DNA of 64,000 bases from Promethearchaeota archaeon Loki_b32 (GTDB taxonomy: Archaea; Asgardarchaeota; Lokiarchaeia; Sigyniarchaeales; SOKP01). Shown here one piece after another: positions 1-64,000 of the stretch. The stretch lies in the NCBI GenBank assembly GCA_005223125.1, contig NJBH01000006.1:32001-96000 (forward strand), given 5' to 3'. The position numbers were made by a program, and so were the translations under genes. Positions within the stretch are counted from its first letter, which is position 1, and every line of letters begins with the position of its first letter. The notes below the pieces were generated by a model that saw only the letters and a program-made list of their open reading frames with translations, did no database searches and had not been told where the DNA came from.

Positions 1-191
1 TTTAAATTGGAAACTTTAGAAAACATTTCATCCAAAGGAGTTCCAATCATTGCTTCAATTTCTTCCCGATTCAACTCAGGGAGCGTAAATTTTCTTAAAG
101 CATAATTAAAAGACTTTACGATCCCTTTCCTATTGTTAATTAGGGTATTATCTAAGTCAAAACTTAAAATAATCTTCACTGTTTTTTTCAT
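1..191 (-). CDS. HAD-superfamily hydrolase (phosphoglycolate phosphatase-like), runs off window start
   Basis: Hand translation from ATG at 191: MKKTVKIILSFDLDNTLINNRKGIVKSFNYALRKF...MIGTPL; HAD motif I DxDxT plus cap-domain start. Not in ORF track. Confidence 0.8.
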   Translation of the reverse strand, partial: MKKTVKIILSFDLDNTLINNRKGIVKSFNYALRKFTLPELNREEIEAMIGTPLDEMFSKVSNL

Positions 192-277
192 AATATAATA
201 TGATCAGAAGAAATTGCTATATTTTAATTACTTGATTAAAAAGTATTGAAAAAAAAAGAAGATTGGGATTAAAAAAC

Positions 278-1420
278 TTACATTAATATCGTTAATAAGG
301 GATCTCCTAGAAGAATCATTCCCATCGAATCAGGGTCACTTGGACCATGTAATGGATTCCAATACCATAATCTCATGGCTTCACCGAAGACCTTTCCTTG
401 ATTTAATGGTGTATAAAAATAGCTATTCATTGTCATTCCACCTATCTTTGATGAGCCCACTATGGTCAAAGTATTATTAGAAAAGAGATATTGGGTTCCC
501 AAATTATTTTGATATTCAAAATTAGCTGCTGAACATGCAAACAGATTGTAGAACAAAGCTTTAGTGTTAATATTTAGAACATCAGTATAATTTACTTTTC
601 CTTCTGCACCATATCCACTTGGACCAAATAAATGCTCATATGGCCAAGAATGTGCAAAAACATGAATAAATTCATAAATATGTGTTAAACGAGTCTTATA
701 ATCTGCTGCAGTTGTGCTGGTTAGTGAACTAATACAAGTTATGTTTGAATAAGCAGTCATATCACCAAGCCATTCGCTTGTCCATGCTGCCCAATCATCA
801 TCAATATACACTAGTTGCGAATGAGGACGAGTAAGTTGACCCATTCGATAAGCATGATTTCGAGCAAAATAATCGCGATATGCTGTAAGATGATCAGTAT
901 TATTCAAAGATTCAGGACATATTCTCCCTATCCAAATTTCAGGGTAAATATCGCCTGTACCATTATTATGAGTATCAAAAAGTTCATCAGTAGGATCATT
1001 ATCAACCAATTCACCATCCAAATCAGTCAAGTATAAATCGATTGGATAAGTCCTCCATAAAGTCCAAAAGCTATCGTAATACTGCATCATTGCTGAAGGA
1101 AGATCTCCAATTAACACAGCTCCAGCTAAACCCAGAGGTTGATTACTTGCATTTATTAAATCATATCTTAATGCAGTTACGTTGTTACTGGACCAATTTA
1201 TGATATCTACAGTGTATCCTTGATTAATAACGTCTTGTTTGTACTGTTCAATTTCAGAAGAGAGACTACTATAAATAGTTGAATTGACATAAAAATGAAT
1301 GTGAGTTTTTTGAGTAGAAGCTGGAGTTTTACTGAAAATAACCAATGAAAATGGAATAGTTACTCCTACAAATATTCCGCATAATATAACAACAAGAAGA
1401 TATTTTGTTTTTTTATTCAT
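278..1420 (-). CDS. Membrane-anchored peptidase C25 (gingipain)-like protein
   Basis: N-terminal hydrophobic anchor; VLIGDLP, PEIWIGRI, candidate His/Cys dyad (FAHS, FACS), C-terminal LLGDP typical of C25. Confidence 0.7.
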   Translation of the reverse strand: MNKKTKYLLVVILCGIFVGVTIPFSLVIFSKTPASTQKTHIHFYVNSTIYSSLSSEIEQYKQDVINQGYTVDIINWSSNNVTALRYDLINASNQPLGLAGAVLIGDLPSAMMQYYDSFWTLWRTYPIDLYLTDLDGELVDNDPTDELFDTHNNGTGDIYPEIWIGRICPESLNNTDHLTAYRDYFARNHAYRMGQLTRPHSQLVYIDDDWAAWTSEWLGDMTAYSNITCISSLTSTTAADYKTRLTHIYEFIHVFAHSWPYEHLFGPSGYGAEGKVNYTDVLNINTKALFYNLFACSAANFEYQNNLGTQYLFSNNTLTIVGSSKIGGMTMNSYFYTPLNQGKVFGEAMRLWYWNPLHGPSDPDSMGMILLGDPLLTILM

Positions 1421-1589
1421 TTTTCATTCCTTTTTGAAACTTTAAATTACTCAAAAGGTCCACTAGATTAATTTGAAATATTTCTCGACTGATATCTCAT
1501 TAGTAGACTTTTTATATTAACATAAAGGATTAGTTTTAAATATTTAAGTATTTAAGACCCGCGTAAGTAGTCTATACAAAAGTGTCTAT

Positions 1590-3242
1590 TTAGTTTATTT
1601 TAAATCCTTTAAATAATTTCAAAAGATACATTATTTCTTCAGAGTTTTCGATTAGTCTTCTTAAATTGTAAGGGAAAATGGCCAATCCTACTTCCTTCCC
1701 ATTGGAAACTTGTTCGATCATTATTTTTATAATTTCTTTAAATTTTCTAACAGTATCACCTTCAATTTCTATTTCAGAGATAATTTCCCATGCTTTATCC
1801 AATTTTCCATTTAATAAACATGAGATAGAGGCAAGAACATAACTCTGAACTATATGCGAATAACCAATTTTTTTGAGGTTAGCTGCCCTATAATAATAGC
1901 GATATAAATTGTTTACCATTTCTCTTAAGAGGTAATCTTTGGCGTTATCTAACTGTTCATAAAATTTAATACTTTCTAAAATAAGAGTAGCTGCAGTAAA
2001 AAATTGTTTGTTTTTTAAATCTTCTTCTGCAATTTTATTTAATCCTCTAATAATTTGATTGAAAATACCAAATCTATTAAATTCTAATTCTCCTTCAATC
2101 GCAATATCATAAGCATTTAAATAACTCTCTGTAGACTCATTTATACTTCCGATCTTCCAAAAATTATCTCCTGCTTTTACAAAATGTTTGTAACTCATTT
2201 CAAAATTATCCATTTCTTTAAAAACATTAGCCCCATCAAAAAAATTTATAGCTGCTTGGTTAAAATCTTCTATCTTCTCAGAAAAATTACCAGCTAGCAA
2301 AAAACAAGAAGCACATTCAATTAAATTATTTTTTATATCAAGATAACATAATCCAGCTCCTCGGTAATATCGAGAGATTTTATGAAAATTTTCTTGGTTC
2401 TTTTCTAATGTTTCTGCTAGATCTATATATGCACCAGCTTCTTTTTTAGAAAAATTAGTATACTGGTCTTTTTCATCTAAAATTTTGTAGAGATTTTTTA
2501 ATATCTGATAAATCTGAGCTAATGTTAGATTATCGCTTGTTTCTTCATATTTAGTCGCTAAATTTGAGAAAAATTCTACTCCCTCCAATATAATATCTTG
2601 TGATTTGTTGTAATCGTCGATTTCCTCATAACAGGATCCAATTTGTTGGTATGAATAGGATAGCATATCATAAAAGTAATGAATTTTTGAAATTTCGATA
2701 ACTTTCTCGTAAAATTTTATAGCCTTCTTGAAATTAGATAATTTTAGAAATAAATCCGCGATATTTTGATAATTTTGAGCTAGTTTTCTAGCTTCATTAA
2801 ACTCTTTTAGAAGTTCACTCTCTTGTTTTAAAAATTTTATACTATTTAAGATATTTTTTTTCTCAGATTCTGAATTAATAATTTTTTCGCTGTAAATATC
2901 TGCAATTCGTAAATACAATTCAGCGATTTCATGTAATTTGGCTTGAAGTTTATAATCAACAATTAATTTTTTATATAATTCAATAATCTGGTTATACAGT
3001 TCGAGAGCCTCCGAGAAATCAATGTTTTCTACAATCTCTGCAACCGAGAAAAGAAATTCTCCAGCTTCAAAATATTCTCCAGATTGAGCAATATCATTAG
3101 CAAAATTAATAGAACACGAAAGCATCTCTTTTATTTTTTTATTTTTTTCTATTGGATCTGTTAAGCTTTGAATTTTGGATTCATAATTACGTATCTTATC
3201 TAAAAATTCAGTGTAATCTATGAATTCTTCTTCTTCAATAAT
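1590..3242 (-). CDS. All-helical TPR protein, alpha-SNAP/Sec17-like; probable ATT start at 3242 (ORF track ATG at 3125)
   Basis: Repeated SNAP-type helical pairs (CASCFLLAGNF..., AAINFFDGANVF..., YKHFVKAGDNF). Frame stays open upstream of the ATG to TGA at 3255-3257; GAGGAG SD lies just before ATT. Confidence 0.65.
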   Translation of the reverse strand: MIEEEEFIDYTEFLDKIRNYESKIQSLTDPIEKNKKIKEMLSCSINFANDIAQSGEYFEAGEFLFSVAEIVENIDFSEALELYNQIIELYKKLIVDYKLQAKLHEIAELYLRIADIYSEKIINSESEKKNILNSIKFLKQESELLKEFNEARKLAQNYQNIADLFLKLSNFKKAIKFYEKVIEISKIHYFYDMLSYSYQQIGSCYEEIDDYNKSQDIILEGVEFFSNLATKYEETSDNLTLAQIYQILKNLYKILDEKDQYTNFSKKEAGAYIDLAETLEKNQENFHKISRYYRGAGLCYLDIKNNLIECASCFLLAGNFSEKIEDFNQAAINFFDGANVFKEMDNFEMSYKHFVKAGDNFWKIGSINESTESYLNAYDIAIEGELEFNRFGIFNQIIRGLNKIAEEDLKNKQFFTAATLILESIKFYEQLDNAKDYLLREMVNNLYRYYYRAANLKKIGYSHIVQSYVLASISCLLNGKLDKAWEIISEIEIEGDTVRKFKEIIKIMIEQVSNGKEVGLAIFPYNLRRLIENSEEIMYLLKLFKGFKIN

Positions 3243-3365
3243 TGTAAGATCTCCTCATAAAAAGTAAAACCTAAATATAGAAATTAATATAAAAATAAAA
3301 AAAATTGGATTTTTCTTGAAACTTAAAATTTGTATGCTTAATTATCTTAAATATGAAAATTTCTA

Positions 3366-3397
3366 ATGAGTTACTAAAATTTAACCTAGTAACTCAT
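3366..3397. promoter_or_regulatory. Perfect 11-bp inverted repeat ATGAGTTACTA-N10-TAGTAACTCAT in divergent promoter region
   Basis: Read directly; lies between the divergent starts of the SNAP-like and ubiquitin-like genes. Confidence 0.5.
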
Positions 3398-3493
3398 CAA
3401 AAAGAAAAAATCACTGCGTTCTGAAACGAATAAAACTTAAGAAATAATATTAAATATTATAAAGATTATTTATTAAATAATTAAAAATATTAG

Positions 3494-3712
3494 GTGTTTA
3501 TTATAAAACAAATCTCAGAGTTATTAGATACTGGTTTATATGAAACTTTTACTCCAGATAAGTCTATGACAGTTGCAGATTTATTAAGAGAACTTAATTT
3601 GGAAGATAAGTATTTTGGTATCCTTGTAAATGGAAAAAAAGCAACACCAGAAACCAAAATTGGAACAGAGGATTCCATTATTATACTTCCACATATAGCG
3701 GGTGGATTTTAG
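3494..3712 (+). CDS. MoaD/ThiS/SAMP-family ubiquitin-like beta-grasp protein ending GG-F
   Basis: TVADLLRELNL, ILVNGK, DSIIILPHIAGGF match the ThiS/MoaD pattern. Confidence 0.85.
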   Translation: MFIIKQISELLDTGLYETFTPDKSMTVADLLRELNLEDKYFGILVNGKKATPETKIGTEDSIIILPHIAGGF

Positions 3713-3849
3713 ATTAACAAATCTTTTTTTTACTCTCTTTTTTAAATGGTTTCATTACTTCAATTTAATTCATAGTGATTATTAGGAATTGGAGTTCTTA
3801 AACTCAATTGTTTTAAAGATTGTTTTCAAAGAAACCACGCGTTATTTTA

Positions 3850-4120
3850 ATAACTTGTTCAAGACATTCTTTTGAAGCCGTATAAAACGCATGAGGCTTA
3901 TCACGGAGTAATTTCGTGTTAAAAAGGTTAGGAAGGATTTTTTTCGCACGCTTTATAACGGATTTTCCCGGGAAAAGGATATCATTTTGAAACGCCAGTT
4001 GATGGTAAAATAGAGAAATACGAAATATCTTGGAGATATTTACGACATGAAGTTTCTTATTTAGAACGTAATAGAAGAATTCCTAAAATTTTAGATATTA
4101 ATAACATCCCCCTCTTCTAA
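3850..4120 (+). pseudogene. Possible degraded gene remnant of unknown family
   Basis: Start-less open stretch 3959-4120 (GYHFETPVDGKIEKYEISWRYLRHEVSYLERNRRIPKILDINNIPLF*) preceded by protein-like text broken by stops and frameshifts. Confidence 0.3.
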
Positions 4121-4249
4121 AAATTTTTTTTCTTCAAGAAATAAAAAAAAGATAAGATTCGATAACAATCGCAGAACAAGGTCTTACTAATTACTACCTA
4201 CTACTTATTAAATATTATTATATTTTACTGATTTGTAACAAAAAGAAGC

Positions 4250-4504
4250 CTAATATCGAAAATCTCGAACTTGCGCAGGAGCGGCTTCAGTTACTACTAC
4301 CTTACTCGCAGCAGGGCCTTTATCACCTTGAGTGATCTCAAATTCTACTTTATCGCTTTCATGTAGGGTAGCAAATTCATCACCCTCCTTAACAATGGCA
4401 CTGTGATGAACGAATATATCTCCTTCTTCTTCAGTTGCTATAAATCCATAACCTTTACGGTTATCAAACCATTTAACTGTACCTTCGGTCAATTTTAAAA
4501 CCAA
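4250..4504 (-). CDS. cspA: Cold-shock domain protein
   Basis: GTVKWF, RNP1 KGYGFI, RNP2 IFVHHS, GDKGPAA. Confidence 0.95.
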
Positions 4505-4722
4505 TTTTTACATAAATTAAATTTTTTTATCAGTTCGTATTGAACTATTTAAGAAAATGAATGATGTTGTAAATATGTTATGTATTTCCAATGATTTATT
4601 GAAAAATTCATAGTGTTTATTTGATTTAAAAAATATAATCCAAAGGTCTTGTAGAATCTTAACCAAAATTAATCCCCTATTTAGATTTATAATATATATT
4701 ATGATTTCGTTCTAAAAAACTG

Positions 4723-5703
4723 TTACTTTAATGTAATTCGTAATAGATCTTTAGCTATTATAGTGTTAGGGAATATTTCTTTAGCTTCTTCTAGTAACAT
4801 TAAGGCATTTTCTTGATATCGTGCTGAAATATGAGTAAGAATCAATTGTTTTGCATTCATTTTTTTTGCATCTGTTGCTGCATCAACCGATGTAGAATGT
4901 TTCTTCTCCTCAGCAATTTCTGCAAGTGCTTTTGCGAACGTTGCCTCATGTATTAAAATATCTGAATTTATTCCTAAATTTATTAATGAATCACTAGGTT
5001 TTAAATCTCCTGAGTAGGTAATTTTTCTTCCTGGTTGTTTGGCACCAACAATTCCTTCCTTAACAGGATCAATAGTTGTTCCATTGAAATCAATGATTTG
5101 TCCTTCTTGTAGTTTTTTCCACAGATGACCTTCAGGAATACATAATTCTCTAGCACGGTCAGGATTGAATTTACCATATCGTGATTTTTCAATGAAAGCA
5201 TATGCGAAGGTGATGACAGAATGTTCTACTAGAGCATATTTTATTGAAAAGTATTTCGTATCTAACACTATGTTATTATTCATCTGGATTGTCTTCTTTG
5301 GTGTTTCAGAATCTAATCCTTCATACTCAATTAATTCTTGCGATTGATGATCGATTTCTATGATTTTAATATGATATTTAGCTTTCAATCCAAGAATTTT
5401 CTTATGGAGAAATAAATAAAGAAAGAGATTTCGGGGTCCAAAAATCATCATTGGTGCGGTTCTATCGTTTAAACTTAAACGAAATAAAAATCCAGGGAGG
5501 CCAATAATATGGTCTCCATGAAAATGAGATATAAATATTTTCATTGGTTTATTAAATTTTAATCCTGCTTCAGCAAATTTACGTTGGAAATCTTCTCCAC
5601 AATCAAAAAGGAAAATTTGATTTCTATATCTCAAAGCAATACTAGAGAGATTACGTTCTTTAATAGGAGTCGCTGCTGCGCTTCCTAATATAATTAGTTC
5701 CAT
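4723..5703 (-). CDS. rnz: Ribonuclease Z
   Basis: LGSAAATP, DCGE, HFHGDH, flexible arm, YSGD, HEATF, HST, LTHISARY. Confidence 0.95.
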   Translation of the reverse strand: MELIILGSAAATPIKERNLSSIALRYRNQIFLFDCGEDFQRKFAEAGLKFNKPMKIFISHFHGDHIIGLPGFLFRLSLNDRTAPMMIFGPRNLFLYLFLHKKILGLKAKYHIKIIEIDHQSQELIEYEGLDSETPKKTIQMNNNIVLDTKYFSIKYALVEHSVITFAYAFIEKSRYGKFNPDRARELCIPEGHLWKKLQEGQIIDFNGTTIDPVKEGIVGAKQPGRKITYSGDLKPSDSLINLGINSDILIHEATFAKALAEIAEEKKHSTSVDAATDAKKMNAKQLILTHISARYQENALMLLEEAKEIFPNTIIAKDLLRITLK

Positions 5704-5722
5704 AGCCTGACGTATGATAAAT

Positions 5723-7054
5723 TTATTTTCGTAACTGAGAGAGCTCTAATCTTTGTTCACTATTTAGTTTTTCCAGATTATTGATTTTATTTTTAAGTTC
5801 TCTAACTCTCAATGCTAAGTTAGGATCTTCTTTCTTAGGTTGAACCCGAGTTTGGAAATTTAAGCTGTCCAATTGACGTTGTAAATCACTGATTTTTTGA
5901 TCCTTTACTTTTACATCATTTTCTAAATGTCGATATTTTCTTTTTATCTGTACTGCCTCGTTTTTAATTGTTTCAATTTCTCCTTCTTTTGTTTCTAGTT
6001 GTTTTTGAAGAAATATTGCCATCTCTCTTTGCATCTTTAATTTACCTTCTAGCTCGTTTCGGTTTTCACTTGGTTCTGGTGATTTTGTCATTTGATCTTT
6101 CTTAATTTGTTCTTGAAGCGATTTTATTTGTAATTTAGCTCTATTTAATTTATTTTGTAAATCTTCTTTTAATCTTTTAATCATTTCACTAGAAGTAGCA
6201 TCATTTTGTTCAAAACTAGCTGCAATTTCGTTTTTTTGTAAAGAAATAAGATCTTTCTTTAATTCTTCAATTTCTTTATCCTTTATTCCAAGTAAGTCAT
6301 TTAACTCATTAATTTCTTTTTTAAAATCTTGTACTTTCGTAAGTTCTTTATTTTCCTTTTTACTTCTTTTTACTGCCTTCTCATGTTTTTGTTTTAATTC
6401 AGATATTTTTCTTTTAGATTTATTTAATTGTTGTTGGAGATCTTCTATTAATTTTTTCGCAATTGAATCACCTTTGTTATCATCAGAAGCAGTGCTAAAA
6501 TCTTTTATCTTTTGATTTAATTCAAAGATCTCTGACTTAAGACCTTGAATTTCTTCTTCTTTTTTTTTTAATTTTTCATCAAAATCTTCGCTAGCGCCTT
6601 TATAAGCTCTTAATTTCTTAATTAATGATTGTTGTTTGTTTATTTTTTCTTGTAAATCTTTTACTAACGCATTAAGAGGTGGTTTACTTCTTAAATCTTC
6701 GACTCTAATAACCTTTGATTCTTTACTTCTGGATTTTATTCTTTCTAATTTTTGCTGAAGTTGTACTTTCTCTTTTCTTAAAAAGCCCATACTATTTTTT
6801 AGAGTTCTAATTTGTTTATCTTTTGCATCGAGCTCAATAGCCATTTTTGAGTCTTCTGCTTGCTTCTTTTTACTTTTCTTTTTTGAGTCTTCTTCTGGGA
6901 TAAGAGCTTCTAATCTCATAATAGTTTCTTCGAGGTCTTCAATTTTATCAAGTAAATTATGAATTTCAGTATCTTTTTTCATAATTTCTGTTTCTAGAAC
7001 CTTGATATGTGTTTCTAGAACCTTGACACGAGTTTTTAATGTATCATCAGACAT
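5723..7054 (-). CDS. Long coiled-coil protein with internal repeats
   Basis: Heptad-rich, K/E/Q/L biased throughout; no catalytic motif seen. Confidence 0.75.
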   Translation of the reverse strand: MSDDTLKTRVKVLETHIKVLETEIMKKDTEIHNLLDKIEDLEETIMRLEALIPEEDSKKKSKKKQAEDSKMAIELDAKDKQIRTLKNSMGFLRKEKVQLQQKLERIKSRSKESKVIRVEDLRSKPPLNALVKDLQEKINKQQSLIKKLRAYKGASEDFDEKLKKKEEEIQGLKSEIFELNQKIKDFSTASDDNKGDSIAKKLIEDLQQQLNKSKRKISELKQKHEKAVKRSKKENKELTKVQDFKKEINELNDLLGIKDKEIEELKKDLISLQKNEIAASFEQNDATSSEMIKRLKEDLQNKLNRAKLQIKSLQEQIKKDQMTKSPEPSENRNELEGKLKMQREMAIFLQKQLETKEGEIETIKNEAVQIKRKYRHLENDVKVKDQKISDLQRQLDSLNFQTRVQPKKEDPNLALRVRELKNKINNLEKLNSEQRLELSQLRK

Positions 7055-7159
7055 TAAGAAGAATCACCTTTATATTAGTATAATACAATTTCAAAAATTA
7101 AAATTTAACTTATTAATATCTTTCCCATCTTTTTTCTAAATAATATTTTAATAAAAATC

Positions 7160-9070
7160 TTAATACATACTAAAATCTTTTATTGAAAAATTATTGATTT
7201 TCTTGAGTAATGGGAAGAGGCTCAAAAAATTAAAAATAATAAATATAAAAAATAAAAATAAAAACAAAACAAATGGAATATATAAAGGAGGCAAATAAAC
7301 TCGATCGAAAAGAAATAAAGAATTAATAATCATTCCTATTGCTAAACTTAAGAGTAAAGAGGGCATTAAAACAAAGGTTGACTCTAGGAAAAGAATCTTC
7401 TTTATAGATTTAGTTTTTGAACCTATGGCACGCATAATTAAAAAATCCTTCGCTTTCTCCATTATTCCTGCCTTTTGGTAATTATATAATGAAAAAATAG
7501 CAATTATAGAGATTATAATCATTAATAACATAGGATAGATAGATAAATTACCTAAATATTCCATATTATCTTGAAAGATATTATCTAATCTTAAATGTGT
7601 GAAATTTTCTCCAATTTTTTGAGTAATATTATCAAGTTCATCTTTTATCCCATTATACGCTCCAGAACTTAGCTTTAGCATTATAATATTAACCTCTTCA
7701 TTTGTAAGGTTTAAAATCTTCCTAGATTCTTCAATGCTTAGATAACCAGCCCATCCAGAATAAAAACTATCAATTATTACACCGGAAACATGAAATCTCC
7801 TATTAAAAGTAGTAAGTTCTAAACTTTGATCTAAAGCATATTCAAAAAAGTTATAAGCTAGTCCATCTCCAATAGTCATATTATCATAGGCATCCACTTC
7901 AGTAAAGAATCTTCCTTCGATCTCAAAATTTTGAATTAAATTTTCAGGATTGACTCCGATAATAGGGATAATACCTTTTCGATTTTGTCCGACAACAGTA
8001 TATGTACCATCACCAGAAATATGAATGCCTGGAATTTCTTCAACATTATAAAAATTTATTATACGTTCATCAATTTTTTCGATTTCTTCAATGTTATATA
8101 ATTCATTCATATCACTTAAGTTGAAAAGATAATGTGATTCTGTAAAATTTATGTTCTTCTCATCAATTAAAATAGTAGGATCAGAAAACATCTTATACAT
8201 TAAGGAGTAATTGGATACTACATCTTGATGTCCAATAATTACAATGTTTTCACTTTGGGATTTATGAATCCATTCTTGAGATGATATTCGTAGAACTAAT
8301 GCACCTAAACCTAATGTGAAGATCATCAATCCAATTATAGAGAATAAAATTAAATACCTCTTAAATTCGCCTGTTTTTCTCAATGTATTGACAGTAGCAA
8401 TTTTAAAATTAATTCCAATTGAAGTCAACCATCTTGGTACTAATTTTAATCGCTTAGAAGCATCATAGTTATAAGGAATATCCTTTGAGAAAGAACTTAT
8501 AATTTTCTGTTTTCCAATTTTTCGAATTGTATAACCAGTTATTAAAAAAATCCCAAATATACATGAGAAAAACAATATAGGCGTATACACTAAATCAATT
8601 ACCAATATAATTGGAAAATTAAAAATATTCATGATCCAGGCGAAAATTCCAAATATTATCAAACCCAAAACTAATCCTAATAGAAAACCAATAAAAAATA
8701 GTATGTAAGCTTCCAATAGATAAAAACTATATAATTTACGGGGGAGTGTACCTAAAGATTTCATAATGGCTATATCTCTTTTTTTAGAAATAACCAATGT
8801 AGTTGTAACAGAAAGAATTATAACAATCGCTAAAGAAAGAAATAAAATTTGAATTAAATTATTAAATTCTTTATAGATAAGATTGATTCCTCCAGAGAAA
8901 TAATATATATTTGTATATGTAGTTTGAGTAAGTATATTTATACCTAATGATGATGTGAAATATATTAAGAACTCTGTAAATGCGATTATTATTATAATTA
9001 TTAATAAAAATGGAAAATTAGAATGCCTTTTTCTGTAAAAATCTTTTAACGCAAAATCAAACGATGACAT
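7160..9070 (-). CDS. ABC transporter permease, FtsX/MacB family
   Basis: Two FtsX-type motifs (KKRDIAIMKSLG; KDFLIMRAIGS), multiple TM helices, large extracytoplasmic loop. Confidence 0.85.
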   Translation of the reverse strand: MSSFDFALKDFYRKRHSNFPFLLIIIIIIAFTEFLIYFTSSLGINILTQTTYTNIYYFSGGINLIYKEFNNLIQILFLSLAIVIILSVTTTLVISKKRDIAIMKSLGTLPRKLYSFYLLEAYILFFIGFLLGLVLGLIIFGIFAWIMNIFNFPIILVIDLVYTPILFFSCIFGIFLITGYTIRKIGKQKIISSFSKDIPYNYDASKRLKLVPRWLTSIGINFKIATVNTLRKTGEFKRYLILFSIIGLMIFTLGLGALVLRISSQEWIHKSQSENIVIIGHQDVVSNYSLMYKMFSDPTILIDEKNINFTESHYLFNLSDMNELYNIEEIEKIDERIINFYNVEEIPGIHISGDGTYTVVGQNRKGIIPIIGVNPENLIQNFEIEGRFFTEVDAYDNMTIGDGLAYNFFEYALDQSLELTTFNRRFHVSGVIIDSFYSGWAGYLSIEESRKILNLTNEEVNIIMLKLSSGAYNGIKDELDNITQKIGENFTHLRLDNIFQDNMEYLGNLSIYPMLLMIIISIIAIFSLYNYQKAGIMEKAKDFLIMRAIGSKTKSIKKILFLESTFVLMPSLLLSLAIGMIINSLFLFDRVYLPPLYIPFVLFLFLFFIFIIFNFLSLFPLLKKINNFSIKDFSMY

Positions 9071-9085
9071 GACATATTTATTTTT

Positions 9086-9883
9086 CTAATTTTTAATATC
9101 ATTGATTATTTCTTCTTGTATTATTCTTCCATCCTCAAATGAAATAATTCTATCGGCTAAACTTATTATATAATCATCATGAGTAGCGATTATAATAGTT
9201 CTAATATTATTTTTTAATTCTTTAAAAAGATCTCTAATAAATTGACTAGTCTTCTTATCTAAATTTGCAGTTGGTTCATCAGCGATAATTAAAGGAGGAT
9301 CATTCGCTAATGCTCGTGCTATCGCTACTCTTTGCTGTTCTCCAGCAGATAATTGGAATGGTAAATGTTCTCTTCTATCACTAAGACCCATGTTTGCTAA
9401 TAATTTCATGGCGTGTTTCCTCTGATCTTTAAAATCCACTCCCGAAAGATTCATAGGAAACATAATGTTTTCCTCAGCAGTAAGAGTACTAATAAGATTG
9501 TAATTTTGAAATACAAATCCAGAATTTAATAATCTCCAAGTTGTTAATGATTCTTGTTCCATGTCTGAGATTTTCACACCAAAACTATATATAATTCCAC
9601 TGTTAGGTGTGTCTAATCCTCCTATTAAGTTTAGTAAAGATGTCTTACCTGCCCCACTAGGTCCCTTAATAACTAAAAATTCTCCATTATATATTGATAA
9701 TGATACATTATCCACTGCTCGAACAATATAATCTCCAATTTCAAAATCCTTAACTAAATCCTTACAATAAACTGCTGGTTTCTTTGTTAAATCTTTTAAT
9801 AAATCATTTTCTGATCTATCTTTATTATCTTCTAATGAACTTTTTCTCGTTTTATTGTCCGAAGAATTTTCTTTTTCTAGCAC
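9086..9883 (-). CDS. ABC transporter ATP-binding protein, LolD/MacB family
   Basis: Walker A GPSGAGKT, LSAGEQQRVAIARAL, ADEPTANLD, ATHD. Confidence 0.95.
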   Translation of the reverse strand: MLEKENSSDNKTRKSSLEDNKDRSENDLLKDLTKKPAVYCKDLVKDFEIGDYIVRAVDNVSLSIYNGEFLVIKGPSGAGKTSLLNLIGGLDTPNSGIIYSFGVKISDMEQESLTTWRLLNSGFVFQNYNLISTLTAEENIMFPMNLSGVDFKDQRKHAMKLLANMGLSDRREHLPFQLSAGEQQRVAIARALANDPPLIIADEPTANLDKKTSQFIRDLFKELKNNIRTIIIATHDDYIISLADRIISFEDGRIIQEEIINDIKN

Positions 9884-10094
9884 GATGTTTATAATTATTA
9901 TTTATTTAAATTTTTAGTGTTGATTGTAGCTACTTACGATAATATTATAAAAATCATTCAATGCAATATCAGAAATTTCTGAAAAACTTGTATAAAATTA
10001 TTTAGATATTAATTTTTATGGAACCTACAATTCTCCAAATTTTAGTTTGAACATAAATTAAGTTTAAATACTAAAGTATCATATTTATACTCTA

Positions 10095-10245
10095 GAGGGA
10101 AGAATGAGAAAATACAAATAATATCCCCTAATTTCCTAATTAAACACTATGGCATTCTGCTAAGTGGATTATAATGGTAACTAATAACTAAATTTTAAAC
10201 AAAATCTTGGACATATAAGGTTTTGATTTTTTCTCATCCTCCCTC
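10095..10245 (+). ncRNA. Candidate ~150-nt structured RNA (or non-autonomous repeat element)
   Basis: Ends pair (GAGGGAAGAATGAGAAAA with TTTTCTCATCCTCCCTC); internal hairpins 10145-10166 and 10200-10225; TATA-like TTTAAATA about 25-30 nt upstream; T-tract downstream. Confidence 0.35.
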
Positions 10246-10379
10246 ACTCTCTTTTTCGTATTTTTATAAGTTTGTACTGTTATGTAGTTCTTATTTTTAT
10301 TAAAATAAGATTTAAAGGATAAATTTAATTTACTTAAATAACATTTTGCGATTAAATACATAACAAGAAGTAGATTTTA

Positions 10380-11015
10380 ATGGATTTTGAAAAATTAACA
10401 GAACTGGTAATTGAATTAGAAGTAGATGATATTGCTGACGCTGTGAAAGAAGCTTTAAATGAAGGTAAAGATGCTTTTGAAATATTAAATTCTCTAACAA
10501 AAGGTATGGATGAAGTTGGACGCCGTTATGAAGAAAAAGAATATTATTTAACAGAACTTGTATTGGCAGGAGAAACAATGAAGGAAGCTTTTAATGTTTT
10601 AAAGCCTGCGTTAGCTGCAGCAGGTAAAGCAGAAGATAGTGTGAAAATAATTCTAGCTACAGTTAAAGGAGATAATCATGATATAGGAAAGAACATTTTA
10701 GGTTCTCTTCTTTTAAGTTCTGGTTTTGAGCTTTATGACTTAGGGATGGATGTTGATGAAAATACAATAATTGAAAAAGTAAAGGAAACTGGAGCAGATA
10801 TTATCGCTTTGAGTACTTTACTAACTATGACAGTGGAACACATAAAAGTTGTTCATGAAGCTTTACAAGCAGCAGGACTACGTGATAAGGTTAAATTAAT
10901 TGTGGGAGGAGCTCCTTTAAATATGGAACTTGCAAAAAGACTTGGAGCTGATGATTTTGCTGATGATGCCGTTGATGGTGTAAGGCACATAAAGCGACTT
11001 TCTGGTATTGAATAA
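10380..11015 (+). CDS. Corrinoid (cobalamin-binding) protein, MtbC/MttC family
   Basis: Helical cap with GMDEVGRRYE, DxHxxG motif DNHDIGKN, S-x-L, VGGAP. Confidence 0.92.
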   Translation: MDFEKLTELVIELEVDDIADAVKEALNEGKDAFEILNSLTKGMDEVGRRYEEKEYYLTELVLAGETMKEAFNVLKPALAAAGKAEDSVKIILATVKGDNHDIGKNILGSLLLSSGFELYDLGMDVDENTIIEKVKETGADIIALSTLLTMTVEHIKVVHEALQAAGLRDKVKLIVGGAPLNMELAKRLGADDFADDAVDGVRHIKRLSGIE

Positions 11016-11237
11016 GCCTTACAGATTGATTAAAATTTTTTTCTTTAATTTTGATTTTATACCATCTAAATTTAAAAGATTTATAATATATAAACCCCTT
11101 ATTCTAACTGTTTTATACGTTTTTCTTAGATTGTATTAATATTTATTAAATTATAATGAGAAGATTTATACTCTTTTTGAATCGTTTATATCTCAAGAAA
11201 TATGTTATGATAAAATCCTTTTTAGGAGGTTTTTAAA

Positions 11238-11492
11238 TTGAATAATAAACAAACTGAAGGATTTGAAATTGATAAAGAATTAGATACTCGTGGTTTATTT
11301 TGTCCCGAACCGTTATTTGAAGTGAGAAATTTAAGTGAAACTCTTAATGAAGGGCAATGTTTTAAAGTTATAGCTAATGATCCCGCTGCAGAAGAAGATC
11401 TTAAAAGATGGGCTAAAAGAACCGATACAAAGGTTGTAGAATTTAGTAAAGATGGTGATGATTTAATTTTTATTTTTAAGAAAACAAAATGA
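11238..11492 (+). CDS. tusA: TusA/SirA sulfur-carrier protein
   Basis: LDTRGLFCPEP (CPxP), ANDPAAEED; GGAGG SD upstream of TTG. Confidence 0.92.
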   Translation: MNNKQTEGFEIDKELDTRGLFCPEPLFEVRNLSETLNEGQCFKVIANDPAAEEDLKRWAKRTDTKVVEFSKDGDDLIFIFKKTK

Positions 11493-11508
11493 ATAAGGTG
11501 GGAAAAAT

Positions 11509-12702
11509 ATGAGTTTTTATTTAGACTATCAAGCGGCAAAACCTGTAGATGTGCGCGTTGTTTCAGAAATGACTATGTATTTAAATCAAAAATTTGCTAA
11601 TCCATCTTCATTGCATTGTGAAGGAGATGAAGCTACTGATGCTCTAAGTGATTCAAGACAAAAAGTAGCGGATTTTATAAATTCTCCAAATCCAGATTCT
11701 ATAATTTTTACATCGGGGGCTACAGAATCAAATAACTTAGCAATAATAGGAGCTGCAATGAGAAATCAAAAGAAAGGAAACCACATCATAATTTCAGAGA
11801 TAGAACATATATCAATTTTAAATATTGCAAAATATTTAGAACGTCAAGGCTTTAAAGTAAGTAGAGTTCCAGTTGATCAATATGGTATTGTGAGACTAGA
11901 TAAACTAGCACGATTAATTACTGATAAAACTATTTTAATTTCAATCTCAACTGCAAGTAATGAGGTAGGTTCTCTGCAACCAATAGGAAAAATCAGCGAT
12001 ATTGCTACAAAAAATAATATCTTATTTCATACTGATGCGGTGGCTAGTGAAAGTGTTATCCCATTAGATGTTCAAGAAATTCCATTTGACTTAGTAACGT
12101 TATCATCAAACGATATTTATGGTCCCAGAGGTGTAGGTGCTCTATACTTGAAAAAAGGAGTACGTGTAAATCCAATCATTATTGGAGGTGGACAAGAAAG
12201 AGGATTAAGATCTGGTTCTGAAAATGTACCTGGAATAGTGGGATTTGCAAAAGCGGCTGAAATTATGAAAGCAGAAATTAATAATGACGCAGAGAGATTA
12301 AAAATTTTAAGAGATAAAGTGATTAAAGGAATTTTAGAGTCAATTCCAAAATCTTATTTGAATGGTCATCCTGAATTAAGACTTCCTTATAATGCACATT
12401 TTAGATTTGATTATATCGAGGGTGAATCATTGATTCTTAGTCTAAAAGATGAAAATGTTGCCGTCGCAACAGGATCAGCATGTTCTTCAAAGACATTAGA
12501 ACCTTCACATACATTAATCGCAATGGGTTTACTACACGAAGAAGCTCACGGATCTCTTGTGGTAACTTTAGGTCGTTATACTCAAGAAAAAGATATTGAT
12601 AAACTTATAGAAGTCTTACCTAACATAGTAAAAAGATTACGATTATTATCCCCTTTAACGCCTCCTGATTTAATTAAAAAATATAATGAGGTGAATGAAT
12701 AA
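11509..12702 (+). CDS. iscS: IscS/NifS-family cysteine desulfurase-like protein with PLP lysine replaced by Asp
   Basis: YLDY, FTSGATESNN, GGGQERGLRSGSEN, GSACSS; SSNDIYGP in place of S-x-HK-x-YGP. Confidence 0.9.
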   Translation: MSFYLDYQAAKPVDVRVVSEMTMYLNQKFANPSSLHCEGDEATDALSDSRQKVADFINSPNPDSIIFTSGATESNNLAIIGAAMRNQKKGNHIIISEIEHISILNIAKYLERQGFKVSRVPVDQYGIVRLDKLARLITDKTILISISTASNEVGSLQPIGKISDIATKNNILFHTDAVASESVIPLDVQEIPFDLVTLSSNDIYGPRGVGALYLKKGVRVNPIIIGGGQERGLRSGSENVPGIVGFAKAAEIMKAEINNDAERLKILRDKVIKGILESIPKSYLNGHPELRLPYNAHFRFDYIEGESLILSLKDENVAVATGSACSSKTLEPSHTLIAMGLLHEEAHGSLVVTLGRYTQEKDIDKLIEVLPNIVKRLRLLSPLTPPDLIKKYNEVNE

Positions 12703-13507
12703 AATGAAATCAACTGAGTATACCGAAAAAGTTTTAGATCATTTTCGCAATCCGAGAAATGTAGGTGTCATAGAAAACCCTGATGGTTACGGAAAGGTTG
12801 GAAATCCTATTTGTGGTGATTTAATGTATATGTATATAAAGGTTGCCAAAAATAATAATGATGAAGAATATATTGAAGATATTAAATTTAAAACATTTGG
12901 CTGCGGCTCTGCGGTAGCAACTTCTTCTATGATCACAGAAATGGCTAAAGGAATTACACTAGATGAAGCTTATAAGATTACAAGACAAGATGTAGCTGAT
13001 GAATTAGAAGGACTTCCTCCAATTAAAATGCATTGTTCAAATCTCGCTGCTGATGCATTAAAAGCGGCTATTGACAATTATAGAACTGGCGCTGAACCTG
13101 AGGTTGAAGTAGCAACTTCATGCCAACTTGAAATTAGAGTTATCCTTGGTTTTGATGAGTTTCTTGGAAAGGGAGCATTTAGGGAAGCTCCAGAAAATTT
13201 AGAAGAACTTAGAGATAAAAGAATTTTGATAATTGATTCTGGTGACAATTCTTTAGAGCTTGCCTTACAATTAACAGAATATACAGGTAGAGTTATTGTT
13301 GTTACCTCTTCAAAAGGAGTACCAGGTAGGGAAGAAATTGCTAAAAATCTTAAAAAATCTGATGTGAAAATATTACATCAATCTGACCTTTTAGAAGTTA
13401 AAGGAGAACTCGATGAGGTAGAACGTGTAGTTTTACATGATTACGATGAAGACGAGAATTATGAGCTCTACGTAGATGTTGTTATTAAGCTAAATTATAG
13501 AGGTTAA
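12695..13507 (+). CDS. iscU: IscU/NifU-N Fe-S scaffold fused to a degenerate thioredoxin-reductase NADPH domain
   Basis: YTEKVLDHFRNPRNVG, NPICGD, FGCGSA, KMHCSNLA; residues ~150-270 are colinear with the TrxB NADPH domain at 37958-38887. Confidence 0.88.
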   Translation: MNKMKSTEYTEKVLDHFRNPRNVGVIENPDGYGKVGNPICGDLMYMYIKVAKNNNDEEYIEDIKFKTFGCGSAVATSSMITEMAKGITLDEAYKITRQDVADELEGLPPIKMHCSNLAADALKAAIDNYRTGAEPEVEVATSCQLEIRVILGFDEFLGKGAFREAPENLEELRDKRILIIDSGDNSLELALQLTEYTGRVIVVTSSKGVPGREEIAKNLKKSDVKILHQSDLLEVKGELDEVERVVLHDYDEDENYELYVDVVIKLNYRG

Positions 13508-13666
13508 TTTTTTTCTTTTTCTTATTGAGTATCTAATGAAATATTTATTTATCATTAATTTTTATTATTTTTATTCAGACATTAATCTCACTTTACTTGC
13601 TATATATCCCTCATTTTTGGAAAGATGTGAACAACCACTCTACTAGCATATCTTGATTATCTTGAA

Positions 13667-13936
13667 GTGTTAATTGGCAAAAATCCAAATGTTGCTAAAA
13701 TAAAATAGGGGACCATTAGCGTTAGGTGGAGATAGAAATGGTGGACAAGAAATCACTATAAGAAGTTTTTTAGATTTTTTTCAATATAAACATGTTTTGA
13801 TTGTATCGGGGGGCATATTTTGAGTAAATTTAGGTACACGTTTATGGGTAAAAATTCAAGATTGAAAGGTATTGAATCTGAAAAAGACAGCTTAAGAACG
13901 ATTAGGAAAGTTATCAAAAGAATGACAGGAATTTAA
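13667..13936 (+). pseudogene. Remnant of iron-sulfur flavoprotein (paralogue of 28316-28918)
   Basis: Translates to KNPNV...LALGGDRNGGQEITIRSFLDFFQ...VSGGIF*VNLG...LRTIRKVIKRM; in-frame TGA at 13821 plus frameshifts; 5' part missing. Confidence 0.85.
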
Positions 13937-14035
13937 AGATTAATATTTCAAGAAATTATAAGGGATTATAAATTTAGAAAAGTTAAAGAATATAATACAA
14001 TTTTCTTATGAAAATAGCATAATAATGAATATTAA

Positions 14036-14689
14036 ATGAAAGATAAAATAGATTGGGTTTGGAGAGATGATAATCATCCTGATTCCAAAAAGAAAGTTCC
14101 TAAAAAGAAAGACAAGAAAGACCCAAAAGTTACTTTCAAAAAAGGTGTAATTATCGCCATTTTATTACTTTCAATAGGAATAGCTCAGTTAATATTTGTC
14201 ATCTCAGTACGTTCAAAATTGATCTGGAGGTATAGTGGTGGACCAGTATCGGGTGAAGAAGTCATAAATGTCCCTCCTACTTATTTGTATCCAAATAGAT
14301 ATATAATCATGGCTATAGGATATTTTCCAATGATTATAGATGAAGATGTAGTTGGTAACATTACATTCATACATCAAAATTCAGGCAAAACTTACACTTT
14401 TAACTATACTATTATTGGATATTTAATGTATCAGAAAATGATATTTGATACAAGGATATGGTCTATGAACCCCGGTAAATATAATGTATCATGGGATAAT
14501 AATTATAACCGATATGAATACTATTTCACAACATATGGATTATTTAATTTTTTTCCTAATGAGGATAAATATCCTACTAATATGGAAACAATTATGTTAA
14601 TTGTTTCAATTTTTGGTTTAGTAGCGCTTTTAATTGGGGCAATAAAAAAATACCATAAAACAAAACGAGATTATGCTTACTATAAATAG
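14036..14689 (+). CDS. Hypothetical membrane protein (2 TM flanking an extracellular beta-rich domain)
   Basis: Hydrophobic segments near both ends; aromatic- and Asn-rich middle. Confidence 0.7.
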   Translation: MKDKIDWVWRDDNHPDSKKKVPKKKDKKDPKVTFKKGVIIAILLLSIGIAQLIFVISVRSKLIWRYSGGPVSGEEVINVPPTYLYPNRYIIMAIGYFPMIIDEDVVGNITFIHQNSGKTYTFNYTIIGYLMYQKMIFDTRIWSMNPGKYNVSWDNNYNRYEYYFTTYGLFNFFPNEDKYPTNMETIMLIVSIFGLVALLIGAIKKYHKTKRDYAYYK

Positions 14690-14728
14690 TTATTCTATAA
14701 TTGTTTTATTTAATTATTAAATAATTTT

Positions 14729-15862
14729 CTATTTTCTTATTGACTCTAAAATATAATCAGTTATATATTTACTTTCTTTGTCCATTTGATTCTTATAATT
14801 AACATATCTAAAATTAAAAACGCATAAAGGACAAGAGGACACAATTTCTTTTGTATCAATATTATTGAATAATTCTTTACCTATTTTAATACAAATGCTA
14901 CTATCAACACCTCTAATTCCGGAACCTGATCCACAACAAGGAGATTCTTCTGGATTTGTAGTTAATTCTTTAAATTCTAACCCACATTTCTTTAAAAGCT
15001 CTCGAGGTTCAGAGTAAAGAAGACCACTTTTATATTTTCTCCCAACTCGGCAAGGATCATGATAGGTAATTGGTTTATTCAACGGTTTTAAAGTAATTTT
15101 TCCTTCTTTTTCTAAATCATAAATAACATCAATAATATGTCTCACATTTACTTCAAAATCCTTAAAATATTTCCTGTAAACTTTGTAAAAGGCATATAAA
15201 CATCCACCACATGTAACAATTAAGTTCTTTACTCCGATTTTTTTAAAGAGTTCAATGTTTTCCTGAAAAATCTTTTTAGCAACATCAAGATTTCCAGCGG
15301 AATATACATATTCTCCACAACATGGTTCCTTTTCTAAAATTTTAAAGTTATAACCAGCAAGTATTAAAATTTTATAGGGAGTAAGAGCACTTTCTTTCAC
15401 ACGAAACGAAGACATGCATCCTAAAAATAACAGAGTATCTGAATCTTTCTTTTCAAATAATTCTTTTGTTTTATAACTTTCAGGTAACCAATTTAATCTC
15501 TCTTCTGGGTTTCCACCAACAGAGTTGTCTTTTTCTATAATTCCTCTTATGATTTTATTGTGTATTTCTAGTGGTGCTTTATTTTCTTCTACAAGTCTAA
15601 CTTTAGATGAATGAATAATTTCCGATATTTGAATTTCTTGTTGACAAGTTAAATCACATAATGCACATAATGTACAAGTATATAGACTAATGCGTTCTTC
15701 TTCTGAGATCTGATTATTAGAAAAAACTTTTTCAGCTATTTTTAATCTTCCGTTAGGTGATTTTAATTCATCGTTAGTAACCATGTAAGTGTCGCATATT
15801 TCCATACAATCCTTACAGTCTATACATGAATTTATTTCGGTTAATAATTTATTAACGTCCAT
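14729..15862 (-). CDS. HdrD/GlpC-like Fe-S oxidoreductase (2x[4Fe-4S] plus CCG domains)
   Basis: CxxCxxCxxxC twice; LGC, PCCG, TCGGC, YHDPC, CCGSG, SCPLC. Confidence 0.9.
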   Translation of the reverse strand: MDVNKLLTEINSCIDCKDCMEICDTYMVTNDELKSPNGRLKIAEKVFSNNQISEEERISLYTCTLCALCDLTCQQEIQISEIIHSSKVRLVEENKAPLEIHNKIIRGIIEKDNSVGGNPEERLNWLPESYKTKELFEKKDSDTLLFLGCMSSFRVKESALTPYKILILAGYNFKILEKEPCCGEYVYSAGNLDVAKKIFQENIELFKKIGVKNLIVTCGGCLYAFYKVYRKYFKDFEVNVRHIIDVIYDLEKEGKITLKPLNKPITYHDPCRVGRKYKSGLLYSEPRELLKKCGLEFKELTTNPEESPCCGSGSGIRGVDSSICIKIGKELFNNIDTKEIVSSCPLCVFNFRYVNYKNQMDKESKYITDYILESIRK

Positions 15863-15991
15863 TTCAATATCATTTATCTTAATATTAGATTATATACTAA
15901 TTTTTCTAACTTATAATGACCAAATTTATATTAATCGCTTTATAAAAATAAGTAAATAGATTGAAAACATATAAATAATTCGGGAATTTTT

Positions 15992-18379
15992 ATGAAAAGG
16001 GTAGTAATAGTTGGAGGAGTTGCAGGCGGAGCTTCTGCAGCTGCTAGATTAAGACGTTTAAAGGAAGATTTTGAAATTATAATGTTGGATAAAGGTCCAT
16101 ATGTCTCATTTGCAAATTGTGGATTATCTTATTATGTGGGGAATATAATAAAGGATCGTGAGTCTTTAGAGTTAGTTACACCAGAAAGCTTTCTTGAAAG
16201 ATTCAATATTGATGTTAGGGTTAATAGTGAGGCCACTTTAATTGATAAAGTAAATAAACGAATCAAAGTAAAAGATTTAAGACAAAATAATGTGTACACT
16301 CTTGAATATGATTATTTAATCTTAGCAACAGGGTCAAAACCAATAGTACCTCCATTTGTAGGGCTTGAATATGTTCCTTATTTTACGGTATGGACTATTC
16401 CTGATGCTGTAAAAATAAGAGATTATGTTGAAAAATATCATATAAAAAACGCAGTTATCGTTGGTGGTGGTTTTATTGGATTAGAAATGGCAGAAAACTT
16501 AGTAGAGAAAGGAGTGAAAGTAAAAATTGTTGAAATGCGGAATCAAGTTATGCCTCCAATTGATAAAGAAATAGCACAATTTATTCATCAAGAATTATTA
16601 CTGAATGGAGTTTGTCTTGTTTTAGAAGATCCAGTAGATTCCTTCGGGAGGACAGAAAAAGATAAGCCGTTTGTTAAGACAAAAAGTGGTCGAATAATAG
16701 AAACAGATTTAATTATTTTATCTATTGGTATTAGACCAGAAAGTACTTTAGCTAAAAATACTGATTTAGACTTGACAGAGAGAGGATATGTTATTGTTAA
16801 TAACAAAATGCAGACTTCTGATCCGAATATTTATGCTGTAGGTGATATAGTTCAAGTTCAACATTTTCAAACTAAAAAGCCGATATCAATAGCTTTAGCA
16901 GGCCCAGCAAATAAACAAGGTAGAATAGCAGCAGATAATATTGCTGGAAGAAATTCTGAATATAAGGGTGTTATGGGAGCATCCGTTGTTAAGGTTTTCG
17001 ATGTAACAGTCGCGTCTGTGGGTTTAACAGAAAAACAATTAAAAAATTTAGAAATCAATTATAATAAAATATATATTCACCCTAATAATCATGCAGGGTA
17101 CTATCCTGGAGCTATCCCTATAACACTCAAATTAATTTTTGAAGTTCCTAGTGGTAAAATTCTTGGGGCTCAAGCTGTTGGAGGACCAGGTACAGAAAAA
17201 AGAATTGATGTCATCTCCGCTGTAATCAAATTTGATGGCACCGTATTTGATTTGGAAGAATTAGAATTAACTTATGCCCCTCCATATGGTTCTGCAAAAG
17301 ATCCGGTTAATATGGCTGGATTCGTTGCAGCTAATTATCTTAGAGAGGATATGCCCATTTGGCACTGGCATGAATTAACTAATGTGAAAACTAACGGTGC
17401 ACTTTTATTAGATGTTAGAACAAAAGAAGAATTTGCTGCTAGAACCATTGATGGCTCATTAAATATTCCAATTGAGGAACTCAGAAAGCGATTAGATGAA
17501 ATTCCTAAGGATCAATCAATATATGTTTACTGCGAAGTTGGATATAGGAGTTATTTAGCATTGAGAATTCTACTGCAAAGTGGGTTTAATGAAGTCTATG
17601 AATTAACTGGGGGGTTTAAAATTTTCGAGATGGCAAATGCTACTACAGAAGAAATAATGGCTGCCTGTGGTGGTTCCGAGTATGTTATTGAAGAATTTGT
17701 TCATGAAAAAGCTACTGAAAGTGAAGATTATATAGAAGTCGATGCGTGTGGATTATCTTGTCCAGGTCCTCTCAATGCATTAATTAAGTCTCTTGATACT
17801 TTACCTGAAAATAAAAAATTAAAGATTTACACCACTGACCCGGGATTTAAATCTAGTGTTGAGGCATATTCTAAACTAAATGATGCTGTAAAATTGTTAA
17901 GTTTAGGAAAAGAACGAGGCAAATTAGTCGCTACTTTAATAAAAATCCAACCCACAGTGGAAATAATAACACCTGTTAAAAAGAAATCCAGAAAAGAATT
18001 AAGATCTCCGGATGCACCTTCAATTTCAGATATTAACGCTGATGAACTATTTGAGCGCATTAGTACTGAGGATGAGCCACCACTTATGATTGATGTTCGA
18101 ACGCCTCAAGAATATAATGGGCAACATGGTTATATAAAAAATACGAAATTAATTCCTTTAGGTGAATTATTAAATAATCCAGATGCCATAAAAGATTATA
18201 AAAGTGAAGAAATCATAGCAATTTGTCACTCTGGTTCGCGTTCGATGATGGCAGCTCAAATTTTAGCTCAAGCGGGATTTAAAGATATTAGAAATTTAAC
18301 TGGTGGAATGATGGCGTGGCATAGAAAAGGTTTTCCTGTGGAGTTAAAAATAAGAGGAATGACAGAAACTTATTATTAA
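15992..18379 (+). CDS. CoA-disulfide/persulfide reductase with rhodanese-TusA-rhodanese tail
   Basis: GGVAGG FAD motif, SFANCGL active Cys, GGGFIG, YAPPY; rhodanese CEVGYRS; TusA CGLSCPGP; second rhodanese CHSGSRS. Confidence 0.9.
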   Translation: MKRVVIVGGVAGGASAAARLRRLKEDFEIIMLDKGPYVSFANCGLSYYVGNIIKDRESLELVTPESFLERFNIDVRVNSEATLIDKVNKRIKVKDLRQNNVYTLEYDYLILATGSKPIVPPFVGLEYVPYFTVWTIPDAVKIRDYVEKYHIKNAVIVGGGFIGLEMAENLVEKGVKVKIVEMRNQVMPPIDKEIAQFIHQELLLNGVCLVLEDPVDSFGRTEKDKPFVKTKSGRIIETDLIILSIGIRPESTLAKNTDLDLTERGYVIVNNKMQTSDPNIYAVGDIVQVQHFQTKKPISIALAGPANKQGRIAADNIAGRNSEYKGVMGASVVKVFDVTVASVGLTEKQLKNLEINYNKIYIHPNNHAGYYPGAIPITLKLIFEVPSGKILGAQAVGGPGTEKRIDVISAVIKFDGTVFDLEELELTYAPPYGSAKDPVNMAGFVAANYLREDMPIWHWHELTNVKTNGALLLDVRTKEEFAARTIDGSLNIPIEELRKRLDEIPKDQSIYVYCEVGYRSYLALRILLQSGFNEVYELTGGFKIFEMANATTEEIMAACGGSEYVIEEFVHEKATESEDYIEVDACGLSCPGPLNALIKSLDTLPENKKLKIYTTDPGFKSSVEAYSKLNDAVKLLSLGKERGKLVATLIKIQPTVEIITPVKKKSRKELRSPDAPSISDINADELFERISTEDEPPLMIDVRTPQEYNGQHGYIKNTKLIPLGELLNNPDAIKDYKSEEIIAICHSGSRSMMAAQILAQAGFKDIRNLTGGMMAWHRKGFPVELKIRGMTETYY

Positions 18380-18504
18380 TCTAATCTCCTTTAGATTTTT
18401 CTTTAAATTATAAGTAAAAAAGTTAAAAAAAAGGCGAAATAATATAAATCCAGATATATTCATATATAACGAATTTCCAATTTATAAAATGGAGGTTAAA
18501 AACT

Positions 18505-19095
18505 ATGAAAGAAACTGCTAAAAAATTATATACTGCATATGTTGGAGAATCACAAGCTAGAAATAGATACAATTATTTTTCTAAAATTGCTAAAAAAGAA
18601 GGATATGCAATTATATCTAAAATTTTTGACGAGACATCGGATCAAGAGAAAGAACATGGCAGCTGGTTTTATAAAATGCTACAACAGTTCAAAAAAGAAG
18701 AACCATTTGATGAAATGAAAGTACTTCCCGATGCAGCATTTCCAACAACCCATGGAACCACAATTGAAAATTTAAAATCTGCAATAGCAGGAGAAGACTT
18801 GGAATGGCAAACACTTTATCCTGATATCGCTGAAACGGCAGAAAAAGAGGGGTATCCTGATATTGCGACAAGAGTACGTGCAATCATGGTTGCTGAAAAA
18901 CATCATTCAGAACGATATGGGAAACTCTTGAAATTAGTTGGTGATGATGCATTCTTCAAACGTGGATCAAAAGTCGTTTGGATATGCATGGAATGTGGTT
19001 ATGAAGTAGAAATGGATGAATTACCCAAAGATTTTGTATGTCCAAGTTGTTCACATCCCCGAGCATATTACAAAAAGAAAAGTGAGGATTTCTAA
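18505..19095 (+). CDS. rbr: Rubrerythrin
   Basis: GESQARNRY, EKEH, GE, LYP, EKHH diiron ligands; C-terminal CMECG...CPSC. Confidence 0.95.
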   Translation: MKETAKKLYTAYVGESQARNRYNYFSKIAKKEGYAIISKIFDETSDQEKEHGSWFYKMLQQFKKEEPFDEMKVLPDAAFPTTHGTTIENLKSAIAGEDLEWQTLYPDIAETAEKEGYPDIATRVRAIMVAEKHHSERYGKLLKLVGDDAFFKRGSKVVWICMECGYEVEMDELPKDFVCPSCSHPRAYYKKKSEDF

Positions 19096-19186
19096 GAATA
19101 CCAATGAATTTTTAATTTAAAATCAAAATGATTAAATATTAAATTAAATGATTTAAAAAACAAAAAAATAGAATATGTGAAGAAAA

Positions 19187-19573
19187 ATGAAACAGAAAGA
19201 GATTTATAAATGCACAATATGCGGAAAGGTAATAGAAATATTGAATCCAGGTGTTCCCGAAACAATCTGTTGCGGTCAGCCAATGAAACTTATGGAGGAA
19301 CAAACTGCTGAATGGAAATCAGAGAAACATGTTCCCAAGATTACGATTGATGGTAATAAGGTTACTGTTGATGTTGGAATCTCAATGGGAACACCTCATC
19401 CTATGACTGATGAGCACTACATTATGTGGATTGAAATAATTTGTAAAGATGGATGTTACGAAAGAAGGTTTTTAAAGCCTGGAGCCGAACCTAAAGCAAC
19501 CTTTACTGTTGCTAGTCCAGAAGGACTCTGGGCACGAGAATATTGTAATCTCCACTTCTTATGGAAAAGTTAA
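19187..19573 (+). CDS. dfx: Desulfoferrodoxin (2Fe superoxide reductase)
   Basis: YKCTICG...CCGQPM; EKHVP, HPMTDEHYIMWI, YCNLH. Confidence 0.95.
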   Translation: MKQKEIYKCTICGKVIEILNPGVPETICCGQPMKLMEEQTAEWKSEKHVPKITIDGNKVTVDVGISMGTPHPMTDEHYIMWIEIICKDGCYERRFLKPGAEPKATFTVASPEGLWAREYCNLHFLWKS

Positions 19574-19696
19574 ATTTGAAATCAATTATTTTTCTTTTTT
19601 TTTTATTTATTTGCTTTAAAATAATGAAATTTTAAGAGTTTAAAACACATTTAGTAATATCAAAATCAATTAAACAATGCTTATTCAAAAGTAATA

Positions 19697-21052
19697 ATGA
19701 ATATCTTTTTACAATTATTTGTAATCTTCTGTTTTGGTATTGTTATTGTAGCACTTTTTCGTGAAAAGACTGATTTTTTAACTTATAGTGTAGTAGCTAT
19801 GCTAGCAGCAGCTACAGCTACATTCCTTTTTACTCCAGAGCCTTTTTCTATTGAAGAATTTATTTTAGCAATAGAATGGCCTGTTATTTTTTTCTTAATT
19901 TCTTTATTTACAATTGTTGTTATTTTAGAAGAACAGCTTATTTTTCAAGAAATTGCATTGAGAATAACAAAGAAATTCCATACAAACACCCGAAAGTTTT
20001 TTTGGGTAATTTGTTTAATTTCAACCTTAAGTGCGGCTTTTATTGAAGATGTTTCAGTGGCAATTATATTTATTCCTATGATTATTAGTACAAGTGAAAA
20101 AATGAGAATTAATCCTACACCAATACTTCTCGGAATGACAATATGTATTAATCTTGCCTCAACTCTGACCCCTTTTGGGTCAGCTGAGAATATTTTAATA
20201 GCAAATAGATTTAATCTTTCAGCAACCTGGTTTTTTAGGAATCTAGCAGTTTATTTTATTATCGGTACTTTACTAACTTTATTTCTTTTGGACTATTTTG
20301 TTCTCAGAAAGCATTTAAATGATATTTGGGTTCCCCATTGTGAGGAATATAATGAACCTCTAGAAAATCAACATATAGAAGAACATGAGTTAGTGATTCT
20401 TGAAGATTCAATTAATCATAAGGTTTTTTATCGTAATTTAGGGATGTTATTTATATTTTTTATATTGTTAATTATTATTCCAGATATCTTATTTGTTGGG
20501 CTTTTAGGAATGCTATTATTTGTATTTATTAATCCGCGTAGAGATGAAGCGGGTAAGAAGAAACCAGATATATCATATTATTTTACGAAAGTAGATTTTA
20601 AATTACCATTCTTTTTTATTAGTCTATTTGTTCTTGTATTTTGTTTTGAGAAAGTAGGTTTGATTAATATTATTGAACATTTCGTTATATCAATTACTCC
20701 AAGTAATCTGTTTTTATTAAGTATTTCAATATTAATTATTACATCACTTCTATCAGGCTTTCTCGATAATGTTCCAGTGACTGTTCTTTTCATACCGATT
20801 ATGCAAGTTTTAATAAGCACTGGTTTTTCATCAGTCCCGCTTTTAATTGCTTTCATTTTAGGGATAAATTTAGGTGGCAATTTTCTACCTCAGGGTAGTG
20901 CTGCAGATATGATGACATTAGATTTATCAACTAAATATTGTGTTGAAGGAATGAATTATAAGAAACTGTTAAAAATAGGAGGATTATTTGCCTTCTTGCA
21001 TATAATTTTAGGAATTGCATATCTTGCAATTATAATTTTTATATTCTTTTGA
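19697..21052 (+). CDS. ArsB/NhaD/SLC13-family (P-protein-like) permease
   Basis: About 11-12 TM; LTPFGSAEN, SGFLDNVP, NLGGNFLPQGSAA. Confidence 0.85.
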   Translation: MNIFLQLFVIFCFGIVIVALFREKTDFLTYSVVAMLAAATATFLFTPEPFSIEEFILAIEWPVIFFLISLFTIVVILEEQLIFQEIALRITKKFHTNTRKFFWVICLISTLSAAFIEDVSVAIIFIPMIISTSEKMRINPTPILLGMTICINLASTLTPFGSAENILIANRFNLSATWFFRNLAVYFIIGTLLTLFLLDYFVLRKHLNDIWVPHCEEYNEPLENQHIEEHELVILEDSINHKVFYRNLGMLFIFFILLIIIPDILFVGLLGMLLFVFINPRRDEAGKKKPDISYYFTKVDFKLPFFFISLFVLVFCFEKVGLINIIEHFVISITPSNLFLLSISILIITSLLSGFLDNVPVTVLFIPIMQVLISTGFSSVPLLIAFILGINLGGNFLPQGSAADMMTLDLSTKYCVEGMNYKKLLKIGGLFAFLHIILGIAYLAIIIFIFF

Positions 21053-21096
21053 GTTTAAATTATCCCTAGATGAAAAAAGGGTGAGTTTAATAAAAA

Positions 21097-21645
21097 ATGA
21101 CCAAAAATAAAGCAATTATTTTGGATAGGGATGGTGTGTTAATTGAAGATAAAGATTACGCTTATAAGATTGAAGATTTTGAATTGTTACCTGGTGTAAT
21201 TGATGGGTTAAAATTACTTAATAAAAAATTTCTCTTTTTTATAGTAACAAATCAATCAGGTATAGGGAGAGGCTATTATACTATTGAAGATTTCCATAAT
21301 TTTAATAATTATTTAATAGAGATATTAAAACAGAAAAAAATTGAAATTCTAAAAACTTATTTTTGTCCTCATATAAGAGAGGATAACTGTGATTGTAGGA
21401 AACCAAAAACAAAATTTGTTGATGAAATTACTAAGGAATTTAATGTTGACATGAAAAGATCATGGATGATTGGTGATCATCCATCAGACATACAGTTTGG
21501 AATAAATGCAGGTTGTAAAACAATTTTTCTCACTACTGGGCACGGTGACAAACACATTGATGAATTAGAAACAGTGAAAATTAAGCCAACCATGATATGT
21601 AATAATTTCTTTATAGCAGCAAAAGAAATTATGAGAAGGCTATAA
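21097..21645 (+). CDS. gmhB: HAD IIIA phosphatase, GmhB/HisB-N family
   Basis: LDRDG, TNQSGIGRG, CPH...CDCRKP, MIGD..SD. Confidence 0.85.
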   Translation: MTKNKAIILDRDGVLIEDKDYAYKIEDFELLPGVIDGLKLLNKKFLFFIVTNQSGIGRGYYTIEDFHNFNNYLIEILKQKKIEILKTYFCPHIREDNCDCRKPKTKFVDEITKEFNVDMKRSWMIGDHPSDIQFGINAGCKTIFLTTGHGDKHIDELETVKIKPTMICNNFFIAAKEIMRRL

Positions 21646-21795
21646 ATGAAGTAAATTTACTTTAGTGAATTGTTTGGTAATTAATTTTTATAATCGATAT
21701 TATAAAACTTACTATGACTTTCTAAACAAGAAAAAACAAAATCAGTTAATAATTAAAAAATAATAAGGAAAGAAAATTAAGATTGTTCTAAAATT

Positions 21796-22974
21796 TTAAG
21801 TACGTTTTTTTCCAAGGTAAGGCATTGCATGCTCATATCTTTTCATGACAAATCGAGAAATCACAATTCTTTGAATTTCACTTGTACCTTCATATATTTG
21901 GTATAATTTTGCATCTCTAAATAGTTTTTCAACAGGATATGTTCTCAAGTAACCATAGCCTCCAAAGATTTGTACTGCTTCTGTTGTAACGTTCATAGCA
22001 ACGTCCGAAGCAAAAGCTTTGGCTATTGCGGAACTCAAATTATTATCCATACCTTGATCAGCTTCCCAAGCTGCTTTATATGTTAATAAACGTGCGGCTT
22101 CAATATCTTTATACATATTGGCTATTTTTTCTTGAATTACTTGATAATTTCCAATTGGTCTTCCAAAAGTTTCTCTCTTTTGGGCATAATCGATAGAATA
22201 TTCCATTGCAGAACGAGCACATCCAACTGCAAATGCACCAATTGCTGGACGTGTGTGAGCAAAAGTTTGCATACCTAAGACAAATCCTCGTCCTGGTTTG
22301 GCAAGAACATTTTCTTTAGGGATTCTCACATCTTTTAAACCAATTGATACAGTATTTGATGATCTCTGACCTAATTTAGGAATATGCTTACCCAATTTTA
22401 CTCCTTCGTATTTAGTATCTACTATAAAAGCAGCAATCCCTTTATGTTTTTTCTCGGGATCAACCGTTGCAAATACAGTAATATAATCAGCATATCCCCC
22501 GTTAGTAATCCAAAACTTATTTCCATTTAATATGTATTCATCTCCATCTTTTTCTGCCTTACATTTCATTCCTGCGACGTCAGACCCCATCGTTGGTTCA
22601 GACGTTGCAAAAGCAATCAGTTTAAACTCATTAACTAATTCCGATAATATCCTTTGCTTTTGTTCTTCATTTCCACCAATAACTATTGGTTCAGCACCAA
22701 GATTATTATCAAAAATAGAAGTAGCAATACCTGGACATGCAGATGAGATTTCCTCAACGACAATACAGGAGTTTACTAAACCAAAACCAGGACCCCCATA
22801 CTGTTTAGGGATTCCTAAATTTAATAAATTTTCTTCCCAGGCTTTTTTTATAACAGGCAAAGGAAATTCTTCAGATTCATCATATTTCCTTGCAACTGGT
22901 AATACTTCTCTGATAGCAAACTCTCTTGCTTTTTTCTGTAGAGCCTTTTGTTCTTCTGAAAGTAAAAAATCCAT
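21796..22974 (-). CDS. Acyl-CoA dehydrogenase
   Basis: SEPTMGSD, LNGNKFWITNG, KLGQRSS, R.TFGRPI, GGYGY, IYEGTSEIQR. Confidence 0.95.
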   Translation of the reverse strand: MDFLLSEEQKALQKKAREFAIREVLPVARKYDESEEFPLPVIKKAWEENLLNLGIPKQYGGPGFGLVNSCIVVEEISSACPGIATSIFDNNLGAEPIVIGGNEEQKQRILSELVNEFKLIAFATSEPTMGSDVAGMKCKAEKDGDEYILNGNKFWITNGGYADYITVFATVDPEKKHKGIAAFIVDTKYEGVKLGKHIPKLGQRSSNTVSIGLKDVRIPKENVLAKPGRGFVLGMQTFAHTRPAIGAFAVGCARSAMEYSIDYAQKRETFGRPIGNYQVIQEKIANMYKDIEAARLLTYKAAWEADQGMDNNLSSAIAKAFASDVAMNVTTEAVQIFGGYGYLRTYPVEKLFRDAKLYQIYEGTSEIQRIVISRFVMKRYEHAMPYLGKKRT

Positions 22975-22978
22975 AATT

Positions 22979-24184
22979 TTAACCCATTTTTTTAATTAAT
23001 TTATCTACAATTTCCTTAAAGTTTAAATCCTCTGGTTTAGGAACAAACTTAATTTCTATAGTTTCTTCCATAACATCTATCTTAGCGGCTTTCATTTGTT
23101 CAACAATTTCTTTTACCGCACCTCCGCCCCATCCAAATGAACCAAATGCTAAGCCAACCTTATTCATAGGTTTTAAGCCCTTTTGATAAGATAAATATTC
23201 TGCTACAGTTGGATATAACCCGTTATTTAGGGTAGGACTTCCCACTAAGATAGCTCTTGTCTTCATAGCTTCTGTTATTACATCTGAATAATCAGCACTA
23301 GTTAATCTATACCTTTTTACCGAAATTCCTCTATGTTTTATCTCTTCTGTTAAGGCTTTAGCAATTTTAGCGGTACTCTCCCACATTGTGTCATAAACAA
23401 TTAGAACACTATTCTCATCAATTTCTCCTTTACACCATTTAGTATATTTTTCAATTATTTCTGGAATATGACTTCTCCAGCATATGCCATGAGATGTACA
23501 AATGATTTCAATTGGTAACGCTCCAACCTTGGGTAATGTTTTTACTATTAATCCAGAAAGATGAAGTAGAATATTAGCATAATACTTTTCTGCTTCTTGA
23601 AAAACCTCAGTTAAATCATTTTCATCATCCCAACGCTTAGATGTTGCATAATGTTGTCCAAAAGCATCATTTGAAAATAAGACATTTTTACCATTATCAT
23701 CTGTCATAAAGGAAACCATCGAATCAGGCCAGTGAATCATCGGTATAGGCACAAACGTAAATTTTTTACCATTACCTATCTCTAAAGTATCTCCTTCATT
23801 AACAGCTCTAATTTTATTAAACAATTCTTCTTCAACTTCCCCATGATAATGGGCTTTTAAAATATCAACTCCTCTCTTCGAAGCAATTAATTCTGCATTT
23901 GGTAGATGTTTAAGAATTAATGGAAATGAACCAGAATGATCCATCTCAACATGATCCATAATTAAGTAATCAATCTCAAAAGGATCGCACACATCTTTAA
24001 TGCTTTTTAGAAAATATTCAAAGTATGGACGCTTAACTGTATCAATTAGCACGGTTTTCTCTCCTTTTACAATATATGCATTATAAGAACTACCTCGATT
24101 AGTCGAGTACCCATGGAAATTCCTTACTTCCCAATCCACATAGCCAACATAATAGATGTCTTTCATCAATTCTAAATGTGTCAT
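22979..24184 (-). CDS. fprA: Flavodiiron protein (class A; O2/NO reductase)
   Basis: HVEMDHSG, HWPDSM, SNDAFGQH, SHG; flavodoxin domain YDTMWEST, GSPT, FGSFGWGG. Confidence 0.95.
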   Translation of the reverse strand: MTHLELMKDIYYVGYVDWEVRNFHGYSTNRGSSYNAYIVKGEKTVLIDTVKRPYFEYFLKSIKDVCDPFEIDYLIMDHVEMDHSGSFPLILKHLPNAELIASKRGVDILKAHYHGEVEEELFNKIRAVNEGDTLEIGNGKKFTFVPIPMIHWPDSMVSFMTDDNGKNVLFSNDAFGQHYATSKRWDDENDLTEVFQEAEKYYANILLHLSGLIVKTLPKVGALPIEIICTSHGICWRSHIPEIIEKYTKWCKGEIDENSVLIVYDTMWESTAKIAKALTEEIKHRGISVKRYRLTSADYSDVITEAMKTRAILVGSPTLNNGLYPTVAEYLSYQKGLKPMNKVGLAFGSFGWGGGAVKEIVEQMKAAKIDVMEETIEIKFVPKPEDLNFKEIVDKLIKKMG

Positions 24185-24328
24185 TTCAATTTCACCTCTA
24201 TTTATTAGGATTTAATTATTTCGTAATATTAATATAAATCAAGTTAAAAACTTATATTCTATTTAATATAAAATTTCTCAGAAATTAAGCAATAAAAAAA
24301 AAATTAAAAAGAAGTAAAATTTTTTTAG

Positions 24329-24466
24329 TTATTCAATTTTTTCAAACATATCCTTTCCTACACCACAGACTGGACAAGTCCAATCATCCGGTAAATCTTC
24401 AAATTTAGTTCCCTCAGCTTCCTCATCGTAGATATATCCACACGCGGTGCATTCCCATTTTCCCAA
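24329..24466 (-). CDS. Rubredoxin (45 aa, TTG start; not in ORF track)
   Basis: Hand translation [45 protein letters not shown]. Confidence 0.95.
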
Positions 24467-24717
24467 ACTAAACACATCCTTATAATTTTAAATTGAAGTA
24501 ATTGACGTTATAGATTGAAATTGAAAATATATTAAATATATTAATTTAATATTTTATAAATTAATCCAATTAGATTTAAGAAGCAATGAACCAATTCAAA
24601 ATAATAATTAAAATCTGTTAAAAAAAATAAGGAATAAATAAAAAAAATTAGAGGTTAAGTTCTATAATTTTCTCTTGGTGTATCTTTTGCATCTATATAT
24701 TGAAAATTTTTATCAAC

Positions 24718-26070
24718 TTATTCATTATTTTTTTTCTTAAACTCTTCTTTAGGTCCTTTACAACCAGGACATTTGAAATCACCGGGTAGATCTTTAAAGA
24801 GGACTCCCATTTTAGATTCATCATATTCTTTTCCGCAATTGTTGCATATATAAGTATATAATTCTAATAACTTTTTCAACTCATCAATGTCTACATCTTG
24901 TTCCATCTTGCTGTATACATAAGACATAGCTTTATTTTCACCAAATAAGATAGCTCCTTTAAGTTTACTTTCTTTAAGAATTATTTTTTGATAACAACAA
25001 TCTTTTTTATCAGCTTTTTTCAAAATTTCCCAAGCGCCACCTTCTTCCTTTGAAGGATCTATAATCCCTATCGAAGTTAATTCTAATCCAACAATTTTGA
25101 GTGTACTTTTAGGAGTTGTTCCTTTATAATCAACTTTTTTTAATCCAAGTACAGAAGAAGCAACAATTTTTGATTGTTCCATACACGCTGGAATAATGCC
25201 CCAGATTTGATTTTTATATTCTATACAATCCCCAACAGCAAAGATATCTTTTTCGCTGGTTTCTAAAAATTTATTAACAATAATTCCCCTTTTTGTATCT
25301 AAATTTGCATCTTTAGCTAATTCATTCGTAGGCCTAATACCTGCTTGAATTAATATGATATCTCCTTTTATTATTTCCCCTCCTTTTAACATAATTCCAG
25401 ATACTGTTCCATTTCCTATTATCTCTTCAGTGGTAGCATCTAAAACAACTTTAATTCCTCTACTTTCAATTTCATTTCTTAACATTCCACCACATTCTAT
25501 ATCTAACTGTCTTGGCAATAAACGAGGGAAAAATTCTACAACTGTTGTGTTTAAATTGTTATTATTCATTTGATTTGCTAATTCTAACCCAAGCAATCCA
25601 CCACCAATTATGATTGCTTTTTTAGCATTTTTACTCTTAATAAAATCTTTTATCTCTAAAGCATCATCAATACTTCGTAAAGTAAATAAACCGGTCCTTT
25701 TATCTTTCATTTCAACAGCATTCTTAATAGGAGGAATATTGGGGGTACTTCCGAGAGCTAAAACAAGTTTATCATATGCAATAGGGTCATCTTTACCCTC
25801 AATTTGAATTGTTTTATTATTTGGATTGATTTTATTGATTTTTTTGTTTAAATGTAAATTTAACCGCTTGTTTTTATACCAATCTTCTTTAAAAACAATT
25901 AAATCATCAATAGTTACTTTTTCAGATATCAATTCTGGTAAATTGACTCTTGTATAGTAAGGATATTTCTCTTGTGTATATATATCGATTTTTACATCAT
26001 TATTGAGAGATCTTATATTTTGAGCAGTAAAAGTCCCAGCTACATTATTCCCTATTATTACAACTTTCAT
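24718..26070 (-). CDS. NAD(P)H:rubredoxin oxidoreductase-like flavoprotein with C-terminal rubredoxin domain
   Basis: GNNVAG, LALGS, GGGLLG, FAVGDC; C-terminal YICNNCG...DLPGDFKCPGC. Confidence 0.88.
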   Translation of the reverse strand: MKVVIIGNNVAGTFTAQNIRSLNNDVKIDIYTQEKYPYYTRVNLPELISEKVTIDDLIVFKEDWYKNKRLNLHLNKKINKINPNNKTIQIEGKDDPIAYDKLVLALGSTPNIPPIKNAVEMKDKRTGLFTLRSIDDALEIKDFIKSKNAKKAIIIGGGLLGLELANQMNNNNLNTTVVEFFPRLLPRQLDIECGGMLRNEIESRGIKVVLDATTEEIIGNGTVSGIMLKGGEIIKGDIILIQAGIRPTNELAKDANLDTKRGIIVNKFLETSEKDIFAVGDCIEYKNQIWGIIPACMEQSKIVASSVLGLKKVDYKGTTPKSTLKIVGLELTSIGIIDPSKEEGGAWEILKKADKKDCCYQKIILKESKLKGAILFGENKAMSYVYSKMEQDVDIDELKKLLELYTYICNNCGKEYDESKMGVLFKDLPGDFKCPGCKGPKEEFKKKNNE

Positions 26071-26266
26071 AGAATAACTAGTTTGTAGATCTTATTTTAA
26101 AGTTATTATTATATAATGTAATCTTTAAGGATAATCTCTATGTACCTGTACGAAATTATAATTATATTATAATCTATATACTCATTCATTGTAACAATAT
26201 CAAAAAAACAAAGGTTAAAAGTCCCTAAAATTAAGAAGTAATAAAAAAATAGAAATAATTAAAATT

Positions 26267-26653
26267 TTAATCAAGAAGTCTTTTTTCTCCTTTTAGAGTT
26301 TGTATTTTACTAATTTCTTGAGTTACTTCCAGTGTTCCTAAGTAATTTCCTTCACTATCTCTTACAGGAAAATATCGAATATATAAGAATAAATCGCCTA
26401 AAGGAATCCAAAACTCAGCAAAATCTCTTGTATTTTCTTTAAATCCCTTCAATATCTCATTTACCTTATCAAGGCTTTTAGGCGGATGACAATTTTGAAT
26501 TTTTTTTCCTATTACAGCTGGAGTTCGTTTAAAAATTCTCTTATCTCCTTTGCTATAATATTTTACTTTATCCTCTGCATCAATAAAAGACATTTCAAGA
26601 GGTAAAGTATCAATAATTAATTCTATTAACTCAATTGGTAAGTTTTCTAACAA
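26267..26653 (-). CDS. Stand-alone PAS domain protein (DUF438/PAS_10 type)
   Basis: LPLEMSFID, RIFKRT, NCHPPKS, YIRYFPVRD..G.YLGTLEVTQ. Confidence 0.85.
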   Translation of the reverse strand: MLENLPIELIELIIDTLPLEMSFIDAEDKVKYYSKGDKRIFKRTPAVIGKKIQNCHPPKSLDKVNEILKGFKENTRDFAEFWIPLGDLFLYIRYFPVRDSEGNYLGTLEVTQEISKIQTLKGEKRLLD

Positions 26654-26767
26654 TTCTTCTTCACTGGTATAATTATTAAGTTGATATAATTTAGTTTAGC
26701 ATTTTATATATTTTAAATGAACATGTTCGAAATTAAAATTATATAATCACTTCCATTTGATTTAATC

Positions 26768-27553
26768 ATGACTGAAGCAAAACAAAATAAAATAATAAAA
26801 AGAAAAATCATTGAGATTGATGAAGATCTTTGTACAGGATGCGGAAATTGTGTTGTAGATTGTGCAGAGGGAGCTTTAAAAGTAATCGATGGAAAAGCTA
26901 GGGTTGTAAATGAAGTTTTCTGCGATGGTCTCGGTGCTTGTATTTCTGGTTGCCCTGAAGGCGCACTTGAAATAATCGAAAGAGAAGCTTTAGAGTTTAA
27001 TGAGGAGGCTGTCGAGAAACATTTAGAGTCTATGAACCATAATGAACAGGTTGAAACGGAACAAATAAAGCAGATTGTTAATGAACATGCACATCAATGT
27101 GGGTGCCCTTCAGCTCAAACAATGATTTTTAATGAACCTGAGGTACAAACAGAAGTAGCGGGAAAGATTCCTTCAGCTCTACGACAGTGGCCTGTTCAAA
27201 TGCATTTAATCAATCCTCGAGCACCATATTATCAAGGGGCAGATGTATTGCTCGCGGCTGATTGTGTTGGTTTTTCCTATGGTGATTTTCATAGAGATTT
27301 CTTGAAAGAAAAGTCGATAGCGATTGCCTGTCCTAAACTTGACCAAGGGAAAGACATTTACATAGAAAAAATTAAATCCTTGATTGATGACGCGAAAATA
27401 AACACATTAACAGTTGTTATGATGGATGTTCCATGCTGTTCAGGCTTATTAGCTTTAGCTCAAGAAGGTGCAAAACGGGCAAGCAGAAAAGTTCCTATTA
27501 AATTCGTAGTTGTAGGCATACAAGGAAATATTATAAAAGAAGAATGGATATAA
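26768..27553 (+). CDS. 2x[4Fe-4S] ferredoxin-domain protein with Cys-rich C-terminal domain
   Basis: CTGCGNCVVDC, CDGLGACISGCP, GCP, LRQWPVQ, AADC, ACPKLD, VPCC. Confidence 0.85.
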   Translation: MTEAKQNKIIKRKIIEIDEDLCTGCGNCVVDCAEGALKVIDGKARVVNEVFCDGLGACISGCPEGALEIIEREALEFNEEAVEKHLESMNHNEQVETEQIKQIVNEHAHQCGCPSAQTMIFNEPEVQTEVAGKIPSALRQWPVQMHLINPRAPYYQGADVLLAADCVGFSYGDFHRDFLKEKSIAIACPKLDQGKDIYIEKIKSLIDDAKINTLTVVMMDVPCCSGLLALAQEGAKRASRKVPIKFVVVGIQGNIIKEEWI

Positions 27554-27575
27554 TTTTTTTATAATTTTTATTTAA

Positions 27576-28229
27576 TTATTTTTCGAATAAGACTTTCTTT
27601 TTAATGATTTTTCTAAGCATCACTGATAGTGCTGATTTAGATTTACCCATCTTGTTAGCTAATTCTTCTAGAGAAATTTTTCGAGGAATTTCAAAAAATC
27701 CTAAAGAGATTGCTTTATCAAGTATATTTGATTCATTATAAGTTAACTTGTTTTTATCATCTTCAATATTATATGGAGAAATTCCAATTCTGAGTAATTC
27801 AAATTTAATATTTTTCTGTTCAAAAATGGTTAATAATTGATCTATCCGATCTCTGCTTGATATTAACCTCCAATATGCAAATCCGTCTTCTACTCTTACT
27901 GGGAAGTCCACAAGAACTCCACATTTTATAATAGCATATAGCAAATAAGGATCTTTTGTTTTTACATTAAAAACTGCTTTATTTTCTTCCATTTCTAAAA
28001 TACTTAGCTCAAAAACAGAAGAATGATTTCTAATGACTTCTAATATAGAGTCTAAATTGTAATGTTTTATTTCAATTACGCTATTACCAATGGATCTCTC
28101 AAGATCATAGGGAAGAAAATGTGAAATTTCCATTTTTATATCAGGAAAGTGATTAAAAATTTCAGAGATCCATATTTGTTTTGGAAACTTAATCTTGATT
28201 CTTGCTAAACTCGCTTTACTTGAATCCAT
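27576..28229 (-). CDS. Bacterio-opsin-activator-type (HTH_10) transcription regulator
   Basis: C-terminal LT..E..IL..A...GFFEIPRKISLEELA..MG.SKS.LS..LRK. Confidence 0.85.
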   Translation of the reverse strand: MDSSKASLARIKIKFPKQIWISEIFNHFPDIKMEISHFLPYDLERSIGNSVIEIKHYNLDSILEVIRNHSSVFELSILEMEENKAVFNVKTKDPYLLYAIIKCGVLVDFPVRVEDGFAYWRLISSRDRIDQLLTIFEQKNIKFELLRIGISPYNIEDDKNKLTYNESNILDKAISLGFFEIPRKISLEELANKMGKSKSALSVMLRKIIKKKVLFEK

Positions 28230-28315
28230 CTTTAAATATTAGTATTTTAGCCTTTAAAACTTTTTTTTATTCAATAATGATTAATTATTAATAAAAACAA
28301 GTTAAATGCATTATT

Positions 28316-28918
28316 ATGGTAGAAAGAAAGAATCTTTTACTTGGAATTTGTGGAAGTCCTAGAAAACAGGGAACTGAATATGCGGTTCAATATGCCTTGA
28401 ACTATGCAGCGGAAAAATTTGAATTTGATACTGAGTTTTGGAGTGTCAGAAATAAACAAATTAACTTTTGTCTTCATTGTGATTATTGCATTCGAGAAAA
28501 AAAAGGGTGTGTTAGTAAAGATGACATGGAGGAGCTTTATAGCAAATTGGAAGAAGCTAAATTTCTTCTTTTTGGTACCCCAATTTTTCAAGGTAATTTA
28601 TCGGGTCAACTGAAAACTTTAATGGATCGCTGTCGTGCTATGATTGCTAAGAATCCGGATGTATTTAAAAACAAAATCGGGGCAGCTCTGGCAATTGGGG
28701 GAGATCGAAGTGGAGGACAAGAAATTGGAATCAGAAGTATTTTAGATTTCTTTCAGCAAAATCATGTAATAACTGTATCTGGTGGTGCTTTTGGAGCTAA
28801 TCTTGGTGCAAGCTTATGGAGTAGAGATATGGGAAAACAAGGTATCGAAGAAGACGAAGATGGTTTGAGAACAATCCGAAAAGTAATAAAAAGAATGGTA
28901 GAATTTAAAAAAAATTAA
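28316..28918 (+). CDS. Iron-sulfur flavoprotein (Isf) / flavodoxin-like FMN reductase
   Basis: GSPRK, CLHCDYC....C, DDM, GTP, GGDRSGGQE. Confidence 0.9.
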   Translation: MVERKNLLLGICGSPRKQGTEYAVQYALNYAAEKFEFDTEFWSVRNKQINFCLHCDYCIREKKGCVSKDDMEELYSKLEEAKFLLFGTPIFQGNLSGQLKTLMDRCRAMIAKNPDVFKNKIGAALAIGGDRSGGQEIGIRSILDFFQQNHVITVSGGAFGANLGASLWSRDMGKQGIEEDEDGLRTIRKVIKRMVEFKKN

Positions 28919-28931
28919 ATTTTAGAAATAA

Positions 28932-29228
28932 CTATTTAACTCCAAATAATTTCTTTGCTTCTTTCTCTCTAAGTCCGGAGATACCCCAGAGCTCCTTAAA
29001 CCAGTATTTTCCTTTATGTATAACAACAGGGGTATTCACAATACAGCCATCAGCGTCACAGAATGTCTTTAAGAAATTATCATCATGTAATAGCTCGTGT
29101 ACAAATTCCTCATCATTTATATCTCGTTCAATGTATCTAACGTTGCGTTCATTTAACCATTCTTTTAGTTCGTGGCATCTGTGGCAATTCTCCTTTGTTA
29201 TCACTAAGGGAGTCTTTGATTCAGCCAA
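28932..29228 (-). CDS. Glutaredoxin-like protein (CHRC)
   Basis: TKENCHRCHELKEWL, cis-Pro NTPV; extra CDADGC. Confidence 0.8.
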   Translation of the reverse strand: MAESKTPLVITKENCHRCHELKEWLNERNVRYIERDINDEEFVHELLHDDNFLKTFCDADGCIVNTPVVIHKGKYWFKELWGISGLREKEAKKLFGVK

Positions 29229-29383
29229 TTATTATCATCTCATTTTTATTGTTTCTTTAAAGGTTATCTTTAAAATAAATAAAAGGTATAAAAAATATTT
29301 AGATTCTAATTTATAAAAAAATTGATTATATTTTTTATTAGATATCTTAAAAAATTAATCAATGGTTTGATAATATAAAAAAA

Positions 29384-31473
29384 TTATTTGTAATTCTCTG
29401 GTCTTTTTCTCTTTAGACTATCCTTATATGAGAGTAACATTTGTTCAAACAATTCTGGACCCAAGAATAATTGATAACATGTTTTCCAAACCACCTTTTG
29501 GGTTTTCTTATCAATTTTTCTTTTTCTATTTATATTAATATTATTTGGGATCTGATAGAGATCAACAATTTCCTTCAAAAAGCATTTCTTTGTATTTAAA
29601 ATCTTGCCGACATACCTCCATGATGATTTCCATCCCCATCATAAAATCCCATTAAAAAATTCAATGCTAATCGCCCATCCTCTGTTAGTATTAATTTCCC
29701 ATCTGGATTTGCTTTTCTGGCTTGACTTATAAGATCTTTTATAATATATGGAACATGGCCTTTATACTTAAACTTAAGAATTCCAAGTTTTACTAAATCA
29801 AACCACATTGGCTTGCAGCCGAAAAAAACTCTTGAACTAAGTATGGTTCTTAACTCTCCATTTTCATCTTTATATAAGTAAGTTTCATCAAAAATTCGAT
29901 CCTGTTCATACCCTACAGCGGTAGCAAATTTTTCTACCACAATTCGATCTTTTCTTTTTAATTTAAGTTGTATTTGGTAATGTTTGTTGCCATATTGAGA
30001 AACCCATCCATCTGAGCACAACCATCCAAACCAATACATTATTTGAGGATCTTTGTTTATATCACTGAAGAAATTAGGTTTCGTTATAGTATATTTCTGG
30101 TTAGCATAATCTGGTATTTCAGGATTGCAATTTTCATATTTTTCAACTAATTTTATAACTTTTTTAGCTTTATTACCTAAAAATAATTTTAAATTATCTC
30201 TTATTATTGACAATCTTCTTTTCGTTAATATAAAATTTTTATTTCCTCGAATGTATCCCATCATTCGATATCCATATCCGAAAATTAAAGCAATATCTCC
30301 AAGTGTAGTTGTAACACTCTTAGAAATCTTTCCTAACTCATTTCGAAGTTTTTTGATAAGTAAATCAAGAGATATATGACATTCTTTATGAGAATTTATT
30401 AATTCATAACAGAAATTAGCTTTATTTCCAAATTTCTTTCTTATTTTTTTTTCCAATTCATTGAGATTTTTTTCAGGAAGGATGTATTTTGAGTTTTTCT
30501 TATGATATTGCAGTCTTTCTGAAACATATCCGTCATGGTGTCCCCATAATTTCGAGAGATCTTTCAAAGTAAATCCACTATGACCTCTTAAAACTCTATT
30601 TGGATTTAAATTATACATTTCTTTTGGATAATTATTTAATATATTCAACAATTCATCTATGAAATTTTTTACATTGTACTCCATAGAATCAATTTCTTCT
30701 TCAAATGGCAGACCATCTTCTCCCATTTTAATGTTTTTAGTGTCTTTACCATAATATAGTAAATAAAAAGGATAATGTTTTAGATCTTTTAGAATAGTTG
30801 CTTGAAATTTGGGAAGATTTTTCATTTCCCACATATCAGAGACTAACCTAAACACTAATTTTGTTAACCATAATAAATAGATTATAAAATGCTTTCGATA
30901 CTCTTGAATTGAACGTAATTTTGTTTGTAATAGTTTCAACCATTCCTCAAATTCCTCAGTTGTTAACTCATGTAGATTCTCTAAATAAGAACTATGTATT
31001 CGCTTGTCTATTATAGGTTTAACTTTTTTTGTAAGAGTGATGAGAATGGATTGCGTTAAACCTACTTGATGTATATTTACATCATTATCTTGCTCCCATT
31101 CTCTTATATTCTTATAAATTAAACGAGAAATTACAACAATTAAATTTTCTTTAAAGATTTTAGGGAAGCCTTTATCTCCCATAATCACATTTACAGAATA
31201 CTTTTTGGTTTTTGTCAGTTTACTGATACTTTTAACTATAGACTTTTTCTTTTTTTTAACTTTATCTTTAGAATTTGAGGTTCTCTCATAGTTCTCTTTA
31301 ATAATTCCCTCTTGAGGACTAATACTCGAAATATTAATCTCTATTCCACAGAATTCACAGACTGCAGATTCTTGTTCTTTAATTATTTTTTGAATAATAT
31401 CATTTTGAAATTCCCAACCACAATATTTACAAGAATTTGAAGGACTCTTCTGATTTTCAATCATATAAAACAA
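29384..31473 (-). pseudogene. Free-standing double-motif LAGLIDADG endonuclease-domain gene with N-terminal Zn ribbon; 1-nt frameshift near 29600
   Basis: CKYC..CEFC; YWFGWLCSDG and FLMGFYDGDG; main ORF stops at 29596 but the -1 frame continues ILNTKKCFLKEIVDLYQ... to 29384. Confidence 0.75.
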
Positions 31474-31565
31474 TAAATCCTATTTATATTTAAATAAAAA
31501 ATGTCAAAATTGAATTCATAATAATTTTAAAATCTAGGTATTTAAAGCAAAAAGAAGAAGTACTC

Positions 31566-31655
31566 TGGATTTTTATCTTTTGTTAATGTATTGATCTACA
31601 CTGTATGTTCGCCCTCCTCCCCCTATGTGAACTTACAAAAGAAAAACGATATCCA
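31566..31655. ncRNA. Candidate ~90-nt structured RNA with C-rich loop
   Basis: Outer pairings TGGAT/ATCCA and TCTTTTGT/ACAAAAGA; inner hairpin GTTCGC-(CCTCCTCCCCCTAT)-GTGAAC. Confidence 0.3.
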
Positions 31656-31819
31656 ATGAAGATAAATTCTTATAAAAAATATTTTAAAATTATCTATGGA
31701 AACTATTGAAAATAAAAATAAAACACAACTTTTCACATTCCTTTTTACTTTATTTTCGGTAATTTTTAATAATTTATTATGATCAGATTCTTATTTTTTA
31801 TTCTTATTCTTATCTTAAG

Positions 31820-32269
31820 ATGGATCAAAAAACTCAAAATGAAGCATTTAATAGCTATGTAAAAATTCTATTTAATAGTTTGGGTTGGAAAGAGAGAGCT
31901 TTCGCTGCTCAAAATCTTGGTCAACTAAAAGAAGGGAGAGCAACTAACATTTTAGCTAGAGCTTTGAAATCGGAGAAAGATGATGTTGTTATTAACCGTA
32001 TAATTGAGGCTATGGGTGAGATTAAAGATCCAAAAGCTACAATGCTAATAGTCAATTTTTTAAAACAAGAGTTAGAAAAGCCTGAAGAAGATCAAAATAA
32101 AACAAGATTATTTATAGTTATAGAAAGCCTTATGAAAATTGGAGATAAAAGAGCACTAGAGCATTTAGGCATATTATTAGATTCCTGTCATAGTGATATC
32201 AGAAAACTTACAGAAGAAGCTTTTGAGTGTATCGATCCAAAATGGAAACTAAATATAAAATCTGTTTGA
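31820..32269 (+). CDS. HEAT-repeat (PBS lyase-like) protein
   Basis: RAFAAQNLG, EAMGEIKDPKA, LMKIGDKRA repeats. Confidence 0.85.
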   Translation: MDQKTQNEAFNSYVKILFNSLGWKERAFAAQNLGQLKEGRATNILARALKSEKDDVVINRIIEAMGEIKDPKATMLIVNFLKQELEKPEEDQNKTRLFIVIESLMKIGDKRALEHLGILLDSCHSDIRKLTEEAFECIDPKWKLNIKSV

Positions 32270-32307
32270 ATCAAAAACTTTTTTAAAAATGAGGAAAAAA
32301 TAAAATT

Positions 32308-32619
32308 ATGTCTGAACTTATTGAAAAACTAGCACAATCTGTTGAGGGTTCTAAGAAAAATAGAGATATTACAATACTCACCTTGTCTACGTGTATGTGG
32401 TGCAAAAAATGTAAAACTTGGTTGAAAGAACGTGATGTACAATATAAATATGTCGATGTAGATCAAATTGATTTTAAAGAAAAATCAAAAATAATAGATT
32501 ATTTAAGAGATAAATATCAAAGTAGAATTTCATATCCGTTTATGATCTGTGATGATGAGTTTGTAGTAGGTTATAATCCAAATAGATATGAAGAATTAAT
32601 GAAAACTGGAGGGGATTAG
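32308..32619 (+). CDS. Glutaredoxin (CMWC)
   Basis: LSTCMWCKKCK, SYP cis-Pro, VVGYN. Confidence 0.88.
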   Translation: MSELIEKLAQSVEGSKKNRDITILTLSTCMWCKKCKTWLKERDVQYKYVDVDQIDFKEKSKIIDYLRDKYQSRISYPFMICDDEFVVGYNPNRYEELMKTGGD

Positions 32620-32620
32620 A

Positions 32621-32986
32621 ATGGATATGAAAACAAAAGATGGAATGCTGGAATATTGTAATAAAGTTTGTGATACAAATAATTGGATATTGAATAAAGA
32701 TCAAGAAACTCTAAATAATTTGATTGAAGGTTTAGTGGATAATAAAAATAATCTCGGATATCAATCATGCCCATGTCGTCTTGCCTCTGGTAATCGAGAT
32801 TTAGACCGAGATTTAATATGCCCTTGTGATTATGCTCCGTTAGATATAAATGATTATGGCACGTGTTATTGTAATTTATACTTCCGTTCTGATTTCTATG
32901 AAACTGTTGGAGAATTATTTGTTCTTGTTCCAGAAAGAAGGCCTGTTGAGAAAGAAAAAGCTGTTTTAGAACATTTTAAAAAATAA
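32621..32986 (+). CDS. Ferredoxin:thioredoxin/glutaredoxin reductase catalytic subunit
   Basis: CPCR...ICPC...CYC signature; starts 1 nt after the glutaredoxin stop. Confidence 0.9.
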   Translation: MDMKTKDGMLEYCNKVCDTNNWILNKDQETLNNLIEGLVDNKNNLGYQSCPCRLASGNRDLDRDLICPCDYAPLDINDYGTCYCNLYFRSDFYETVGELFVLVPERRPVEKEKAVLEHFKK

Positions 32987-33095
32987 TTTTTGTTTCTAAA
33001 TTTCTTTTTTTCTATTAAATTAAATTATTTAATTTGAACTTCATTTTTTATTTATAAATAAAATCCTTAAATAGTACAGTTACTCTTTGTAAATT

Positions 33096-33251
33096 ATGAC
33101 AGATAATGAAATAACTGATGATGAATTAGAAGAAGAACTCGATAAATCTTTTAGAGAAAATGAAGCTAAAAGAGACTGGTGTGGTAAACCTATGCCAAGC
33201 TCACGTGAAACAGGAGTCCAAAGAACAAATGTCAAACTTAAAAAAGATTAA
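33096..33251 (+). CDS. Small hypothetical protein (51 aa), not in ORF track
   Basis: MTDNEITDDELEEELDKSFRENEAKRDWCGKPMPSSRETGVQRTNVKLKKD; TTAAATA about 25 nt upstream (leaderless), T-tract after stop. Confidence 0.6.
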   Translation: MTDNEITDDELEEELDKSFRENEAKRDWCGKPMPSSRETGVQRTNVKLKKD

Positions 33252-33389
33252 TATTTTTCTTTTTCTTAAATTTTTCAGGATAGTATTCAAATACATTAAA
33301 TTTTAAAACTTGTTTTTGACATCAAATATCAATTCAGTATGGTAGATCTTATGGTCAAAGAGAGAATATGTGCAAATTATTAATGTAGT

Positions 33390-35039
33390 TTATTTAGAGA
33401 TTTTAATTTCTGGAATTTCTACGATGAAATTACTTCCTTTAGTATAATCATTTTCTAAACGATTTTCAACCCAAATTTTACCATGATAACTTTCAATAAT
33501 CTTTTTCACAAGTGATAAGCCAATCCCCATTCCTCTTATATTATTATCTTTATTGTGTCCCTTTTGAAAAATGGATTTCTTTTTTTTGTCAATAATACCA
33601 AAACCATTATCTTTGAATTCCATTTTAACATAATTTTTCTTATCAAGAAGGGCTTTAGTAATATCAACTTGGATTTTAACAGACTCATTTTGGTTATATT
33701 TTATTGCATTATGTAAGATATTTTCAAACACATCTAATAGAAATTCATTAGCATCGACGTATAATTCATTATTAACTTTTTTGATTTGGATATCTAATTT
33801 CTTTTCTTGAGCACTTTTATTCGCAAATTGTATTGCTTCATCTAAAATCCCATTAATCTCAACTGGTTTTAATGAAATTTCTGATTCTTCAAGTTTAGAA
33901 AGTTTGCGTACATTATTAATTAATTTGACCCCTCTATCAATTTGATTATCAATTATTTGAAAAAATTCGTCTAAATTATCAAAACTTTCTGATTTTTCTT
34001 TCAATATTGAGATTAATTCTGCTGAGGATTTAATATTATGAAAAATATTGTTTATATCATGCGTAAAAATATCTTTAAAGAATTCTGCTCTCTCATATGC
34101 CTCTCGATATCTATTTTCAGATTTTCTTAATTCTTGTTCAGCATGTTGATGTTCAGTAATATCTTTAAAGCTCCACACACGTCCTACTCTCTCTTCATCT
34201 TGGATTAATGGACAAGAATATTGTTCGAATATTCTTCCATCCTTAAAAAAAATCATATCATAACCATCCTTGGATGATTTTTCAAGATTTCTAAGTTTTA
34301 ATAAGAATTTATCTGGATCATTAAGTTGATCCAAGATATAATTTAATAACTTAGTGAAATCTTTCTGATCAATGACTTCATCTGGAATACGCCACATATA
34401 AATGAACCTTTCATTTAAATGCGTAATAACATTATTTATATCAACAACAAGAATTCCATCTGCTGTCGCTTCGAATGTGGCTCTTAATAATTCTTGACTC
34501 TCCTTTAATGCTTTTTCAGCATTTAATAGTTCAATAGTATCACCTAAGCTTTGACCAAATATCCGCAAAATCACAAAATCCTTACCTTTCCATTGAATTT
34601 TCTCTTTAATTTTACTAAAACACACAAATCCAGTTATCGCTCTGCTAATATAGATGGGAAAAGCTAAAAAAGATTGGATACTTTGTATTTCCATAAATTT
34701 CTTTACTGATTGAGCTCCATTTGGTAAATTAGAAACATCTCGAATATTAATAAAACTAATTTTCTTAACTTGATTTATCCACCAGGAAATTATTCTAATA
34801 TCTACTTTTTGAAGATTTTTAAGTTGGGAATTAATCCCTTCTGAACACCATTCATGGGTATTTCCAAAAAATTTTTTGTTATCATCAAAAAGAAAAAGAG
34901 TAACTCGATCTGCTTTTGATACAATTCCCATGTCTTCAAAGGATGAATTAATCGCTTCATCAAGATTTACTCTACCTACAAATCGAGAAGAGATACTTGA
35001 AATTACTTTTTCAAAATTTAATCTACTTTCAAGCGACAC
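33390..35039 (-). CDS. Cytoplasmic GAF-PAS sensor histidine kinase
   Basis: GAF (THEWC), PAS (DGILVVD), H-box FTHDINN, NAIKY, DNGFG, GMGIGL, GSNF. Confidence 0.92.
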   Translation of the reverse strand: MSLESRLNFEKVISSISSRFVGRVNLDEAINSSFEDMGIVSKADRVTLFLFDDNKKFFGNTHEWCSEGINSQLKNLQKVDIRIISWWINQVKKISFINIRDVSNLPNGAQSVKKFMEIQSIQSFLAFPIYISRAITGFVCFSKIKEKIQWKGKDFVILRIFGQSLGDTIELLNAEKALKESQELLRATFEATADGILVVDINNVITHLNERFIYMWRIPDEVIDQKDFTKLLNYILDQLNDPDKFLLKLRNLEKSSKDGYDMIFFKDGRIFEQYSCPLIQDEERVGRVWSFKDITEHQHAEQELRKSENRYREAYERAEFFKDIFTHDINNIFHNIKSSAELISILKEKSESFDNLDEFFQIIDNQIDRGVKLINNVRKLSKLEESEISLKPVEINGILDEAIQFANKSAQEKKLDIQIKKVNNELYVDANEFLLDVFENILHNAIKYNQNESVKIQVDITKALLDKKNYVKMEFKDNGFGIIDKKKKSIFQKGHNKDNNIRGMGIGLSLVKKIIESYHGKIWVENRLENDYTKGSNFIVEIPEIKISK

Positions 35040-35248
35040 TGAAATGCTCCTTAATGAAAAGAACTGAAATTAAATCCCTTATGTTATTTAAATATAATAG
35101 AGAAAGCTGAATCTACAAATATGATAAATTAGATATTTTTAAATTTATGGAAAGGGAAAAAGCAGATCTCTATGTGTAAAATAACTGCTAAATTCCAAAT
35201 TTGTGTTTCAATTTATGAAATTTATAAAATTTAGTACTTTTAATATAT

Positions 35249-36409
35249 TTGATTGATTTGGAATGCAACAATATTACATTTGAAAAAGAATCTGAAAAGA
35301 ATCATAAAAAATTTACTTTAAGAGAATTTGGAGGAGCCTTTGGAGATTGGGGTACATTAGTACCATTTATAATTGGATATATATCAATAGTAGGTTTAAA
35401 TCCCGCAGGAATTTTCCTTACACTAGGAATAACAAATATCATTTTAGGGATAAAATTTAATCTTCCGCTTCCTGTACAACCACAGAAGACGATTGGTACA
35501 GTGGCTATATCAAAAGGATGGGATCCTAATATGGTTATTTCCACCGGTTTTGGAACGGGGGTCGTATGGTTTCTACTTGGCTTCTCAAAAAAGCTTAATA
35601 AAATCGTAAGTAAAGTTCCAATTGTAGCAGTAAGAGGAATCCAACTTGGTTTAGCATTAATATTAGGCTGGACAGGATTAAAGTTATTTAGTGAAAATTT
35701 ATTTCTTGGTTTTATATCGATTGCAATCATCTTAATTTTAATAAAGAATAAGCCGATCCCTTCAGCTATTATTCTTACTTTTGGGGGGATTTTAATCATG
35801 TTTTTTACACAGACCATTTTTATTTCAGAATTAGAATTTGGTTTTCCATTATTAACGTTTCAAATACCTACATGGGATAATTTTTTACTTGGAATGGTGT
35901 ACGCGGGGTTTGCACAATTATTTTTAACTTTAACAAATGTTATGGTTGCTACTGTTGTTTTAATTAAAGAGTTGTTTCCTGATAGGGAAGGGATAGACGC
36001 TAATACTTTAGCTTTCAATATGGGCGCTATGAATTTAATTAATCCTTTTTTGGTGGGAATGCCATTATGCCATGGATCAGGAGGATTAATGGCACAATAT
36101 GCTTTTGGAGCTAGAACGGGAGGTTCCATGATAATGGAGGGCGTAATGGAATTGATTCTCGGATTATTTTTTTCTGAAGCTTTACTTATACTTTTTACAG
36201 AGTTTCCTATGGCTATTTTAGGTGCTATGCTTATTTATACCGCCTTTTTATTAGGAAAAATTGCACTCAGCGATTTTAATATAAAAGTATTCCCAATAAT
36301 CTTAACCTCTGCAATTATTTGCTTTTCTATTAATATTGCAATTGGTTTTCTGATTGGATTAATAATTTATTTATTTTTTACTAAAGTAATTGAAAAAACT
36401 GATAGTTAA
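35249..36409 (+). CDS. MOT1-family molybdate (sulfate) transporter
   Basis: GAFGDWGT, PLPVQPQK, MPLCHGSGGL.AQY.FGARTGG. Confidence 0.85.
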   Translation: MIDLECNNITFEKESEKNHKKFTLREFGGAFGDWGTLVPFIIGYISIVGLNPAGIFLTLGITNIILGIKFNLPLPVQPQKTIGTVAISKGWDPNMVISTGFGTGVVWFLLGFSKKLNKIVSKVPIVAVRGIQLGLALILGWTGLKLFSENLFLGFISIAIILILIKNKPIPSAIILTFGGILIMFFTQTIFISELEFGFPLLTFQIPTWDNFLLGMVYAGFAQLFLTLTNVMVATVVLIKELFPDREGIDANTLAFNMGAMNLINPFLVGMPLCHGSGGLMAQYAFGARTGGSMIMEGVMELILGLFFSEALLILFTEFPMAILGAMLIYTAFLLGKIALSDFNIKVFPIILTSAIICFSINIAIGFLIGLIIYLFFTKVIEKTDS

Positions 36410-36549
36410 GCTTTAAATTAATCTTTTGAAATATTAGTATAATTTTATAAGATTTTATTCAAAAACGATTCATAACTAATTTTTTTTATATTTTAAACAA
36501 AAAATTATTTTAAGTGTGAAAGCAAATATTCATAATAGATTGAATTGTA

Positions 36550-37254
36550 ATGGGTGATTTTATGTTATTTTCACAAAATGAAATGGATAATGTCAAAAGA
36601 GAAATGGCTAAGTTAAAGGATAATGTTGTTTTAAAGCTATTTACTGATTTCAAAACCCAAGAAGATGGAACAAAACTAAGAAAATGCATGGCATGTGAGG
36701 GTACGTATGAGTTATTAAAAACTTTAGAAGAACTTTCTAATGGAAAATTAAAAATTGATGAAATATCTATTGAAGAAAATGAAGAAGAAGCAAAAAAATT
36801 CAATGTTACTAAAATTCCAGCCATATTGTTTGTAGATCAAAATGATAAAGAAATAATCCGATATTTAGCACATCCAACTGGATCTGAATTTGTACCTTTT
36901 CTTAATAGTATTCAATATTTTTCAGGAGTAAGACCTTACTATGCGGATCAAATCCTTACTCATCTTAAAAAGATAGATAAGTCAAAAATGAAAATTTTTA
37001 TAACTCCGACATGCCCTTACTGTCCGGCCACAGTTCCTGTTTTAACCCTCTTTGCTATCGTTTCTAAGGGAAAAGTTACGGCGGAAGTGATTGATGTTAA
37101 CTTGAACCCGGATTTAGGAATGAAATATCAAGTACAAGGAGTACCTCATACAGTTGTCAATGAGAAAGACCACATATATGGAATGTTTAGTCCCCAAGAT
37201 TTATTAGATAAATTAACTAAGGGACAGAGAGATTTTGGTGGAATGTATGCATAG
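36550..37254 (+). CDS. Protein disulfide oxidoreductase (two thioredoxin folds), copy 1
   Basis: CMAC and CPYC sites, GVP. Confidence 0.88.
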   Translation: MGDFMLFSQNEMDNVKREMAKLKDNVVLKLFTDFKTQEDGTKLRKCMACEGTYELLKTLEELSNGKLKIDEISIEENEEEAKKFNVTKIPAILFVDQNDKEIIRYLAHPTGSEFVPFLNSIQYFSGVRPYYADQILTHLKKIDKSKMKIFITPTCPYCPATVPVLTLFAIVSKGKVTAEVIDVNLNPDLGMKYQVQGVPHTVVNEKDHIYGMFSPQDLLDKLTKGQRDFGGMYA

Positions 37255-37272
37255 GAAAGGTGATTCATAAAA

Positions 37273-37956
37273 ATGTCTTCAGACGATCGATATAAGGAAA
37301 TAATTAGACGTGAAATGTCTAAATTAAAAAAGCCTGTTAAACTGAAGGTTTTTACTTCACAAAGAATAGGACCAAATGGAACTCAAATAAGAGCTTGTAT
37401 GGATTGTGGTGAATTTATGGCTTTATTAAGGATTTATGAAGAAAATTCAAACGGTATGCTGACAATTGAAGAACTTTCAATAGATGATAACCCAGAATTC
37501 GCAAAAAAGTTTGACATTAATCGAGTCCCAACAATACTTTTTATAGATGATAATGGTCGAGAGATAATCAGATATTTAGCAGCTCCAAAAGGGGGAGAGA
37601 TCCAACCTTTCATCCAGGCTATATTTAACTTTGCAGGAACTCCCAATTATTATGAGGCTACAATAAAAAAAAATCTAGATAGGATACAACCATCTACTAT
37701 TAAGGTAATGATGACAGAGACGTGCCCCTATTGTCCTCAAGTAATTGCTATAAGTAATTCCTTCGCAATTGCTTCTGAGGGGAAGATTAGAACCGTAATT
37801 ATCGATATCGCGGCAAATCCTGATATAGGTCAATATTATGATGCTGCTGGTGTTCCATATACTATTATTAATGATCAAAAGACTTTAGTGGGAATGGTTG
37901 GGCCAAATGAAATTTTAAGCGCCTTGATTGGAGGGAATATTCGTGTTCAATATTGA
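37273..37956 (+). CDS. Protein disulfide oxidoreductase (two thioredoxin folds), copy 2
   Basis: CMDC and CPYC sites; colinear with the upstream paralogue. Confidence 0.88.
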   Translation: MSSDDRYKEIIRREMSKLKKPVKLKVFTSQRIGPNGTQIRACMDCGEFMALLRIYEENSNGMLTIEELSIDDNPEFAKKFDINRVPTILFIDDNGREIIRYLAAPKGGEIQPFIQAIFNFAGTPNYYEATIKKNLDRIQPSTIKVMMTETCPYCPQVIAISNSFAIASEGKIRTVIIDIAANPDIGQYYDAAGVPYTIINDQKTLVGMVGPNEILSALIGGNIRVQY

Positions 37957-37957
37957 T

Positions 37958-38887
37958 ATGGAAGCTATAGATTTCGAAAAAACTTATGATCTAATTGTAT
38001 TAGGGGGTGGACCCACTGCGATTGGATGTGCCATTTATGCTGCTCGATTCGCGATGGATGTACTGGTTGTTGGAAAAACTTTTGGTGGATTGATAGCGAC
38101 TACTCATATTGTTGAAAATTATCCTGCAATTACATCCATAAGTGGTCAAGGATTAATGGATATGTTTAAAGATCATATGGACTCACTTAGTATCCCATAT
38201 ATATCAGATCAGATACGCAGTATTGATAAAGTTGATGATTATTTTGAACTTCGTTCCTTCTTTCAGAAATTTAAAGCACATTCAATTTGCATAGCAACTG
38301 GTTCAGAAAGACGGAAATTAGGTATACCTGGAGAAGAGGAATATACTGGTCGAGGTGTTTCATATTGTGCCACTTGTGATGGTCCCTTTTACAAAAATAA
38401 AGTAGTATGTGTAATAGGAGGAAGTGATTCTGCTGCTAAAGAAGCGCTGTTTTTAGCACAAAACACCAAAAAAGTATATATTATTTATCGGGGAGAAGAT
38501 ATTAGAGCTGAACCTATAAACAAAAAACGTGTATTTGAAAATGAAAAAATAGAAATTATCTACAAAACTAATGTTGTTGAAATAAAAGGGGAAGGGAATG
38601 TAAAATCTGTAGTTTTTGATAATGATATCGAACTCGTTGTTGATGGTGTGTTTGTTGAGATTGGTTCAATTCCTAATTCTGATTTAGCAAAACGTATTGG
38701 TGTAGAAACAAATGAAAAAGGAGAAATTAAAATAAATCGTAAGTCAGAAACAAATATTACTGGTATTTTTGCTGCAGGAGATGTTGCTGATGCCCCTTTT
38801 AAGCAAGCAATTACAGGAGTTTCTGAAGGAGTAATAGCTGCATACTCTGCTTTTGATTATGTTAAAGAAATGAATATAGAATATTAG
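37958..38887 (+). CDS. trxB: Thioredoxin reductase
   Basis: GGGP, VENYP, IATG, GVSYCATCDG, GGSDSA, FAAGD; ATG at 37958 preferred over TTG at 37928. Confidence 0.93.
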   Translation: MEAIDFEKTYDLIVLGGGPTAIGCAIYAARFAMDVLVVGKTFGGLIATTHIVENYPAITSISGQGLMDMFKDHMDSLSIPYISDQIRSIDKVDDYFELRSFFQKFKAHSICIATGSERRKLGIPGEEEYTGRGVSYCATCDGPFYKNKVVCVIGGSDSAAKEALFLAQNTKKVYIIYRGEDIRAEPINKKRVFENEKIEIIYKTNVVEIKGEGNVKSVVFDNDIELVVDGVFVEIGSIPNSDLAKRIGVETNEKGEIKINRKSETNITGIFAAGDVADAPFKQAITGVSEGVIAAYSAFDYVKEMNIEY

Positions 38888-38947
38888 TAGTATTTTTTTC
38901 TTTTGATTTTTAGTTAAACTTTAAAAAAGAGTGAAAAAAAAGGAAAT

Positions 38948-39262
38948 TTATTCAATATTTATTTCAATACTATGAAATTCGGGCTCTTTGAACGGTACTT
39001 CAATCTTTAAAAGTCCATTTTTATAAATTGCTTTTGTTTCTTCTGGTTTAATTAGACAGCAAACACCATAGGAACCTATATAAACAGTGTCTTCAGTTTC
39101 TCCTTTAATGAAAAAACTGTCATCATGCATTTTAAGCTTAATTGATTCTTTCTCTACTCCAGGCAGTTGTATTTCAATTTTATAAATGTTTTGTTCATCA
39201 TCAGCCCAAGAACACACTTCTGGTGACATTAAATACTTTTCTTCTTCTTTTACTTCAGACAT
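38948..39262 (-). CDS. Small heat-shock protein (Hsp20)
   Basis: IQLPGVEKESI, KAIYKNGLLKIEVP; start taken at ATG 39262. Confidence 0.88.
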   Translation of the reverse strand: MSEVKEEEKYLMSPEVCSWADDEQNIYKIEIQLPGVEKESIKLKMHDDSFFIKGETEDTVYIGSYGVCCLIKPEETKAIYKNGLLKIEVPFKEPEFHSIEINIE

Positions 39263-39445
39263 ATTTTTCACTTCAAAGTTAAAATTATATTTAGATTTAA
39301 TTATTACTTCAACCAAAATAACCGATTTAAAAGTTCTTTCTATGGAATATTAAAGAAGGAGTGAATTTTCCTTAAAAATTAAATTGAAAATTTGTTTTTC
39401 CTTTAATTTAAAAATTTTTAAAAAATATTGAATCGAGGGACGCTT

Positions 39446-40357
39446 TTATTGAGGATTAAGTGTAGGAGATCTAGCTGACATAAGTTCTAATATTTTCTCC
39501 CAATATTCTTTTATTTCCCAGTTTTGTTTTGTTTTTATTTTTTCAGAGACTTCCTTTAATAATTCCCTAATTTTAAGTGAATCAAAATAAGTTAAAATTG
39601 GGGCAATCACAGATAACATATATTGTTTTTCTCCATATCTTTCATTTTTATCCGGAAATGAATCAAAAAATAGATAACCTTTTTTATCAATATTCTCAAT
39701 ATTAAGTAAAATACTTTGAGCTTTTGTGATTTTATCGTGTCCATAAATCGAAGTTGCAGCGTGGAACAATTGCTTGCCAATAGTGTTAATAGATAGGGTA
39801 CAATTTTCTTCAGAGGGATAACTCTGTTTTAATATTGGTCCTGCAACATCATCCCAATATACCATTAATAAACATAATGATGGTTGATCTTTATTAATAA
39901 TTGATGGATGCATTTCTATATTCAAGGATGAGAATATTTGTTTAATTTCCTCATCAATTTGATTGGATTTTTTATATCGAGCAATTTTACCAGAGATTGA
40001 AGCTAATAAATCTTCCTTTTTAAAAGGTTTTGTTATATAATCATCTACTCCTAACATTTTACCCAATCGAATATCTTCAGGAGTAGATTTTGCGGTTAGA
40101 AATAAGAAAGGAATACGACTCAATTTTGAGTTAGATGAAACAGCAGCAAAAAACTCATAGCCATTCATGACTGGCATCATTATATCGCTTATTATTATAT
40201 CAGGAACTTTCTCTAATGTCAAAAGCATTTTAAGTGCTGTTTTACCACTAATTGCTGTGATTATATTGTAGTCACTTGCTTCAAGAATAAGTTTTAGATT
40301 AAATAAAATATCCTCGTTATCATCAACAACCATTAACAAGGGCTTTGAATCTGACAT
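39446..40357 (-). CDS. Response regulator: receiver plus longin/uDENN-like output domain
   Basis: Receiver VDDN, SDIMMP, LTAK, YITKPF; C-terminal LLMVYWDDVAGPILKQSYP resembles the uDENN/longin first hairpin. Confidence 0.85.
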   Translation of the reverse strand: MSDSKPLLMVVDDNEDILFNLKLILEASDYNIITAISGKTALKMLLTLEKVPDIIISDIMMPVMNGYEFFAAVSSNSKLSRIPFLFLTAKSTPEDIRLGKMLGVDDYITKPFKKEDLLASISGKIARYKKSNQIDEEIKQIFSSLNIEMHPSIINKDQPSLCLLMVYWDDVAGPILKQSYPSEENCTLSINTIGKQLFHAATSIYGHDKITKAQSILLNIENIDKKGYLFFDSFPDKNERYGEKQYMLSVIAPILTYFDSLKIRELLKEVSEKIKTKQNWEIKEYWEKILELMSARSPTLNPQ

Positions 40358-40430
40358 AGGGGAATTTCATCTATATTACTGATATCAATAATATTGATCC
40401 AATCAATATTTATAATTTTTTTAGATCAAT

Positions 40431-42953
40431 TTAGTATGGTAGAAATAGATGAAATGTCGTTCCTTTCCCTAATTCACTCTCCACAATGATACTTCCTTTA
40501 TGAGCATCAATTATATCTTTTGCGATTGCTAATCCTAATCCTGTGCCAGCAATTTCAATTACATTGCTTGAACGGAAAAATCGTTCAAAAATGTGAGGTA
40601 AATCTTCCTTGGAGATCCCACGACCACTATCTTTAAATTGTAAGAGAACTCCTGATTTTCCATTTAAATTATATTTACCCTGGTAATTATCAATAGATTT
40701 TATTTTTACTTTTGAATATTCTTCTGAATATTTAATAGTATTATCGATAATAATTCGGAAAACTTGATCAATCCTTTTTGGATCCCCTCTTAAAAGAATG
40801 TTATCATCCACATTAACTTCAAAATCTATATTCTTTTCCTGACCTATTGGTTCCATGAGATATAAGATTTCATTAATAATCTCTAAAGGTTTATATTCTT
40901 TCCATTCCAATTCTAATCGATTTTCATCAATTCTTGAAATTGTTAATATATCCTCTGCTAAATCATTAAGTAGATGAATATTTTTTGAGATTCCATCCAT
41001 TAATTTCTCTTCTAAATCTTCGTTGAGAACATCTTTATGTTTAGTTAAATATTCCATCGACATTAATAAGACTGTAATTGGAGTCCGTAATTCATGTGAA
41101 ACAGTTGAAATTAATTGTGATAATCTCTCTTCTGCTCTTTTACGTTCTGTTATATCCAATCCATAAATATTTACATAATCCACATTTTTTACGGGAGTAA
41201 CAACCAAAGTGTAAGTTCGACCATTTAAATTTACTTCAAGATCTATATTCACTTTTTTACTTAGAACTCTATTAATAGAGTCCTTTAATATTTTAGGGGT
41301 TGGACTTCCTTCTTCAATATTGAATAGCTCTCTACCCATTTTATTAGTGTAGATTACCAGTTTATTATTTATTCGCAAAACGGGGTTAGGATTTTCAGAT
41401 GGGAACTTTGATAAATTTCTAATTTTTTCTTCAGCTTTTTTTCTTTCAGTGATGTCTCTAAATGTCGATTGAAAAAATATCCTTCCAGATAATTTTATAA
41501 CTTTTGCTGTTACAAAAACATCTATTATTTCTCCATTTTTTCTACGGAATTTTGTTTCAAAATCATCTCTACCTTCTCTCAATAATTTTTCTACATGAGC
41601 TTTTGTCTCTTCTGTGTTTTCTGTCATATCATAGTCATTTATTTGTAATTTTTGGAATTCATCACGCGAATATCCTAAAATATTACATACTACATCGTTA
41701 AATTCAACTGCTCTGAAAGTTTCAGGATCTAAAATAACAATACCATCAGGAAACTGTTCAAAAGTTGTACGATAACGAAGTTCAGCTTCTTGAAGTAGTG
41801 ATTCAGATTTTATTTTCTCAGTAATATCTGTGGCAACACTAAGAAGAGCGGAATATTTTGCATCAACATCTTCTATTGGTTGTTCAACTATCCAATATGT
41901 CTTTCTACCAGCATGTAAATCAAAAGTTCGTTGATATGCTCGACTGGTCCCATTATTAATTGATTCACGATTACTAATTAAAAATTCATTAGCAATTTTT
42001 TCAGGGAACACATCATGTAGAGTTTTTCCAATGAAATCTTCTGGATTTCCACCTAATTCCTCTGCAGCCTTTTTATTTACTAATAAATAGGTGCCTTTTT
42101 TATCAATCATTGTAATACCTGCTCCAGAATGCTTAATAATATTTCTTAGTTCTAATTCACTTCTCTTGATTTTTCTAAATAATAGATCAAATGGTTCCTC
42201 GATTCCAATTTGAATAATAGCTTTATATAAAAGGAAAAATGCGATTATTTTAAAGATATGTCCAATAAAATTAGGAAATTCATAAGCCCCGAAATAAAAT
42301 GTGAACGCTAATTCGGCGATCATCGTTGCTATGATTGAGGTGATTATAAGATAGAAGACTTTTTTATCAAAATCCACTCTATTTTTAATAATAATCAAAA
42401 GACAAGTTAAAAGTATGAAATTTATAACATATTCACTTACAATTTTAAACGACGTTAATCCAATACCATCAATATAACAAATTGGAAAAGAATTTGTAAA
42501 AATAAGTACTATTAAAATTATTGATATTATCAAATAAAAAATAGGAAGAAAAATTGATTTTACACTCCTTTTAATCATTAATGAAGCGAAGACACAAGAT
42601 CCTGCTTGAAGATATCTGGCTGCTATCCATAAAGATGTCGCAAGATTTGTCCCCCAATCCTCAAAAATCGGCAAACCAGGATAAGCAAGAGTATGAATTA
42701 CGTCAATAATTCCGATAAAAAGTGAGGATACTCCAAGAATTGAAAAAAAGGAATTTTTCATATATTTACGGGAGTTCCACCCAACTAAAAATACGCCTCC
42801 TGCAATTACAATACTAAATATCTCCGCGATACTATGAAATAGTAAGTAATCATAGAGACTTGTAAGGTAGACTAATAAGATTCCTATAAGAAGAACAGAA
42901 ATTTCTATAATTTCTAGATTCAGTTTATGTGAAGATTTATGTTCTTTTGACAT
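40431..42953 (-). CDS. Membrane sensor histidine kinase, MASE3-PAS-PAS-HisKA-HATPase
   Basis: MASE3 (YLLFHSIAEIFS, HTLAY, WIAARY, GHIFK), PAS repeats ending DITE, SHELRTP, DSGRG, GTGLGL. Confidence 0.92.
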   Translation of the reverse strand: MSKEHKSSHKLNLEIIEISVLLIGILLVYLTSLYDYLLFHSIAEIFSIVIAGGVFLVGWNSRKYMKNSFFSILGVSSLFIGIIDVIHTLAYPGLPIFEDWGTNLATSLWIAARYLQAGSCVFASLMIKRSVKSIFLPIFYLIISIILIVLIFTNSFPICYIDGIGLTSFKIVSEYVINFILLTCLLIIIKNRVDFDKKVFYLIITSIIATMIAELAFTFYFGAYEFPNFIGHIFKIIAFFLLYKAIIQIGIEEPFDLLFRKIKRSELELRNIIKHSGAGITMIDKKGTYLLVNKKAAEELGGNPEDFIGKTLHDVFPEKIANEFLISNRESINNGTSRAYQRTFDLHAGRKTYWIVEQPIEDVDAKYSALLSVATDITEKIKSESLLQEAELRYRTTFEQFPDGIVILDPETFRAVEFNDVVCNILGYSRDEFQKLQINDYDMTENTEETKAHVEKLLREGRDDFETKFRRKNGEIIDVFVTAKVIKLSGRIFFQSTFRDITERKKAEEKIRNLSKFPSENPNPVLRINNKLVIYTNKMGRELFNIEEGSPTPKILKDSINRVLSKKVNIDLEVNLNGRTYTLVVTPVKNVDYVNIYGLDITERKRAEERLSQLISTVSHELRTPITVLLMSMEYLTKHKDVLNEDLEEKLMDGISKNIHLLNDLAEDILTISRIDENRLELEWKEYKPLEIINEILYLMEPIGQEKNIDFEVNVDDNILLRGDPKRIDQVFRIIIDNTIKYSEEYSKVKIKSIDNYQGKYNLNGKSGVLLQFKDSGRGISKEDLPHIFERFFRSSNVIEIAGTGLGLAIAKDIIDAHKGSIIVESELGKGTTFHLFLPY

Positions 42954-43027
42954 TATTTAAATATCTTTTCTATTATATTTTTAAATTTCCAACCTATTTA
43001 AAATTGAAACTAACTTACCAAAATTAT

Positions 43028-43576
43028 TTAGAAAACTGGAGATTTTTCAAAGAGAGCATATATCGTTGTTTTATATAATGTATAAATAAAACCTGGTGGT
43101 ATGATATCTTTTATTTTTATAATAAGTTCATCAATGACCTTTTCAGTTAAATTTCGATCAAATGTTAAATCTGGATCAAATTTATGTAAAAAGATAGAAA
43201 AATCAATACCGTTTTTTATTTCAATTGAGTTTATCACTTTCTTCATGTATTCTAGCGCGATATGATAACGCTTAACGTCTTGGATATCAATTACATATAT
43301 AATTTTACTTGTTCCCTTTATATACTTATTAAAATCGTTGAAATAATCATCAAGATACGCTTGCTGACCCCCAAGATCCCAAATAGAATATTTTGAATTT
43401 AAGACTTCAAAATCTTGCACATCAGGACCTTTCGTAGGCATTGGAGTGTTAAAAGCAGAGATACCCTTGATACCCTTCAAACAATTTAATATCGTTGTTT
43501 TCCCACTATTATCTAATCCAATTAATACAATTTTAATTGAATCGACTCTTGATTCATTGGTTTTTAAAGTTTTCAT
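43028..43576 (-). CDS. Small GTPase, Asgard Rag/Arf-like
   Basis: G1 GLDNSGKT, G2 PT, G3 WDLGGQ, G4 LHKFD, G5 TTIY (Rag-type HKxD and T-S/T-I). Confidence 0.9.
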   Translation of the reverse strand: MKTLKTNESRVDSIKIVLIGLDNSGKTTILNCLKGIKGISAFNTPMPTKGPDVQDFEVLNSKYSIWDLGGQQAYLDDYFNDFNKYIKGTSKIIYVIDIQDVKRYHIALEYMKKVINSIEIKNGIDFSIFLHKFDPDLTFDRNLTEKVIDELIIKIKDIIPPGFIYTLYKTTIYALFEKSPVF

Positions 43577-43615
43577 AATTAATCAAAAATATGTTTGAGC
43601 ATTTTTTTTTAAGAG

Positions 43616-43954
43616 CTATGTTAATGTATCATGTATATCAACATCTCTTATATCTTTGAATTTCTCTTTATATATTTCAGCTACAAGTGAATTTATTCTG
43701 TTAAGCAAATTAAAGATACTTAGATTTTTAATTTTGTAGTATTTTATATTGTTTTTTTTCTCATATTCGATGAGATTGTTATCATAAAGCATGTTTAAAT
43801 GCTTTGAGATAGTTGATTGTGATTTATTTAAATTTTTTTTAATTTCTAATGAGCTCTTCTCACTTCCCTTTAAGAGATCTAAAATATCTAATCTTGTAGG
43901 ATCTCCTATGATCTTTAGGAACTCAATAACACCTCTTCTAAATTCGCTCATCAA
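43616..43954 (-). CDS. ArsR/SmtB-family transcription regulator
   Basis: LKIIGDPTRLDIL, SQSTISKHL, winged helix. Confidence 0.9.
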   Translation of the reverse strand: MMSEFRRGVIEFLKIIGDPTRLDILDLLKGSEKSSLEIKKNLNKSQSTISKHLNMLYDNNLIEYEKKNNIKYYKIKNLSIFNLLNRINSLVAEIYKEKFKDIRDVDIHDTLT

Positions 43955-44069
43955 ATACCAGAAGCATGTTTTATTAAAATTTTATTTTTATAACTTTTTA
44001 AACCTTATTTTAATAGTTTATTAATATTTCATTATTAATACGAAAATCACAAAGATTTAAATATTATGC

Positions 44070-44103
44070 TATCGTTATATTGTTATATCGCTATATCGCG
44101 ATA
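44070..44103. promoter_or_regulatory. Candidate operator: 4 x 8-bp repeat containing palindrome TATCGC-N6-GCGATA
   Basis: TATCGTTA TATTGTTA TATCGCTA TATCGCGA just downstream of TATA-like TTTAAATA (44056-44063), between divergent arsR and lrp genes. Confidence 0.55.
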
Positions 44104-44146
44104 CATGAATATTGATCTTTTTTTTATCAAAAGATGGAGAAAGAAA

Positions 44147-44659
44147 ATGATAAGTGAAAAAATAGGAATGGATGATATTGATTGTAGAATTATGGATTTA
44201 ATTCAAAGAGAACCAAGTCTTACACATACTCAGATTGCAGAACATGTGAATCGCAGTCAACCTACCGTAGGAATGCGGGTCAAAAAGCTGGAGAAGTTAG
44301 GGGTTTTGAAATATCAGGCTGGTGTAAATATCAAAACAGCAGATCTATATTTTGCTAGGATTGATCTTCAAACAAAGAACCCAAAAAGGATATTTTCTAT
44401 GGTGGAAAACTGTCCATTCATGCTCACCGCGTTCAGACTGAGCGGAAGTACAAATATTAGTATTTTAGTAGCAGGTTCATCCTTAAAGGACCTCGATCAT
44501 GTAGTAAATCATCATCTTCGAGGTGATCCAGAAGTTATTACTGTCCATATGGATATTATTGAAGATGTTGCAGGAGATCTTGTTTTACCAATAGATTTAA
44601 ACCTTGGTTATAGTAAAATCGATTTAGAAAATTACTGTTGTGGCAAATGTAAAGATTAA
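44147..44659 (+). CDS. Lrp/AsnC-family regulator, paralogue 1
   Basis: LTHTQIAEHVNRSQPTVGMRVKKLE HTH, CPF, FRLSG; start moved to ATG 44147 to match paralogue 2. Confidence 0.9.
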   Translation: MISEKIGMDDIDCRIMDLIQREPSLTHTQIAEHVNRSQPTVGMRVKKLEKLGVLKYQAGVNIKTADLYFARIDLQTKNPKRIFSMVENCPFMLTAFRLSGSTNISILVAGSSLKDLDHVVNHHLRGDPEVITVHMDIIEDVAGDLVLPIDLNLGYSKIDLENYCCGKCKD

Positions 44660-44698
44660 TTTACATACAATCTATTTTTCTTTAATAGGATTATTTTT

Positions 44699-44938
44699 TT
44701 AATCTATTATTAATACTTTTAATTTACATGCTGTAGTACAGATGTGACATTTAACACATCTGTCTTCGCGATCTTCCACCACGATACATTTAGGGATAGA
44801 GTCTTTATTAATAACCGTGTAAATTCCTCTAAAGCATGCTTCTTCGCAAGAAAAATCTTTACATTGCGCACACTTAGAGGATTCAATATGATGAAATTTA
44901 TAACTTTCAATAGTGTCTCGATTGTCTGCTTCACTCAT
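44699..44938 (-). CDS. Small [4Fe-4S] ferredoxin
   Basis: CAQCKDFSCEEAC and CVKCHICTTAC. Confidence 0.85.
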   Translation of the reverse strand: MSEADNRDTIESYKFHHIESSKCAQCKDFSCEEACFRGIYTVINKDSIPKCIVVEDREDRCVKCHICTTACKLKVLIID

Positions 44939-45030
44939 TAATAATTAATCATATTAAAAACATCATTTATTCATTTGTTTTATATTATATAACATAATTT
45001 TTTAATTCCAGTAAAAATCAATTATTATCA

Positions 45031-45699
45031 ATGACTTCAGAAAAACAACCGATACTTGAGATACCCAACTTAATGAAAGAATTGTTTGTATCACGTCCTA
45101 ATCGCTTTGTTGGTGAAATAAAATACAAAGGAAAGATAGAGTCTGCTCATATTCATGACCCCGGAAGATTGAAAGAATTACTTATTGAAGGGGCTGAAGT
45201 GCTATTTACACACTCACGAGGAAAGTTAAAATATTATATTAAAGCTGTTTATGATGATGATGAATGGGTTCTTATAGACACCGCTTTACACTCAAATATT
45301 GCTCAAAAAGTTTTTGAACTTTTACCAGAGTTTTCTAAAGTGAAAGAAATAAGAAGAGAAGTAAAACTAGGGAATAGTAGGATAGATTTTCTTCTTGATG
45401 ATGTACCATTAGAAGTAAAGGGTGTGACTCTAGTTAAGGAAGGTATAGCACTGTTTCCGGATGCTCCTACTGAACGAGGAGCTAGACATGTCAGAGAAAT
45501 TATTGAACATAATGGAATTATATTTTTCTTAATCTTTCGTAAAGCAAGGTGTTTTTCTCCAAATTTAGAGATGGATCCCAAGTTTTCCAAAAATTTAAGC
45601 GAAGCAAGAAAAAAAGGTATTAAAATTTTGGCAGTTCAGATTAGCTTTGATGGAAAAACAGTTTATTACGAGGGGAAAGTAGATCTGATGTTATTTTAA
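45031..45699 (+). CDS. sfsA: SfsA-family DNA/RNA nuclease
   Basis: RPNRF, HIHDPGRL, SRIDF, EVKGVTL, FPDAPTERG.RH. Confidence 0.93.
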   Translation: MTSEKQPILEIPNLMKELFVSRPNRFVGEIKYKGKIESAHIHDPGRLKELLIEGAEVLFTHSRGKLKYYIKAVYDDDEWVLIDTALHSNIAQKVFELLPEFSKVKEIRREVKLGNSRIDFLLDDVPLEVKGVTLVKEGIALFPDAPTERGARHVREIIEHNGIIFFLIFRKARCFSPNLEMDPKFSKNLSEARKKGIKILAVQISFDGKTVYYEGKVDLMLF

Positions 45700-45825
45700 A
45701 ACACCTTCAATATTAGCTTTTAGAACAGAAAATAAAGAAGACTAATTTTTTATAAATTCACCCTAATATTTTATAATTTGTAAAAATTGTTACTTAATTA
45801 GTAAAAAAAATTTAACGAGAATATT

Positions 45826-46365
45826 ATGATATCGGATAAATTAAAGCTTGATGAAGTTGACAAGCAAATAATTGCTCTTGTTCAAGAGGATCCTAACCTT
45901 ACACATACAGAAATCGCTTCAAAAATAAACAGATCGCAACCAACCGTTGGTATGCGTATAAAAAAGCTGGAAAAAAATGGTATTCTCCAATTCCAACCCG
46001 GTATCAATTTTAAGAAAGTTGATTTGTACCTCGCAACGGTTGAGTTAAAAACTAAAAATCCGGATGAAATTATGGATATGGCTAAACACTGCCCATTCAT
46101 GTTAAACGCATTTCGCTTGAGCGGGGAACACAATATTTGCATATTACTTGCAAGTTCTAAGCTTCAGAAACTTGATAATATTGTTAATTATCATTTTCGA
46201 AATAATCCTCAAATAAGCAGTGTTTCATTGGAAATTGTCCTTGATATTGCTAAGGATTTCATTTTACCGATTGATTTTGATTCAGAAGATCATGACCCTA
46301 CACTCGAGGATGGATGCGGGGAGAAGTGTCGTTGGAAACTTGCAAAAAATAAGAAACTAGGGTAG
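45826..46365 (+). CDS. Lrp/AsnC-family regulator, paralogue 2
   Basis: LTHTEIA...SQPTVGMRIKKLE, CPF, FRLSGE. Confidence 0.9.
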   Translation: MISDKLKLDEVDKQIIALVQEDPNLTHTEIASKINRSQPTVGMRIKKLEKNGILQFQPGINFKKVDLYLATVELKTKNPDEIMDMAKHCPFMLNAFRLSGEHNICILLASSKLQKLDNIVNYHFRNNPQISSVSLEIVLDIAKDFILPIDFDSEDHDPTLEDGCGEKCRWKLAKNKKLG

Positions 46366-46382
46366 CCCAATTCCTTTTTATA

Positions 46383-46949
46383 CTAGGTTTCTTTTTCAAT
46401 ATTAAATTTAAATTTAGGAATTTCATCTTGAAGCAAGCAATCTGGCCCACAATATCTCCCATCAAAGTTTTCGATTTGAAAATCTATGGGAACAACAAAA
46501 TCATGGATTGATTCAATTAAAATATTGGTTTTAACATTAATAACATTATCATCACGTCTGAAACACAAATCTACGAGTTTTTCAATGGTTTGAAGATTTG
46601 ATGCTGCGATAAAGCATAGTACGTTAAATTCCCCCGAGGTTTTAAATGCATGGTTAATAAACGGACAATTTACAATTTTCTTAACAATTGCTTCAACATC
46701 TTTAGTAGAAAGATAAACTATAGCAACTTTGATATCAACTTTTTTAATATTGAAGCCTACTTGTTTTGTAAGCAGGTGTTTTCTTTCTAATTTTAGGATT
46801 CGAGCCCCCACAGCAGGTTGAGATTTTTCAATTTCCTTAGCTATATCACTGTGAGTGATACCAGGGTTCTCCTCAATCATTTCAATGATTTTCTTGTCGG
46901 CCTCATCTATAGAAAGCAGATCTGAAAAATTTTTCTTCTTCATATCCAT
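46383..46949 (-). CDS. Lrp/AsnC-family regulator, paralogue 3
   Basis: ITHSDIA...SQPAVGARILKLE, CPF, FKTSGE. Confidence 0.9.
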   Translation of the reverse strand: MDMKKKNFSDLLSIDEADKKIIEMIEENPGITHSDIAKEIEKSQPAVGARILKLERKHLLTKQVGFNIKKVDIKVAIVYLSTKDVEAIVKKIVNCPFINHAFKTSGEFNVLCFIAASNLQTIEKLVDLCFRRDDNVINVKTNILIESIHDFVVPIDFQIENFDGRYCGPDCLLQDEIPKFKFNIEKET

Positions 46950-47135
46950 ACTATTTCAATTTTTTTTTTTTTTTTCATGTCTAAGCCCTTCAAAACAAGA
47001 CATTAATTTAAATGTAATTTCAATGAATTTAAATATTTATAAAGAGAACAATTATCGAAATTAAGAATATTTAGTCAATATATTTTTTTTTATAAGTCTA
47101 ATTTTTCTTTAATAAATGGAAGATGATCGCCTTCT

Positions 47136-48098
47136 TTATAATACATTAGTAAAAATATTAATGATAATTATTACTACAGCGAAACCTACTAAGCCAATAA
47201 GGAATTTCAATGGATCTCCTTTTTCTTTTTCTGGTATCACTTCCCTTACTATAACGTATAAAATGACTCCAGAAATGAAAGAATAAAATAGAAATAAGAG
47301 TTCGATATTATCTGGTAAGAGTGAGTTAACTAATAGCCCAATTATAATGCCGGTTGGAGCGGCGGCATATGATAAATACTTAATAAGAGGTTCTTCTTCA
47401 AATTTATTATCTTCATAGATTTCTAAGTCAGTGAATGCAAGATGTGCTTCAGATCGTTTAGTTACAACAGTTCTAAACAAGGCATATATGAAAAAGAGAA
47501 TACCTCCTATTAATTCAATGCGTAATAATCCAACTAAAATAATTCCTACGAGAAAATGGTAAATGTAATCTGTAATAAATCGGAAATTTGTTAATTCTTT
47601 ATTAATATGATTTTGAATCTTTATTTTATAGTTATTTATTTCAATTTTCATTCCCTCCTCTTGTTTATTTAATGCAGAGAGTGTCTGGGCTATTTCTCTT
47701 AGAACAGCTTCATCTAGATTTTCGTGTGTTAATTCCTTTGTGAGAATTTTTTCCATATTGCGTTCCACACTTTCTAAAATTTTCTCTTTTTTGAGCAATT
47801 TTCTCATTTTTCTTTGTGTTTTCACTTCAACTTTCTGCAAAATTAATTTTTCAGAGATGTGAACAAAAGAAAAACCAATTAGGACAAAAAGATATTCAAA
47901 TAATTTTAAATCAAAAGGGAATACTGGTAATCTTTCAGCAATTTCTGGAAGGACAATCAAGAAAAAATAAGCTACTGATATACCAGCAATTAATGAGGCA
48001 TGTACTTGAATGAGATTTTGCTCAAAATGTTCTGTGATAAAAAATAAGATACCAAAAGCTAATGCAAGAATAACAACTATTATTAAATCAACACTCAT
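47136..48098 (-). CDS. ZIP-like membrane protein with long cytoplasmic coiled-coil insert
   Basis: IAGISVAYFFLIVLPE and SGVILYVIVREVIPE resemble ZIP/ZupT helices. Confidence 0.55.
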   Translation of the reverse strand: MSVDLIIVVILALAFGILFFITEHFEQNLIQVHASLIAGISVAYFFLIVLPEIAERLPVFPFDLKLFEYLFVLIGFSFVHISEKLILQKVEVKTQRKMRKLLKKEKILESVERNMEKILTKELTHENLDEAVLREIAQTLSALNKQEEGMKIEINNYKIKIQNHINKELTNFRFITDYIYHFLVGIILVGLLRIELIGGILFFIYALFRTVVTKRSEAHLAFTDLEIYEDNKFEEEPLIKYLSYAAAPTGIIIGLLVNSLLPDNIELLFLFYSFISGVILYVIVREVIPEKEKGDPLKFLIGLVGFAVVIIIINIFTNVL

Positions 48099-48211
48099 TA
48101 ATATTGAAAATAGATTTAAAATTTAATAAAGTTGTAGTAATAAGCAAAGCTATAAAATTCATATGAATTTCAATAAATATATAGACATTTAAGGTTCATA
48201 GGTGATATTTA

Positions 48212-49087
48212 ATCGAGTTTCTAATTATAACATCAACTGAAGATAAAGCATCAATGAATATAAGAGAGAATTTTTTAAATTCTAAAGTTCATAATTTCGA
48301 AGAAACAGATATTAGGTGGCATAAAAATCCAATATTTAAATTAAAAGGGAATTTTAAAGAAAATGAAATATTTTTAGGTTTAACAAAAGAGCCATTAATT
48401 TTTCTGAATGATTTAAGATTAGATGAGTCAGAGTTAAATCCCGATTTACTTATTTTTGCAAGTCGACACACTTCAAAGACTGCTCGACCAGCATTTTTAG
48501 TCCATACTACAGGAAATTGGGGTGAAGATGCAGATTTTGGTGGCAATTCTCAAGATTTATCAAAAACAAGCGCTTTACTTCACAAGGCAGGATTTGTTTC
48601 ATTGATTGAACAAGAACTTTCGCCCCAATTAGCAGAGTTTTCGATTGATGTTGAAGTTACTCATCATGGGCCTACAATATTAGAAAAACCCTTAATATTC
48701 ATGGAATTAGGGAGTAGTAAGGGAGAGTGGATTATTAGTAATGCGGGAGAACTTCTTGCCAATGTAATAATTAACACAATCTTCAAATACTTAGAATTTA
48801 ATGAAAAAAAAAGTGATATAATAGGTTTGGGTTTTGGAGGAACACACTATGCTCCAAATTTTAATAGACTTATTCGAAACAAGAATATTGCAATGTCTTT
48901 TATTTGTCCCAAATATTATGTTCAACAATTGAATGTAGAGTTGATATCAAAAATGATTAATAATACGCTTGAAAAAGTTGATTATTTCATTGTTGATTGG
49001 AAAGGGACCAATTCTGAAAATAAAAAGCATCTAATTCCTCTTTTGGAAGAATTTAAAATCCCAATAAAAAAGACAAAAGAGTTTTAA
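48212..49087 (+). CDS. dtdA: Archaeal D-aminoacyl-tRNA deacylase (DTD2); probable ATC start at 48212
   Basis: FASRH, VHTTGN, EVTHHGP, MELGS, GFGGTHYA, PKY, DWK; conserved N-terminal IITSTEDKASMNI lies upstream of the first ATG (48254). Confidence 0.9.
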   Translation: MEFLIITSTEDKASMNIRENFLNSKVHNFEETDIRWHKNPIFKLKGNFKENEIFLGLTKEPLIFLNDLRLDESELNPDLLIFASRHTSKTARPAFLVHTTGNWGEDADFGGNSQDLSKTSALLHKAGFVSLIEQELSPQLAEFSIDVEVTHHGPTILEKPLIFMELGSSKGEWIISNAGELLANVIINTIFKYLEFNEKKSDIIGLGFGGTHYAPNFNRLIRNKNIAMSFICPKYYVQQLNVELISKMINNTLEKVDYFIVDWKGTNSENKKHLIPLLEEFKIPIKKTKEF

Positions 49088-49117
49088 TGTTCCAGTATTT
49101 AGAAAATTGAGCTAAAC

Positions 49118-49987
49118 CTAATTTGGTTCTTCCTTTATTTTTTCATAGTATTTAACTAAATTTTTAAAAACAAAATTAGTAGGAGAAAATCCTTGAGTTG
49201 CGGTTTTTAGCAGAATTTTCTGAAGAAAATCATGATATTTTATATTCTGATCTAAAGTCACATTTAATTCTCTGATGTTAAAGAAGCTACGAAAAAATAA
49301 CGTTGGCCAATCTACCAAAGATTGTAGTAATTGAGTATAAACTAATTTTCCATCCTTGGTTAATGCTATTTCCTTATTTAAATAGTAGTAATTAGTTTTC
49401 CCCTTCTTTTCTACAATAACAATTCCTTCTGCCTCAATTTCTTTCATAAGGTTATTTACATCAGCTAGTTCTATACCTTTCATATTTAATTTCTTTAAAC
49501 TATACAAAATTTCCAAATCTGATAGACCTTGTAATTTAATCAATGTATAATTTCTGCCAATTATGTTGTATTTCAATGGAACAGATTCATGATCTAATTT
49601 ATTATATTGTATTAAATTGCCCAAAATTTCTTTTGCTATGAAATATTTTAAAATTAATTGATCCTCTTCAGAGAAATCTTTCTTAAATAATTCTGAATCG
49701 AAATAAGAACTATATAAGGTGTGCAATAATGTTTTTGTAGAATAAAATCCATCCACCGTAGCTTGTTCAACGTTTTTTAAAACATCAATCCTGTAATCAA
49801 TATCCTTTAAGAATTTAGTTTTGTCAAGAGGTATTTGGCGGACAATATGAGGTTTTTCATCAAAAGGTTTTAAGTATTCATCCCATTTTTTTTTGAAACG
49901 AGGGGATTGAGTTTTTACTATTTTGGAGAGTTTGTATACTACCTCAAAAAGTTTATTTAGAAATTCAGTTTCAGAAACCTTAGTCAT
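49118..49987 (-). CDS. Hypothetical protein, possible winged-helix region
   Basis: 289-aa ORF with host-like codon use; LMKEIEAEGIVIV..K...YY is wHTH-like. Confidence 0.65.
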   Translation of the reverse strand: MTKVSETEFLNKLFEVVYKLSKIVKTQSPRFKKKWDEYLKPFDEKPHIVRQIPLDKTKFLKDIDYRIDVLKNVEQATVDGFYSTKTLLHTLYSSYFDSELFKKDFSEEDQLILKYFIAKEILGNLIQYNKLDHESVPLKYNIIGRNYTLIKLQGLSDLEILYSLKKLNMKGIELADVNNLMKEIEAEGIVIVEKKGKTNYYYLNKEIALTKDGKLVYTQLLQSLVDWPTLFFRSFFNIRELNVTLDQNIKYHDFLQKILLKTATQGFSPTNFVFKNLVKYYEKIKEEPN

Positions 49988-50182
49988 CCTTGAAATACCT
50001 TAGCCTTAATCCATTTTTTTTTTTCCTTCTATTAATAATATTATGACCTAAATATTTTTAAATTTTAGATAAAAAAACGAATGCGATCATACAATTAGAG
50101 CACAGATTTTAATTTATAAAAATTTAAATAAAAAAAATATAATTATTGAAAATTTGTTATTTAACACGATGAAGGTTATTTA

Positions 50183-50641
50183 TTAACCCTCTTTTCTGAA
50201 TTTCATATATGAAACTATACATAATGAGAATATTATTATATAGAGCGTCATGAGAATTGTTAATAATATGCTAAATTCACCTGCACTGGCAAATAAAGCT
50301 ATAGCACGAATAGATAATATAATGCTTATTGCTGTGAAGACATTGCATATAATACTTACTGTTTTAAATTTTCTCAAGGCAATTTGAAGTATACCTAAAA
50401 CAACATAAATTATAACAGCAATTACAGTACCAATAATAGTCATTAATAAAGCAAATATAACAATTGCAATACCTTCAAATAAACTCACCGCTTCATCGAG
50501 ATCAATAATGAAGGCAGAATAAATCACTGTTGCATTTATATCAAGAAAGAAGGTAACAATTCGCAATATTGCAACTAAAATACATAAATTCCCCGCAACG
50601 ATTCTTAAAATTTTATTAATTTCCATATTAGATTCTCCCAA
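50183..50641 (-). CDS. Hypothetical 4-TM membrane protein
   Basis: Four long hydrophobic segments. Confidence 0.7.
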   Translation of the reverse strand: MGESNMEINKILRIVAGNLCILVAILRIVTFFLDINATVIYSAFIIDLDEAVSLFEGIAIVIFALLMTIIGTVIAVIIYVVLGILQIALRKFKTVSIICNVFTAISIILSIRAIALFASAGEFSILLTILMTLYIIIFSLCIVSYMKFRKEG

Positions 50642-50719
50642 AATTATAATTTTAATTTATTAATTAATATTAACTTAAATATTTTAAAAAATATTCTTCT
50701 TATTTGCCTATAAATAATT

Positions 50720-51127
50720 GTGAAACGAGAAGAAAAAATGAAAATTGAGCATGTAGCTGTAGGACACAATTCTGAATTAGAAGCGGATATGTTTTTTATC
50801 GAATTACTTGGAATGAAAAAAACGCGATCAAAATCAGTTCCCGCTGATTTAATGGAAAAGTTTTTTAGTGTGAAAAGAGAACATACACTTCTAGTTTATG
50901 AATATGCAGATTTGAATTTTGAAGTGTTTATTACTGATGATAAAAGTAAAGCAAGTGATATGTTTACTCATTGTTGCTTATTGATTGATAATAGAGATGA
51001 GTTTGTTGATAAAGCATCCTCAATGGGATATGACGTAGTGAAAGTTCCTAGAGATGTTAGCAATGGATATTATCTTTTTATAAGAGATTCCTTTCACAAC
51101 ATTTATGAAATTAAGGAAAATATGTAA
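50720..51127 (+). CDS. VOC/glyoxalase-family protein
   Basis: IEHVAV, FF.ELLGM, FEVF, THCCL, FIRDSFHNIYEI. Confidence 0.85.
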   Translation: MKREEKMKIEHVAVGHNSELEADMFFIELLGMKKTRSKSVPADLMEKFFSVKREHTLLVYEYADLNFEVFITDDKSKASDMFTHCCLLIDNRDEFVDKASSMGYDVVKVPRDVSNGYYLFIRDSFHNIYEIKENM

Positions 51128-51132
51128 ATTGA

Positions 51133-51570
51133 TTAATCTGATTTTTTTAAAATCCCTGAATTTTTAATGATTTCCATATGGTCAAACGCTAATTTTAAAG
51201 AAGAGACTTATGTTAAGGGTACCAGTTCTAATTCAGCCGCATCATCTTTGGCTTTTGGTTTTTCCTTTTTTGTCTTCGGTTTACATAAGAAAGCAATAGA
51301 AACAGTATGTCCCCTCGGATCACGTTTAGGATCGGAAAAAACTCCAATTACATTGATAATGTTCACATTTATGTTTGTTTCTTCAAAAGCTTCCCTAATA
51401 CACGCTTCTTCTACAGTTTCTCCTATATCTACAAAACCTCCTGGCAGTGCTAAATCCCTCATGAAAGGAGGGTTTTTTCTCCGAATCAGAACTAAATCTC
51501 TTTTGTTATTAACCAAAATGACTGCATCAACAGTTAATAAGGGAGTTAATGGTTTAGGCATATTATTCAT
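51133..51570 (-). pseudogene. NUDIX hydrolase (ADP-ribose pyrophosphatase-like) with premature TAA at 51208-51210
   Basis: Nudix box GGFVDIGETVEEACIREAFEET, RDPRGH; past the TAA the same frame reads VSSLKLAFDHMEII..., the conserved LAFDH motif. Confidence 0.8.
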
Positions 51571-52384
51571 CCCATACTTCTGATGCAAGTAAATGCTCTA
51601 TCCTTGTTTTCCTAGGTCTAATAAATTCTGTATGATGTTCCTTACGTTCCACTAATAAACTTTTCTCAAGATTAATTGAATTAACTATGTAGACTTCTAA
51701 ATCCCCTTCATTAAGAAAAATATGATTAAAACTAGGCGAATCATCAGCGCGGACTTTATTTGAAGTTGAAGTACCACAATAAAGAAATGTTGTACTTGAA
51801 GAATTCTTCCAAGAAATTGTATAAGCATGAGGAACATGGCGATGACCCATTAATACTAAATCTATTTCAAATAAATTAGTAAACTCTAGAATTTCTCCAG
51901 CATCTCGAACAGTTGTAAATTTTTGTCCAGACATTGGAATAGGAATTAAATGGTGATGTAATGCAATTACTCTATCTTCTAAATTCCTGTTAAATTGGCG
52001 TGCTAACCAATCGAGTTGCTCGTCACCGATTTCGCCAGACGCGATATCATCTTTCGCAGAGCAAACACCTACTATTATGGCATCTTTTTCATTTAGAACC
52101 ACTCTAGACCTTCTTGGTCCAATTATTTTCTCAAAAAATACGAGACCAGAATTTTTGGCATCATGATTGCCGGGTACTGCCATGAATTTAGTAATATCTT
52201 TTATTCTTTTAATATATTGAACTACATTTTTAAATTGAACAACCCTTCCCTTATGTACAATATCTCCCGTACATATCACTATATCAGGGCGAATTTCATC
52301 AATGTAACTAATAATATTTTCGAATAGGTCTTCTCTAAACTCACTTCCATAATGTAAATCACTGATTTGTATGATTTCTACCAA
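51563..52384 (-). CDS. Calcineurin-like metallophosphoesterase (CpdA/Icc-like)
   Basis: SDLH, TGD, PGNHD, LHHH, GHRH. Confidence 0.92.
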   Translation of the reverse strand: MVEIIQISDLHYGSEFREDLFENIISYIDEIRPDIVICTGDIVHKGRVVQFKNVVQYIKRIKDITKFMAVPGNHDAKNSGLVFFEKIIGPRRSRVVLNEKDAIIVGVCSAKDDIASGEIGDEQLDWLARQFNRNLEDRVIALHHHLIPIPMSGQKFTTVRDAGEILEFTNLFEIDLVLMGHRHVPHAYTISWKNSSSTTFLYCGTSTSNKVRADDSPSFNHIFLNEGDLEVYIVNSINLEKSLLVERKEHHTEFIRPRKTRIEHLLASEVWDE

Positions 52385-52625
52385 TATTTCAGCACACCAT
52401 CATATTAAGTTTAATTTTTAAGAGAGAATTTCTATAATTTATAAATTTAATAATTAGTACTAAATTTAAAATGTTTTTGATGAGATAAAAATCTTAAACA
52501 AAAAAGATTAGATTATGAATATTTAAGTTAAATAAAAGCTAAAAAATATTTAGTTGTAGTTCTCTACATTGAAAGAATGAATTGTCATAGCAAGTTGCTG
52601 TAATTTGCGTTGAAAAATAGTAGGT

Positions 52626-55592
52626 TTAAATGTTCTTTATTTTACCTTTAATACAAGTTTTAACATCATCAATACTTATTTCCTTATCATTGATAAAACC
52701 CTGCCCATAATCTTTTTTACCTCCACCCTTTCCATTAAACATGATCACAACATCTTTAACAAAGGTACCCACATTAAACTCAGATTCTTGAGCAGGTTTA
52801 GAACCTATCATTCCCAATACCATGATTCCTTTTTCAGTTTTATTTGTAAAAATAGCAATAACATCATTAGAATATTTCATCACTCTAACTGAGAAGTTTT
52901 TCAGATCATCTTGAGATAAACCATCAAAAGATTCTATAATCAACTTGTAGTGTTTAAATGTTTGAGCGTTATTGACAAGATCCTCAATATAATCGTCACT
53001 AAGAAGGTTTTTCATCTGCTTGATCTTTTTTATTCCCTCAGCCCATTCACTATAAAACTTTTGAATTTTACTTGGTACATCATCTTTTTTAACACTTAAA
53101 AATTGAGAAATTTCGGATAGAACATCTACTTCAAATGTTTCATTAGATGTTAGTTGTAGATCTCTCTCATTTATTATACCGGACTTAAGAGTTTTATTTA
53201 CATTTTTCCATTTTTCGAATAACTCTACTACCCGGTTGACGAGTTGTTTGCGTTCAACTTTTAAAATTCTTTTTAATTCATCAAGAATTCTTTTATGTTT
53301 TTCTTTTAACTTATTTGTTGCTTCCCCGGCAACAAATGTAAGTCTGACAATACCATCTTGTATCTTTTGTGATTTAGTGATATGTATATATCCAGTTTCT
53401 GAAGTGTTATTTAGATGTGTACCACCACAAGCCTCAACGTCAACCCCGGGAATCTCAACGATTCTTAAATTTTTTCCGGGTACAGCTCCTCCTTGATAAA
53501 TTGCCATACCATATTTTTGTTCTGCTTCAGTACGAGGTATGAAGTCTAGATGAAGATCTATGCCTTTTTCGACTATCTGATTTGCTCTCTTTTCAATTTC
53601 CAGAATTTTTTCTCTAGGAATTTGTTCATAATGTGTAATATCCAAATGAGAATTTTTTAACGTTTTTTTAGCCCCTGCTTGATTTATATGACTTCCTAAA
53701 ACATCTCGTGCTACCGCATTAACAATATGAGTAGCAGTGTGATGTTGTGAGAGCTGAGTACGCCAATTTTTATCAACTTCTACGTTAACAATATCTCCCT
53801 CATTAAAAGTAAGATTCTCATCTAAAACATGAACGGTATAATTACCTTGTTTAAAAACATCAGAAAATTTTTGTCCATTAATTGTTCCTACATCATGAAG
53901 TTGCCCTCCAGAGGTAGGATATGCAACGGTTTTATCCAAAATAACCATTTTATCAATGATTTTTAGAACCGTCGCTTTATTTGAAATCTCAGTATAATCA
54001 TAATAATAAAGTGATTTTGTTTCAGGGATTCCTCCTAAATCCAATTCAATTTCTTTTATTGTTGCATGAATTTGCTCGTTTATTTCATGTCTTTCAACTA
54101 CTAAATGATAAAAATCGTCAGGAATATTTACTTTTACACCATAATTTTTAGCTGCTGTTTTTACCATATCAGGGCTTATACCATTAGAATCATATAATTC
54201 TATTAGAGTTTCAGTAGAAATTTCACCTTTTTTTAAGATTTTTTCTAGAATTTTTCCTGCTTTTTTCTTAGTAGCATAAAATTTCTCTTTTTCAACATCT
54301 AAGATTTCGCGAATTTCATCTAAATGTTCTGAAACTTCAGGAAATATACCTTCCAGTTCTTTAGCATGCCAAGTACACACATCAGCCATATTAATATCCC
54401 AATTGAATTTATCGATAAAACTTATAGCTCGTCGAAATATTACTCTTAAATTATATCCTCCACCAACATTTGAGGGAAGCTTTCCATCATTTATCGCAAA
54501 AAGTAAGCTACGCGCATGCTCAGCAATAGAATATAGTGCCGTCATCGGTAAAACTTTTTGTTTTAATTCCTTTACTCCAATCTCTAATTCTTTAGCAACG
54601 CGATTCCAAGCTTCATCCATATTGTCTACTTCATCCACATTTAGATAAGCAGAATATTGTGAAAAACGATTATATAACTCTAAGTCTAACTCGATTTTAG
54701 TGATTACTCTTAATTTTGACAAAACAAAAGGAAATATAGCCTCGTACATGTTAGGTGTGCCTTGTGAAAACCATGCTACACGCTCTTGACCAAGTCCCAT
54801 ATCAAGAACTTTAAGTTTAAGTTCACGTGGGCCTTCAGGAGTTTGTTCAAACATAGTATAAACTTGATTAAATAGCTCTACACCTCTACTGAAGAATTCA
54901 AGACTACAACCAAAGGAACCTCCTCCAGCCCAAGAGTCTTCATGTATTGTTATTTCTTCTTTTGGTAAACCTACACCCTTATGAATAAAATCATGTATAT
55001 CCATAAATAGTTCACCTTGATTCCATTCTTCGGGGGATACAAACGAATGTTGCCCAATCATTACGAAACCAGTGTTGTGTGAACCTGTTATCCCCACGTT
55101 TTCAATGTCATTAAACCTTAAACAAAACTGGGGGATTACTAGCTTTTTAGCGGGAGGTTCTACTTCTCCCGTAATAACATAGGGTTGGAATGCAGATATT
55201 GAAGCAATTGTAAATTCCGAAGTTGGATTCCATCGAGCTACGCAGGGATATCTTTTTATGGGAAGGTAACCTCGGGGTTCTAAAATCTCTACGATTTTTT
55301 CCCAAACTCCAATAAAGGACAATTCTACTTTAGAGGGATTATTAATAACAACTTGAAATCCTCCTGAACATGTGGGATCTCCACAAACTTCTCTGTTTTT
55401 AAGTGTAGTCCAGAAATAAGTGCCACAACATTCACAATTTTTTCTCATATATCCTAATTCTCTGAGTTCAGTAGTAGGAAAATAAGCATCAGGATTTCTT
55501 GAGGCTATTTTTTTGAAATTTTGTTTTAACTCTTTATCTGTGTGAGCATCCTTAAATTCCAACTTTTCTTTATCTGAGAGCACTATAATCAA
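52626..55592 (-). CDS. alaS: Alanine--tRNA ligase, archaeal type
   Basis: N-terminal Zn motif, VARW, IASI..FQP, Q.CLRFND, DMGLGQER, editing HTATH and CGGTH, C-Ala GKGGG. Confidence 0.97.
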   Translation of the reverse strand: MIIVLSDKEKLEFKDAHTDKELKQNFKKIASRNPDAYFPTTELRELGYMRKNCECCGTYFWTTLKNREVCGDPTCSGGFQVVINNPSKVELSFIGVWEKIVEILEPRGYLPIKRYPCVARWNPTSEFTIASISAFQPYVITGEVEPPAKKLVIPQFCLRFNDIENVGITGSHNTGFVMIGQHSFVSPEEWNQGELFMDIHDFIHKGVGLPKEEITIHEDSWAGGGSFGCSLEFFSRGVELFNQVYTMFEQTPEGPRELKLKVLDMGLGQERVAWFSQGTPNMYEAIFPFVLSKLRVITKIELDLELYNRFSQYSAYLNVDEVDNMDEAWNRVAKELEIGVKELKQKVLPMTALYSIAEHARSLLFAINDGKLPSNVGGGYNLRVIFRRAISFIDKFNWDINMADVCTWHAKELEGIFPEVSEHLDEIREILDVEKEKFYATKKKAGKILEKILKKGEISTETLIELYDSNGISPDMVKTAAKNYGVKVNIPDDFYHLVVERHEINEQIHATIKEIELDLGGIPETKSLYYYDYTEISNKATVLKIIDKMVILDKTVAYPTSGGQLHDVGTINGQKFSDVFKQGNYTVHVLDENLTFNEGDIVNVEVDKNWRTQLSQHHTATHIVNAVARDVLGSHINQAGAKKTLKNSHLDITHYEQIPREKILEIEKRANQIVEKGIDLHLDFIPRTEAEQKYGMAIYQGGAVPGKNLRIVEIPGVDVEACGGTHLNNTSETGYIHITKSQKIQDGIVRLTFVAGEATNKLKEKHKRILDELKRILKVERKQLVNRVVELFEKWKNVNKTLKSGIINERDLQLTSNETFEVDVLSEISQFLSVKKDDVPSKIQKFYSEWAEGIKKIKQMKNLLSDDYIEDLVNNAQTFKHYKLIIESFDGLSQDDLKNFSVRVMKYSNDVIAIFTNKTEKGIMVLGMIGSKPAQESEFNVGTFVKDVVIMFNGKGGGKKDYGQGFINDKEISIDDVKTCIKGKIKNI

Positions 55593-55828
55593 ATTATATT
55601 AATCAAAACTATTTCATATAATAATTAAAAGAATTACGATTCTCCTATAATAATTTCATTTTATATTTTATTTCTTAACAATTTTATTATATATTTTCTG
55701 AATTTAACTTCTAATAAAAAACAGTAACGTTATCTATACTACTCCGCTGATAAAGCTTTTAAACTATAAAATTAATTTTTACTTACAAAAATATCTAATT
55801 TAGAATTATATAGAGAGGTAGAAATCAA

Positions 55829-56131
55829 ATGGCTCATATGTTAGTTACAGGTTGGTATCCACCAAATAAAGCTCAAGAATTACTGAAAGTGTTTATGTCA
55901 AAGGATAAACCAGCATACCCCGATTTCGTAAAAAAAATCCATCACTGGACAGTAGTGTCTTCAGATGGTTATTATAAAACATATGCCGTATATGAATTTC
56001 CAGATGATAAAATAATAGAAACACAGAAAGCACTTGGTAAAAGATATATTTTATATGCCACAGTGGAGGGCTACAGATACTATCCTGAATTATTAATGGA
56101 TGCTGAAGAAGCGATCAAACTTCTTCTTTAA
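55829..56131 (+). CDS. Small hypothetical alpha/beta protein
   Basis: 100-aa ORF with GAGGT SD and T-tract terminator. Confidence 0.7.
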   Translation: MAHMLVTGWYPPNKAQELLKVFMSKDKPAYPDFVKKIHHWTVVSSDGYYKTYAVYEFPDDKIIETQKALGKRYILYATVEGYRYYPELLMDAEEAIKLLL

Positions 56132-56155
56132 TTTTAATAACTTTTTAATTTTTTT

Positions 56156-56602
56156 TTATAATTCTAAAACCTGAAGTCTTGAGTATCCGTCTTTTATAAA
56201 ATCATAATCAAGAAGTTCTATTTTTTCAGGTATAATTTTTAATATTAGTTTTCTTCTTCCTCGCACAATTTTTTGAGCTTTTTCGAATTCTGTATCTCCT
56301 TCTTTTAAAAGCATTAACCTATTTTTGCCAGAAGCAGTAATTTGCATTCCTTGGATTTTACCCTCAGATAATGGTGTATATATACCAATACTGATATTAG
56401 GATTTTGTTCTATATTTTTAACTTTCCTTCCAGGAGCAGGGCCAACATAAATATTAAAACTATCCTTTTCTGTATAAAAATCCATCGGAGTTGCGCGAGG
56501 AATATTATTATTGCAAGTACAGAGAACTAATACTTTCCTCTTATCCAAATATTCACGAATTTGTTTTTTAAGTTCTTCTTTAGGCATTTCTTTTTCATTC
56601 AT
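56156..56602 (-). CDS. Pyridoxamine 5'-phosphate oxidase-like (split-barrel flavin-binding) protein
   Basis: LCTC..N.PRATP, RKVKNIEQNPNISI. Confidence 0.82.
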   Translation of the reverse strand: MNEKEMPKEELKKQIREYLDKRKVLVLCTCNNNIPRATPMDFYTEKDSFNIYVGPAPGRKVKNIEQNPNISIGIYTPLSEGKIQGMQITASGKNRLMLLKEGDTEFEKAQKIVRGRRKLILKIIPEKIELLDYDFIKDGYSRLQVLEL

Positions 56603-56855
56603 TTTTGAAATCTCAAATTAATCTCATTTAGATTATTTATTACAAATGAATAAATGAAGATAAATTTTTGAAAAGTAGTGATAAAATACTTAGTTTTTTT
56701 ATAATCCATCTTTAACAGAATTACCAGAAACGAGATAATTTCACAAAATTGTAAAATACATGATGAAATTGAAAAAGATCCTGAAGATCAAGTTTCTTTT
56801 CTTGTTGGGGTAATTTAAGTGATACTTTTTAAGATAAAAACCATTTTTTTATTGA

Positions 56856-58151
56856 ATGAACTTACCTGCAATACTATTGATTTTGGTTTTATTTGCCATT
56901 TTGATGGCTTTTTTTTCTCAAGATAAGATCGATTATTTCCCTATTGCATTAATCATCGGAGCCATCGCAGTAGTTTCAATGCTCACAATTTTTAATGTTG
57001 GAGAGGAAGAAATTATTGGATTTATTGATTTTAACACGTTAATCTTCATATTTGCTATGCAGATAATTATCTATTATGCAACTAATGACCGAGTTTTGGA
57101 ATATATCGCAGTTAAATTGATTCATATCACGAAAGGGAATAACCGGTTATTCTTCTATATGATTTGCCTGTTTACAGGTACTTTAGTTGCTTTTATCGAG
57201 GATTTAACCCTCTCGTTGATACTAATTCCATTAATCTACAGAACATGCCGAATATTAGAGATACGTCCAGGTACTTACATGATGGGGATGACCATTACTA
57301 TAAATATCGGGGCAATACTCACACCTGTCTCGAGTTTAAAAAATTTGATAATCGGTGAGGAATTTGGGTGGGGTTTTGGTCAATATCTTGCCAATATGGG
57401 TATTTTATTTATAATTACGTTAGTATCCACCATTTTCTTAATGGATTGGTTCATACTGAAAAAAGAAGAAAAACCAACTGAACGAAATAAGAAGATATTA
57501 TTGGAAATACTGGACCCGGGAATTGTGATCCAGAATAAAAAGTACTTTTTAATGACAATTGTCATTGTTCTATCCACTTTTGTGTTCATGTTCTTAGGAT
57601 TCGCCCCTGCTCTTGTCGCGATCATATCTGCAGCTATTCTTCTCCTTATCCACTCTAAGAATTCTAAATTCTCGGATATTAAAGACGATATCCCATTGAG
57701 AATCATCATTATATTTGCGATTTTGTTCATTCTTTCAAATTCTTTATCACGATTTGGCTTTTCAGAGTTGATCTCCACAGGTCTGGTAAACATGTCAAAT
57801 AATAACATTTATCTAGCCGTATTGATAACATTAAGTCTCTCGTCTCTCTTGTCCGCTTTTCTAGCGGGTACACCCGTTACCATCATCCTTCTTCCGATTT
57901 TTTCGACACTCATAGGAGAGGGTTTCTTTCCTAACCCGATCATTATTGCTTTCATAAGCGGGGTTAACATGGCAGGTAATTTTTTACCGCAGGGTTCTGC
58001 TTGTGATCTTCTCACCCTTTCATTAGCAAAAAAATACAAAGTGGTGAATTTGGATTACAAGCGTTTATTAAAAAATGGCGCGGTTTTCGCTATGATGCAC
58101 TTCCTCATTATATTGGCTTATACAATGGTCTATACTTTAATTTTAAGTTAA
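56856..58151 (+). CDS. ArsB/NhaD/SLC13-family permease, paralogue of 19697-21052
   Basis: Multi-TM; GMTITINIGAILTP, GNFLPQGSA, YKRLLKNG shared with the paralogue. Confidence 0.82.
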   Translation: MNLPAILLILVLFAILMAFFSQDKIDYFPIALIIGAIAVVSMLTIFNVGEEEIIGFIDFNTLIFIFAMQIIIYYATNDRVLEYIAVKLIHITKGNNRLFFYMICLFTGTLVAFIEDLTLSLILIPLIYRTCRILEIRPGTYMMGMTITINIGAILTPVSSLKNLIIGEEFGWGFGQYLANMGILFIITLVSTIFLMDWFILKKEEKPTERNKKILLEILDPGIVIQNKKYFLMTIVIVLSTFVFMFLGFAPALVAIISAAILLLIHSKNSKFSDIKDDIPLRIIIIFAILFILSNSLSRFGFSELISTGLVNMSNNNIYLAVLITLSLSSLLSAFLAGTPVTIILLPIFSTLIGEGFFPNPIIIAFISGVNMAGNFLPQGSACDLLTLSLAKKYKVVNLDYKRLLKNGAVFAMMHFLIILAYTMVYTLILS

Positions 58152-58275
58152 GAAATTCATATTTTTTACCCAATCACGTTATGAGTGAATATACTTGTGA
58201 AATCAGATTTAGAGAGATTAAGATAATTTTATTTAAATCTTTGAAATCCTGTAGAAACGATACTAATTGTTTATC

Positions 58276-59421
58276 TTAAAACCCAACAATGTTTGTATTT
58301 CCAAAATCAATATCTGAATCTACAGCAGTTCGCACGTATGGAGATACAGGTCCATTTGCTAGAACCATTATCTTTATTTTGGAACCCATATCAGGTTTAT
58401 TTTGAACTCCAAATTTTAGTTGAGCATCTTCTGGAATCCCATTTGAAATAGTAGAAATTACTTTATCAACTTTTGATAATGTTAATGTATGATCACCGGT
58501 GACCGAAACCAAACATCTATTCACTTGACTTGGATCTGGCTTCAATAAAGGATTATTTAAGGCTAATTTTGCCTTTTCAATTAAATCTGACTCATCTCCT
58601 AAACATTCCGCTATACCAATTAAACCAGAAGGATATTTACCAGTTGGATTTTCCAGTAGAGTCTTTTTCACATCTGCAAAATCTATATTGACTAAACCAC
58701 AATTATTAATCAAATTTACAACTTCACCTATATTTCTTATTAGAATTTCATCCATAATTTTAAATCCTGTTATCATAGGGATTTTTCCAACAATTCCGAG
58801 CAGATTATCATTTGGAATTGGAATTAGAAAATCAGAGTATTTAGCAAGGTTTTTTAACCCTAAACTTGCTCTAGCAGATCTTTGTTTACCTTCAGATTTA
58901 AACGGAAGTGAGCAAAAAGTTGCAACAATGGCATTATTCTTTTTTGCTTCTTCTGCAATAATGGGAGCTGCTCCAGTACCTGTACCCCCGCCTAAACCAC
59001 ATGTTAAAAAGATAATATCTCCATTTAACGTTTGATTTAGCCTTTCACGGTCTTCTTCAGCAGCTTCTGCACCGACATGGGGGTCATTTCCTGAACCTAA
59101 CCCATTACAAAGCTCTTTTCCAATTAAGATTTTATGTTTTGAATTTGAGTAATACAAATCATGGGCATCAGTATTTATTGTAATTGTTTCAGCATGATTG
59201 AGGCCCATATCCTCTAATCGTGAAACAGTGTTATTTCCTGCTCCTCCGACACCAACCACATATGTCTTAATTTTTAATACTTTCAATAAGTCAGCCAAAT
59301 ACTTATCATCGTCGCAATTTGGATTTGAATTGGGATTTTGGTTATGTTGAGCTATTTCATTAAACCTCTCTCTTACCGATGATCGCTTTTTGGCTAAATC
59401 TAAAATATCGTCAACACTCAT
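58276..59421 (-). CDS. ftsZ: Cell division protein FtsZ
   Basis: GVGGAGNN, NTD, GLGSG, GLGGGTGTG, PF..EG, T7 loop NIDFADV. Confidence 0.93.
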   Translation of the reverse strand: MSVDDILDLAKKRSSVRERFNEIAQHNQNPNSNPNCDDDKYLADLLKVLKIKTYVVGVGGAGNNTVSRLEDMGLNHAETITINTDAHDLYYSNSKHKILIGKELCNGLGSGNDPHVGAEAAEEDRERLNQTLNGDIIFLTCGLGGGTGTGAAPIIAEEAKKNNAIVATFCSLPFKSEGKQRSARASLGLKNLAKYSDFLIPIPNDNLLGIVGKIPMITGFKIMDEILIRNIGEVVNLINNCGLVNIDFADVKKTLLENPTGKYPSGLIGIAECLGDESDLIEKAKLALNNPLLKPDPSQVNRCLVSVTGDHTLTLSKVDKVISTISNGIPEDAQLKFGVQNKPDMGSKIKIMVLANGPVSPYVRTAVDSDIDFGNTNIVGF

Positions 59422-59665
59422 GATATATCATCTAAAAAATTAGGTTATTATAATACGACAACGATATCAGTATAATATAACTAAATAATATGAAGATAAT
59501 ATTGGCGAAATATTCAACATAACCAAATGTTTTTGTAATAAGTGTAAGTCGTTAATTTTATTATTATATCAATTTTTTCGTTTGAAATAAAGGACAAATC
59601 ATTGCAGAATAAAATTTATAAGTCTAAATTATCATGATTATCATGGCTTAAGGGTATAACAAAAT

Positions 59666-59905
59666 ATGGAAATTGATAATACAAAAACTAGCAGTAATGA
59701 GTCATTGGATGGCTCAAAACATGATGATTTAATTAAAGTTAGGGCTACAATTTCTTGTCCGAATGGCGATTACAAGAAGATATTTAGAAATCAATTTCTA
59801 AGAAAAGAAATAGAAATGATGATTGTTACCTTCAAAGTGTTTGATTGGTTAACATGCAATAAATGTGGGGAACTCTTAAAGTTAGATTTGGAGTTTTCTA
59901 TTTAA
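59666..59905 (+). CDS. Small hypothetical protein with Zn-ribbon-like CxxC
   Basis: SCPNG...TCNKCGE. Confidence 0.6.
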   Translation: MEIDNTKTSSNESLDGSKHDDLIKVRATISCPNGDYKKIFRNQFLRKEIEMMIVTFKVFDWLTCNKCGELLKLDLEFSI

Positions 59906-59985
59906 GATGTTAAAAATTCTATATAACACATTTACCTTTACTTATTTTTGGTTATAAGAATAACTGTTAAGAATTTGATTTTTCC

Positions 59986-61296
59986 TTATATTTTAAGATT
60001 AATTTGACCATACGTACCACCACCTCCAGGAGTATATTCAATTTCATTGTTTCTAAAAGCTCGTATAACTGAGGCAATAGTTGGATCAAATTTTTCAATT
60101 TTACTAATTGGGAGATTGATTAAAATTTCAAATTCAGGTCCAAGTTCGCTTATTATTTTGTTATATTCATTTAAAACCGTTTTACTTGTTGAGCTTTTAA
60201 TATTTTTGATGGAACGGATAATATCAATTAATGGAACGGCGTTTATATAATTAGGTCTATGATCTGGATGAATAGGATTTTCCGATGTAGAAATAACATC
60301 TATTCTTTCACTTACACCTAACTTTACTTTAAAATTTTTACCAAATTCTTCCTTACATGCAGGACATACTATTTTATTATCTGCTACTTGCTTTATATAT
60401 TGATTTTTAGCTGTTTGAGGATTACTCGAAAATATCGCAATGAAATTTTCAGTAATCGAATATTGGTTAAATACATTTTGGATGGTTTTTTTTGCTTTCT
60501 TAAAAATAATTCTCCTTCGGCACTTATTACAAAACATTTTGTAGTATTTTCCAAGTTTAGGATGTAAGCCTACATTTAATGATATTTTTCTCCCATCTTT
60601 TCGTTTAAGCGCTAATAAGATTTCTTCAAAAGAGGGATTATCAATATCAAATCTATTAAATTCCCTGCCTAGAGAACGTGGGTTTTGAGAATGTGCATCA
60701 CTATTACTTAAAAAAGTTACATCTTTTAGACATTTCAATCTGTCTGCGAGATGAGTATTGGCAGATAATCCTAATTCTATAAAGAATATATTTTTTGTAG
60801 CATCCTGGTAGCAATCTTTAAGAGTTTTAAACTTATTCTGTCGGAATATTGCTTTAAAGGGTGTAAAAGCATGAGCGGGTCCAATTATAGCACCCTCATC
60901 GGAGATAATATCAACTAATTCTGGTGGAGATAAATTAACCCTAGGACGCCCACCCCATTCACCTAAAATATTGGTTGAGTAGGGTACTAATTTCTTTTGA
61001 ATATTTTTTACCATATCAAAATCTTCAAAAAAAACAACTTCATGTACACTTTCTTGATCTTCAATTTCAGTTTGAAGAATAAAATAAATATCCTTATAAC
61101 AATACGCTCCATCTTTATCTTTTTCTAATTTGTTCTCTAAGTATTTCAACCAATCTGGTTGCAATACATCTCCTGTACCTAAAATGTTTAAACCTTTTTT
61201 TTTACAGGTTTCTAACATCGTGTCCAAATTCAACGTTTTTGATACTGCAATTGAATGAGGGGAGTGTATATGTAGGTCGGCATTGAAGATATTCAT
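59986..61296 (-). CDS. Endonuclease Q family protein (PHP domain plus Zn finger)
   Basis: ADLHIHS, GTGD, AHAFTP, ELGLSA, SNSDAHS..LGRE, CNKC/CPAC, PGGGG.YG. Confidence 0.9.
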   Translation of the reverse strand: MNIFNADLHIHSPHSIAVSKTLNLDTMLETCKKKGLNILGTGDVLQPDWLKYLENKLEKDKDGAYCYKDIYFILQTEIEDQESVHEVVFFEDFDMVKNIQKKLVPYSTNILGEWGGRPRVNLSPPELVDIISDEGAIIGPAHAFTPFKAIFRQNKFKTLKDCYQDATKNIFFIELGLSANTHLADRLKCLKDVTFLSNSDAHSQNPRSLGREFNRFDIDNPSFEEILLALKRKDGRKISLNVGLHPKLGKYYKMFCNKCRRRIIFKKAKKTIQNVFNQYSITENFIAIFSSNPQTAKNQYIKQVADNKIVCPACKEEFGKNFKVKLGVSERIDVISTSENPIHPDHRPNYINAVPLIDIIRSIKNIKSSTSKTVLNEYNKIISELGPEFEILINLPISKIEKFDPTIASVIRAFRNNEIEYTPGGGGTYGQINLKI

Positions 61297-61368
61297 TTTT
61301 TTCGAAATTAAATAGTAATTTTATACATTACATTAATTTCAATTTAATTAAGATTCTTTTATTTTTCC

Positions 61369-62415
61369 CTAAATAATGATCAATTTATCTTGAATTGGAT
61401 CATTTAGTAAAATCCTATAATATTCCATATCATCTTTAAACCTTGCTTTTTCTAATTTACCTTCAACTATTACCTTTTCACTTTTTTTTACATGCTCACA
61501 AAAACGACCTCTAAATGAATTAATTTCATTTATGTCTCTCATATCTATATCTTTTGCATTAAAATTGCTTTTAAGAATTTTTATGGGATTTATTTTATAT
61601 GAACAAGGAGTAAAAATTGAATCTTTTGAATCTAAAATATCGGCTTTGAGTCTAATTCTTCCAATATTTTTATATTGATAATCATAAAAATTGCCATTCC
61701 AATCTTTAGGACTTTTAATATATCTTATAAAAAAATCATGGTTCATATGCTTGCCTTGATGTAACTTGCGTTGTTCACTCCTAAGAAAATCATTAAAAGG
61801 AATATCAGATCCACCAACTCTCCACTCATAATGAGATTTATACTCATCTAGGTTATACTTCCGACAGTCATTTAATTCATTAAATATTTTTACTAATTTC
61901 TCTTGAAATTTTAAACTTGTTTCTGTACCGTATATTATTATATCAATATCAGATTTTTCAGTATTTAATCCTACCATTGTTGATCCTGTTATACCTATTG
62001 ATTTTTCAGGAAGATTGCCTTCAGTTATAAATAAATTACATAAATTTTTAGAACATGTTTCTATGTATGATAAATTATCTTTATCTAATAGGGTCTTAAA
62101 GAAACTTCGTGGAGTATAAATTTTTTTAATTTCTTGTATTTTGACTCCTTGGACTTCTAAGTCAATTTCTTTAGAATAAAAAAGGTAATCGGGATAATTC
62201 TCTCTCAAAAAGGAATATCGTTCATATAATTTATAGACTTTTTTAAAATGGATGCCTTTTTTTATCCTTTCTCCATCTGGATGGGGATAAAATCGTAAAA
62301 AGCAGATGATATAATCATTTGGATGTAGTAACCCTTTTACATCAAAAAACAAATTATCATTTTTTGTTTCTATATAATCTCCTTCAATTCCTTCAATATT
62401 TTTCATGAATTTCAC
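61369..62415 (-). CDS. Predicted archaeal nucleotidyltransferase (Pol-beta fold, COG1665-like)
   Basis: EGD..FFDVKG..HP; GITGS..VGL....SDIDIIIYG. Confidence 0.8.
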   Translation of the reverse strand: MKFMKNIEGIEGDYIETKNDNLFFDVKGLLHPNDYIICFLRFYPHPDGERIKKGIHFKKVYKLYERYSFLRENYPDYLFYSKEIDLEVQGVKIQEIKKIYTPRSFFKTLLDKDNLSYIETCSKNLCNLFITEGNLPEKSIGITGSTMVGLNTEKSDIDIIIYGTETSLKFQEKLVKIFNELNDCRKYNLDEYKSHYEWRVGGSDIPFNDFLRSEQRKLHQGKHMNHDFFIRYIKSPKDWNGNFYDYQYKNIGRIRLKADILDSKDSIFTPCSYKINPIKILKSNFNAKDIDMRDINEINSFRGRFCEHVKKSEKVIVEGKLEKARFKDDMEYYRILLNDPIQDKLIII

Positions 62416-62426
62416 AATATTAGTAA

Positions 62427-63581
62427 TTAATACTTTGAAGGCGTCTTAGTTTTAATTTTTGAGGGAGTCTTCGATTTAATTTTTCTTAAATCTCTTTCAA
62501 ATTGTCTTTTTTCATTTAGAAATCGTTGCTTATCTTTTTCTAATTTATTTCTTTCACGTTTAATAATATTTTTTTCGCTTTCTAAGTTTGATTTTCGTTT
62601 TTCTAATTGTCTATATTCATTATTTAATCGTTTAAACTTTTCCTCTAAATTGGGAATTTTCCGGTTTAAGGACTGATACTTATTTTCTGCAGCTGGAACT
62701 TTTCTTTGTAATTCTTTTAATCTTGCCTCTTGTTGGCGTCTTCTTTTCTCCAACTCATTTGCATTTCTATCAGCTTTTTCTCTGGTCTTTTTTAGATCAA
62801 CTTTTTTCTTGTTAATCTCACGAGCTTTTAGATCTAAGTCTTGTTTTTTATATCGAGTTTTTTCTCTTTCTTCTTTTAATTTTTTCTTTTCATCAGAAAT
62901 ACGATTTTTTTCATCAATAATCTCTCTCCTTAAGCTATTGATTTCCCTATTTAAACGATCTCTTTCTTTATTTAGATCTTTAATTTCATTTCTTAAATCC
63001 ATTAATTTATCTTCCAAATCATTAGTAGTTCTGTTCAAGGCATTTTCTCTTCTTTCCATACCAGGAAGTTTCGTTTTAATTTCCTTTAAGCGATCTTCTG
63101 TTCTTGCCTTTTCTTTCTCTAAATATTTTTTTTCATTTCCAATTTCTTCTCTAAGTTTATCTAATTTATCTTGAAATCTTTCCAATTCAGCATTTTTTTG
63201 ATCTAATTCATCATTCTTTCTTCTGATTTTATCTTTAAATTGCCGTTCTTTTACATTTAACTCGTTTTTTTGTTGTTCTATTTCATTTTTCGCCACTTTT
63301 AATTCATTTCGCAGATTATCTCGTTGTTCAAGAAGATTTTTAACTTCAAATTCTCTATCCTTTCTTTTTCTTTCAAGATCCTCAATATTATACTTATAAG
63401 CCTCAATTTGATTAATTATTTTTTCCCATTCACTCTTCTCTTTATCCAGTTTGATTCTTTCTTTTTTTATTTTCTTAAGTAATTTTTTTTCTGGAATTGT
63501 TTCAAGTTCTTCCTCAGGTGTTTTTTCCCGAATTTCATATTTAGGAATTGGTTTGTCATCCATGTTATTTCTACAATTCAC
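62427..63581 (-). CDS. Long coiled-coil protein with basic KTPSK-repeat tail
   Basis: Continuous heptads; ends KSKTPSKIKTKTPSKY. Confidence 0.75.
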   Translation of the reverse strand: MNCRNNMDDKPIPKYEIREKTPEEELETIPEKKLLKKIKKERIKLDKEKSEWEKIINQIEAYKYNIEDLERKRKDREFEVKNLLEQRDNLRNELKVAKNEIEQQKNELNVKERQFKDKIRRKNDELDQKNAELERFQDKLDKLREEIGNEKKYLEKEKARTEDRLKEIKTKLPGMERRENALNRTTNDLEDKLMDLRNEIKDLNKERDRLNREINSLRREIIDEKNRISDEKKKLKEEREKTRYKKQDLDLKAREINKKKVDLKKTREKADRNANELEKRRRQQEARLKELQRKVPAAENKYQSLNRKIPNLEEKFKRLNNEYRQLEKRKSNLESEKNIIKRERNKLEKDKQRFLNEKRQFERDLRKIKSKTPSKIKTKTPSKY

Positions 63582-63769
63582 TTTATTTTTTAATTAAATT
63601 ATATAATTATTGACTCTAAAGTGTTTGCATTCAAATTGCAATATTTAACTTTTTCTAACTGTTAAATCCATTTATATATTATAGTTTCTATTATTTTCAT
63701 ACTTAAAGTACTTAAAACTATAAAAATTCTCTATATTATAAATAAACCTATAATAACAGTGGTTATATT

Positions 63770-64000
63770 ATGAGTTTTGATGAAGAGGAAGAGTTTGACG
63801 AGGAATTCGACGAAGAAGATCTCGATGAAGAGTTAGATGAGCAGGATGAAGAAGAATTTGAGGATGAATTAGAAGAACCTTCTATAGTAGCATCTACTGA
63901 AGAGCCTGAATCTAAAACTCCAGCAACTAAAGTAATAGCTGAAGGGAAAAAAATTTCAGTCTATTTTATGTCAACTATAGGTCCCGGTGAAAAAAAACAA
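63770..64000 (+). CDS. Protein with very acidic N-terminus, possibly followed by a ubiquitin-like domain; runs off window end
   Basis: Hand translation MSFDEEEEFDEEFDEEDLDEELDEQDEEEFEDELEEP...KKISVYFMSTIGPGEKKQ. Confidence 0.6.
   Translation, partial: MSFDEEEEFDEEFDEEDLDEELDEQDEEEFEDELEEPSIVASTEEPESKTPATKVIAEGKKISVYFMSTIGPGEKKQ

Follow-up and report, generated by a model that had tools for sequence, protein, structure and literature searches.

An IscU scaffold fused to a probable relic of an NAD(P)H-binding domain beside a lysine-less IscS in Asgard archaea

INTRODUCTION

NifU unites a U-type scaffold and a redox module, a central [2Fe-2S] ferredoxin-like domain, in one polypeptide; the IscU of A. 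fulgidus is a plain single-domain protein. Relays of TusA, with its CPxP cysteine, and a DsrE-family partner have been associated with tRNA thiolation, with the synthesis of the molybdenum cofactor or with dissimilatory sulfur oxidation, and are not known to involve an IscS/IscU pair. In the IscS2-IscU complex of A. fulgidus (4eb5, 4eb7, 4hvk, 4r5f) an aspartate occupies the place of the PLP lysine next to a three-Cys IscU; IscS2 reportedly is not an active desulfurase and provides one Cys ligand of the [2Fe-2S] cluster (PMC7585200), and neither a C-terminal Rossmann domain nor a TusA or DsrE partner is reported for this pair in the literature that we searched. The archaeal MIS system (MisS/MisU) is an adjacent pair of IscS-like and IscU-like proteins, and its electron donor is stated to be unknown in a 2026 review (PMC13066941). 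Likewise unsettled is the supply of sulfur where the IscS partner is no desulfurase.

We analysed a stretch of 64 000 nucleotides from Promethearchaeota archaeon Loki_b32 (contig NJBH01000006.1, positions 32,001 to 96,000; hereafter the window), in which an iscU gene is continued by a thioredoxin-reductase (TrxR)-like domain. As in MIS, an IscS-like and an IscU-like gene are adjacent, and no chaperone, ferredoxin or A-type carrier gene lies in the cluster. Unlike in MIS, the counterpart of MisS lacks the PLP lysine (Asp202) and is therefore predicted not to be an active PLP cysteine desulfurase, the counterpart of MisU has an extra domain, and TusA, usually together with DsrE, is part of the unit. 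Both the aspartate and the three-Cys IscU are shared with A. fulgidus, from which this K→D type of IscS is already known. With the known relays the cluster shares a TusA with the CPxP cysteine and a protein of the DsrE family. Unlike that of NifU, the additional module is of an unrelated fold and, judged from its sequence, would no longer be redox-capable in the window's form.

RESULTS

The fused gene (Table 1) was confirmed as a real coding gene. Its start lies 8 nt inside the end of iscS, overlapping the stop codon; an alternative ATG at 12704 would yield 267 aa, the length seen in many relatives, and is better spaced to a GAGGTG site. An earlier reading of the window, made from the sequence alone, had described a complete IscU with all three cysteines. 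Indeed, the scaffold domain is intact and complete: it matches NifU_N (PF01592) at 4.5e-47 with 159.8 bits (cut-off 22) and TIGR03419 with 191.1 bits (cut-off 187.9), and Cys40, Cys70 and Cys114 are present and, like Asp42 and His113, invariant throughout our alignment (A1). The domain also has an LPPIK motif and an AlphaFold pLDDT of ~90. The NifU profile TIGR02000 reaches 153 bits against a cut-off of 273 and aligns with the N-terminal domain alone (profile positions 3-123); by this search, the central ferredoxin-like and C-terminal Nfu domains of the NifU type are absent from the fused protein. The linker contains a Cys (TSCQ) that is conserved in alignment A1 within the window's own family only.

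Table 1. Features of the fused gene and its surroundings in the window
Feature	Position	Strand	Basis or description
B12-binding (corrinoid) protein	10380..11015	+	PF02310, PF02607
tusA, sulfur carrier	11238..11492	+	PF01206 at 1.4e-18; active-site CPEP at nt 11301-11312
iscS-like, PLP lysine missing	11509..12702	+	Aminotran_5 at 1.9e-73
Fused iscU-reductase-relic gene	12695..13507	+	ORF, 270 aa
IscU / U-type scaffold domain, res 8-131	12716..13087	+	NifU_N, TIGR03419, alignment A1
Variable linker, res 132-147	13088..13135	+	predicted disordered, pLDDT <50 at res 139-147
Relic NAD(P)H-binding domain of CxxC-less TrxR-like flavoprotein, res 148-268 (~120 aa)	13136..13498	+	profiles, fold, tree
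T-rich run straight after the stop codon, plausible archaeal terminator of tusA-iscS-iscU	13508..13535	+	sequence reading
HdrD-like protein	14729..15862	-	profile search; 4Fe-4S dicluster and two CCG domains
CoA-disulfide-reductase (CoADR)-like flavoprotein fused to rhodanese, TusA, rhodanese domains	15992..18379	+	profile search

For the C-terminal 120 aa a Pyr_redox_2/TrxR assignment had been predicted; PF00070 (Pyr_redox) matches this part with 26.9 bits against a cut-off of 22. The thioredoxin-reductase profile TIGR01292 is matched over positions 139-230 of 300 (E 3e-10; 39 bits, cut-off 343). An AlphaFold model of residues 145-270 (pLDDT 84.8, pTM 0.80) has 2zbw_A as its best Foldseek match (E 4.5e-11, TM 0.86, rmsd 1.5 Å, 123 columns), and the top matches throughout are NAD(P)H domains from TrxR or TrxR-like FNR structures; the domain thus models as the TrxR Rossmann fold that had been proposed. 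The model of the full-length protein has a pTM of 0.50, and its inter-domain geometry is unreliable. Colinearity with the TrxB encoded in the window had also been claimed, and this stands as far as a Rossmann fold of the TrxR superfamily is concerned, but not as pairwise similarity: in BLASTP against that TrxB the colinear pieces do not reach significance (E 0.37-1.6). BLASTP against a full-length fused relative, the long form from Jordarchaeia, gives 35% identity (E 7e-16), and it is this match, together with the profiles and the fold, that establishes homology to the TrxR superfamily. As modelled, the domain keeps the NAD(P)H-domain fold of the TrxR family.

The best sequence and fold matches of the domain are TrxR-like ferredoxin/flavodoxin-NADP+ oxidoreductases (2zbw, B. 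subtilis YumC 3lzw, 5xhu), which lack a CxxC just as the fused family does. Unlike these enzymes, the window's protein has the NAD(P)H domain only, with neither FAD halves nor a C-terminal aromatic tail, and its dinucleotide and 2'-phosphate motifs are eroded. There is no Cys at the CxxC site, and a one-residue deletion at this site is common to the short forms (fusions of the window's type) and their CxxC-less relatives. Where GGGxSA / GxGxxA is expected, the dinucleotide loop reads DSGDNS (residues 181-186), without the first glycine and with the middle one (Gly183) kept, and the HRR of the 2'-phosphate site is replaced by TSS(K). The FAD-binding domain, with its N-terminal GxGxxG and C-terminal GD motif, is absent from the window's protein according to both the TIGR01292 match span and alignment A1, so that the altered Gly loop (DSGD) and the missing FAD domain had been read correctly from the letters. 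The domain further bears a TGRV motif specific to the short forms and an acidic hairpin, DEDEN. Since the protein is without an FAD domain, FAD/NAD(P)H redox activity is not expected.

Directly upstream, as first reported, lie a tusA with CPEP (TTG start, AGGAGG-like ribosome-binding site upstream) and a K→D iscS in the same operon. The IscS-like protein reads SSND at residues 199-202 (nt 12103-12114), with Asp202 in the place of the PLP lysine, and retains the loop Cys in GSAC (nt 12472-12483); its nearest solved relatives are A. fulgidus IscS2 (4eb5, 4hvk; 9.8e-137). Co-occurrence with an SSND-type IscS had been put forward as a check; SSN[D/E] was found in 33/33 Asgard partner genes examined (28 genome loci of the window's family and 5 more distant ones), and long-form partners have SSND in all 6 loci with a readable motif. 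The tusA gene adjoins the iscS-type gene in the 28 loci as well as in the 5 more distant Asgard loci, and in many relatives a DsrE-like gene sits between the two; the system that had been described as three genes does comprise tusA, iscS and iscU, but usually numbers four. TusA and/or DsrE genes accompany the fusion and the lysine-less IscS.

Among the neighbours, the B12-binding gene is conserved upstream in most of the 28 family loci, and the HdrD-like gene is found near the cluster in about half of them. The CoADR-rhodanese gene occurs in 27/28 family loci, but not within ~8 kb in the five more distant ones; its product might supply sulfane sulfur or sulfide.

Full-length IscU-flavoprotein fusions were found in two groups of archaea: Jordarchaeia, and a second one whose taxon is known from an Atlas cluster label only (Archaea; Methanobacteriota is the commonest label, a phylum being given for 23/68 members). 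In alignment A1 the extra domain of the short form lines up exactly with the NAD(P)H domain in the middle of these long forms, the FAD parts of ~115 aa on the N-terminal and ~70 aa on the C-terminal side being missing; the form of Loki- and Thorarchaeia would thus be a full-length fusion that lacks both FAD halves. Both types of long form retain intact FAD motifs. The NAD(P)H site is partly eroded in the Jordarchaeial proteins, whereas the second type has kept a canonical GGGNSA and HRK/HRR, and in 7 loci of the latter a flavodoxin gene follows directly downstream. The window's genome was searched for a close homologue of the long-form flavoprotein that stands alone and might act as a partner in trans; none was found, the best matches being ordinary TrxR-like genes with 31-35% identity.

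In a tree of the NAD(P)H domain, unrooted and with its TrxR sample drawn from matches to the long form, the short forms, the long forms and stand-alone CxxC-less proteins are split from canonical TrxR (100/99). The short forms make up one group (100/100) on a long stem, and the three CxxC-less groups form a polytomy. Because the relic domain groups with CxxC-less flavoproteins, the fused ancestor probably never had a CxxC, the absence of which would then predate the truncation. Thus the earlier statement that the CxxC is gone is right in that no Cys is there, but does not hold as a loss from a canonical TrxR. The tree of the IscU domain is too poorly resolved to show that short and long forms go back to one fusion (p-AU 0.087 for the constraint that keeps the fused proteins together).

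The fusion is by no means unique to one assembly: it was found in 232/400 Asgard genomes, two of them closed, and closed Lokiarchaeial genomes encode the fused protein. Length and motifs are conserved across Asgard classes (>200 clusters at 90% identity), and no truncated or frameshifted copies were seen in the 33 loci. The relic domain is under strong purifying selection, with a median dN/dS over 71 pairs of 0.10 compared to 0.046 for the IscU domain. A search for stand-alone genes of the relic domain returned only 15 short matches, which we take as split annotations or fragments; the contig of one of them (L008) reads as a continuous ORF of 267 aa. Public labels call the gene NifU or split it into NifU and a 'NAD-binding protein', and hence the architecture is hidden in current annotation.

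The window's genome also encodes a canonical IscS (with the Lys) and a plain IscU; neither a SufB/D family gene nor an A-type carrier family member was found in it. As no SufB/D gene was found, IscS/IscU systems may carry most or all of the Fe-S biogenesis in this genome.

DISCUSSION

We see an about even chance that the C-terminal domain, once the NAD(P)H domain of an electron donor fused to the scaffold, has survived as a relic that no longer takes part in catalysis and now serves for docking or as a structural element. In the ancestor the scaffold would have contained its own reductase, which drew on NAD(P)H or flavodoxin to provide electrons when clusters were assembled. The partner IscS, whose PLP lysine is missing, would not be the source of sulfur and, as in A. 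fulgidus, probably contributes no more than a Cys ligand; instead, sulfur might come from sulfide or from a TusA/DsrE(/rhodanese) persulfide relay. The Loki- and Thorarchaeial lineages would then have lost both FAD halves, and what remains of the domain structure, presumably incapable of hydride chemistry in cis, would have a structural or docking role within the IscS-IscU complex. Candidates for its partner are IscS itself, TusA/DsrE, and a reductase or flavodoxin that acts in trans. By analogy, the flavoprotein of the full-length fusions could be a functional counterpart of the ferredoxin/ferredoxin reductase of ISC and possibly provide the electrons with which persulfide is reduced or clusters are coupled on IscU; it has no homology to the adrenodoxin-reductase type of ISC. 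The sequence-only reading had suggested that the extra domain docks a reductase or senses nucleotide, and the full-length fusions would give this idea an evolutionary basis, although the present role of the relic does not follow from any of them. The extra domain would not appear to be obligatory for the K→D type of IscS, since A. fulgidus pairs such an IscS with a plain IscU.

An unlikely alternative is that the domain has retained the ability to bind a nucleotide or dinucleotide, such as NAD(P)(H) or ADP, and that by sensing the redox or energy state it controls when clusters are assembled on the attached scaffold or released from it. In the model the Rossmann fold is undamaged. Across the short forms there is conservation of Gly183, of the Asp/Glu and Ser next to it and of a Lys behind strand 2, and the middle glycine and this Lys make a phosphate-bearing ligand possible; strong purifying selection would likewise fit a ligand site. 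However, GxGxxA has Asp, Glu, His or Tyr in place of its first glycine and Ser or Leu at the third position, the HRR is gone, and the loop varies by lineage (DSGD, DTGD, ENGE, YNGD, YTSE), as a conserved ligand site rarely does. We regard as very improbable that the acidic domain serves as an iron-binding or delivery module, analogous to frataxin/CyaY, in a system without a known iron donor: a net charge of -10 to -14 in the window's family and the conserved DEDE hairpin are in its favour, but two short-form lineages have net charges of 0 and -2, the acidity is matched by that of Jordarchaeial long forms and of some ordinary TrxR domains, and no similarity to frataxin is seen. With acidity not universal, a frataxin-like iron donor was rejected. 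The loss of the catalytic motifs and of the FAD domain could also point to a neutral, functionless leftover, but there is next to no room for this, since the dN/dS of ~0.10 largely refutes it and the domain is conserved across Asgard classes, with no broken copies in the 33 loci. Hardly credible, finally, is a merely generic Rossmann-like resemblance of a domain from another alpha/beta family (receiver, helicase-C), as weak sub-threshold Pfam/PDB matches to Helicase_C, Glycos_transf_2 and a CheY-like receiver are outweighed by Foldseek matches all of the TrxR/FNR type, by PF00070 above cut-off and by the E of 7e-16 to the same domain of the full-length fusion, with the indel at the CxxC site common to both.

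In the literature searched, which was covered in part, we found no description of an IscU or NifU fused to a TrxR-like domain. New here are the kinship of the relic to CxxC-less FNR-like proteins, the full-length IscU-flavoprotein fusions and the recognition of the Loki/Thor form as their FAD-less version. From the full-length fusions we tentatively put forward, with the chances rather against it, that the electron donor of MIS systems is a CxxC-less TrxR-like flavoprotein (with flavodoxin or NAD(P)H), which would reduce persulfide sulfur delivered by TusA/DsrE to a desulfurase-dead IscS-IscU complex, and that the Loki/Thor relic is a retained docking surface for a separate reductase or flavodoxin. 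The ancestry of eukaryotic ISCU and NFS1 is debated, and the Fe-S assembly genes of Asgard archaea are relevant to it (PMC12872458).

The forms found here can be arranged as a concrete and testable series: a scaffold with an intact flavoprotein and a flavodoxin gene next door, a scaffold with a flavoprotein whose NAD(P)H site is partly eroded (Jordarchaeia), and a scaffold with the relic domain only (Lokiarchaeia, Thorarchaeia and relatives), all three adjoining a lysine-less IscS and sulfur-relay genes. The long fusions thus suggest where minimal Fe-S assembly systems got their electrons.

Fused gene, its operon and the fold of the extra domain

Within the window (G+C content ~29%) the fused iscU gene is the last in a row of three genes, each of which carries a Shine-Dalgarno-like site (see table), and a T-run lies 3' of its stop codon. 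An alternative ATG at 12704 is better spaced from the GAGGTG site and would give a product of 267 aa, the length found in many relatives. Residues 8–131 form a complete U-type scaffold (NifU_N, 4.5e-47; TIGR03419, 191 bits, cut-off 187.9), with Cys40, Asp42, Cys70, His113 and Cys114 present in the window's protein and invariant in its relatives. The remainder of the protein, searched alone, matches PF00070 (Pyr_redox; 26.9 bits, cut-off 22) and positions 139–230 of the 300 positions of the thioredoxin reductase model TIGR01292 (E 3e-10). The neighbours proposed in the sequence-only reading, tusA and an iscS with Asp in place of Lys, are both present, the latter encoding SSND.

Locations of the fused gene, its neighbours and related genes (C21, C36 and C70, other contigs of the same genome; L034, L044 and L055, loci of relatives)
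Feature	Location	Strand	Remarks
B12-binding corrinoid protein	window 10380-11015		upstream flank, kept in the window's family
TusA gene	window 11238..11492		16 nt before the IscS-like gene
IscS-like gene	window 11509..12702		upstream of the fused gene, which overlaps its stop by 8 nt
Fused iscU gene	window 12695..13507	+	270 aa
HdrD-like CCG protein	window 14729-15862		downstream; often present in the window's family
CoADR-rhodanese-TusA-rhodanese fusion	window 15992-18379		795 aa; downstream flank in the window's family
TrxB	window 37273-38887	+	NADPH loop GGSDSA, not GGGDSA; preceded by a 227-aa ORF that overlaps its start
DsrE-like gene	C70: 27332-27685	-	flanked by a FeoB-like G-protein gene and a small membrane ORF
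Canonical IscS and plain IscU	C21: 175844-177067 and 182731-183108		~6 kb apart
Third, divergent NifU_N gene	C36: 3014-3373		172-aa frame
Two tandem TrxR-like genes	C36: 162914-164861		first with CATC and HRR; second without CxxC, its NAD(P)H loop degenerate but its FAD motifs kept
Long fusion in a closed Asgard genome	L034:1504-2847		448 aa
ORF between iscS and the long iscU fusion, Jordarchaeial locus	L044:8364-8774		136 aa; no Pfam match
Flavodoxin gene of a P0123-type locus	L055:9592-10023		one of seven such loci

The AlphaFold model of the whole protein contains two confident domains (mean pLDDT 86.2) joined by a disordered linker (residues 139–147), their relative orientation being unreliable (pTM 0.50); the C-terminal 126 residues modelled alone reach a pLDDT of 84.8 and a pTM of 0.80. 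The thioredoxin reductase (TrxR)-type Rossmann fold expected for this part was recovered, because the top Foldseek matches in the PDB are all NAD(P)H domains of thioredoxin reductases or TrxR-like ferredoxin-NADP reductases (best 2zbw_A: E 4.5e-11, TM 0.86, rmsd 1.5 Å over 123 columns) and the best solved matches by sequence (2zbw, 3lzw and 5xhu) are CxxC-less proteins of the FNR type.

Distribution and selection

A search with residues 140–270 retrieved 205 clusters (90% identity); almost all of them are proteins of 266–270 aa with NifU_N from Promethearchaeota or Thorarchaeota MAGs. Sampling the phylum with one genome per species, we found the domain in 232 of 400 genomes. The window's family accounts for 115 of these (134 sampled) and a second large family for 77 (89 sampled); in several other families of the phylum, sampled in the same way, it was matched in none. 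Two closed genomes (4.36 and 6.04 Mb) from the same order as the window's encode fused forms of 270 and 280 aa, so that the fusion extends well beyond a single assembly. Among 71 gene pairs, limited to those with unsaturated dS, the IscU part had a median dN/dS of 0.046 and the extra domain one of 0.10; thus the relic domain is itself under strong purifying selection.

Full-length relatives and origin of the domain

Full-length IscU-flavoprotein fusions exist. One of them, P0123 (443 aa), was found among 1.8 billion cluster representatives and has a complete TrxR-like flavoprotein joined to the C-terminal side of IscU; a 448-aa version occurs in a closed Asgard genome placed by source names in Jordarchaeia/Freyarchaeum, and the domain is matched, with similar E-values, in each of the six genomes sampled from its family. 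In an alignment of both forms, the short form of the Loki and Thor lineages corresponds exactly to the NAD(P)H domain of the long ones, without the ~115-aa N-terminal and ~70-aa C-terminal FAD parts. The likeness to the window's own TrxB noted earlier holds as homology through profiles, fold and the Jordarchaeial long protein (35% identity, E 7e-16 in BLASTP), but not as a direct pairwise BLASTP match to TrxB, which lacks significance.

In a tree of the NAD(P)H domain (53 proteins, 122 columns) the canonical CxxC reductases are split from the CxxC-less TrxR-like proteins, whether short, long or stand-alone (support 100/99); the short forms make up a single group (100/100) on a long stem, and the branching inside the CxxC-less set is a polytomy. 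Where the CxxC used to be, short forms and CxxC-less proteins have a deletion of one residue in common, except in the window's family, whose short forms have one extra residue there. The sequence-only reading was right that the CxxC is missing, but because of this split and the common deletion its absence is probably an ancestral trait of the subfamily rather than decay after fusion. Alignments show a graded series at the dinucleotide loop and at the site after strand 2: GGGNSA with HRK or HRR in the P0123 type, GNGDQA without HRR in Jordarchaeia, and [D/E/H/Y]-x-G-[D/E]-x-S with T-S/P-x-K in the short forms. Deriving the short form by loss from a full-length protein is simpler than the reverse, since the NAD(P)H domain is inserted in the FAD domain and regaining both flanks would need a replacement event. 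The trees leave this direction unsettled, given the CxxC-less polytomy and a p-AU of 0.087 when the fused proteins are constrained together.

Partner genes

The fusion is constantly associated with a lysine-less IscS and TusA/DsrE. In the window's family (28 of 28 species-level loci) and in five of five distant Asgard loci, the partner IscS has SSND or SSNE for the PLP-lysine motif and retains the loop Cys. Among solved structures A. fulgidus IscS2 is by far its nearest relative (9.8e-137); the replacement of lysine by Asp is reported to leave that enzyme without desulfurase activity, and it reportedly provides a Cys ligand for the IscU-bound cluster (PMC7585200). TusA with the CPxP Cys lies upstream in every one of these loci. 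A DsrE-family gene separates tusA from iscS in 13 of the 28 family loci and 4 of the 5 distant ones. The window's genome has its DsrE gene relocated beside feoAB; two FeoA-like genes lie upstream of it (Feo labels assigned by eye). The five distant loci lack the CoADR-rhodanese fusion in the vicinity of the cluster.

At least 15 metagenome contigs carry full-length P0123-type genes (65–87% identity) in the order DsrE-like, IscS, IscU-flavoprotein, the IscS being SSND wherever the motif is readable; seven of the loci have a flavodoxin gene (PF00258, 5e-17) directly downstream. Further neighbours in L055 are Pth2, DUF5749, a radical-SAM/SPASM gene and a NirDL-like siroheme decarboxylase. The archaeal Pth2 and other neighbour genes, together with the label of an Atlas cluster of 68 NifU_N + Pyr_redox_2 proteins, point to archaeal hosts; the commonest label in that cluster, Methanobacteriota, is a lead rather than a determination.

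The window's genome also encodes another IscS, of the canonical kind with the PLP lysine in place (SAHK), and an IscU without any extra domain. SUFBD_core (PF01458) and the A-type carrier (PF01521) gave no match in this genome, the controls responding, although such genes may lie in the missing part of an assembly that is 95.5% complete; most genomes of the family have no more than a weak SufBD-like match of ~325 aa, whereas SufB is normal in sister families. Much of the Fe-S biogenesis here may thus fall to IscS/IscU systems.

Interpretation

In the literature searched we found no description of an IscU/NifU-TrxR-like fusion. Database pipelines name the protein NifU or cut it into NifU and an 'NAD-binding protein', and because annotation splits continuous ORFs, public records conceal the fused architecture. 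At NCBI, genes for a 92–145-aa 'NAD-binding protein' or a 326-aa 'NAD(P)/FAD-dependent oxidoreductase' lie inside continuous IscU-fusion ORFs, confirmed for the relatives' loci L008 (contig JBHLLG010000004.1) and L034; proteins P0314 and P0434-P0444 are also annotated in this way.

The locus is an IscS-IscU system of the minimal iron-sulfur (MIS)/A. fulgidus type that also has a sulfur relay and a relic reductase domain. The ancestral protein may have combined scaffold and electron donor in a single chain, much as NifU joins a scaffold to a ferredoxin-like domain. The sulfur would have come from sulfide or a persulfide relay, not from cysteine desulfuration. The flavin module would then have been lost in the Loki and Thor lineages, leaving a domain with a putative non-redox structural or docking role. 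Conservation of the central glycine and of the lysine after strand 2 makes it conceivable that the relic keeps a residual ligand site. A frataxin-like iron role for the acidic domain is unlikely, since the acidity is not universal. The electron donor of MIS was unknown as of a 2026 review (PMC13066941), and the long forms make this question directly testable.

What the first reader, a model, noticed from the sequence alone, without database searches (positions are those of the whole stretch)
39446..43954. Two-component system apparently wired to a Rag-like small GTPase through a longin/uDENN-output response regulator
Seen: four consecutive minus-strand genes with gaps of 39, 74 and 73 nt: ArsR regulator, small GTPase, membrane MASE3-PAS-PAS histidine kinase, response regulator. 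The regulator has an intact receiver but no DNA-binding domain. Its ~150-aa output starts LLMVYWDDVAGPILKQSYP, followed by a helix and a beta-rich segment. Known: a hydrophobic strand followed by F/W-D/H-x-x-x-G-P-x-h-x-x-x-x-P opens uDENN/longin domains (DENN GEFs, NPRL2/3, folliculin), which act as GEFs or GAPs for Rab and Rag GTPases. Inferred: membrane signal -> His/Asp phosphotransfer -> longin domain -> nucleotide state of the neighbouring GTPase. That would be a hybrid of prokaryotic two-component and eukaryote-type GTPase signalling that I do not know to be described. The functional link rests on adjacency plus a motif-level fold guess, and the short gaps could hold separate promoters.
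Basis: partly seen in the sequence, partly recalled or inferred. Interest (0 to 1): 0.85.

Follow-up and report, generated by a model that had tools for sequence, protein, structure and literature searches.

The report
Kinase-gated longin GAP beside Asgard GTPase
An Asgard archaeon keeps a bacterial-style sensor kinase and response regulator in one conserved gene set with a small Rag-like GTPase, and the regulator's output is the domain type that switches such GTPases off in human cells; the fusion class is published and the activity unproven, but regulator and likely target can now be tested as a pair.

Summary
Observation confirmed. The four minus-strand genes are real: ArsR, a G-domain-only Rag-like GTPase, a MASE3-PAS histidine kinase and a receiver-longin regulator; gaps 39/74/73 nt. 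The output folds as a longin closest to FLCN, C9orf72/SMCR8 and NPRL2. It carries the WD and GP motifs and an invariant Arg240 in the b4-b5 loop, which points to a GAP rather than a GEF. The GTPase lies upstream in 36/36 informative loci; 19/22 GTPase homologues have the regulator nearby. The link survives inversion and loss or swap of the kinase, and recurs with other GTPase clades. A complex model puts Arg240 and the GP loop on the GTPase active site (0.62, best control 0.00; mark met by 58/80 solved, 2/110 mismatched pairs), possibly from memory of eukaryotic complexes. Best reading (about 0.5): a phosphorylation-gated GAP for the neighbouring GTPase; no activity is shown. I found no paper on this cassette. 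This scan noted it before in other genomes.

The parts
43616..43954 (-). ArsR-family winged-helix regulator, 112 aa; no Cys in 85 of 94 homologues; strongly conserved C-terminal D-I-x-D-T-L tail
   Evidence: Pfam HTH_5 E 2e-13; directly upstream of the GTPase in 56 of 72 loci chosen by the GTPase
43028..43576 (-). G-domain-only Rag-like small GTPase, 182 aa; G1-G5 intact (K26, T48, D67, Q71, H131-K132-D134); no roadblock domain; last helix cut short
   Evidence: Best solved relative LokiRagO 8YL2 (37% identity, Z 21.5), then Gtr1/RagA Z 19-20, Arf/Arl Z 17-18; motifs; model without a terminal helix
40431..42953 (-). Membrane sensor histidine kinase, 840 aa: MASE3 (32-254, about 7 hydrophobic segments), PAS, PAS, weak third PAS, HisKA (His620 at 41094-41096), HATPase
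   Evidence: Pfam; hydropathy and motifs
39995..40357 (-). Receiver domain of the response regulator (residues 1-121), phospho-acceptor Asp58 at 40184-40186
   Evidence: Pfam Response_reg E 3e-23; D12, D13, D58, K110 invariant in 77 homologues
39446..39904 (-). Longin output domain (residues 152-303) of the FLCN/NPRL2/SMCR8 GAP type: W168-D169, G173-P174, candidate arginine finger R240 (39638-39640)
   Evidence: Model bb-a-bbb-aa, pLDDT 85.7; Foldseek GATOR1 E 2e-5; VIA Z 11.9 8YQG, 11.6 FLCN complex, 11.3 C9orf72-SMCR8; R240 in 94/94 close and 75/110 distant homologues
44150..44659 (+). Divergent Lrp/AsnC regulator, outside the finding; a usual neighbour of the cassette
   Evidence: Pfam; present in most type I loci

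Best explanation
A two-component system whose output is a GTPase off-switch. The MASE3-PAS kinase senses an unknown cue and phosphorylates Asp58 of the regulator (inferred from intact motifs and constant adjacency). The receiver state controls the longin domain, most likely its dimerisation or exposure (inferred). The longin dimer binds the GTP-loaded Rag-like GTPase encoded two genes upstream, braces its catalytic Gln71 with the WD/GP loop and inserts Arg240 into the active site, speeding GTP hydrolysis as FLCN, NPRL2 and SMCR8 do (fold, motifs and linkage shown; contact modelled; activity not shown). One protein carries both the C9orf72-type WD motif and the arginine, so a homodimer could do what eukaryotes do with a heterodimer. 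Whether phosphorylation turns the GAP on or off is not known. The Cys-free ArsR protein is the best candidate effector (speculative).
For: Fold and nearest structures are longin GAP subunits. GP motif and arginine finger mark the GAP longins and are absent from DENN, TRAPP and adaptin longins (PMC12290439). R240 is invariant in close homologues. GTPase present in 36 of 36 loci with enough upstream DNA, while the downstream HSP20 gene is kept in 22 of 43. Reverse search from the GTPase: 19 of 22 loci with 4 kb downstream hold the regulator, including inverted and re-ordered layouts L223, L236, L243, L245. Regulator and GTPase stay together where the MASE3 kinase is lost, moved or replaced (L158, L161, L168, L171), and in L139 and L151, where the receiver has lost its lysine and no kinase is near. 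A second paralogue in this genome sits 156 nt from a GTPase of a separate clade. The third paralogue lacks the Arg and has no GTPase near. The same longin family is fused to Rab-like GTPases in P0144 and L133. Complex model: score 0.62, best of 3 controls 0.00; the mark was reached by 58 of 80 solved complexes and 2 of 110 mismatched pairs; runs agree in at least 0% of contacts, partner pLDDT at least 74; R240 touches GTPase residues 23 and 47, G173 touches Gln71, and the second longin copy adds residues 170-174.
Against: No biochemistry and no RNA data. The complex pass may come from memory of solved FLCN-RagC, GATOR1-RagA and SMCR8-ARF1 complexes; one of three runs scored 0.01; no paralogous GTPase was used as a control, and close cousins of a true partner often pass. 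No tool gave a residue-level alignment of R240 to a eukaryotic finger; sequence profiles do not reach them (best: C9orf72, E 0.55). 14 of 57 Arg-bearing copies have no GTPase within 3.5 kb, and other copies sit beside Rab-like or long Rag-like GTPases, so adjacency does not fix specificity. Longins more often act as GEFs (PMC10933270). The GTPase's tightest neighbour is ArsR, and some ArsR-GTPase pairs have no regulator near (L225, L253).
Confidence: 0.5

Rival explanations
1. The regulator binds the neighbouring GTPase but not as a catalytic GAP: it is a GEF, an effector, or a stand-in for the roadblock domain that this GTPase lacks.
For: Most longin platforms are GEFs or scaffolds; DENN GEF domains also match the fold (Z 9.3); the GTPase lacks its roadblock domain and part of its last helix; RomRX was first called a GEF and later an effector (PMC13408092).
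Against: The GP motif is reported absent from DENN and TRAPP longins; the invariant Arg lands on the P-loop and switch I in the model; the best structural matches are GAP subunits.
Confidence: 0.2
2. The longin is a phosphorylation-gated GAP, but a broad one or one half of a heterodimer; the neighbour is only one of several targets, or a second longin subunit encoded elsewhere is required.
For: Family members lie beside at least four kinds of GTPase, and 14 of 57 beside none; about 66 GTPase-motif ORFs and other GP-type longins exist in this genome; eukaryotic longin GAPs are heterodimers; some loci carry two regulator genes in tandem (L086, L090, L161, L168).
Against: Type I regulators stay with type I GTPases and type II with type II, each GTPase group a clade with support 1.00; one chain carries both WD and Arg.
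Confidence: 0.15
3. The genes are only co-regulated or co-inherited: ArsR-GTPase is one module, kinase-regulator another, and the longin binds something else.
For: All type I loci descend from one cassette, mostly in one family; the unrelated Lrp gene is nearly as well kept; gaps of 73-74 nt are AT-rich and could hold promoters; co-transcription not shown.
Against: The link survives inversion, kinase loss and loss of ArsR, recurs in separate clades up to Heimdallarchaeia, and appears as direct GTPase-longin fusions.
Confidence: 0.1
4. The signal runs the other way: the GTPase binds the longin and controls the regulator or the kinase, as an input to the phosphorelay.
For: The regulator has no other output, but longins are also fused behind kinases without a receiver (P0258) and in hybrid kinases.
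Against: The domain always sits C-terminal to sensory or receiver domains (REC, PAS, RsbRD_N), the usual place of an output; a catalytic-type Arg is conserved.
Confidence: 0.05

Closest known systems
Asgard NPRL2-like longin domains fused to two-component domains (Liu et al., bioRxiv 10.1101/2020.10.19.343400, Fig. 5c)
   Same: Same fusion class, same phylum, same general proposal that a prokaryotic two-component system drives a eukaryote-type regulator.
   Different: The text names no receiver-longin cassette with a fixed Rag-like GTPase, no arginine finger and no partner. I could not see the figure, so the exact architecture may be drawn there.
Eukaryotic longin GAP complexes: FLCN-FNIP (RagC/D), GATOR1 NPRL2-NPRL3 (RagA/B), C9orf72-SMCR8 (ARF)
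   Same: Longin fold, WD and GP motifs, an Arg in the b4-b5 loop, a Rag/Arf-type client.
   Different: No DENN C-terminal part; fused to a receiver; probably a homodimer; client lacks the roadblock domain and has no Rag heterodimer partner in the cassette; input is a His kinase.
Asgard GP-motif longins (PMC12290439)
   Same: GP motif plus arginine finger in Asgard longins, proposed GAPs, with ArfR or Rag partners left as an open question.
   Different: Those are FLCN/SMCR8-type proteins; here the domain is a two-component output and the gene order names a candidate partner.
Actinobacterial conservons / G protein systems (CvnA-D; PMC13343842, PMC13621833)
   Same: Four-gene set: sensor kinase, longin/roadblock-superfamily GTPase regulator, small accessory protein, small GTPase.
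   Different: No receiver domain; roadblock/MglB instead of a longin with an arginine finger; the GTPase is not Rag-like (MglA-type, from my own knowledge). Analogous, not homologous as a system.
Myxococcus Frz/RomR-RomX-MglB-MglA polarity module
   Same: Response regulators and a kinase control a small GTPase through a roadblock GAP.
   Different: Receiver and GAP are separate proteins; different GTPase and GAP families.
LokiRagO (8YL2) and LokiRagM (9M28, 8ZLA)
   Same: Closest solved relatives of the GTPase, 37% identity to 8YL2.
   Different: They are 340-385 aa with a C-terminal domain; this one is 182 aa.

Membership tests
Longin domain | bb-a-bbb-aa topology and structural match to longins | tested here: met
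   E11-18 E22-29 H39-54 E63-69 E74-84 E92-101 H106-124 H131-143; Z 11.9, rmsd 3.7, 134 aligned to 8YQG
GAP-type longins (FLCN/NPRL2/SMCR8/C9orf72) | GP motif before strand 2 | tested here: met
   G173-P174 in 94/93 of 94 and 102/101 of 110 homologues; defined in PMC12290439
GAP-type longins (FLCN/NPRL2/SMCR8/C9orf72) | Arginine finger next to the GP motif | tested here: inconclusive
   Invariant R240 in the b4-b5 loop, placed on the GTPase P-loop in the model. Equivalence to FLCN R164 and SMCR8 R147 rests on position and on motifs recalled from memory; no tool gave the residue alignment
GAP-type longins (FLCN/NPRL2/SMCR8/C9orf72) | C-terminal DENN module and heterodimer of two different subunits | tested here: not met
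   The protein ends after the longin (303 aa); no second longin gene in the cassette. It works like these GAPs at best; it is not a member of the complexes
GAP-type longins (FLCN/NPRL2/SMCR8/C9orf72) | Measured GAP activity | not testable with these tools
   Needs a hydrolysis assay
DENN-family GEFs | uDENN-cDENN-dDENN module | tested here: not met
   Only the longin part is present; GP motif is reported absent from DENND proteins
Rag/Gtr GTPases | Rag-type G domain | tested here: met
   Top structural matches LokiRagO Z 21.5, Gtr1/RagA Z 19-20, Arf/Arl Z 17-18; His-type G4 and T-[TS]-I-Y G5. Pfam Arf scores above Gtr1_RagA, and no tree with eukaryotic references was built
Rag/Gtr GTPases | C-terminal roadblock domain | tested here: not met
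   Ends 8-9 residues after G5 in nearly all homologues
Two-component system (His kinase and response regulator) | HisKA His, ATPase boxes, receiver acidic pocket, Asp, Thr/Ser, Lys | tested here: met
   H620, N/G boxes; D12, D13, D58, T88, K110
Two-component system (His kinase and response regulator) | Cognate phosphotransfer between this pair | not testable with these tools
   Inferred from adjacency in nearly all type I loci
Actinobacterial conservon | CvnA kinase, MglB-type roadblock, CvnC DUF protein, CvnD GTPase | tested here: not met
   Receiver-longin instead of roadblock, ArsR instead of CvnC, Rag-like GTPase

The most novel reading that the evidence does not exclude
The cassette is a complete membrane-to-DNA pathway: sensor kinase, phosphorylation-switched homodimeric longin GAP, bare Rag-like GTPase, and an ArsR transcription factor as GTPase effector through its conserved tail. 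The regulator would then be a one-gene working model of the ancestor of FLCN, GATOR1 and C9orf72-SMCR8, under histidine-kinase control.
Probability: 0.22. Interest if true: 0.87.

Novelty: new variant of a known kind. Interest (0 to 1): 0.68.

Why it matters
Two recent papers name the open problem: which GTPases the Asgard GP-motif longins act on and whether they are GAPs (PMC12290439), and that gene order rarely matches Asgard GTPases to regulators (PMC10933270). This cassette gives a matched pair of small soluble proteins (303 and 182 aa), a point mutant (R240A), a phosphorylation switch (D58) and natural controls (paralogues with and without the Arg). If it holds, arginine-finger longin GAP chemistry on Rag-type GTPases predates eukaryotes and was once driven by histidine kinases.

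Tried and rejected
Sequence profiles of the output domain find no Pfam family and no solved structure; a broader profile reaches C9orf72 over its whole longin only at E 0.55, so the arginine register was not shown by alignment. The Atlas feature search gave only scores under 0.8, a lead at best. PAS/LOV/GAF folds appear low in the Foldseek list and were rejected: lower scores, and the topology is longin. A DNA-binding output was rejected. The sigma-70 scan is at chance level (29 against 32) and does not suit archaea. No paper was found for 8YL2 or LokiRagM. The Nature version of Liu et al. and the Jansen and Hurley review are not held. Four paper searches found no description of this cassette; subscription journals are not covered. 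Binomial P values for the GTPase enrichment were computed but not used, since genomes are kin. The idea that ArsR's tail completes the GTPase's short last helix could not be modelled (one complex job).
Full report
Observation. Pfam gives ArsR, an Arf/Gtr1_RagA-type GTPase, a MASE3-PAS-PAS-HisKA-HATPase kinase with a weak third PAS, and a receiver followed by an unassigned region. All phosphorelay residues are intact: H620 in the kinase; D12, D13, D58, T88, K110 in the receiver. Homologues are named Promethearchaeota/Lokiarchaeota, so the genome is a Loki-type Asgard archaeon.

The output domain is a longin. A model of residues 152-303 from 94 sequences (pLDDT 85.7, pTM 0.82) has the order bb-a-bbb-aa. 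Foldseek ranks GATOR1, SEA and FLCN complexes first (E 2e-5 to 9e-4). The independent wide search gives Z 11.9 (rmsd 3.7, 134 aligned) to a Lokiarchaeal longin, 11.6 to the FLCN complex and 11.3 to C9orf72-SMCR8; these are tied, and DENND1, TRAPP and roadblock proteins follow at 8 to 9.7. The Atlas lists FLCN, SMCR8 and NPR2 clusters at TM 0.66-0.74. Sequence alone does not reach these families.

It is of the GAP type. PMC12290439 reports that a GP motif before strand 2 and a neighbouring arginine finger mark FLCN, NPRL2, SMCR8 and C9orf72 and are absent from DENN, TRAPP and adaptin longins, and that C9orf72 adds a WD motif. Here W168, G173 and R240 are present in 94 of 94 close homologues; R240 in 75 of 110 distant ones. 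R240 lies in the b4-b5 loop. Its spacing (D-x3-R-x3-K/R-x-Y/F) matches the FLCN and SMCR8 fingers as I recall them; this is memory, not a tool result.

The family. About 198 clusters at 50% identity carry the domain, mostly as receiver-longin proteins of about 295 aa. It also ends hybrid kinases, a kinase without receiver, PAS proteins, an RsbRD_N protein and Rab-like GTPases: a mobile output module. The profile matches 178 of 400 Asgard genomes (weak matches included) and 123 of 134 in the own family; strong copies reach genomes labelled Heimdallarchaeota. The closed 4.4 Mb genomes of the same order have no match and the 6.0 Mb one only a weak match; these sizes fit the cultured Loki strains (inference; no names are given), which would explain why the system was not seen there.

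The GTPase. Its closest solved relative is the RagA-like LokiRagO (37% identity, Z 21.5), then Gtr1/RagA (Z 19-20), with Arf/Arl at 17-18. G1-G5 and Gln71 are conserved. It has no roadblock domain and ends 8-9 residues after G5 in nearly all homologues; the model has no terminal helix. It is Rag-like but not a canonical Rag.

Linkage. Starting from the regulator, the GTPase is upstream in all 36 loci long enough to tell, down to 48% identity, while the co-oriented HSP20 gene downstream is kept in 22 of 43. Starting from the GTPase, 19 of 22 metagenome loci with 4 kb downstream hold the regulator. Across paralogues, 43 of 57 Arg-bearing copies with full flanks have a GTPase within 3.5 kb, against 1 of 4 without the Arg and a background of 9-12%; the sample is biased to top scorers and kin are not independent. 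The layouts say more than the counts. Regulator and GTPase stay together after inversion of the kinase-regulator pair (L223, L236), with the regulator moved upstream (L243, L245), with the kinase lost, moved or replaced (L158, L161, L168, L171, L232), and where the receiver has decayed and no kinase is near (L139, L151). A second layout, regulator then GTPase with a divergent kinase, uses a separate GTPase clade and occurs in this genome too. The third paralogue of this genome and the Heimdallarchaeum copies lack the Arg and have no GTPase near. Against a one-to-one rule: some copies lie beside Rab-like or long Rag-like GTPases, 14 of 57 beside none, and ArsR is an equally tight neighbour (56 of 72).

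Complex model. Two longin copies with the GTPase, GTP and Mg scored 0.62 against a best control of 0.00. The mark was reached by 58 of 80 solved complexes and 2 of 110 mismatched pairs; these counts hold only roughly here. The runs agree in at least 0% of contacts (one run scored 0.01) and the partner's pLDDT is at least 74. The interface is the GAP geometry: residues 168-175 on the P-loop and switch II with G173 at Gln71, R240 at residues 23 and 47, and the second copy adding 170-174. Like complexes have been solved in eukaryotes, so the pass may be from memory. It shows likeness, not binding, and no paralogous GTPase was tested.

Mechanism. Shown: genes, motifs, fold, conserved linkage. Modelled: contact at the active site. 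Inferred: kinase-to-Asp58 transfer, control of the longin by the receiver, GAP activity on this GTPase. Speculative: homodimer as the active form, ArsR as effector (Cys-free, with a conserved acidic tail). I put the full chain at about 0.5; a non-catalytic or GEF role at 0.2; a broad or heterodimeric GAP at 0.15; mere co-inheritance at 0.1; reverse flow at 0.05.

What is known. Liu et al. already report many fusions of NPRL2-like longins to two-component domains in Asgard archaea and suggest two-component control; I was led to this paper by earlier notes of the scan and read it myself. GP-motif Asgard longins were proposed as GAPs with unknown partners. Tran et al. note that gene layout rarely matches Asgard GTPases to regulators. 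Conservons and Frz/RomR-MglA are bacterial analogues of kinase-to-GTPase wiring. I found no paper on this cassette or on a receiver-gated longin GAP, within a library that lacks most subscription journals. The scan has noted the same system in many other genomes (95 notes, at least 57 genomes); that is repetition, not independent support.

Verdict. A real and conserved system, a new variant of a known kind. Its value is a named, testable regulator-GTPase pair for an open question on the origin of Rag/Arf GAPs. Interest 0.68.

Noticed in passing
G000 C57:1664-5127 (L048): Second receiver-longin paralogue with Arg, 156 nt upstream of a 183-aa GTPase of a separate clade, with a divergent membrane kinase.
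   Followed up: yes
G000 C24:190779-191666 (L049:7780-8667): Third paralogue with an intact receiver and GP but no Arg in the b4-b5 loop and no GTPase or kinase near; sits among FAD-oxidoreductase genes. A natural negative control.
   Followed up: partly
G000 C37:151107-152063: Closest paralogue of the GTPase (180 aa) is followed after 21 nt by a 130-aa ORF that may be a stand-alone longin, and preceded by a 758-aa protein with a signal-like start; fold not tested.
   Followed up: no
window 43028-43576: The GTPase ends 8-9 residues after G5 across the clade, with an invariant Phe176; the last helix is not formed in the model. A partner may complete it.
   Followed up: partly
window 43616-43680: ArsR tail D-I-x-D-T-L is among the best-conserved parts of 94 homologues; the family lacks Cys, so it is unlikely to be a metal sensor.
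   Followed up: partly
window 44077-44112: Inverted repeat with 18-nt arms (78% complementary) in the region between the divergent ArsR and Lrp genes; candidate operator, not tested against chance or homologues.
   Followed up: no
window 44150-46949: Three Lrp/AsnC-like genes (44150-44659 +, 45826-46365 +, 46383-46949 -); similar clusters flank the cassette in many relatives.
   Followed up: no
window 33390-35039: Orphan soluble histidine kinase (unassigned N-terminal part, PAS, HisKA, HATPase) 4.4 kb downstream; could cross-talk with the regulator.
   Followed up: no
window 36550-38887: Two thioredoxin-like ORFs and a thioredoxin-reductase-like ORF (judged from the translations) converge on the HSP20 gene; kept next to the cassette only in the closer relatives.
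   Followed up: partly
P0144 (L260), L133:5990-7240: Rab-like GTPase fused to this longin family.
   Followed up: partly
L080:6019-7701, L091:5492-6496, P0125, P0133, P0258: The same longin behind PAS, RsbRD_N, DUF1638 or a kinase ATPase domain, without a receiver.
   Followed up: partly
L139, L151: Pseudo-receiver versions (lysine and part of the acidic pocket lost), no kinase within 6 kb, still 22-33 nt from the GTPase.
   Followed up: partly
L157, L159: Hybrid kinase-receiver-longin genes flanked on both sides by GTPase genes of about 310 aa.
   Followed up: no
L117:7862-8782: GP-type longin fused to a V4R domain, in a cluster with several GTPases and another longin.
   Followed up: no
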